In this document: piece by piece, positions 1 through 5,801 of the stretch
Position numbering within the stretch: the first letter of the stretch is position 1
Layout of the letters: each line of letters opens with the position of its first letter
IMG/VR virus record: IMGVR_UViG_3300045988_010436
Span: 1-5,801 of that record
Source: a virus
Reading direction: 5' to 3' (one strand)
Length of the DNA stretch: 5,801 nt
Made by a program: the position numbers and the translations under genes
The notes under the pieces: generated by a model
What the model was told of the DNA's origin: nothing
The model's database searches: none
Seen by the model: only the letters and a program-made list of their open reading frames with translations

Positions 1-119
1 ACGCGGGTCAACTCATTCCATTCTATGTCGATGAGGTGTTACCGGGTGACACATTCAGCATCGACCAAGCCGCAATTATCCGCATGACTACGCCTATCTT
101 CCCGGTTATGGACAACTGC
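1..119. repeat. Terminal direct repeat, left copy: circular-genome assembly overlap identical to 5683-5801.
   Basis: Base-by-base reading shows 1-119 equals 5683-5801. The repeat lies inside the VP1 reading frame and joins it seamlessly. Unit length is 5682 nt. Confidence 0.97.
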
Positions 120-1544
120 CACATGGACATCTACTATTTCAACGTTCCGTGTCGCATCCTCTGGGAGCACTTCAAACGGTTTATGGGCGAGAACGATGAA
201 GGACCGTGGACGCAAACAAACAACTACTACATTCCACAGGTGAGTGTAGTCGGAACAGAAAACAAGCCAGCACCTTATGAAGGGAGCATCATGGACTACA
301 TGGGCATTCCTACAAAGGTGAGCAAAGGAGACAGTACAAAATTCAGCGTTAACGCACTGCCGTTCCGCGCATACGTCATGATTTGGCAGGAATGGTTCAG
401 AGACCAAAATTTAGACAATCCGGCCATCAACAGCACGAAAGACGCAACTGCCATCTACACTGACGATGAGACAAAGGGCATGGACGCAAAAACACCTGAC
501 ATTGAGTATATTCTCCAGAACGCATACACGGGCGGCAGACCGCTGCCGGTAAATAAATACCACGACTACTTCACATCGGCTTTGCCAACCCCTCAGAAAG
601 GGCCGAGTGTGAGTATCCCATTAGAGGGAAACGCCCCAATATTCGGATACAGCGACCACCAAAGAACAAAGATAGGCGATCCATCAGGAGTCAATAATCT
701 CCAAAACCAGAACATACCGCTTGGAATTGTAGGAACAAGCCCACAAAATGTTCCAGTATACCTAGGCGCAAAGATGGATAGAGTAACAGCCGCAACCGTC
801 AATCAGCTGAGACAGGCGTTTCAGGTACAAAAATACTATGAGCAGCTGGCACGCGGTGGCAGCCGTTACCGCGAGATGATTTATTCACTGTTCCATACGA
901 AAATCAGCGATAAAACGGTACAAATCCCAGAGTATCTGGGCGGTACGCGAATCACCATCAACATGAGTCAGGTCATCCAGACCAGCAGCACGACCACCGA
1001 AAGTCCGCAGGGCAACACGGCAGCAATAAGTGTTACGCCGTACAACGGGAGCATATTTACGAAGAGCTTCGAAGAGCACGGCTATGTTATCGGCGTATGC
1101 TGCATCCGACATGACCATACCTACCAGCAGGGCTTGGAGCGCATGTGGAGTCGCAAAACAAATCTGGATTTTTACTATCCTGCGTTTGCAAACTTGGGCG
1201 AGCAGGCCATTCTGAAGAAGGAGCTGTATCTCACTGGTACGAGCACTGATGAGCAGGCCTTTGGTTATCAGGAAGCTTGGGCAGAATACAGGATGAAGCC
1301 GAACCGCATTAGCGGCAAGTTCCGTTCGAATGCAACGGGGACGTTGGACAGCTGGCACTACGGCGACAACTACAAAGAAGTTCCGAGCCTGAGCCAGGCA
1401 TGGATGAAGGAAGGAGACTCCGAGATTCAGAGGACTCTGGCCGTGGATAACGAGCCGCAGTTTATCATGGATACCGTCATCGACAATACGTCTGTAAGAC
1501 CTATGCCTATGTACAGCATCCCGGGTCTCGTAGACCATCACTAA
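1..1544 (+). CDS. VP1: Major capsid protein VP1 (phiX174 F-like), 3' portion. The ORF enters the window already open; the first full codon starts at nt 3 and the true start is ATG 5586 across the circular junction.
   Basis: The frame is open from nt 3 to TAA 1542-1544. The sequence ...NAGQLIPFYVDEVLPGDTFSIDQAAIIRMTTPIFPVMDNCHMDIYYFNVPCRILW... is the conserved N-terminal signature of Microviridae major capsid proteins. Joined to 5586-5682 it gives 1641 nt (546 aa), a typical gokushovirus VP1 size. Confidence 0.96.
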   Translation, partial: AGQLIPFYVDEVLPGDTFSIDQAAIIRMTTPIFPVMDNCHMDIYYFNVPCRILWEHFKRFMGENDEGPWTQTNNYYIPQVSVVGTENKPAPYEGSIMDYMGIPTKVSKGDSTKFSVNALPFRAYVMIWQEWFRDQNLDNPAINSTKDATAIYTDDETKGMDAKTPDIEYILQNAYTGGRPLPVNKYHDYFTSALPTPQKGPSVSIPLEGNAPIFGYSDHQRTKIGDPSGVNNLQNQNIPLGIVGTSPQNVPVYLGAKMDRVTAATVNQLRQAFQVQKYYEQLARGGSRYREMIYSLFHTKISDKTVQIPEYLGGTRITINMSQVIQTSSTTTESPQGNTAAISVTPYNGSIFTKSFEEHGYVIGVCCIRHDHTYQQGLERMWSRKTNLDFYYPAFANLGEQAILKKELYLTGTSTDEQAFGYQEAWAEYRMKPNRISGKFRSNATGTLDSWHYGDNYKEVPSLSQAWMKEGDSEIQRTLAVDNEPQFIMDTVIDNTSVRPMPMYSIPGLVDHH

Positions 1545-1608
1545 AGTATTTCGTTATTGTTATTCTAAAATAGCAATAATATAACGTAACAACGACAAAA
1601 ATAAGAAT

Positions 1609-1633
1609 CCTCAGCTGAGAGTGTCAGCTGAGG
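1609..1633 (+). other. Perfect 10-bp stem / 5-nt loop hairpin in the VP1-VP2 intergenic region.
   Basis: CCTCAGCTGA (1609-1618), loop GAGTG, TCAGCTGAGG (1624-1633). The arms are exact reverse complements and each carries CAGCTG. No T-run follows. Confidence 0.8.
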
Positions 1634-1656
1634 CCTCAACTGACGAAAGGGGGGAA

Positions 1657-1686
1657 GCCCGGGGCAAAACCCCGGGCTATTTTATT
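1657..1686 (+). terminator. Rho-independent terminator-like hairpin after VP1, probably leaky/attenuating.
   Basis: GCCCGGGG (1657-1664), loop CAAAA, CCCCGGGC (1670-1677): a perfect 8-bp all-GC stem followed by TATTTTATT (1678-1686). It ends directly at the VP2 ATG. Confidence 0.6.
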
Positions 1687-2535
1687 ATGGCATTAGCAGC
1701 AATCGGCAGCGCACTACTCGGAATCGGCAAACAACTACTCCCAACAATCGCCGGAGGACTCATAAACAAATTCCTAGGCGGGAATCTGATGGAAAGCAAT
1801 GGGGGGAGCAGTCAGCACAACGAAAGTTCGAGCCAAGGAGGCGGCTACAGCAGCGCCGCCAGCGGCGTAAACCGAGAGCAAAATCTACAAGACTGGAACA
1901 GTATGCTAGGGGCAATTCAAGGCAATATGCAAAGCCAGCAGAAGTTTAACCGTCGGAGCATGTTCGAGCAAATGGGCTATAACACCATGGCAGCAATCAC
2001 TCAGGGTGTATATAACCAGATAAGCAACAACGCAGCGATGAGCTACAACAGCGCAGAAGCAGCCAAAAACAGAGCTTGGCAAGAGCAAATGAGCAATACA
2101 GCTTATCAGCGAGCTGTGGAAGACATGCGAAAAGCTGGCATCAACCCTATCTTAGCATACCAACAGGGCGGAGCGAGCACGCCGGGAGGCGCACAGGGCA
2201 CTATCAGCGGGGCAAGTATGGGTCTCGCAAGCAGCAGTGCGGCGAACGCAAGCGCTCTCGGAGTAAGCCAGAACCACAACAACACATGGAGCAAAAGCGA
2301 AAGTAACTGGTACAACGCAGCACAAGCGGTCGGAGACGCTACAAGCTGGTCCCACACAAGCGCAGACAAAGCGTTTAACGCATTCAAGGACGTCTTCAAC
2401 GACCTCAGCAACCTAAACAGTGGCGTCGGCGGAGGTGTAGGGAGAAAACCAAAAAAAGATGAGCTCGAATACAAACCGGGAAGAGACTTCATTGGAAGCA
2501 AAAACATCGAATTTTGGAAAGGAAAACTTAAATAA
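1687..2535 (+). CDS. VP2: Minor capsid / DNA pilot protein VP2 (phiX174 H analogue), 282 aa.
   Basis: ATG 1687 is in frame with track ORF 1621-2535. The N-terminus is Gly/Ala/Leu-rich (MALAAIGSALLGIGKQLLPTIAGGLINKFLGG). The low-complexity Ser/Gly/Gln/Asn body contains the conserved gokushovirus VP2 block NTAYQRAVEDMRKAGINPILAY. Its position directly after VP1 fits the family. GTG 1621 lies inside the upstream hairpin and has no RBS. Confidence 0.88.
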   Translation: MALAAIGSALLGIGKQLLPTIAGGLINKFLGGNLMESNGGSSQHNESSSQGGGYSSAASGVNREQNLQDWNSMLGAIQGNMQSQQKFNRRSMFEQMGYNTMAAITQGVYNQISNNAAMSYNSAEAAKNRAWQEQMSNTAYQRAVEDMRKAGINPILAYQQGGASTPGGAQGTISGASMGLASSSAANASALGVSQNHNNTWSKSESNWYNAAQAVGDATSWSHTSADKAFNAFKDVFNDLSNLNSGVGGGVGRKPKKDELEYKPGRDFIGSKNIEFWKGKLK

Positions 2536-3555
2536 ATGGGATGCAACAAACCGTTAATCCGGTTTTATGTACCTCATGATAGAGAGGCGAGCGGGCGAGT
2601 ATACTCACTCGCTTCTTTCAACAAAGTTCATAAGACCGAAATGAAATATGAAGACCTGATGTATCGGAAAGATGTAATGATGATTCCTTGTGGACAATGC
2701 ACAGGATGCAAACTACGCAAACGCAAAGACTGGGCCACGCGGATGGAGCTAGAAGCATACAGTCACGACAAGGAAAGCATCTGGTTCATCACACTGACCT
2801 ATGATGACGACCATATACCAACACAGGACACGGAAACAGGAGAAATCTTCAAAGGGGGCGTGAACGTCTGGAAAGACACCTCAGAGCGTCCCAGAACGGT
2901 GCAAACTTTAAGCGTAGAGGATGTCCAGTTATTCATGAAAAGGCTTAGAAAAGCCGTCAGCGGGCCTCTCAGATACTTCCTAGCCGGAGAGTATGGAGAC
3001 AACACCTCAAGACCACACTATCACATGATACTATACGGGTGGTATCCGGACGACTTAGAGCCGATTCACAAACTGTCAAGATTCGGACACTACACGAGCG
3101 ATAAACTAATCAAAGTCTGGGGGCAAGGGACAGTTGACATAGCTCAAGCAACACCAGAGACATATAACTACGTAGCCGGATATGTGACCAAGAAACTATA
3201 CGGAAACGACAAGGACAGGTATAGGAAAATGGGACTCATACCGCCATTCTGCGTAATGAGCCGAAAACCAGGACTCGGAGACGAGTGGTTTCAAAAGAAT
3301 CAAGAAAGGCTATGGCAACTTGGATACATCCAGCTGACAAACGGCAAGAGAGCAGCCATTCCAGAATATTATTGGCGAAAGCTGGAAGCTGAAAATCCTG
3401 AAAAGGCGTGGAGAATAAAGCAGTATCGACAGGAAAAAGCCATTGCATCCCTAATCGAAAGAAACATGGAAACTGACAAACGGTATGCCGAACAACTAGC
3501 CGATAAAGAAGCAATCATGAAGAAGAAGATGTCCAAAGCAAAGGGCGTTTTTTAG
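2536..3555 (+). CDS. VP4: Replication initiation protein VP4 (HUH rolling-circle endonuclease, phiX174 gpA family), 339 aa.
   Basis: The ATG abuts the VP2 stop (TAA-ATG). Cys cluster PCGQCTGCKLRKRKDW; motif 1 FITLTYDD (from nt 2785); HUH motif PHYHMILYG (H-Y-H at 3016-3024); double-tyrosine catalytic motif YVAGYVTKK (compare phiX174 YVAKYVNK). Confidence 0.96.
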   Translation: MGCNKPLIRFYVPHDREASGRVYSLASFNKVHKTEMKYEDLMYRKDVMMIPCGQCTGCKLRKRKDWATRMELEAYSHDKESIWFITLTYDDDHIPTQDTETGEIFKGGVNVWKDTSERPRTVQTLSVEDVQLFMKRLRKAVSGPLRYFLAGEYGDNTSRPHYHMILYGWYPDDLEPIHKLSRFGHYTSDKLIKVWGQGTVDIAQATPETYNYVAGYVTKKLYGNDKDRYRKMGLIPPFCVMSRKPGLGDEWFQKNQERLWQLGYIQLTNGKRAAIPEYYWRKLEAENPEKAWRIKQYRQEKAIASLIERNMETDKRYAEQLADKEAIMKKKMSKAKGVF

Positions 3556-3564
3556 CTCTGGTGT

Positions 3565-3621
3565 CACTCAGCCAAGTAACTATCAAGTATATATACTTGG
3601 CTGAGTGTTTTTTAGTTTTTT
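3565..3621 (+). terminator. Strong rho-independent terminator downstream of VP4.
   Basis: CACTCAGCCAAGTA (3565-3578) pairs perfectly with TACTTGGCTGAGTG (3594-3607): a 14-bp stem with a 15-nt loop. It is followed by TTTTTTAGTTTTTT (3608-3621). The loop region also contains the palindrome CAAGTATATACTTG. Confidence 0.85.
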
Positions 3622-3625
3622 ATCA

Positions 3626-3666
3626 GCGCGCGCGCACGCGCGCATAATTGCGCACGCGCACGCGCG
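3626..3666. repeat. Alternating purine-pyrimidine, almost pure GC imperfect palindrome (cruciform / ssDNA hairpin; Z-DNA-prone).
   Basis: Arms 3627-3644 and 3649-3666 pair at 15 of 18 positions (14 G:C plus 1 A:T; three C/A mismatches) around loop TAAT (3645-3648). Strict Pu-Py alternation runs over 3626-3646 and 3649-3666. The element is flanked by T-rich and AT-rich DNA. Confidence 0.9.
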
Positions 3667-3714
3667 ATTTTTATTATATTATTATTAACTTGTTGTAGTC
3701 GTAGTAGTAGGGAG

Positions 3715-3888
3715 TGTTGAAATGTTGAATACTATGAATTTTTATCCTTGGAACGATATTTTCTGGTTAATTTTGATGTTGATACTTTTGTGGATAACTT
3801 GTTGAATTGTTGAAAGTGTAGCAATATGCACAAAAACCTTTGTGCAACATTTTGTGGAAAACCTGTTGAAAGTGTTGAAAGTGTTGAA
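3715..3888 (+). repeat. Iteron array: seven exact TGTTGAA copies, including three tandem 9-mers.
   Basis: TGTTGAA at 3715, 3723, 3800, 3808, 3864, 3873 and 3882. Tandem TGTTGAAAG TGTTGAAAG TGTTGAAAA spans 3864-3890. Variants are TGTTGAT (3777) and TGTTGTA (3691). A 21-nt direct repeat TTTTGTGGAWAACYTGTTGAA lies at 3786-3806 and 3850-3870 (19/21 identical). Confidence 0.9.
3789..3861 (-). promoter_or_regulatory. Cluster of DnaA-box-like 9-mers.
   Basis: 3789-3797 TGTGGATAA is the reverse complement of the perfect consensus TTATCCACA. 3853-3861 TGTGGAAAA corresponds to TTTTCCACA, which fits TTWTNCACA. There are 8/9 matches at 3824-3832 (ATATGCACA, + strand) and 3841-3849 (TGTGCAACA, - strand). 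These two form the arms of an 8-bp hairpin: TGCACAAA 3827-3834 and TTTGTGCA 3839-3846, loop AACC. Confidence 0.55.
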
Positions 3889-3929
3889 AATGTAATTAGA
3901 GGCAGTTCGGCAGCTGACCGAAAAGTTAC

Positions 3930-3969
3930 GTCATGCTCTTCGTACGGCGCACCGCGCCTAGCGCATGAC
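3930..3969 (+). other. Compound GC-rich stem-loop upstream of the promoter.
   Basis: Outer 7-bp stem: GTCATGC (3930-3936) with GCATGAC (3963-3969). Inner 5-bp stem: GGCGC (3946-3950) with GCGCC (3954-3958), loop ACC. A smaller hairpin sits just upstream: TTCGG (3906-3910), loop CAGCTGA, CCGAA (3918-3922). Confidence 0.65.
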
Positions 3970-3974
3970 CTCTC

Positions 3975-4023
3975 AAAAAAAGTTTCAAAAAACTATTGAC
4001 AAATCTCAAAAGTATGGTATAAT
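3975..4023 (+). promoter_or_regulatory. Near-consensus sigma70-type promoter with extended -10 and an UP-element-like A-tract region.
   Basis: -35 TTGACA (3996-4001), 16-nt spacer, TGg extended motif (4015-4017), -10 TATAAT (4018-4023). A7 (3975-3981) and A6 (3987-3992) tracts lie upstream. Predicted start near 4030, about 20 nt before the ORF at 4050. Confidence 0.8.
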
Positions 4024-4049
4024 ATAATCAAAGAAAGGCGGAGAATAAA

Positions 4050-4247
4050 ATGAGAAAACCACGATTGAGCGAAAACACCATAGGGAAACTCGAAATTTAC
4101 GGACACGCAGAATCCGGAAAAAACTACTACGAACTGAAAGACTACATCGACGCAAAAGGAAAATGTTACACGGTGCTTGAATGGACAAACCTTAAGAACG
4201 GAGATGCAAAACAATTCGATTGGGAAAAATGCACAAAAGAGGCTTGA
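4050..4247 (+). CDS. Orphan 65-aa soluble protein in a stand-alone promoter-ORF-terminator cassette; function unknown.
   Basis: SD GGCGGAGA (4037-4044) lies 5 nt before ATG 4050. The consensus promoter is immediately upstream and a terminator overlaps the stop. The protein is Lys/Glu/Asp- and aromatic-rich, with 2 Cys and no hydrophobic segment. I recognise no family motif. Confidence 0.7.
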   Translation: MRKPRLSENTIGKLEIYGHAESGKNYYELKDYIDAKGKCYTVLEWTNLKNGDAKQFDWEKCTKEA

Positions 4248-4265
4248 CGAGTCTCTTTTTTTTTT
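4235..4265 (+). terminator. Rho-independent terminator of the 65-aa ORF cassette.
   Basis: AAAAGAGGC (4235-4243) pairs with GTCTCTTTT (4251-4259), including one G:U. The loop TTGACGA contains the stop codon. A 10-T run (4256-4265) follows. Confidence 0.65.
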
Positions 4266-4372
4266 ATATACTAAAGGCAATCAAGCAGCACAGAAGTACA
4301 TTTAACAAATTCCATTTTTACAAAATAACATTATGAAAGAGGTGAACTGCTCTGACTCTCCAAGAAATCAAG

Positions 4373-4456
4373 ATGCTGTTTGAAAACATCCAAAAAATCC
4401 TTGCCATGCTGGACAAAATCTACCACGCAGTAACAGGGGACAAACCGGAGGCTTGA
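4373..4456 (+). CDS. Possible 27-aa leader ORF (MLFENIQKILAMLDKIYHAVTGDKPEA); weak call.
   Basis: ATG 4373 to TGA 4454-4456, which ends 1 nt before the ATG of the next ORF. No convincing SD lies upstream, and the ORF is very short. Confidence 0.2.
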   Translation: MLFENIQKILAMLDKIYHAVTGDKPEA

Positions 4457-4457
4457 A

Positions 4458-4685
4458 ATGGAAAACAAACCATGGAATGTAAGAGACCAGACCGACGAGA
4501 ACCTTATGCAAGAGTTGACGAAAACCTACAAGGCAATAGACGCCGCGTACAAAATGGTACGACAGGCAACAAACATCGAAGACGCAAAGTATTATATTGA
4601 CATTGCGTTTAGAAAAAAAGCATCTGCCAGTAACATTGAGGTGGAAATCCTCAGAAGGGAAATCAACCATGGCAAAGAGGAGTAA
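4458..4685 (+). CDS. Orphan 75-aa charged, probably helical protein; function unknown.
   Basis: Strong SD GGAGG (4447-4451) lies 6 nt before ATG 4458. Its 3' end overlaps the J-like gene start by 17 nt, as expected for compact phage organisation. No motif recognised. Confidence 0.6.
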   Translation: MENKPWNVRDQTDENLMQELTKTYKAIDAAYKMVRQATNIEDAKYYIDIAFRKKASASNIEVEILRREINHGKEE

Positions 4686-4788
4686 AGTCCGCAAATCCAA
4701 AGACGCAAAAATCTACAACAAGACCGCACGAAAGACAAAGGCAATCAACCTTGGAAGCGGCGCAATGAGAGGGGGAATCCGACTGTGA
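4669..4788 (+). CDS. Small basic DNA-binding/packaging peptide (phiX174 J / Chlamydia-phage ORF8-like), 39 aa.
   Basis: MAKRSKVRKSKDAKIYNKTARKTKAINLGSGAMRGGIRL has an Arg/Lys-rich N-terminal half and the C-terminal MRGGIRL/F motif that I recall from gokushovirus ORF8-type peptides. ATG 4669 is in frame with track ORF 4597-4788. The upstream ATG 4597 adds a non-basic extension with no RBS. Confidence 0.75.
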   Translation: MAKRSKVRKSKDAKIYNKTARKTKAINLGSGAMRGGIRL

Positions 4789-4883
4789 GTGCTGTATTCG
4801 CAAGCATGACTATGGCATTTCTCGCAGCGGGGTTTTACCTCGTCATTAACACAATCGACATCATCAAAGAATGGTTCAAATAA
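4785..4883 (+). CDS. Unannotated 32-aa hydrophobic (single transmembrane helix) peptide; below the ORF-track size cut-off.
   Basis: GTG 4785 overlaps the J-like stop (GTGA). SD-like AGGGGG (4770-4775) lies 9 nt upstream. The translation is (M)SAVFASMTMAFLAAGFYLVINTIDIIKEWFK. TAA 4881-4883 runs into the next gene's SD (TAAGGAG). The ORF exactly fills the otherwise unexplained 107-nt gap. An alternative in-frame ATG is at 4806. Confidence 0.5.
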   Translation: MSAVFASMTMAFLAAGFYLVINTIDIIKEWFK

Positions 4884-4895
4884 GGAGACAATCAT

Positions 4896-5132
4896 ATGAA
4901 CGTATACGGAATTTTCGATAAATGCGTGATGGGCTATATCACCATCTTTACCGAACGTGACGACAAGGTGGCCGAACGCAATTTCAAAATCGCACTGACC
5001 GATGACCGGAATATCATGAGCAAGACTCCGAACGACTATCGGTTGGTGCGCCTGGCAAAGTTTGACGAGAAAACGGGCCTGTTTGAGAACGAAAAGGAGA
5101 ACATCTTCGATGGCGTATCGCTCAGTAAGTAA
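4896..5132 (+). CDS. VP5: VP5-like non-structural protein of gokushoviruses, 78 aa.
   Basis: SD AAGGAG (4882-4887) lies 8 nt before the ATG. The pattern MNVYGIFDK...ERNFKIAL...TPNDYRLVRLAKFDEKTGLF matches my recollection of the conserved Y.I.D / A.R.F / P.DY.L...G.FD..TG layout of VP5-type proteins. Its position just upstream of VP3 also fits. Confidence 0.7.
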   Translation: MNVYGIFDKCVMGYITIFTERDDKVAERNFKIALTDDRNIMSKTPNDYRLVRLAKFDEKTGLFENEKENIFDGVSLSK

Positions 5133-5589
5133 TTTCAGAGAGACTACAATAGCAAAACCCACCGAAGCCGGAGAGACCGTGAGGCGCACATACCTCTGGG
5201 AACTCAACGAGAAAGGCGAAAAGGTGCTAACGCTTGACCAGATCATCGACCAGCAGGCGGAAATCGACAGCTTCCTTGAAGAAACCAAGCTGGAAAACAT
5301 CATCCGGCGAGCATCCATCGACCCTGACATTGCAGCTAGGCTGATGCCGGATATGGGCGGTGGACTCCAGGACGCAACCGACATGCCGGAGAATCTGATG
5401 GAGCTCCAAAACATCATGCTCCGAGCAGAACAAATCTGGGATGAAATCCCGAAAGAAATCAAGCTCAAGTTTGACAATGACGTTGACAAGTTTGTCGCAA
5501 GCTTCGGCACTGTTGACTGGGCGAAGAATCTGGGCATTTATCAGGAAAAGCAGCCTGAAGAGCCTAAAAAAGAGGAGACCGCTGAATGA
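5110..5589 (+). CDS. VP3: Internal scaffolding protein VP3, 159 aa.
   Basis: SD AAGGAGA (5094-5100) lies 9 nt before ATG 5110, in frame with track ORF 5062-5589. The protein is acidic and helical, with a C-terminal block IPKEIKLKFDNDVDKFVASF typical of gokushovirus scaffold proteins. The stop overlaps the VP1 start (ATGA at 5586-5589). Confidence 0.82.
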   Translation: MAYRSVSNFRETTIAKPTEAGETVRRTYLWELNEKGEKVLTLDQIIDQQAEIDSFLEETKLENIIRRASIDPDIAARLMPDMGGGLQDATDMPENLMELQNIMLRAEQIWDEIPKEIKLKFDNDVDKFVASFGTVDWAKNLGIYQEKQPEEPKKEETAE

Positions 5590-5801
5590 ACAGAAACAAA
5601 GATGCAGGATTCAACCAGGTACCACGGCTGGACATTACGCGAAGTCGCTTCAAACGGCGGCAGGACGTCAAGCTAACGATGAACGCGGGTCAACTCATTC
5701 CATTCTATGTCGATGAGGTGTTACCGGGTGACACATTCAGCATCGACCAAGCCGCAATTATCCGCATGACTACGCCTATCTTCCCGGTTATGGACAACTG
5801 C
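5586..5801 (+). CDS. VP1: Major capsid protein VP1, 5' portion (start codon to window end); 5683-5801 duplicates 1-119.
   Basis: SD GAGGAG (5570-5575) lies upstream of ATG 5586. The translation MNRNKDAGFNQVPRLDITRSRFKRRQDVKLTMNAGQLIPFYVDEVLPGDTF... is the canonical Microviridae capsid N-terminus. It continues in frame into nt 3 of the window through the overlap. Confidence 0.95.
   Translation, partial: MNRNKDAGFNQVPRLDITRSRFKRRQDVKLTMNAGQLIPFYVDEVLPGDTFSIDQAAIIRMTTPIFPVMDNC
5683..5801. repeat. Terminal direct repeat, right copy (assembly overlap of the circular genome).
   Basis: Identical to 1-119. Confidence 0.97.

Follow-up and report, generated by a model that had tools for sequence, protein, structure and literature searches.

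In phiX174 the viral-strand origin, written CAACTTG^ATATTAATAAC and also CCCCCAACTTG^ATATTAATAAC (GenBank rep_origin at 4306), lies on the coding strand inside gene A and has no hairpin, and the textbook rule for Microviridae is that the coding strand is packaged (positive polarity). Gokushoviruses are among the most abundant single-stranded DNA (ssDNA) phages of gut and environmental viromes, and to our knowledge their replication origins are undefined. Plasmids of the pMV158 family have their single-strand origin upstream of the double-strand one and are mosaic with respect to their rep, origin and single-strand-origin modules (PMC3541243).

The window, by which the whole stretch of 5801 nt analyzed here is meant, is a gokushovirus-like microvirus genome. 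Its nearest relatives in GenBank, with 81-84% nucleotide identity, are gut genomes recorded as "Gokushovirus WZ-2015a" and "Microviridae sp." Its replication initiator VP4 contains the HUH motif RPHYHMILY and the two-tyrosine motif Y212-VAG-Y216-VTKK, the spacing of which is identical to that of Y343-VAK-Y347-VNKK in the phiX174 A protein, and motifs 1 and 2 of the two proteins were aligned by BLASTP. The region 3' of VP4 is the only long non-coding region of the genome. The features to which the text refers are the following:

36-1544, plus strand: VP1 major capsid protein (Pfam Phage_F, E = 1.6e-137)
1621-2535, plus strand: VP2 pilot protein
2536-3555, plus strand: VP4 replication initiator (PF23343, phrog_942)
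3560-3607, minus strand: hairpin 1, a putative Rep-recognition and nick hairpin that may double as VP4 terminator, with the flank GGTGTCAC at 3560-3567
3608-3625, plus strand: T-rich run TTTTTTAGTTTTTTATCA, on the plus strand the terminator tail of hairpin 1 and on the minus strand an A-rich spacer between the hairpins
3626-3666, minus strand as the perfectly pairing strand: GC hairpin, arms 3627-3644 and 3649-3666, loop 3645-3648 (TAAT)
3667-3686, no strand assigned: AT-rich spacer from the GC hairpin to the conserved block, different in length and sequence among relatives, some of which have extra hairpins inserted
3687-3890, no strand assigned: conserved non-coding block starting with AACTTGTTGTAGTCGTAGTAGTAGG and holding seven TGTTGAA repeats (3715-3888)
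3996-4023, plus strand: consensus sigma-70 promoter (TTGACA-16-TGnTATAAT) driving the downstream small ORFs, the right-hand edge of the hairpin-bearing non-coding region
5062-5589, plus strand: VP3 scaffold protein

The GC hairpin and its neighbours

The GC hairpin (GCGCGCGCGCACGCGCGCATAATTGCGCACGCGCACGCGCG) is 41 nt long, not 40 nt as given in a preliminary description made from the letters of the window, the anatomy of which otherwise holds. Alternating purine-pyrimidine (Pu/Py) runs extend over 3626-3646 (21 nt) and 3649-3666 (18 nt), and on the plus strand 15 of the 18 positions pair around TAAT, the exceptions being three C/A mismatches with a spacing of 3 bp (3633/3660, 3636/3657 and 3639/3654). 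The mismatches recur every 3 bp because each arm approximates a (CGCGCA)n tandem hexamer on the plus strand, which is the coding strand. On the minus strand the same letters form a perfect 18-bp stem in which the three C/A mismatches are replaced by G·T wobbles. This perfection of the opposite strand was overlooked in the preliminary description. When folded with DNA parameters, the plus strand reached -18 kcal/mol, no better than shuffles (z = -0.07), and the minus strand -24.8 kcal/mol (z = -2.75). Shifting the minus-strand register by 2 lowered the pairing from 100% to 88-94%, in agreement with the earlier idea that the mismatches help to fix the register. The element contains 13 CpG, compared with 2.2 per 40 nt genome-wide, and as an alternating, CpG-rich tract of at least 12 bp it has the sequence character of tracts that can form Z-DNA. 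No other GC-rich alternating run of at least 14 nt is present in the window, in line with the compositional uniqueness first described; in 500 dinucleotide shuffles the longest alternating run had a mean of 12.8 nt and a maximum of 21 nt. Its position, likewise as described before, is 3' of VP4 and of a terminator-like hairpin with T-run (3565-3625), in AT-rich surroundings. Rfam cmscan of the whole window (E <= 1) gave no match at 3600-3700. The sole Rfam match in the window was a weak, sub-threshold anti-hemB at 1608-1685.

The terminator-like hairpin is hairpin 1. Its 14-bp stem (3565-3578 paired to 3594-3607) has no mismatch, T-runs come after it, and its fold scores are z = -5.9 and -8.6. 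Its loop holds TATCAAG (3581-3587), and the minus strand reads TACTTGATAG; the complement of the loop is ACTTGATA, the phiX174 origin core, and the loop also matches the pC194 nick core. The reverse complement of 3560-3607, comprising hairpin 1 and its flank, is CACTCAGCCAAGTATATATACTTGATAGTTACTTGGCTGAGTGACACC. Among 38 variants of hairpin 1 the stems covary richly and the loop, (CT)ATCAAG(T/A)A, is invariant. The match to ACTTGATA suggests hairpin 1 as the nick site and the minus strand as the one that would be displaced, and by analogy the putative cut would be located on the minus strand between 3584 and 3583 (ACTTG^ATA) in the hairpin 1 loop.

The conserved block on the other side is a neighbour of the hairpin module and separate from it. 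It is common at the DNA level to gokushoviruses with proteins that are just 33-55% identical, its orientation varies relative to the genes and to the GC hairpin, and its seven TGTTGAA repeats compare with 1.1 copies expected genome-wide, a number matched by none of 200 shuffles. Several candidate elements in this part of the window were considered and rejected. A DnaA-box cluster in the block amounts to just 2 matches, equalled by 18 of 200 shuffles. A nick site at the block-start AACTTG, or at the pMV158-like TACTACGAC on the block complement, is not compatible with the free orientation of the block and a central dinucleotide that varies. A XerCD dif-like site at GCGCATAAT resembles the XerC arm alone, judged against what we take to be the E. 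coli dif site; a XerD-like arm is absent and the stretch is unconserved in relatives.

A BLAST search with 3540-4000 as query gave matches in 42 phage records, several of them beginning right at the GC hairpin (3626-3632). In parallel, IMG/VR was scanned with a hairpin-independent motif taken from the downstream block; this gave 119 loci, 70 of which are block-bearing microvirus sequences; together with 8 GenBank relatives these form a set of 78 block-bearing whole genomes or contigs, whose VP1 and VP4 are 39-83% and 33-95% identical, respectively, to those of the window (tblastn). A GC hairpin past VP4 is found in relatives: all 8 fetched GenBank relatives carry a GC-alternating hairpin in the same place, with different sequences and loops, and so do most of the block-bearing genomes. 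In 18 of the 78 the GC hairpin is without trace, and hairpin 1 and the block are kept in those 18. The loops found among relatives are TAAT, GTAATC, AAA, TTT, GTAG, ATAG, TAGA, AAG, TAG and AAAAGTA, close clades differ in whether they have the hairpin, and insertions are found between it and the adjoining elements. The worry that the element might be an assembly or chimeric artefact can be dismissed, as the same kind of element occupies the same place in dozens of IMG/VR contigs and in the 8 GenBank records, which other laboratories produced; the GC hairpin is genuine.

For a second scan of IMG/VR a two-arm hairpin pattern was used, which allowed no T in the arms and served for location and polarity only and not for the mismatch census. 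The same kind of hairpin was detected in distant gokushoviruses of 4.4-5.1 kb; in most of these it directly follows VP4 or overlaps the VP4 3' end, and the coding strand bears the CA-type arms. Among 80 gokushoviruses of an unbiased sample, consisting of one lineage representative, L130, and 79 genomes fetched with the L130 VP4, it was detected in L130 and 5 close relatives only. It is thus missing from most gokushoviruses of this sample, and any function must be lineage-specific or redundant. The cultured gokushoviruses Chp2, SpV4 and phiMH2K lack both the GC hairpin and the GGTGTCA motif. The AACTTGATA of SpV4 has AT-rich, probably coding surroundings and is uninformative. A scan of bacterial genomes, for which the block motif and not the hairpin served as query, revealed no prophage copy and no host. 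The matches obtained in that scan were a binned free microvirus contig and one chance match in a bacterial gene.

These distributions bear on the proposal, made in the preliminary description, that VP4 cuts the AT-rich TAAT loop of a GC stem that is extruded or folded in ssDNA, in the manner of CRESS-DNA viruses or pT181. A GC stem with an A/T loop adjoining the Rep gene in the only long non-coding region is what such a model would predict, and the many small, distant gokushoviruses with a similar hairpin 20-100 nt after VP4 or over its 3' end are in line with it. However, the loops of the GC hairpin vary in sequence and length, the element is missing in 18 of 78 relatives with homologous VP4 as well as in most gokushoviruses, and its coding-strand stem is weakened by about 20% A/C mismatches, whereas the loop of hairpin 1 is invariant and matches the phiX174 and pC194 nick core, and VP4 has a two-tyrosine motif of the phiX174 A type. 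Because its loop is unconserved and the element dispensable, the GC hairpin is very improbable as the Rep nick site, and hairpin 1 appears by far the better nick candidate.

Strand asymmetry of the GC hairpin

Mismatches were counted in 52 unique GC hairpin variants that had been ascertained via the unrelated flanking motif. On the coding strand the census gave 633 G-C and 111 A-T pairs, 182 A/C and 5 G·T mismatches and no transversion-type mismatches, and so A/C exceeds G·T by 36:1 and A/C mismatches make up about 20% of the coding-strand stem. In gapless alignments of 16-bp arms (18 distinct sequences, 288 cells) 100% of the cells are paired on the minus strand and 73.6% on the plus strand; double-sided changes occur at 8 of the 16 pairs and none of 500 shuffles reached the minus-strand result. 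The minus-strand fold is more stable than the plus-strand fold in 44 of 45 variants. On the coding strand the evolutionary path leads from G-C through A/C to A-T; seen from the opposite strand, C-G passes through T·G to T-A, which is the classic path by way of a wobble.

Mutation bias was considered as a source of the asymmetry. When substitutions were polarised at 100 four-fold sites of 18 close genomes, the per-base rates were 2.9 for G to A and 1.3 for C to T, and transversions accounted for 43% of the changes. In the hairpin core T faces an A in 51 of 54 cases, even though G is more frequent there among the purines. A difference of just about 2.2-fold, together with the placing of T almost only opposite A, led us to reject this source. 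In hairpin 1, used as a control (38 variants), there are 480 Watson-Crick pairs, 6 A/C and 0 G·T, and as it is near-perfect on both strands, the wobble rate of about 20% is particular to the GC hairpin. The pattern of variation indicates that selection keeps the GC hairpin paired only on the strand opposite the genes, and this strand specificity is what is new beyond the preliminary description. The asymmetry could be mimicked by a hairpin-templated repair bias, if G·T or G·U were corrected within the coding-strand hairpin.

The same data were weighed against the possibility that the element is a functionless by-product, gained and lost where exchangeable modules join, whether as a (CGCGCA)n microsatellite prone to slippage, as a palindrome acting as recombination hotspot or as a selfish palindrome. 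The hexamer periodicity would be expected of such a by-product, as would arms that match each other as direct repeats (94%) besides inverted ones, the patchy distribution, the occurrence of similar tandem repeats in unrelated long contigs, and the position at the very edge of an exchanged or inverted block, where BLAST matches start (3626-3632). In contrast, pairing of 100% on one strand over 18 distinct sequences with 8 doubly changed pairs, an asymmetry far above mutation bias and a place relative to hairpin 1 that is stable across VP4 lineages 33-95% identical are not what a by-product would produce, and we consider this explanation decidedly improbable.

Pu/Py alternation in the arms is kept at about 100% across all variants, with no compensated transversions, though transversions make up 43% of neutral changes. 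This would be accounted for by an element acting as double-stranded DNA, in which the (CG/CA)n tract adopts Z-DNA or a cruciform under negative supercoiling and, placed between the VP4 transcription unit and the strong promoter at 3996, serves as a supercoil sink or insulator, or else aids origin melting. Z-DNA formation in vivo is known for (CG)n tracts that precede promoters, and d(CGCGTG) crystallises as Z-DNA with G·T wobbles; the 13 CpG in 41 nt and the location between a terminator-like hairpin and a consensus promoter fit this picture. The energetics of Z-DNA and cruciforms, however, are strand-symmetric and leave 182 A/C versus 5 G·T and the T placed only opposite A unexplained, the measured mutation bias being just about 2-fold. 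Z-DNA also needs no palindromy, yet compensatory changes maintain the pairing. A purely double-stranded role is therefore regarded as unlikely, and the strict alternation without compensated transversions hints at an extra duplex-level (e.g. Z-DNA) or slippage-related constraint.

Covariation that tolerates G·U is the classic signature of an RNA stem, and folding with RNA parameters gave -29.2 kcal/mol for the plus strand and -38.0 kcal/mol for the minus strand (minus-sense z = -3.7). The element might thus act in RNA, either as a hairpin of a leftward transcript (a terminator, a pause or a 5'/3' stabiliser that protects VP4 against convergent transcription) or as a second terminator of the VP4 mRNA; in the window the plus-strand hairpin is followed by ATTTTTATTAT, and a scan flags a terminator-like site at 3646-3669. 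Against a leftward transcript, none of the minus-strand sigma-70-like promoters reaches 9/12 within 3450-4100 and none elsewhere exceeds 9/12, and the minus-sense hairpin is not followed by a U-tract. Against a second VP4 terminator, the plus-sense T-run is unconserved, being missing in KT264791, MG945138 and the IMG/VR contigs L013 and L060, and the A/C mismatches fall in the plus-sense stem. The combination of a stable stem and a conserved U-tract on the transcribed sense, which characterises intrinsic terminators, is not present in the GC hairpin, and the absence of an Rfam match also speaks against an RNA element, a reading that we judge to be distinctly unlikely. The probability left over from these four alternatives and the explanation given below falls to something not considered here.

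Orientation of the module and polarity

In 15 of the 78 genomes the conserved block has the reverse orientation with respect to the genes, and hairpin polarity and skew are unchanged by the inversion. The downstream block was accordingly rejected as the setter of hairpin polarity. In four genomes with inverted block (L013, L089, L060 and L108) the GC hairpin flanks the block on its opposite side but remains CA-type when read on the coding strand, and it therefore tracks hairpin 1 and the genes. Its orientation is fixed relative to hairpin 1 also in the inverted L130 group, and in the L130 lineage both hairpins are flipped together relative to the genes. The earlier view that the element belongs to the neighbourhood of an origin holds, and the element is orientation-locked to the origin-like hairpin 1.

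In 7 genomes of the second IMG/VR scan, L130 among them, the CA-type strand is the non-coding strand. The coding strand of these 7 is richer in T than in A and in G than in C, A making up just 0.02-0.11 of third codon positions, whereas genomes with CA-type arms on the coding strand all have A>>T, and the perfect strand of the GC hairpin is the T/G-rich strand in every case. L130 is a complete circular genome with a single-strand gene set. The coding strand of its group presents, in this order, a TG-type GC hairpin, GCGCG-TCTTT-ACTTGATAT-AAA-CGCGC and AAGGTGACACC; the window contains a homologous module, but on the non-coding strand. Within the 80-genome sample the CTTGATA...GTGACA motif is on the coding strand in 3 lineages with T-rich coding strands, namely the L130 group, L300 and L251; for L300 and L251 the nick motif on the coding strand is the sole marker that was checked. 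Across the same sample, coding-strand skew forms a broad, only weakly bimodal continuum. Block orientation is not correlated with skew. The coding strand of the cultured phage phiMH2K is likewise A-rich.

We tentatively favour, at a probability somewhat short of even, the explanation that the GC hairpin is an auxiliary single-strand signal comparable to a plasmid single-strand origin and located about 42 nt 5' of the putative nick, because selection acts on one strand, the orientation is locked to hairpin 1 and the placement is plasmid-like. The GC hairpin would be a strand-specific DNA hairpin within a replication-origin module, the minus strand of which would have the order 5'-GC hairpin, about 42 nt, nick-candidate hairpin, GGTGACACC-3'. 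The folding strand would be the displaced strand and the hairpin would act in ssDNA, the GC stem staying folded in SSB-coated ssDNA and aiding host enzymes to begin complementary-strand synthesis, a putative priming function. A less likely role would be to help Rep to recognise the end of a replication round. The dispensability of the element, with 18 of 78 genomes lacking it, is what an auxiliary single-strand origin would allow and an essential nick site would not. Inspection of the loops and arms of the GC hairpin by eye for a priming motif revealed none typical of a family, nor did a CTG-type primase site stand out; a priming hairpin does not require strict Pu/Py alternation. If the coding strand is packaged, however, the folding strand would never be free ssDNA, and an antisense RNA or a cruciform arm would then be needed.

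Literature searches on gokushovirus origins, hairpins and the packaged strand turned up neither a description of the GC hairpin nor experimental data on polarity. Gokushoviruses of the window type might be negative-sense: VP4 would nick the antisense strand in the hairpin 1 loop, and this strand would be displaced and encapsidated with the GC hairpin as its single-strand origin. This is rather unlikely on present evidence, and what speaks for it is the agreement of three independent markers on one strand, namely the G·T-tolerant pairing, the phiX174-like nick motif with its GGTGACACC flank and the genome-wide T/G-rich composition, as would be expected of a strand that is single-stranded for part of the time. 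The argument from skew depends on the report that coding strands of ssDNA phages are T-enriched through C to T deamination (PMC3278643). In L130 the coding strand is T-rich and carries all three markers, as though evolution had turned the origin module round with respect to the genes.

With these results a tempting but wrong assignment of the origin to the GC hairpin loop is removed, and hairpin 1, the loop of which carries ACTTGATA, is put forward as a concrete candidate for the nick. The GC hairpin is a conserved, strand-specific accessory that can be used as a sequence-only marker of the strand that is functionally single-stranded. Packaging of the antisense strand by a large clade of Microviridae becomes a testable possibility which, if true, would change the description of the family, the reading of virome libraries that retain strand information and the models of mutation bias in ssDNA phages.

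Comparison with known systems

With Z-DNA tracts such as (CG)n/(CA)n and d(CGCGTG), the GC hairpin shares strict, CpG-rich Pu/Py alternation, and CGCGTG is its repeat unit on the minus strand. Z-DNA, however, is a property of the duplex without strand polarity, whereas the evolution of the GC hairpin separates the strands and keeps the hairpin register. Bacterial REP/BIME elements are also short, GC-rich imperfect palindromes located after genes with a patchy distribution, and they are strand-specific when HUH (RAYT) enzymes handle them as ssDNA; the GC hairpin differs in being present in a single copy per phage genome, with no conserved GTAG-type flank and no RAYT gene.

The origin stem-loops of HUH Rep proteins (the CRESS nonanucleotide hairpin, pT181 IR-II and pMV158 hairpin I) resemble the GC hairpin in having a GC stem, an A/T loop and an HUH Rep nearby. 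They are essential and have an invariant nick motif in the loop, whereas the GC hairpin is dispensable and has a variable loop, the invariant motif being located in hairpin 1. Similarly, the likeness to the phiX174 origin, which consists of a hairpin 1 loop that reads ACTTGATA on the minus strand of the window or ACTTGATAT on the coding strand of the L130 group, and of the HUH and Y-x3-Y-VxKK motifs that VP4 and the A protein have in common, concerns hairpin 1 and not the GC hairpin.

The comparison with single-strand origins and initiation signals (sso/ssi) includes differences: the GC hairpin, the priming role of which is putative, has no sequence similarity to them and no RSB or CS-6-type motifs recognisable by eye, a strictly alternating CG/TG stem with wobbles about every 3 bp is not known from any described sso/ssi, and the GC hairpin folds on the antisense strand, in conflict with the accepted polarity of Microviridae. 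On the other hand, the G4 oric hairpins, the phiX174 primosome assembly site and the f1/M13 minus-strand origin are strand-specific, orientation-dependent hairpins beside a Rep nick, as is the GC hairpin beside its nick candidate, and sso/ssi signals are auxiliary, non-essential, modular and exchangeable, with which the dispensability and modularity of the GC hairpin agree. Extensive structure on one strand only, as in an sso, is seen in the GC hairpin (100% versus 73.6% paired), and whereas in plasmids it is the displaced strand on which the sso closely precedes the nick (PMC3541243), the GC hairpin would have this placement, relative to the putative nick, on its folding strand.

Coding-strand skew and marker polarity

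Skew at four-fold sites was compared for the whole window and for microvirus loci from the IMG/VR scans (L130, L140, L146, L152, L198, L201, and L203 versus L132-L217). The coding strand of gokushoviruses varies between strongly T-rich and strongly A-rich, with AT skews from -0.86 to +0.61, and the A-rich type, which includes the window, is the mirror image of the T bias usual in ssDNA phages. The polarity of the GC hairpin, the alternating-GC element at 3626-3666, and that of the CTTGATA...GGTGACAC motif flip with the coding-strand skew. One long reading frame lies opposite the genes:

4713-5537, minus strand: 274-aa ORF with ATG start, antisense to VP3 (scaffold protein) and its neighbours

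No match to this ORF was found in Pfam or PHROG, and it is probably a compositional artefact arising from the A-rich coding strand.

The probable VP1 terminator and the accessory region

Downstream of VP1, the major capsid protein gene, and downstream of the replication initiator gene VP4, the following features were located:

1656-1678: GC-rich hairpin with T-run, downstream of VP1 (AGCCCGGGGCAAAACCCCGGGCT and ATTTTATTAT)
3996-4023: sigma-70 promoter of perfect consensus, TTGACA-16-TGnTATAAT
about 4040: GGAG ribosome-binding site, downstream of this promoter
4050-4247: 65-aa ORF following the GGAG site
4235-4259: terminator-like hairpin with T-run

The hairpin at 1656-1678 is most likely simply the VP1 terminator; an anti-hemB Rfam match at 1608-1685 is sub-threshold (23.6 bits, E = 0.029). 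The 1.5-kb region 3556-5060 contains only small ORFs, none with a family match; as an accessory region, it accounts for the larger size of this genome relative to the classical 4.5-kb gokushoviruses.

A conserved repeat block and hairpins in relatives

3687-3890: conserved block of about 200 nt starting with AACTTGTTGTAG-NN-GTAGTAGTAG, also present in loci L009-L127

The block harbors seven TGTTGAA repeats and perhaps provides iterons or promoter control. Its DNA identity over 3776-3890 reaches 85-88% between gokushoviruses whose VP1 and VP4 are just 33-55% identical, and in 15 of the 78 genomes carrying its motif the orientation relative to the genes is opposite; the block behaves as a horizontally exchanged module, free in orientation. 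Two DnaA-box-like 9-mers occur in the window at 3789-3797 and 3853-3861, TGTGGATAA (exactly complementary to TTATCCACA) and TGTGGAAAA, a count without statistical significance (18 of 200 shuffles); in relatives, GTGGAAAAGTTGAA is frequent in place of GTTGAAATGTTGAA.

In small, distant gokushoviruses, homologs of the GC hairpin overlap the VP4 reading frame at its 3' end:

L149, 2135-2163
L217, 2969-2997
L132, 4467-4495

There the hairpin would encode an Arg/Ala/Thr/His-rich VP4 tail and would therefore be under coding and structural constraint together. Other clades (L005-L007, L060, L089, and L108) have a different conserved pair of C-rich hairpins, e.g., CCCCCCTTGCGTGTACGCCCCCCAAGGGGCTGCCGC, upstream of the GC hairpin and after the last gene; this pair is a possible alternative module acting as origin or terminator.

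Hairpin 1 as candidate nick site

3560-3607: hairpin 1, terminator-like, with conserved 5' flank GGTGTCAC

The stems of hairpin 1 covary freely from clade to clade, and the loop, (CT)ATCAAG(T/A)A, is invariant. As the site recognized and nicked by VP4, hairpin 1 on the non-coding strand is a strong candidate, and the complement of its loop, ACTTGATA, agrees with the phiX174 origin core AACTTG^ATAT.

Follow-up and report, generated by a model that had tools for sequence, protein, structure and literature searches.

The window, a stretch of 5,801 nucleotides from IMG/VR virus record IMGVR_UViG_3300045988_010436, covers the whole of a circular gokushovirus genome (5682 nt); its bases 1-119 recur at 5683-5801. 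Between VP4 and a small ORF of this microvirus genome lies a discrete non-coding element of about 225 bases (window 3667-3890), referred to below as the module. On the + strand it runs from an AT-rich tract through five TAG-type triplets, a GGAG spacer, and two tandem boxes into about 45 variable bases, followed by eight more boxes (Table 1). A first-pass annotation had recognized an oriC-like module at 3786-3890; the element exceeds that span, starting at about 3667 and adding the AT-rich tract, the triplet run, the GGAG spacer, and two boxes at 3715-3731. The short element AACTTGTTGTA is similar to the junction between two adjacent boxes (GAAAACTTGTTGAA).

The terminator-like hairpin that follows VP4 would shield the module from VP4 transcription. 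Taken together with the adjoining GC-rich block it gives a strong single-stranded DNA fold (z = -6.6), and a block comparable to 3626-3666 was found in 129/187 module-bearing genomes. On the other side, the promoter region is 87% identical over 54 nt to an early promoter region of Enterococcus Herelleviridae phages. This match was considered as a clue to the host and rejected, as only a strong promoter is shared and no boxes lie nearby; it may be kept solely as evidence for a promoter of Firmicutes type.

Table 1. Features of the module and its flanks, in window coordinates.
Feature	Position	Strand	Basis or remark
Terminator-like hairpin and T-run after VP4	3565-3613	+	Repeat search, fold
GC-rich block of alternating purines and pyrimidines (GCGCGCGCGCACGCGCG...)	3626-3666		Direct-repeat search
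AT-rich tract	3667-3688		22/22 bases A or T, read from the sequence
AACTTGTTGTA, near-invariant phage-specific element	3687-3697	+	Between AT-rich tract and triplets
DnaA-trio run TAG TCG TAG TAG TAG	3696-3710	+	5'-TAG-3' equals the published 3'-GAT-5' motif (PMC8287927)
GGAG, 4-bp G-rich spacer	3711-3714		Separates triplets from first box
Two proximal tandem host-type DnaA boxes, TGTTGAAAT and TGTTGAATA	3715-3731	+	8-bp period
Variable spacer between proximal and distal box groups	3732-3776		Low column conservation
Distal box cluster 1: TGTTGATAC, TGTGGATAA (3789-3797), TGTTGAATT, TGTTGAAAG	3777-3816	+	Motif matches
Linker with 8-bp hairpin (3827-3846) and conserved TTTGTGCAAC (3839-3848)	3817-3852		Repeat search, module alignment
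Distal box cluster 2: TGTGGAAAA, TGTTGAAAG, TGTTGAAAG, TGTTGAAAA	3853-3890	+	Periods of 11, 9, and 9 bp
Consensus promoter TTGACA-16-TGnTATAAT with A-tracts upstream	3996-4023	+	12/12 hexamer matches; drives 65-aa ORF 4050-4247

All of the sequence features listed in the first-pass annotation were found in place. These are a perfect DnaA box, TTATCCACA, on the - strand at 3789-3797; a second box of relaxed consensus, TTTTCCACA, at 3853-3861; a direct repeat of 21 nt, 90% identical (19/21), at 3786-3806 and 3850-3870; an 8-bp hairpin pairing 3827-3834 with 3839-3846; and seven exact copies of TGTTGAA on the + strand within 3715-3888, including three tandem 9-mers at 3864, 3873, and 3882. The arithmetic behind an expectation of 0.004 for the perfect 9-mer also holds. 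For TGTTGAA, 1.1 copies are expected in the whole window, and none of 200 shuffles reached eight. Two further boxes, said to form the hairpin arms with 8/9 matches, are present (3824-3832 on the + strand, 3841-3849 on the - strand), but only when judged against the relaxed consensus TTWTNCACA, and the window shows no enrichment of such 8/9 matches (16 versus 10.7 expected). The host-type definition TGTKGAW, by comparison, picks out boxes at 3715, 3723, 3777, 3789, 3800, 3808, 3853, 3864, 3873, and 3882, ten in total and every one on the + strand. The stricter 8-mer TGTKGAWA has nine matches in the window versus 0.74 expected, eight of them inside the module.

The first-pass annotation proposed a check of relatives at the syntenic position, and there the module is present in 27 of the 27 genomes retrieved solely by their VP4 (identity of 87% or more). 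More broadly, 182 of the 187 unique microvirus contigs gathered carry it, with VP1 39-100% and VP4 33-100% identical to those of the window, and gut gokushovirus genomes with the module number more than 180. In GenBank gokushoviruses whose remaining DNA gives no megablast match, 3776-3890 is still 83-88% identical. Boxes and triplets are much better conserved than the spacer that intervenes: column conservation is 0.9-1.0 in the boxes and mostly about 0.4-0.7 across 3732-3776, apart from a short run near 3741-3748 at 0.8-0.9. Distal cluster 2 is the best-conserved stretch of all. Among 126 unique modules, 120 have at least four TAG at the triplet position and 115 a run of at least three; WAYTTGTTGTA, the generalized form of the element that precedes the triplets, occurs in 122, and the linker sequence TTGTGCA in 108, while the left arm of the hairpin reads TGACGAA or TGACGGA instead in many. 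At 3789-3797 the consensus is TGTTGAAAA (70/126), so that the perfect E. coli-type box TGTGGATAA, which had been taken for the key feature, turns out to be a variant found in 32/126.

Relative to the genes, the module takes three arrangements. It is inverted in 43 of the 182 genomes; in five genomes it is flipped between the same terminator and promoter, and in 38 it is located between VP2 and VP4. The terminator-like hairpin stays beside VP4 where the module is inverted. Two distant relatives do not carry the module, nor was it found in the cultured gokushoviruses SpV4, phiMH2K, and Chp2, and the subfamily therefore does not depend on it.

A genome scan for two adjacent boxes returned 120 stretches, 25 of them adjoining dnaA and/or dnaN. 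The densest arrays lie between these two genes (confirmed by Pfam) in Ruminococcus and Oscillospiraceae genomes, where arrays of TGTTGAAAA and TGTGGAAAA fill the dnaA-dnaN spacer. VP1 or VP4 is encoded in none of the 120 fetched stretches, which thus include no prophage or binned copies. The fourth box position is T in 76% and G in 23% of 162 sites in host origins, and T in 86% and G in 13% of 1134 sites in phage modules. The first-pass annotation had read DnaA boxes and TGTTGAA iterons as two interleaved elements; rather, TGTTGAA is the form that the DnaA box itself takes in the oriC of the host lineage, a dialect that the repeats follow. Recognition of TGTTGAAAA by DnaA is suggested by its position in these origins; the relaxed E. 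coli consensus demands C where the module boxes have A, so affinity could be low. Spo0A boxes were rejected as an identity for the repeats: TGTNGAA would fit them, but the fourth position is C in 0% of sites and the canonical TGTCGAA occurs in 1/126 modules.

The resemblance to host origins extends to layout. Host spacers end in box-box-CCCC-(CTA)5-AT-rich, the reverse complement of AT-rich-(TAG)5-GGNN-box-box in the phages. At the corresponding places host origins have (TAG)5 triplets, a counterpart of GGAG that reads GGGC, GGGG, GGTA, or GGGA, and two tandem proximal boxes with a period of 8 or 9 bp. The AT-rich tract of the module occupies the place of the DNA-unwinding element in bacterial origins, and host dnaA-dnaN spacers are likewise AT-rich beyond the triplets. 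Of 120 metagenomic stretches containing W(TAG)5GGNNTGTKGAAA, 111 have it beside dnaA and/or dnaN. WAYTTGTTGTA is missing from the corresponding position of the host origins compared. Likeness to any single host origin stays at the level of motif and layout, at 67-97% over 36-205 nt with no long contiguous homology; one origin aligns collinearly with the phage consensus at 67% identity across 205 nt, the best found in a search for long homology.

The published rules for the basal unwinding system (BUS) of bacterial origins call for a box, a spacer of at most 16 bp that is typically a GC-rich gap of about 4 bp, and at least three consecutive NAN triplets carried on the 5' tail (PMC8287927). With up to two mismatches to the motif of the species allowed in a box, the proximal boxes TGTTGAAAT and TGTTGAATA have one and two, respectively, against the host-lineage TGTTGAAAA/TGTGGAAAA. 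Against the E. coli motif they have three, outside the rule, while in many relatives the proximal position reads TGTGGAAA(A), with one or two mismatches even to that motif. GGAG at 3711-3714 falls within the range for the spacer, and TAG TAG TAG (3702-3710) abuts it, with TAG and TCG further 5'. The triplets lie 5' on the strand where the boxes read TGTGGATAA, the AT-rich DNA of 3667-3688 lying beyond them, and this polarity is the same in six dnaA-dnaN spacers and the 111 metagenomic origins. Location is the one rule from which the module departs, since a BUS belongs to a chromosomal origin beside dnaA and/or dnaN. The module looks like a BUS and would be predicted to work like one, yet is no chromosomal origin.

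The dnaA-dnaN spacer, known in Bacillus subtilis as incC, contains the BUS. The parts of that region recur in the module in equal order and polarity: AT-rich DNA, three or more 3'-GAT-5' triplets, a spacer of about 4 bp that is rich in GC, and tandem boxes. They also share a second, distal group of boxes, incC having box groups both proximal and distal to its triplets (PMC6669920). In Oscillospiraceae and Ruminococcus origins the core is nearly identical to that of the module. Unlike a chromosomal BUS, the module sits on a single-stranded DNA virus of 5.7 kb, away from dnaA and dnaN; it has an additional invariant AACTTGTTG between the AT-rich DNA and the triplets, and it has no upstream (incA/B-like) half. 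Box orientation is uniform across its ten boxes but mixed in host origins.

This match in motif and layout supports the earlier proposal of an oriC-like module aimed at host DnaA. We assign a probability of roughly 0.6 to the reading that the phage carries, at 3667-3890, a copy or mimic of that half of the host chromosomal origin where unwinding takes place, non-coding DNA that may have been captured from the host or have converged on it. Most likely, the module binds host DnaA on the double-stranded replicative form (RF) and opens the AT-rich DNA next to it. Drawing on the published BUS model and the layout match, we infer the following course. Once the phage genome had been converted to the RF, host DnaA-ATP would occupy the ten boxes, which all run in one direction (TGTKGAWAA, or TTWTCMACA when read from the opposite strand), the distal clusters increasing its local concentration. 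From the two proximal boxes, a DnaA filament would grow over GGAG and reach the + strand TAG triplets, opening the adjacent AT-rich DNA. The opened DNA would then give access to the helicase-loading and priming machinery of the host, and the RF would replicate from an oriC-type origin alongside the rolling-circle nickase VP4. Many RF copies, each with ten boxes, would also sequester DnaA from the host origin.

A further step, which we regard as possible but rather doubtful, is that the gokushovirus RF can replicate as an oriC-type minichromosome that depends on DnaA and follows the host cell cycle. If so, a microvirus without an integrase would gain a carrier state like that of a plasmid, in Faecalibacterium or elsewhere among the Oscillospiraceae, with VP4 rolling-circle replication kept for making genomes to package. 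Counting against the main reading, B. subtilis oriC has two parts, and its incC part may be unable to sustain autonomous replication by itself (in part from PMC6669920).

Several other readings were weighed. The module might bind DnaA and never fire, acting as a sink or sensor whose RF copies titrate DnaA, stopping host initiation in the manner of datA, DnaA-box clusters, or incC carried by multicopy plasmids, or couple the phage to the DnaA-ATP level. We think this fairly unlikely. Ten boxes per genome would suit it, and incC was itself named for the inhibition of chromosomal initiation when borne on a plasmid (PMC6669920). VP4, as read from the sequence, retains its HUH and two-tyrosine motifs, so rolling-circle replication appears intact and a second origin is not obviously or strictly needed. 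Titration, however, requires boxes alone, whereas the module also keeps its triplets, G-rich spacer of 4 bp, proximal pair, and AT-rich tract in register with host origins, a pattern that speaks for selection on DnaA filaments forming along single-stranded DNA, that is, on unwinding. Box clusters outside oriC with roles other than initiation do exist, as datA in E. coli and the DnaA-box clusters of B. subtilis (PMC3245932) and, in phage T5, the injection-stop region (bioRxiv 10.1101/866236), but as far as described they differ from the module in having no unwinding arrangement of triplets, spacer, and AT-rich DNA.

Alternatively, DnaA could assist rolling-circle replication, melting the AT-rich/AACTTGTTG region for cleavage by the VP4 HUH nickase, with the module forming part of the double-strand origin. 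An HUH nickase such as VP4 requires single-stranded DNA, and we know of no gokushovirus rolling-circle origin that has been mapped. The near-invariant, phage-specific WAYTTGTTGTA lies exactly at the predicted duplex opening, and AACTTGTTGTA bears a weak likeness to the nick-site core of phiX174, AACTTG, a hexamer contained in the element. Yet the same motif also resembles an ordinary box-box junction, the cultured gokushoviruses and two distant relatives do without the module, and its inversion in 43/182 genomes would imply packaging of the non-coding strand. We consider this reading improbable.

The first-pass annotation offered as its own alternative a DnaA-controlled transcription switch for the neighboring promoter. 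A perfect promoter does lie downstream, and DnaA is generally known as a transcription factor at Bacillus box clusters (PMC3245932). The nearest box, however, is 106 nt upstream of the -35 hexamer, a large distance, and neither the position nor the orientation of the module is fixed with respect to any promoter: it is flipped between an unchanged terminator and promoter in five genomes and lies between VP2 and VP4 in 38. A switch would also leave the triplets and spacer unexplained, and we judge it very improbable.

The same annotation favored a complementary-strand origin in which an ABC-type, DnaA-dependent primosome assembles at a DnaA box presented by a hairpin of the viral single strand. 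The window does have an 8-bp hairpin flanked by good boxes, and the R6K A site and pBR322, likewise small replicons using DnaA, give a general precedent for single-strand initiation sites. Those sites need a hairpin stem that forms a double-stranded DnaA box in the single (packaged) strand. Here the good boxes lie outside the hairpin, whose arms match only the relaxed consensus at 8/9, and a perfect hairpin of at least 7 bp occurs in only 65/126 modules, with arms that are poor boxes; it was accordingly rejected as the functional core. Boxes that all run in the same direction cannot pair with one another in single-stranded DNA and so cannot become double-stranded there. The module folds no better than its shuffles (z = -0.07), and a single-strand origin would more plausibly be sought in the structured flanks (z = -6.6 and -2.2). 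Because the module occurs in both orientations (inverted in 43/182 genomes) and is without single-strand structure, it probably acts on double-stranded DNA, and the hairpin proposal is unsupported; we regard it as largely refuted. The phiX174 PriA assembly site and the G4 primase origin, also non-coding replication signals of the microvirus family, are structured in the single strand and DnaA-independent, unlike the module.

It is scarcely credible that the repeats are iterons for VP4 or another phage protein, in the style of plasmids or CRESS viruses, and resemble DnaA boxes by coincidence: direct repeats do adjoin an AT-rich tract in an intergenic region beside a Rep gene, but the repeat is unchanged across VP4 proteins just 33% identical (33-100% overall), fills host dnaA-dnaN spacers, and is found on elements without VP4, no other phage protein is conserved across module-bearing clades, and no stem-loop is conserved. 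In the theta origins of P1 (oriR), pSC101, F, RK2, and R6K, as is generally known, an extrachromosomal replicon likewise recruits host DnaA through boxes. Those origins rely on a Rep protein and iterons of their own with DnaA as a helper, whereas the genome in the window encodes no theta-type Rep. To our knowledge, no theta origin of a plasmid or phage has been described with DnaA-trios or a full BUS.

Microviruses are textbook rolling-circle replicons whose complementary strand is made through PriA or primase, and we are aware of no description of a role for DnaA in them. A search of the literature for microviruses together with DnaA or oriC found no paper pairing them. That more than 180 genomes carry an origin-unwinding module complete in its parts and matched to the host suggests recruitment of the host initiator throughout a large gut clade. 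At 225 bp, the module could also serve as a minimal natural variant, a test bed for the BUS model.

We know of no demonstration in culture that a microvirus infects Faecalibacterium, a keystone bacterium of the gut. Table S1 of PMC9239249 gives host calls for 12 of the GenBank relatives that bear the module, and every one of these calls is to Faecalibacterium (Oscillospiraceae). A thirteenth genome assigned to that genus, missed by BLAST, also carries the module. The host is most likely an Oscillospiraceae bacterium, with Faecalibacterium the genus named by published predictions, and the boxes match the predicted host at the level of family; none of the origin loci fetched from the genome-collection scan had the GC content of about 57% expected of Faecalibacterium. 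That the box dialect agrees with independent Faecalibacterium calls offers a way to predict hosts. The diversity survey that supplied these calls reports that microviruses of Gram-positive bacteria have come to notice only recently and that gene exchange between microviruses and their hosts is rare, if it occurs at all (PMC9239249). The module is non-coding sequence shared with the host.

Plasmid origins were rejected as a source, as the module had no match in PLSDB, and so were matches in five long IMG/VR contigs (L051, L069, L071, L072, and L156), which arose by chance in coding repeats. Similar modules do occur on other mobile elements. The occurrence of these modules on unrelated phages and an integrative element hints at an unrecognized class of portable DnaA-dependent origins; were this true, host-dialect BUS modules would be an origin type common to microviruses, dsDNA phages, and integrative elements, and their box dialect could reveal hosts from viral sequence. 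A dsDNA phage fragment of 30% GC (L164) has 13 boxes, an array with no match in GenBank phages, and we also found dsDNA phage contigs with a canonical, TGTGGATAA-type BUS. The integrative element, of 57% GC and with a serine recombinase, matches the phage module at 75% identity over 121 nt.

The non-coding module of the window is probably a bacterial basal unwinding system (BUS) carried by a virus, of which no earlier description was found. Literature searches found no paper on Microviridae with "DnaA box" or on gokushoviruses with DnaA, and none linking either microvirus and oriC/DnaA or DnaA-trio and phage. The genome is a complete, circular gokushovirus of 5682 nt with all genes on the + strand, and its VP4 retains, as read from the sequence, an HUH motif (HYH) and the two-tyrosine motif YVAGYVTK. 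VP4 and a 65-aa ORF are 494 nt apart, and the module lies in this gap; the ORF is preceded by a perfect promoter, TTGACA-16-TGnTATAAT.

Features of the window
Feature	Position	Strand	Annotation
Terminal repeat	1-119, 5683-5801		
VP1 capsid		+	Phage_F
VP2		+	
VP4 Rep	2536-3555	+	REP_ORF2-G2P
GC-rich block	3626-3666		purine/pyrimidine-alternating, GCGCGCGCGCACGCGCGCATAATTGCGCACGCGCACGCGCG
Module	3667-3890		
Phage-specific motif	3687-3697		AACTTGTTGTA
Region of left hairpin arm	3818-3848		
Promoter with upstream A-tracts	3975-4028		
Small unannotated ORFs	4050-4890		
Small ORFs, several		+	
VP5 and VP3		+	

All features listed in the first-pass annotation are present where it placed them. The seven TGTTGAA repeats among them lie on the + strand within 3715-3888; for the entire window, 1.1 would be expected. 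The two 8/9 boxes assigned to the arms of a hairpin match a relaxed consensus only, and such matches are not enriched. DnaA boxes and iterons had been treated as separate elements; the variants read at both box positions in 126 unique modules (TGTTGAAAA in 70 and TGTGGATAA in 32 at the supposed perfect box, TGTTGAAAA in 69 and TGTGGAAAA in 53 at the second) make them instead variants of one repeat, TGTKGAWAA.

The module is under strong conservation. Megablast against GenBank phages found 3776-3890 at 83-88% identity in gokushoviruses of human, pig and monkey faeces, with no other part of these genomes matching, and by blastn parts of the intergenic region are common to 42 microvirus records. 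Two pattern scans of IMG/VR each returned at least 119 stretches, nearly all from microvirus genomes of 5.3-6.2 kb. Among the matches listed, the position of the module could be scored in 182 of 187 unique microvirus contigs, whose identity to the window ranges over 39-100% in VP1 and 33-100% in VP4. The conservation in relatives that the first-pass annotation looked to is borne out by genomes retrieved through VP4 peptides alone: the box cluster occurs in 27/27 with VP4 at least 87% identical, and is absent from two distant relatives (30-39%). The module is also absent from SpV4, phiMH2K and Chp2.

An alignment of the 126 unique modules gives a consensus of TATATATAACTTGTTG-(TAG)5-GGAC-TGTGGAAA-TGTTGAAAAC, followed after about 45 variable nt by TGTTGAAAG.TTTGTTGAAAACTTGTTGAATTGTTGAAAG, a linker with TTTGTGCAAC and a last TTGTTGAAAACCTGTTGAAAGTGTTGAAAGTGTTGAAAAC. 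The AT-rich tract is separated from the triplets by AACTTGTTGTA (WAYTTGTTGTA in 122 of the modules), which is phage-specific in that host origins do not have it at that position. It resembles a box-box junction and contains AACTTG, the core of the phiX174 nick site. The equivalent of the left hairpin arm is TGACGAA or TGACGGA beside TTTGTGCAA in 54/126 modules; the window has TGCACAAA in its place, a change that creates the hairpin. This pair is also found at 11140-11160 of the phage fragment L164 (L-numbers denote loci fetched from IMG/VR, genome or metagenome scans) and in or adjoining the dnaA-dnaN spacers of L188 and L193, the L188 copy being at the dnaA end and possibly within coding sequence. 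TGACGAA is a known variant of the Spo0A box.

The left end of the module has the same architecture as the BUS, in which tandem boxes are followed by a short GC-rich gap and then, on the 5' tail, by three or more DnaA-trios (3'-GAT-5'), with AT-rich DNA beyond (PMC8287927). As in the phage module, the boxes of Bacillus subtilis incC, a dnaA-dnaN spacer, form groups proximal and distal to the trios, and both groups are required (PMC6669920). A metagenome scan with W(TAG)5GGNNTGTKGAAA, a query designed to exclude the phage's own flank, returned 120 stretches, none of which encodes VP1 or VP4. Since 111 of the 120 adjoin dnaA and/or dnaN, the signature is a hallmark of chromosomal origins. Read from dnaA to dnaN, host spacers end in ...TTTTCCACA-GTTTCAACA-CCCC-CTACTACTACTACTA-AT-rich. 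The reverse complement, AT-rich-(TAG)5-GG(G/T/A)N-TGTTGAAAC-TGTGGAAAA, matches the phage position by position, the window reading ATTATTATTAACTTGTTG-TAGTCGTAGTAGTAG-GGAG-TGTTGAAA-TGTTGAATA. The phage consensus is collinear with one Oscillospiraceae origin over 205 nt (67% identity). In sequence, in polarity and in the division of its boxes into two groups, the module matches the origin-unwinding region of the host lineage.

The repeat itself was sought as two adjacent boxes (TGTKGAAAACNTGTTGAAA) in one genome per bacterial species. Of 120 stretches found, 25 adjoin dnaA and/or dnaN; the dnaA locus is about 0.1-0.3% of a genome, so that chance would give fewer than one such match. The densest arrays, of 9-29 boxes, belong to Ruminococcus, Oscillospiraceae and Eubacteriales genomes and fill the spacer from dnaA (Bac_DnaA and Bac_DnaA_C) to dnaN (three DNA_pol3_beta domains). 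Flanking-base preferences are common to the boxes of host origins (162 sites, nine spacers) and phage modules (1134 sites). Respective frequencies are 47% and 31% for TGTTGAAAA, 17% and 10% for TGTGGAAAA, and 15% and 27% for TGTTGAAAG; position 4 is T/G in 76%/23% of host and 86%/13% of phage sites.

Beside TGTTGAAAA-type origins, the DnaA DNA-binding domain contains G(G/N)RDHSTIVY or GGRDHSTVVY in four of five loci examined (L236, L188, L257, L196, L193), L257 having NGRHHSTIVY; the E. coli counterpart is GGRDHTTVLH. The Thr-to-Ser and His-to-Tyr changes, at base-contacting positions, might explain the altered box preference. Dense TGTTGAA arrays, some with TAG triplets, also occur in other phyla (L210, L256 (Mesoaciditoga), L244 (Athalassotoga), L215, L184 (Anaerolineae), L275), so that Oscillospiraceae are not alone in having this box dialect. 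Neither dnaA nor dnaN was found within the 8 kb fetched around these arrays.

The module is orientation-independent. It has the sense of the genes and lies downstream of VP4, as in the window, in 139 genomes; it is inverted with the same terminator and promoter on either side in 5, and inverted between VP2 and VP4 in 38 from a clade whose VP1 is about 40% identical. As ssDNA it is no more strongly folded than shuffles (z = -0.07), its flanks being structured (z = -6.6 and -2.2), and the boxes run in one direction throughout each module (median 9 forward, 0 reverse). Both orientations, the lack of an ssDNA fold and the uniform box direction together point to double-stranded DNA as the form on which the module acts. 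Host DnaA-ATP would bind the boxes on the replicative form (RF), oligomerise from the proximal box pair onto the TAG triplets and open the AT-rich DNA, on which host helicase and primase would be loaded to replicate the RF.

A hybrid in which DnaA melts the nick site of VP4 is possible, the one hint of it being the unexplained invariant AACTTGTTG. From the known incompatibility effect of incC (PMC6669920), many RF copies would be expected to sequester DnaA. A pure titration role is less likely, because triplets and spacer are kept in the same register as in host origins. Three further readings, namely a switch for the promoter, an origin on single-stranded DNA and iterons for VP4, are made less likely by the orientation data and by the occurrence of the repeats in hosts and VP4-less elements.

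The GC-rich block separates the VP4 terminator from the module. Comparable blocks occur in 129 of 187 module-bearing genomes and remain on the VP4 side where the module is inverted. Block and terminator fold strongly as ssDNA (z = -6.6), and the block might be the true single-strand origin or a supercoiling-sensitive structure. An early promoter in an intergenic region of Herelleviridae phages of Enterococcus (PP582184, PP582187) has 87% identity to the promoter and its A-tracts over a 54-nt stretch; homology was rejected, the element being a generic strong Firmicutes-type promoter. In many module-bearing relatives, among them L002, L004, L006, L007 and L008, a peptidase M15 gene sits in the interval from VP4 to VP5. 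The window is without this gene and has only small ORFs that lack annotation.

Microvirus hosts have been called from CRISPR or prophage evidence (PMC9239249, Table S1). All 12 module-bearing GenBank relatives with a call there are assigned to Firmicutes, Clostridia, Oscillospiraceae, Faecalibacterium, a count that leaves out fourteen relatives without one. The Faecalibacterium-assigned MG945382, missed by BLAST, has the module as well. These calls are independent of the origin comparison, and the two agree at the level of the family. A Gram-positive host is also consistent with the consensus promoter with its A-tracts and with the annotation of peptidase M15 genes in relatives.

Unwinding modules carried by phages may be common, though undescribed. 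A pattern scan found the canonical form (TAG)3-NNNN-TGTGGATAA in 17 IMG/VR contigs. These contigs (L321-L337, 12-160 kb) carry (TAG)3-6-GGGN-TGTGGATAA-TGTGGATAA, many with additional same-orientation boxes; some of those checked have phage genes (RecT, endolysin-like, Holliday-junction resolvase), and none has a full dnaA or dnaN nearby. L164 (IMGVR_UViG_3300032038_001038) is a fragment of a dsDNA phage, 30% GC, that encodes HNH endonucleases. Its positions 10700-11200 contain thirteen TGTTGAAAAC boxes, CTTTGTGCAA motifs, a strong promoter and an AT-rich tract of about 100 nt; it lacks TAG triplets and microvirus genes. The metagenome contig L404 (Ga0233364_1000335, 57% GC) has at 4050-4560 the layout AT-rich-(TAG)5-GGGC followed by eight boxes in one direction, GAAAACCTGTTGAAAGTGTTTAAAG among them, with 75% identity to the phage consensus over 121 nt. 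Adjoining a large serine recombinase and an HTH repressor, and without dnaA or dnaN, L404 is an unrelated integrative element with the same kind of origin-like cassette.

Follow-up and report, generated by a model that had tools for sequence, protein, structure and literature searches.

Morons are reportedly present in lambdoid and other tailed phages (Juhala et al. 2000; Hendrix et al. 2000), and in integrons gene cassettes are placed under a common promoter, Pc. In promoter-coupled terminators, the -35 element lies in the stem-loop DNA and the -10 element directly follows the T-tract (Fletcher et al., bioRxiv 10.64898/2026.08.19.745784). Anti-defence genes of archaeal viruses have been found via a conserved strong promoter located in front of variable small ORFs (PMC11065993). 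For gokushovirus prophages, a defensive hypervariable region is reported, according to citing papers, inside the gene of the VP2 pilot protein (Kirchberger et al. 2021 PNAS). Microviruses are considered to have very limited accessory repertoires that include unassigned proteins of about 65 aa, and a slot such as the one presented here is not described in the main survey of their diversity (PMC9239249). Judging from an incomplete coverage of the literature, the slot appears to be undescribed in Microviridae.

The window, i.e., the whole stretch of 5,801 nucleotides that was analyzed (IMG/VR record IMGVR_UViG_3300045988_010436), represents essentially the complete genome of a gokushovirus, and its genes are all encoded on the + strand. 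The genes of VP1 (36-1544; Phage_F, E = 1.6e-137), of the pilot protein VP2 (1621-2535) and of the replication initiator VP4 (2536-3555) are followed by a stretch of about 490 nt in which no credible gene is seen (3556-4049), an ORF of 65 codons, ORF65 (4050-4247), a 75-aa ORF, ORF75 (4458-4685), a basic VP8-like ORF that ends at position 4788 (phrog_10695), and the genes of VP5 (4896-5132) and of the scaffold protein VP3 (5062-5589). The closest GenBank records, with 80-84% nucleotide identity, are human and pig faecal "Microviridae sp." and "Gokushovirus WZ-2015a" genomes. The element under study occupies positions 3975-4272, between VP4 (end 3555) and VP5 (start 4896). An original prediction made from this DNA had placed here a promoter with A-tracts, an ORF and a terminator that together lie outside the core gokushovirus gene set; all these components are present, do form a self-contained promoter-SD-ORF-terminator unit, and are indeed no part of the core set. 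We consider it probable that the region serves as an autonomous cassette for the expression of an accessory gene and resides in a hypervariable cargo slot of a gut gokushovirus clade, a reading that includes a proposed expression scheme and an effector role. The anatomy of the cassette, the coding status of its ORF, the RNA hairpin, the exchange and repeated loss of cargo and the sharing between lineages are established below by comparison of sequences.

The left border of the variable slot is formed by the end of a conserved non-coding block, GCGCACCGCGCCTAGCGCATGAC (3947-3969, + strand; the next base is C). This element is identical or nearly identical in relatives, and divergence starts directly after it or one base later. 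We suspect that the conserved non-coding block upstream of the slot is the replication origin region. Two A-tracts on the + strand (3975-3981 and 3987-3992, about -55 to -38) are located in the UP-element position of the promoter that we call P1 and would serve as its UP element; the proximal tract, CAAAAAAC, is kept in most promoters of the type found in the window (type A, see below). P1, also on the + strand, consists of the -35 element TTGACA (3996-4001), a 16-nt spacer and the extended -10 element TGgTATAAT (4015-4023, with TG at 4015-4016 and TATAAT at 4018-4023), and transcription is predicted to start at about 4030-4031. As had been anticipated, P1 stands out as the strongest-looking promoter of the genome: among 11 promoter-like sites in the window it is the sole 12/12 match, and its exact pattern was found in 0/200 dinucleotide-preserving shuffles. 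In about 22 relatives compared, the P1 hexamers are conserved and the spacer is variable. The possibility that P1 is a single-strand hairpin promoter, in the style of the M13 minus-strand origin, was rejected: no inverted repeat encloses P1.

A short leader (4030-4049, + strand) carries the SD sequence GGAG (4040-4043), located 6 nt ahead of the ATG at 4050. The SD noted originally is therefore present, and the distance of 5 nt that was attributed to it applies only if the motif is read as GGAGA. The leader, ATAATCAAAGAAAGG, is near-invariant among relatives that bear ORF65.

As can be judged from its pattern of substitutions, ORF65 is a real, selected protein-coding gene, since its homologues form 53 clusters (65-97% identity), the median pairwise dN/dS is 0.35, codons 1-58 are intact and the other frames are rich in stops. 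When relatives were checked for a non-coding substitution pattern, as had been suggested, codons 1-58 proved to be uninterrupted in 17/17 aligned full-length copies; the mean dS among these 17 copies is 0.60, and the median dN/dS points to only moderate constraint. Premature stops are confined to the seven C-terminal codons, and forms shortened to 58-60 aa occur naturally. Two kinds of additional genes were considered in the cassette and rejected: an overprinted gene in either of the other two + frames, which contain many stops across relatives, and an antisense gene, none of the three minus-strand frames being open in more than a minority of relatives. The open minus-strand ORF seen in the window itself is not a conserved one.

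ORF65 had been called an orphan, which the 53 homologue clusters contradict, though it is true that the family has no annotation. The homologues that are located on long contigs all belong to contigs of microvirus size (about 5.3-7.1 kb), and among GenBank phage records ORF65 is found only in KT264788.1, where it is unannotated. A HMMER profile of ORF65 retrieved 11 matches from 1.84 billion representatives, all of them small microvirus-type proteins save P0054. The latter, a 2647-aa repeat protein with 24 weak stretches of similarity to positions 8-30, was rejected as a relative, the match being a spurious summation over repeats. Within the reach of these searches, the ORF65 family is restricted to microviruses and would constitute a new protein family.

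The composition of the slot was surveyed in 27 contigs that were retrieved via VP4 (81-96% identical to that of the window) and, therefore, independently of ORF65. All 27 contain the left flank GCGCACCGCGCCTAGCGCATGAC (window positions 3947-3969) and diverge right after it. An intact ORF65 is present in three of them (L002, L006 and L020) and is missing from the other 24, which have 3' relics of ORF65 (six contigs), other small ORFs from the families F2-F5, alone or paired (17 contigs), or an empty slot (one contig). In the full slot set of 52 loci, the number of cargo ORFs per slot is 0, 1 or 2, and the pairs F2+F1, F1+F2, F1+F4, F6+F1, F2+F3 and F5+F4 are encountered, where F1 is the ORF65 family. 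Since both F2+F1 and F1+F2 occur, gene order in the slot is shuffled as well. The other families are F2 (61 aa, "MLHxYEIR..."), F3 (55-60 aa, Cys-rich), F4 (56-62 aa, acidic, "MxYDVRF..."), F5 (59 aa, "...RLSxxAL...DPENWVEQ") and F6 (71 aa), which is found upstream of ORF65 in L020, L021 and L023. Searches of these five families against Pfam and PHROGs returned no significant match. Homology between ORF65 and F5, which was suspected from the shared pattern RLSxxxxxxL…W, was rejected (hhalign probability 0.9%, E = 0.06).

Two promoter versions are found in the slot. Type A, TTGACAAAT...TGGTATAAT, is the one present in the window, and type B is CTTGACT-17-TGGTACAAT. Type A serves several cargoes, namely F2 in MG945657, F5 and F4 in KT264790 and F3 in L165. 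The similarity of KT264790.1 to the window does not extend past base 4023, with which the P1 -10 element ends; beyond it, two different ORFs are followed by a terminator of the same type. A scan of viral contigs with AAAAACTMTTGACAAAT, tried as a promoter-based census, was too unspecific and returned mostly unrelated large phages. On the evidence of these alignments, ORF65 is one of at least six unrelated families of 55-71 aa that occupy one fixed slot, and the promoter type together with the terminator forms the framework of a clade-wide slot, which also serves five or more further families of cargo.

The six relatives that contain relics of ORF65 have a VP4 that is 94-95% identical to that of the window, which allowed the deletions to be described in window coordinates. 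The deletion spans about 3980-4160 in L024, where the last 90 nt of ORF65 are left (97% identical at the amino acid level), about 3979-4195 in L152 (about the last 50 nt left) and about 3980-4226 in L149 (about the last 20 nt left). Both in L156 (about 4005-4205) and in L158 = L159 (about 4005-4215), the -35 box and the 3' end of ORF65 are left; the L158 = L159 deletion was found in two different datasets. By their breakpoints, the losses of ORF65 are five independent events. In addition, L166 has an empty slot that is derived from a type-B ancestor, and in L153 the F2 gene is internally deleted. The terminator region, together with the candidate promoter P2 that overlaps it (see below), is intact in all deleted genomes, L166 and L153 included. 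Since the deletions recur and the terminator is always spared, it follows that ORF65 and P1 are dispensable in nature and the terminator element is not; ORF65 would accordingly be classified as a dispensable accessory gene rather than a core gene. The deleted genomes were assembled from metagenomes, and they may be defective ones that are propagated by helpers. It had been advised to check whether relatives lack the cassette precisely at its promoter and terminator borders; instead, they exhibit deletions with differing internal breakpoints, or cargo replacements.

A second lineage that bears ORF65 comprises L003 and L009-L018. Its ORF65 is 68-78% identical to that of the window, and the corresponding values are 43-60% for VP1, 39-44% for VP2, 42-43% for VP4, 27-31% for VP5 and 33-36% for VP3. 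In L009-L012 and L017, the sole long nucleotide match to the window extends from 3631/3679 to 4226-4279 and consists of the conserved non-coding region, P1, ORF65 and, in most of them, the terminator with P2; in four of these five contigs, the match ends just past the P2 -10 element. Over the block 3631/3679-4279, nucleotide identity to this lineage is 74-87%, vs only 39-60% identity of its VP1, VP2 and VP4. L018 matches window positions 3679-4242 at 87%, vs 65-70% for the remaining genome. A third lineage, L025 and L026 (VP1 about 40%), has in common with the window only the non-coding block and positions 3989-4081, i.e., the promoter with its leader and roughly ten initial codons. Since the block is common to lineages with diverged core genes, the cassette and the adjoining conserved non-coding block are a recombining module.

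The GC content is 0.38-0.41 across the cassette vs 0.40-0.455 in the adjacent genes; a deviant base composition of the cassette relative to the neighbouring genes was not found, and a foreign origin is for this reason unsupported. Nothing in the sequences points to acquisition of ORF65 from the host or from a tailed phage. A Rfam search gave no match inside the cassette. Prophage copies were sought with ORF65 and VP4 in 185,579 species genomes, and none were found; the suggestion that the gene is expressed independently of the lytic programme has, accordingly, no basis.

The intrinsic terminator T1 (+ strand) has a stem formed by positions 4235-4244 and 4250-4259 and a run of ten T at 4256-4265, and the stop codon TGA of ORF65 (4245-4247) sits in its loop. 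As RNA, T1 has a calculated folding energy of -10.9 kcal/mol (z = -3.1), which was equalled by 0/200 shuffles. In an alignment of 22 distinct sequences, 95.5% of the cells in the stem are paired, with compensatory changes in 7/10 pairs; this level of covariation was reached by 0/500 shuffles, and slid controls were far lower. The stem variants that are observed are GAGGC/GCCTC, GGGGC/GCCCC, CCCGG/CCGGG, GGGAC/GTCC and GCGAGA/TCTC.

A feature that goes beyond the original prediction is the candidate promoter P2 (+ strand), which overlaps T1. Its -35 element, TTGACG (4244-4249), lies inside the hairpin and is separated by a 17-nt spacer from the -10 element, TATACT (4267-4272), the hexamers giving a 10/12 match. 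The TTGAC sequence, located in the loop and the 3' arm of T1, is invariant in 22/22 distinct hairpins, and the rest of the stem covaries. Most relatives contain a -10-like hexamer (e.g., TATACT, TACAAT, TAAAAT, TATAAT or TATAAC) about 15-18 nt past the TTGAC hexamer, after the T-tract. In some relatives, the P2 -10 element is without the final T (TATAAC, TACAAA), and spacers vary between 15 and 18 nt; since these hexamers are poor and the spacer is 15-18 nt, P2 may be weak. T1 probably doubles as a further promoter, coupled to the terminator, from which the genes located downstream would be transcribed, a role that fits the survival of T1/P2 in every deletion.

One can propose the following scheme of expression. 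With the double-stranded replicative form as its template, the host σ70-type RNA polymerase would initiate at P1, near position 4030, and a monocistronic RNA of about 230 nt would end at T1, at about 4260-4265. The strong SD would direct translation of a soluble, β-rich protein of 65 aa. P2, for which T1 would provide the -35 element and the spacer, would drive ORF34, ORF75, the VP8-like ORF, VP5, VP3 and perhaps genes beyond. The cargo between P1 and T1 is exchangeable, ORF65 being repeatedly deleted and its block being common to diverged lineages. Expression of ORF65 is predicted to be high and constitutive, and P1 may read through into core genes. We know of no temporal regulation in phages of the phiX174 type, and the label "early", which was among the original expectations, is for this reason unsafe for ORF65.

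An improbable alternative is that P1 is the principal promoter of the whole genome, with ORF65 as the first gene of a polycistronic transcript and T1 acting as a leaky attenuator. Leaky terminators are known in phiX174, every gene of the window is on the same strand, and P1 is its sole perfect consensus promoter, P2 being only a 10/12 match with a poor -10 element in some relatives. However, P1 is destroyed or absent in L024, L149, L152, L156, L158, L159 and L166, and these seven relatives have complete-looking core genes, all with T1/P2. T1 is, moreover, a canonical, covarying hairpin followed by ten T, and the invariant TTGAC within a covarying stem is unexplained by stem pairing alone.

The AlphaFold2 model of the ORF65 product, based on an alignment of 31 sequences (mean pLDDT 77), is a four-strand antiparallel β-meander (predicted strands 12-22, 25-33, 39-47 and 53-57) with a short C-terminal helix of about 6 residues that is cut off in the natural variants of 58-60 aa. 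The protein is hydrophilic and near-neutral (pI 7.7), and no hydrophobic or membrane segment was found in it, in line with the soluble protein that had been expected. Family searches in Pfam, PHROGs, NCBIfam and PADLOC gave no significant match, and a sequence-profile search of the PDB gave 0 matches at E <= 10. A Foldseek comparison of the model with the PDB yielded nothing significant (best E = 0.14), and with BFVD the sole match was a member of the same family, A0A8S5MPS6. The profile and fold searches advised at the outset are thus consistent with the view that the protein has no recognizable motif, and they returned no known structural protein. Homology to anti-defence proteins was likewise found neither in Pfam, PHROGs, NCBIfam or PADLOC nor among PDB sequences or by Foldseek.

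For the ten N-terminal residues of ORF65, disorder is predicted (pLDDT 52), although these residues belong to the best conserved ones. Residues M1, P4 and L6 are invariant, K3, N9 and T10 are nearly so, and the PRL(N/S) core is kept in the very divergent family members P0063, L025 and L026. Since predicted disorder is combined here with strong conservation, the tail MRKPRL(N/S) may be a docking motif.

What could the function of such a protein be? We infer an effector since ORF65 can be dispensed with, is diversified and soluble, and has a high predicted level of expression. In addition, the locus behaves like those involved in an arms race, and small ORFs of diverse kinds that follow a strong, conserved promoter are a recognized sign of anti-defence genes (PMC11065993). 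ORF65 is most likely a soluble binder of a host or rival-phage target, used for counter-defence or host takeover. The functional assignment is the weakest step of our explanation, and the chances that the role of ORF65 is specifically counter-defence or host takeover are, in our opinion, slightly below even, with smaller shares for the exclusion of other phages, a PUR-like helper (both discussed below) and some other role. A bolder version, in which the slot beside the putative origin is a dedicated platform for counter-defence or competition, each of at least six families is a novel inhibitor of host immunity or of rival phages, these families are swapped by recombination between a fixed strong promoter and a promoter-coupled terminator, and ORF65 docks via PRL(N/S), seems rather unlikely.

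There is a small chance that ORF65 excludes or interferes with co-infecting microviruses instead of acting on host immunity. A hypervariable, lineage-specific locus is what one can expect of a conflict between phages, and hypervariable regions of microviruses do serve superinfection exclusion, according to papers that cite Kirchberger et al. 2021. The system known from that work is, however, inside the pilot protein VP2 and not at this slot, ORF65 has no membrane segment, and no sign of lysogeny was seen among the 185,579 species genomes.

It is quite improbable that ORF65 assists replication or packaging by binding nucleic acids, as a useful and not strictly essential helper such as a PUR/Whirly-like binder of ssDNA. 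The β-β-β-β-α topology of the model, the presence of PUR-α repeats among the top PDB matches (TMq 0.53-0.59, with E = 0.3-1.4, which is not significant) and the proximity of the gene to the putative origin region are compatible with such a helper. The C-terminal helix is, however, only about 6 residues long and is cut off in the 58-60 aa variants, the protein is near-neutral (pI 7.7), and its place is taken elsewhere by unrelated proteins, one of them acidic (pI 4.4) and another rich in Cys. Finally, we know of no lysis gene assigned in gokushoviruses and ORF65 looks highly expressed, but it is hardly credible that it is an essential lysis or assembly protein and that contigs without it are assembly artefacts or defective genomes, given five different deletions (one of them in two datasets), 17 close relatives with unrelated cargo instead, no transmembrane segment and no structural-protein match in Pfam or PHROGs.

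The cassette with an exchangeable effector remains our preferred reading. It defines a bounded position for accessory genes in a gokushovirus clade that is common in the human and pig gut. The genes in the slot are predicted from their sequences to be strongly expressed, and they are shuffled, lost and passed between diverged lineages. The locus provides a small set of effector candidates, namely ORF65 and five or more further families, along with natural deletion controls and a genome whose small size permits synthesis; genomes of enterobacterial gokushoviruses have already been resurrected (PMC7062461). If the cargo consists of anti-defence or anti-competitor proteins, even ssDNA phages of 5.8 kb would maintain an arms-race locus.

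As to how the locus compares with known systems, it is like a moron in that a promoter and one small gene are followed by a factor-independent terminator, in that it is present in some genomes and missing from close relatives between the same flanking genes, and in that it is common to otherwise diverged genomes and non-essential. The analogy with morons that was drawn originally holds for the autonomous unit and for its presence or absence among relatives; it does not hold for base composition and private borders. Unlike morons, the cassette exhibits no compositional anomaly, and no prophage state was found; its promoter and terminator make up a fixed slot that is reused by many cargoes and do not travel only with ORF65, and its absences are secondary deletions or replacements and not clean empty sites. 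An integron is similar in that small, unrelated cargo genes, which vary in number and order, are served by a fixed promoter. The slot differs from it in that an integrase is missing and cargoes are joined without attC-like repeats, their boundaries falling at the -10 hexamer and within the stem of the terminator. The hypervariable region reported by Kirchberger et al. is, according to citing papers, also a gokushovirus locus tied to conflict; it lies within VP2, whereas the present slot is an intergenic cassette of its own, located between VP4 and VP5. By analogy, the slot resembles anti-defence clusters, such as those of archaeal viruses and anti-CRISPR loci, where a conserved regulatory sequence precedes diverse small ORFs of fast turnover and unknown fold, and it differs from them in containing no known Acr, Aca or other anti-defence homologue and no HTH regulator. 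Promoter-coupled terminators were described in bacterial chromosomes with mapped RNA ends, whereas T1/P2 is recognized from the sequence of a 5.8-kb ssDNA phage. In T1/P2, as in those elements, the -35 element is located within the stem-loop DNA and the -10 element right past the T-tract, and termination and the next initiation are predicted to take place within about 35 bp, so that T1/P2 would be a natural phage example of a terminator doubling as the next promoter.

Upstream of P1, the promoter at 3996-4023 that precedes the accessory gene ORF65, nucleotide comparison revealed a conserved non-coding island (3631-3971). Conservation is especially evident at 3776-3890, which is 83-88% identical to gokushovirus genomes that otherwise have no match to the window at the megablast level. 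The island contains TGTTGAAAGTG iterons with a spacing of 9 nt (3805-3898) and repeats of TTTTGTGGA(T/A)AAC(T/C)TGTTGAA, whose AACTTG core recalls the nick region of the phiX174 origin. A (GC/GCAC)n tract (3626-3666) and a 19-bp hairpin (3565-3607) were also noted as part of the island, and no Rfam family matching 3631-3971 was found. This island probably serves as the region of the replication origin and as a hotspot of recombination.

A 57-aa ORF (MHKNLCATFCGKPVESVESVEN..., 3826-3999) spans the iterons and extends into P1; it is probably not a gene. After its VESVE repeat, the reading frame changes among relatives (...RGSSAAGRKVTSCSS... versus ...RGRPASKTEKSRHALRTAHRA), with a wholly different frame in this region of locus L160, and comparison with PHROG returned only a weak match (E = 0.033).

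Another short ORF, of 34 aa (LTLQEIKMLFENIQKILAMLDKIYHAVTGDKPEA, 4352-4456), is conserved and unannotated. Its first codon, CTG, is invariant in 27 loci, the window included, and is preceded at a distance of 6-7 nt by a strong SD sequence (AAGAGGTG or AGGAGGTG). Since many relatives have Ala or Thr in place of the internal Met, translation of this ORF likely starts at CTG or another non-ATG codon.

A further small hairpin, with a T-run after it (AGCAC-AAAA-GTGCT-TTTTTT), lies ca. 25 nt downstream of P2, the candidate promoter at 4244-4272, in most relatives. This hairpin may be an attenuator or a stabiliser within the P2 leader; in the window, the corresponding sequence (4280-4330) is degenerate (GCACAGAAGTAC).

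The homologue of ORF75 (the 75-aa ORF at 4458-4685) is interrupted in one relative, IMGVR_UViG_3300045988_004590, ca. 1100-1240 nt past the VP4 stop codon. When translated, the interrupting sequence reads ...LIHISEPTRPSVSW... and MCIRDRH..., which we take to be a signature of sequencing-adaptor contamination; if so, the interruption would be an assembly artefact in the public contig.

A sub-threshold Rfam match to the anti-hemB sRNA was obtained at 1608-1685 (E = 0.029; 23.6 bits, the gathering score being 49.5). The match overlaps two strong terminator-like hairpins between VP1 and VP2 and most likely reflects chance similarity to a terminator hairpin.

In a comparison across loci L004-L168, relatives with 81-96% VP4 identity to the window have VP2 identities to it that are largely bimodal, being either ca. 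49-54% or ca. 80-97%, with a few intermediates. Such a distribution indicates that the pilot protein VP2 (1621-2535) undergoes module exchange. A hypervariable region of gokushovirus VP2 has been published, and the exchange indicated here agrees with it.

What the first reader, a model, noticed from the sequence alone, without database searches (positions are those of the whole stretch)
4785..4883. Hidden 32-aa transmembrane peptide between the J-like and VP5 genes: candidate lysis or exclusion factor
The 107-nt gap between two tightly packed genes is filled exactly by one ORF. It has a GTG start overlapping the previous stop (GTGA), an SD-like G-run 9 nt upstream, and a stop embedded in the next gene's SD. 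The peptide has one ~22-residue hydrophobic helix (SAVFASMTMAFLAAGFYLVINTI) and a short amphipathic charged tail (DIIKEWFK). Established knowledge: gokushoviruses lack a recognisable homologue of the phiX174 lysis protein E, and their lysis mechanism is unresolved. Single-gene lysis proteins of small phages are short membrane proteins, often missed by ORF callers. Inference: this could be a lysis, membrane-depolarising or superinfection-exclusion peptide.
Basis: partly seen in the sequence, partly recalled or inferred. Interest (0 to 1): 0.66.

Follow-up and report, generated by a model that had tools for sequence, protein, structure and literature searches.

The report
Optional membrane-peptide gene in gut gokushoviruses
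A real, conserved but optional 32-codon gene for a single membrane-spanning peptide lies between two core genes of a human-gut gokushovirus; it may help lysis, but about 40% of close relatives lack it, so it cannot be the subfamily's universal lysis gene.

Summary
ORF 4785..4883 (+) fills the 107-nt gap between the J-like gene and VP5. Its GTG overlaps the J stop (GTGA), and an SD-like G-run lies 9 nt upstream. It is a real gene. 41 of 68 relatives carry a homologue in the same slot, in four sequence types of 32, 33, 38 and 39 aa. Only this frame stays open in all 30 unique copies (32- and 38-aa types). dN/dS is 0.34-0.36, against 0.8-1.9 in the other forward frames and 0.03-0.07 for the neighbouring genes. 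AlphaFold predicts one helix (pLDDT 93.6). An I-D-I-I-K-x-W tail is nearly invariant. In relatives without the ORF, the same start site serves VP5, so the site is a working initiation site.

The gene is optional. 27 relatives lack it cleanly, 16 of them complete circular genomes, and most of those have no other small hydrophobic ORF. It therefore cannot be the essential gokushovirus lysis gene. It has no relatives outside microvirus-sized contigs and matches no E, holin or other known family.

Best reading: a translationally coupled accessory membrane peptide carried on a short insertable cassette. A lysis-helper role is possible (about 35%) and superinfection exclusion is the main rival. The function is untested and the host is unknown.

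The parts
4669..4788 (+). J-like/VP8-type basic 39-aa protein gene (MAKRSKVRKSK...GAMRGGIRL). It is the upstream partner for translational coupling.
   Evidence: ORF list. Matches PHROG 10695 at E=6e-9. dN/dS 0.025. 'J-like' is inferred from size, basic composition and position.
4770..4775 (+). SD-like AGGGGG, 9 nt upstream of the GTG. It also encodes the conserved R-G-G of the J-like protein.
   Evidence: Comparable SD motifs precede VP1, orf75, J-like, VP5 and VP3. In ORF-less relatives the same element and overlap serve VP5.
4785..4883 (+). The 32-codon accessory gene, with its GTG start inside GTGA and a TAA stop.
   Evidence: the frame is open in all relatives that carry it and dN/dS is 0.34-0.36.
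4788..4856 (+). Transmembrane helix, residues 2-24, rich in Ala/Gly/Ser/Thr, with a conserved [G/S/A]xxxAxxx[A/S]-x-F pattern (S7, A11, A15, F17).
   Evidence: Hydropathy, helix model, column conservation.
4854..4880 (+). Juxtamembrane tail I-D-I-I-K-E-W-F-K. I26, K28 and W30 are invariant and I24 and D25 nearly so.
   Evidence: Alignments. The same motif occurs in the 33-aa type (TIDIVKNWRH) and the 39-aa type (VDDIKKWRNEK).
4881..4887 (+). TAAGGAG: the stop codon of the peptide gene overlapping the SD of VP5. The cassette brings its own ribosome-binding site for VP5.
4896..5132 (+). VP5 (Pfam Phage_ORF5), the downstream core gene whose ancestral coupled start site the cassette has taken over.
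   Evidence: Pfam E=8.9e-18. Junction alignments. dN/dS 0.05-0.07.

Best explanation
SHOWN. 4785..4883 is a genuine protein-coding accessory gene. It encodes a 32-residue peptide predicted to form one continuous hydrophobic helix followed by a conserved I-D-I-I-K-x-W tail. It sits on a roughly 110-nt cassette inserted at the junction of the J-like gene and VP5. The cassette took over the start site that VP5 uses in ORF-less relatives (SD-like G-run plus a start codon overlapping the J stop). It also supplies a new SD and ATG for VP5. Short near-repeats of the VP5 5' end flank the cassette, which would make clean loss easy. The gene is present in about 60% of the clade and absent from the rest, so it is optional.

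INFERRED. Ribosomes finishing the abundant J-like protein re-initiate on the peptide gene, so the peptide is made alongside the packaging and structural proteins. The uncharged N-terminus and the mostly positive C-tail suggest that it inserts into the host cytoplasmic membrane N-out/C-in, with the Asp-Lys-Trp tail at the cytoplasmic interface.

BEST GUESS at function (about 35%). It perturbs the membrane or a membrane-bound cell-wall enzyme and so helps or times host lysis, as an optional lysis accessory comparable to the patchy M15 peptidases of other gokushoviruses. It is not the essential or universal gokushovirus lysis gene.
For: Gene status: the frame is open only in + frame 0 in 30/30 unique copies of the 32- and 38-aa types. 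dN/dS is 0.34-0.36, against 0.8-1.9 in the other + frames. Four divergent sequence types (32, 33, 38 and 39 aa, 31-44% identity between the 32- and 38-aa types) keep hydrophobicity, the small-residue pattern and the tail.

Translation: all main genes have SD motifs. The same G-run and overlap start VP5 in 27 ORF-less relatives. Start codons at the overlap vary among GTG, ATG and TTG, and a TAATG overlap also occurs.

Membrane helix: KD 2.03; AlphaFold2 helix 2-31, pLDDT 93.6; N-terminal charge 0 and C-tail mostly 0 to +4.

Cassette and optional status: 41 with and 27 without. Junction alignments show the flanking near-repeat. Presence and absence are interleaved on both the VP1 tree and the local tree. 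L015 is a frameshifted allele and L042 has an internal deletion. A homologue occurs in one member (KT264793.1) of a second clade whose VP5 is only 32% identical; the junctions are the same and 20 of 21 nt at the 3' end are identical.

Lysis-accessory idea: patchy lysis-associated accessory genes are already described in microviruses (PMC3394797; PMC9239249). KT264793.1 carries both an M15 peptidase and the peptide. Single-gene lysis proteins with one TMD exist at this size, for example the 37-residue LysM (PMC12506998 abstract).
Against: Nothing has been tested experimentally and the host is unknown: there is no prophage and no homologue in 185,579 species genomes. The peptide is not significantly similar to any holin, phiX174 E or other family (Pfam none; PHROG holin 920 only at E=0.12). 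The window genome has no endolysin. Ten of ten M15-bearing relatives of KT264793.1 lack the peptide, so there is no holin-endolysin linkage. The small residues do not show a clean 100-degree helical periodicity, so an oligomerising face is not demonstrated. Being optional fits a superinfection-exclusion or other moron-type role equally well. In the only large screen reported, about 10% of TMD-bearing candidate ORFs from small phages were lytic.
Confidence: 0.45

Rival explanations
1. It is a single-gene lysis protein (a 'protein antibiotic') and the sole lysis effector in the genomes that carry it. It would bind and block a membrane step of peptidoglycan precursor synthesis or export, as phiX174 E blocks MraY and LysM blocks MurJ.
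For: It has the right size and a single TMD. Its invariant D/K/W juxtamembrane motif looks like a specific binding surface. No lysis gene is known for any gokushovirus. It is expressed together with the late genes.
Against: 27 of 68 close relatives, otherwise syntenic, lack it. Nine complete ORF-less genomes show no substitute small TM ORF. Any lysis system those genomes use should also be present in the carriers. The peptide has no proline-containing TMD like E, no basic N-terminus and no conserved LS motif like MS2 L. Pfam finds nothing.
Confidence: 0.15
2. It is a superinfection-exclusion or entry-blocking factor. An inner-membrane peptide would stop the pilot-protein (VP2) conduit of incoming related microviruses from delivering DNA.
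For: Its patchy, moron-like distribution and weaker constraint than the core genes (dN/dS 0.35 against 0.03-0.07) are typical of competition genes. Many related genomes come from one dataset, and the trees are mosaic, which implies frequent co-infection and recombination. Superinfection immunity of unknown mechanism is reported for gokushovirus EC6098 (PMC7062461).
Against: There is no direct evidence. The same mosaicism shows that co-infection still happens. No homology to known exclusion proteins was found.
Confidence: 0.2
3. The cassette matters only as a translational device. It is an upstream ORF or spacer that replaces the weak GTG-coupled VP5 start with a strong SD and ATG, and the peptide itself has no function.
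For: The insertion does change VP5's initiation context. In the 38- and 39-aa types the W-R-K codons (TGGAGGAA) double as the VP5 SD.
Against: Amino-acid-level purifying selection (dN/dS 0.34-0.36) is seen only in this frame. Hydrophobicity and the IDIIK motif are kept across four types, including the 32-aa type, where the SD lies outside the ORF.
Confidence: 0.07
4. It is a chance ORF in a non-coding spacer, or the constraint comes from an RNA structure or from the 274-codon antisense ORF 4713..5537.
For: The window's own RNA folds somewhat better than shuffles (z = -1.84). A long antisense ORF does exist in the window.
Against: There is no conserved structure or covariation in 14 relatives (consensus -1.8 kcal/mol) and no Rfam match. 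The codon-aligned antisense frame has stops in 10 of 20 32-aa-type sequences. Conservation of the sense frame is as described above.
Confidence: 0.02

Closest known systems
phiX174 lysis protein E (Bullavirinae; MraY inhibitor)
   Same: A short membrane protein of a microvirus with one N-terminal TMD, predicted N-out/C-in, made from the late polycistronic message.
   Different: E is 91 aa, is overprinted inside gene D and depends on a proline in its TMD and on host SlyD (from my own knowledge). This peptide is 32-39 aa, has its own slot, has no proline in any allele, has no Pfam match and is optional.
Very small single-gene lysis proteins of ssRNA phages (e.g. LysM, 37 aa, MurJ inhibitor)
   Same: Similar size, a single TMD, patchy and fast-evolving, easily missed by gene callers (abstract).
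   Different: No sequence relationship was found. Each ssRNA phage needs its lysis gene, whereas 40% of this clade lacks the peptide. No basic N-terminal domain or LS motif.
Holins and pinholins of tailed phages
   Same: A small membrane protein with a short charged C-terminus, made late. One carrier (KT264793.1) also has an M15 peptidase.
   Different: Much shorter than typical holins. There is no endolysin in the window genome and no linkage with M15 in that clade. The only hit is non-significant (PHROG 920, E=0.12).
Accessory M15_3 peptidase genes of gokushoviruses and alpaviruses (Roux et al. 2012, PMC3394797)
   Same: A patchily distributed, optional gene in gut microviruses, proposed to be lysis-associated.
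   Different: The peptidases are roughly 130-aa enzymes with bacterial and phage homologues. This peptide has no cellular homologue.
Ff filamentous-phage pVII and pIX (33- and 32-aa membrane peptides after the ssDNA-binding protein gene), recalled from memory and not tested
   Same: 32-33-aa hydrophobic peptides without signal sequences, translated by coupling to an upstream DNA-binding protein gene through overlapping stop and start codons.
   Different: Those are virion cap proteins of membrane-extruded phages. Microviruses assemble in the cytoplasm. No homology was tested or claimed.

Membership tests
phiX174 E-type lysis protein | Sequence match to the curated E family | tested here: not met
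   Pfam scan returned no family even at E<=0.1 to 1.
phiX174 E-type lysis protein | Gene overprinted inside the external scaffolding gene | tested here: not met
   It occupies its own 107-nt slot between the J-like gene and VP5.
phiX174 E-type lysis protein | Functionally essential proline within the TMD (feature recalled from memory) | tested here: not met
   No proline in any of 40 aligned family members.
phiX174 E-type lysis protein | Inhibits MraY; expression lyses growing cells | not testable with these tools
   Needs expression experiments.
MS2 L-like lysis proteins | Basic N-terminal domain followed by a hydrophobic stretch and a conserved Leu-Ser dipeptide (feature recalled from memory) | tested here: not met
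   N-terminal charge is 0 in all alleles and there is no conserved LS.
Holin / pinholin | At least one TMD plus a short charged C-terminal tail | tested here: met
   KD 2.03 and helix 2-31. Tail net charge is 0 to +1 in the 32-aa type and mostly 0 to +4 in the 38-aa type.
Holin / pinholin | Encoded with an endolysin in the same genome or cassette | tested here: not met
   No peptidoglycan hydrolase domain in the window's ORFs. Only KT264793.1 combines it with an M15 peptidase, and 10 of 10 M15-bearing relatives lack the peptide.
Holin / pinholin | Significant match to a known holin family | tested here: not met
   Best hit is PHROG 920 at E=0.12, 13 bits. Pfam finds none.
Gokushovirus J/VP5-junction membrane peptide (the family defined here) | A 32-39-aa ORF whose start overlaps the J-like stop, one TMD, and an I/V-D/N-I/D-I/V-K-x-W tail immediately upstream of VP5 | tested here: met
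   The window copy scores within the family. There are 39 clusters in the 5.8-billion-protein set, all on contigs of 12 kb or less and mostly microvirus-sized at about 5-6 kb. An exhaustive profile search of 1.84 billion representatives gave 7 hits.
Superinfection-exclusion membrane proteins | Blocks DNA entry of related phages (a functional definition with no sequence signature) | not testable with these tools
   Needs infection assays.

The most novel reading that the evidence does not exclude
This peptide family is the first lysis effector identified for Gokushovirinae. It would be either a 32-39-residue single-gene lysis protein or a minimal pinholin. It would be carried on a short cassette that moves between clades, and natural cassette-plus and cassette-minus genomes would differ in lysis timing.
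Probability: 0.2. Interest if true: 0.75.

Novelty: new member of a known kind. Interest (0 to 1): 0.5.

Why it matters
No lysis gene was found for gokushoviruses in the literature searched, although they are among the commonest phages of the human gut. This work turns a guess into a defined test object. It is a conserved, selected family of about 110-nt genes with four natural sequence types, invariant residues to mutate (D25, K28, W30), and natural genomes with and without it. If the peptide is lytic it would be one of the smallest known lysis proteins and might point to a new envelope target. If it is an exclusion factor it would help explain how many related microviruses coexist. The result also shows that gene callers and GenBank records routinely miss this gene, and that it is not the universal answer to gokushovirus lysis.

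Tried and rejected
1. Origin by tandem duplication of the VP5 5' end. Only the first 2-3 codons are shared. The body of the ORF is no more similar to VP5 DNA than codon shuffles (148-446 of 500 shuffles scored as well).

2. A conserved RNA hairpin hiding the SD and GTG. The window folds at z = -1.84, but 14 relatives show no consensus structure or covariation. Rfam finds nothing.

3. The antisense 274-codon ORF 4713..5537 as the source of constraint. Its frame is interrupted in half of the 32-aa-type relatives.

4. A compensating small TM gene in ORF-less genomes. Nine of 16 complete ORF-less genomes have none at KD >= 1.7. The recurrent 27-aa hydrophobic ORF (window 3722..3805) has in-frame stops in many relatives and lies in conserved non-coding DNA.

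5. Holin-endolysin pairing with the M15 peptidase. No linkage was found.

6. A glycine-zipper face. The small residues are conserved but show no clear 100-degree periodicity.

7. Host identification through prophages or cellular homologues. Both genome scans were empty.

8. The 25-aa ATG-start version. Met8 is not conserved.

9. Stop-codon readthrough into VP5. The two are in frame only in the 32-aa type and out of frame in the 38-aa type.

10. New genomic contexts for the family in IMG/VR. Only the already known contigs were recovered.

11. A survey of six distant GenBank gokushoviruses for analogous ORFs. AT-rich genomes give many spurious hydrophobic off-frame ORFs, so only KT264793.1 was informative.

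Full report
WHAT THE WINDOW IS. The 5801 bases are a circular gokushovirus genome of 5682 nt with 119 nt repeated at the ends. All genes are on the + strand:
- VP1, which matches Pfam Phage_F and starts in the wrap-around at 5586
- VP2, 1621..2535
- VP4, 2536..3555, the replication protein
- a non-coding stretch
- small ORFs at 4050..4247 and 4458..4685
- a 39-aa basic J-like gene, 4669..4788
- the candidate, 4785..4883
- VP5, 4896..5132, which matches Pfam Phage_ORF5
- VP3, 5110..5589, which matches Pfam Chlamy_scaf

The nearest GenBank records are human, monkey and pig faecal 'Gokushovirus WZ-2015a' and 'Microviridae sp.' genomes at 75-81% nucleotide identity.

CHECK OF THE OBSERVATION. Each sequence statement is correct.
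- The GTG at 4785 overlaps the J-like stop as GTGA.
- AGGGGG lies 9 nt upstream of that GTG.
- The TAA stop overlaps the AAGGAG that precedes the VP5 ATG.
- The gap is 107 nt.
- The peptide MSAVFASMTMAFLAAGFYLVINTIDIIKEWFK has a maximum 19-residue Kyte-Doolittle hydropathy of 2.03.
- AlphaFold2 models it as one helix over residues 2-31, with mean pLDDT 93.6.

IS IT A GENE?
- I collected 6 GenBank and 62 IMG/VR relatives through VP5. 41 of the 68 have a hydrophobic ORF in exactly this slot.
- There are two main sequence types, of 32 aa and 38 aa, which are only 31-44% identical to each other.
- A 33-aa type occurs in human-gut ENA contigs.
- A 39-aa type occurs in KT264793.1, whose VP5 is only 32% identical to the window's.
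- The 39-aa copy is the best non-family hit of the family profile among 6330 ORFs (E=0.013). It shares 20 of 21 nt with the 38-aa type at its 3' end and has the same junctions. I treat it as a homologue.
- Among 30 unique nucleotide versions of the 32- and 38-aa types, only the + frame 0 is open in all. That frame also has the lowest dN/dS: 0.36 and 0.34, against 0.8-1.9 in the other + frames and 0.42-1.26 on the minus strand.
- Second codon positions vary least.
- Synonymous divergence is comparable to that of the neighbouring genes. Constraint is looser than on them: VP5 has dN/dS 0.05-0.07 and the J-like gene 0.025.
- All types keep a hydrophobic core rich in small residues, a [G/S/A]xxxAxxx[A/S]-x-F pattern, and a nearly invariant I/V-D/N-I-I/V-K-x-W tail.
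- This is selection on the peptide itself, not mere maintenance of an open frame.

TRANSLATION.
- SD-like motifs precede VP1, orf75, the J-like gene, VP5 and VP3, so the host uses SD-dependent initiation.
- The strongest argument comes from the 27 relatives without the ORF. In them, VP5, a conserved core gene, starts at this very GTGA or ATGA overlap behind the same G-run. The site is therefore a working initiation site.
- The start codon at the overlap varies among GTG, ATG (L016) and TTG (L047), and the 33-aa type uses a TAATG overlap.
- There is no promoter-like site directly upstream. The gene lies inside the late polycistronic unit.

ANATOMY OF THE INSERTION.
- Junction alignments show a cassette of about 110 nt.
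- Its first 2-3 codons copy the ancestral VP5 start. For example, L074 reads GTGAACACCA...ATGAGCACCAAC, while the ORF-less L092 reads GTGAGCACCAAC.
- Its 3' end supplies a new SD and ATG for VP5.
- In the 38- and 39-aa types the W-R-K codons (TGGAGGAA) double as that SD, and the stop overlaps the VP5 start as ATGA.
- The flanking 7-10-nt near-repeat would allow clean loss by recombination between the repeats (inference).
- Presence and absence are interleaved on both the VP1 tree and the local VP5-VP3 tree. This implies repeated loss, gain or recombination.
- One allele is frameshifted (L015) and one has an internal deletion (L042).
- One ENA contig carries a tandem duplication formed at an ATCACAA microhomology.

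DISPENSABILITY.
- Sixteen ORF-less genomes are complete circles. Nine of them have no other + strand ORF of 22-110 codons with KD >= 1.7.
- The one recurrent alternative is a 27-codon hydrophobic ORF at window 3722..3805. It has in-frame stops in many relatives, so it is not a gene.
- The peptide is therefore not required for the life cycle and cannot be the clade's essential lysis gene.
- In the second clade, all ten IMG/VR relatives of KT264793.1 carry an M15_3 peptidase (Pfam E=1e-21 for the KT264793.1 copy), but none has the peptide. There is no holin-endolysin linkage.

RELATION TO KNOWN FAMILIES.
- Pfam gives nothing. PHROGs gives only a non-significant holin hit at E=0.12.
- A profile search of 5.8 billion proteins found 39 clusters. 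All are 32-45 aa and sit on contigs of 12 kb or less, mostly microvirus-sized. A few are labelled 'MAG TPA: hypothetical protein [Microviridae sp.]'.
- An exhaustive HMMER search of 1.84 billion representatives found 7 hits. Six are 32-38-aa peptides and one is a marginal, probably spurious match in a 2829-aa protein.
- Nothing was found in 185,579 species genomes, and no prophage of this clade either.
- The papers searched report no gokushovirus lysis protein. They describe only patchy, horizontally acquired M15 peptidases as putative lysis accessories.
- In the only large screen of TMD-bearing candidate ORFs from small phages, about 10% were lytic.

INTERPRETATION.
- Shown: this is a real, selected, optional gene for a helical hydrophobic peptide, carried on a cassette that took over VP5's coupled start site.
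- Inferred: it is expressed by translational coupling to the J-like gene. Its membrane topology is N-out/C-in, because the N-terminus is uncharged and the tail is mostly positive. The D-K-W tail would lie at the cytoplasmic interface.
- Best guess at function: an optional membrane-acting factor that assists or times lysis (about 35%).
- Rivals are a sole single-gene lysis protein (about 15%, weakened by dispensability), superinfection exclusion (about 20%), a purely translational spacer (about 7%, weakened by peptide-level selection) and chance (about 2%).
- I rejected a VP5-duplication origin, a conserved RNA structure and constraint from the antisense ORF.

VERDICT. Its suggestion that this might supply the missing gokushovirus lysis function is only weakly supported and is contradicted in its strong form. 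It is a new, uncharacterised family of a familiar kind, the small accessory phage membrane protein. Interest is moderate: it is a clean, testable candidate with natural controls, but the host is unknown and there is no functional evidence.

Noticed in passing
window 3651-3860 (includes ORF 3722..3805): A roughly 210-nt non-coding stretch downstream of VP4 is 87-97% identical in nearly all of the 58 (of 63) genomes with a hit, although their coding regions are only about 78% identical. The 27-codon hydrophobic ORF inside it (MLNTMNFYPWNDIFWLILMLILLWITC) has in-frame stops in many relatives, so the DNA is what is conserved, not a protein. It may be an origin, a packaging signal or a regulatory element.
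   Followed up: partly
window 3996-4023 and 4235-4259, flanking ORF 4050..4247: There is a perfect sigma-70 consensus promoter (TTGACA, 16 nt, TG-TATAAT; 12 of 12). An 11-bp hairpin with a T-run follows at the end of the 65-codon ORF, and a second promoter-like site lies at 4244-4272. The 65-aa ORF has no Pfam or PHROG match and recurs in only a subset of relatives. Together with the SD use, this points to a host that is not Bacteroidetes.
   Followed up: no
window 4458..4685: A 75-codon ORF overlaps the start of the J-like gene by 17 nt. It is conserved in essentially all relatives, including the distant KT264793.1 (4727..4954), yet no feature is annotated there in the GenBank records viewed and it has no family match. 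It looks like an unrecognised core gene of this lineage.
   Followed up: partly
L147 (ENA ERZ19243459 contig) 320-600: This is a tandem duplication. The normal 38-aa peptide gene is followed by a 45-codon chimera, made of the first 18 VP5 codons fused to the last 27 peptide codons, and then by intact VP5. The breakpoint lies at an ATCACAA microhomology. Coverage is low (3.7x), so an assembly artefact is possible.
   Followed up: partly
L135 (KT264793.1) 4204..4593; L137-L146: A second gut gokushovirus clade carries a signal-less Peptidase_M15_3 gene between VP4 and the 75-aa ORF. All 11 members have it. Only KT264793.1 also has the membrane peptide. How a cytoplasmic peptidase would reach the cell wall in the other ten is unexplained.
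   Followed up: partly
window 4713..5537, minus strand: A 274-codon antisense ORF spans the peptide gene, VP5 and most of VP3. Its frame is broken in half of the 32-aa-type relatives within the peptide region, so it is probably a by-product of the sense-strand codon pattern.
   Followed up: partly
L134 (KT264823.1) 2581..2661: An unrelated 26-codon hydrophobic ORF (MNKWFSALCVAIGAAATYLGQFIFGK) sits alone in the 216-nt gap between VP2 and VP4 of a distant gokushovirus. The literature notes that region as a hotspot for lysis-associated accessory genes. It may be another hidden membrane peptide.
   Followed up: no
window 1-119 and 5683-5801: The two ends of the window are identical over 119 nt. 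This is the terminal redundancy of a circular assembly, so the genome unit is 5682 nt.
   Followed up: yes
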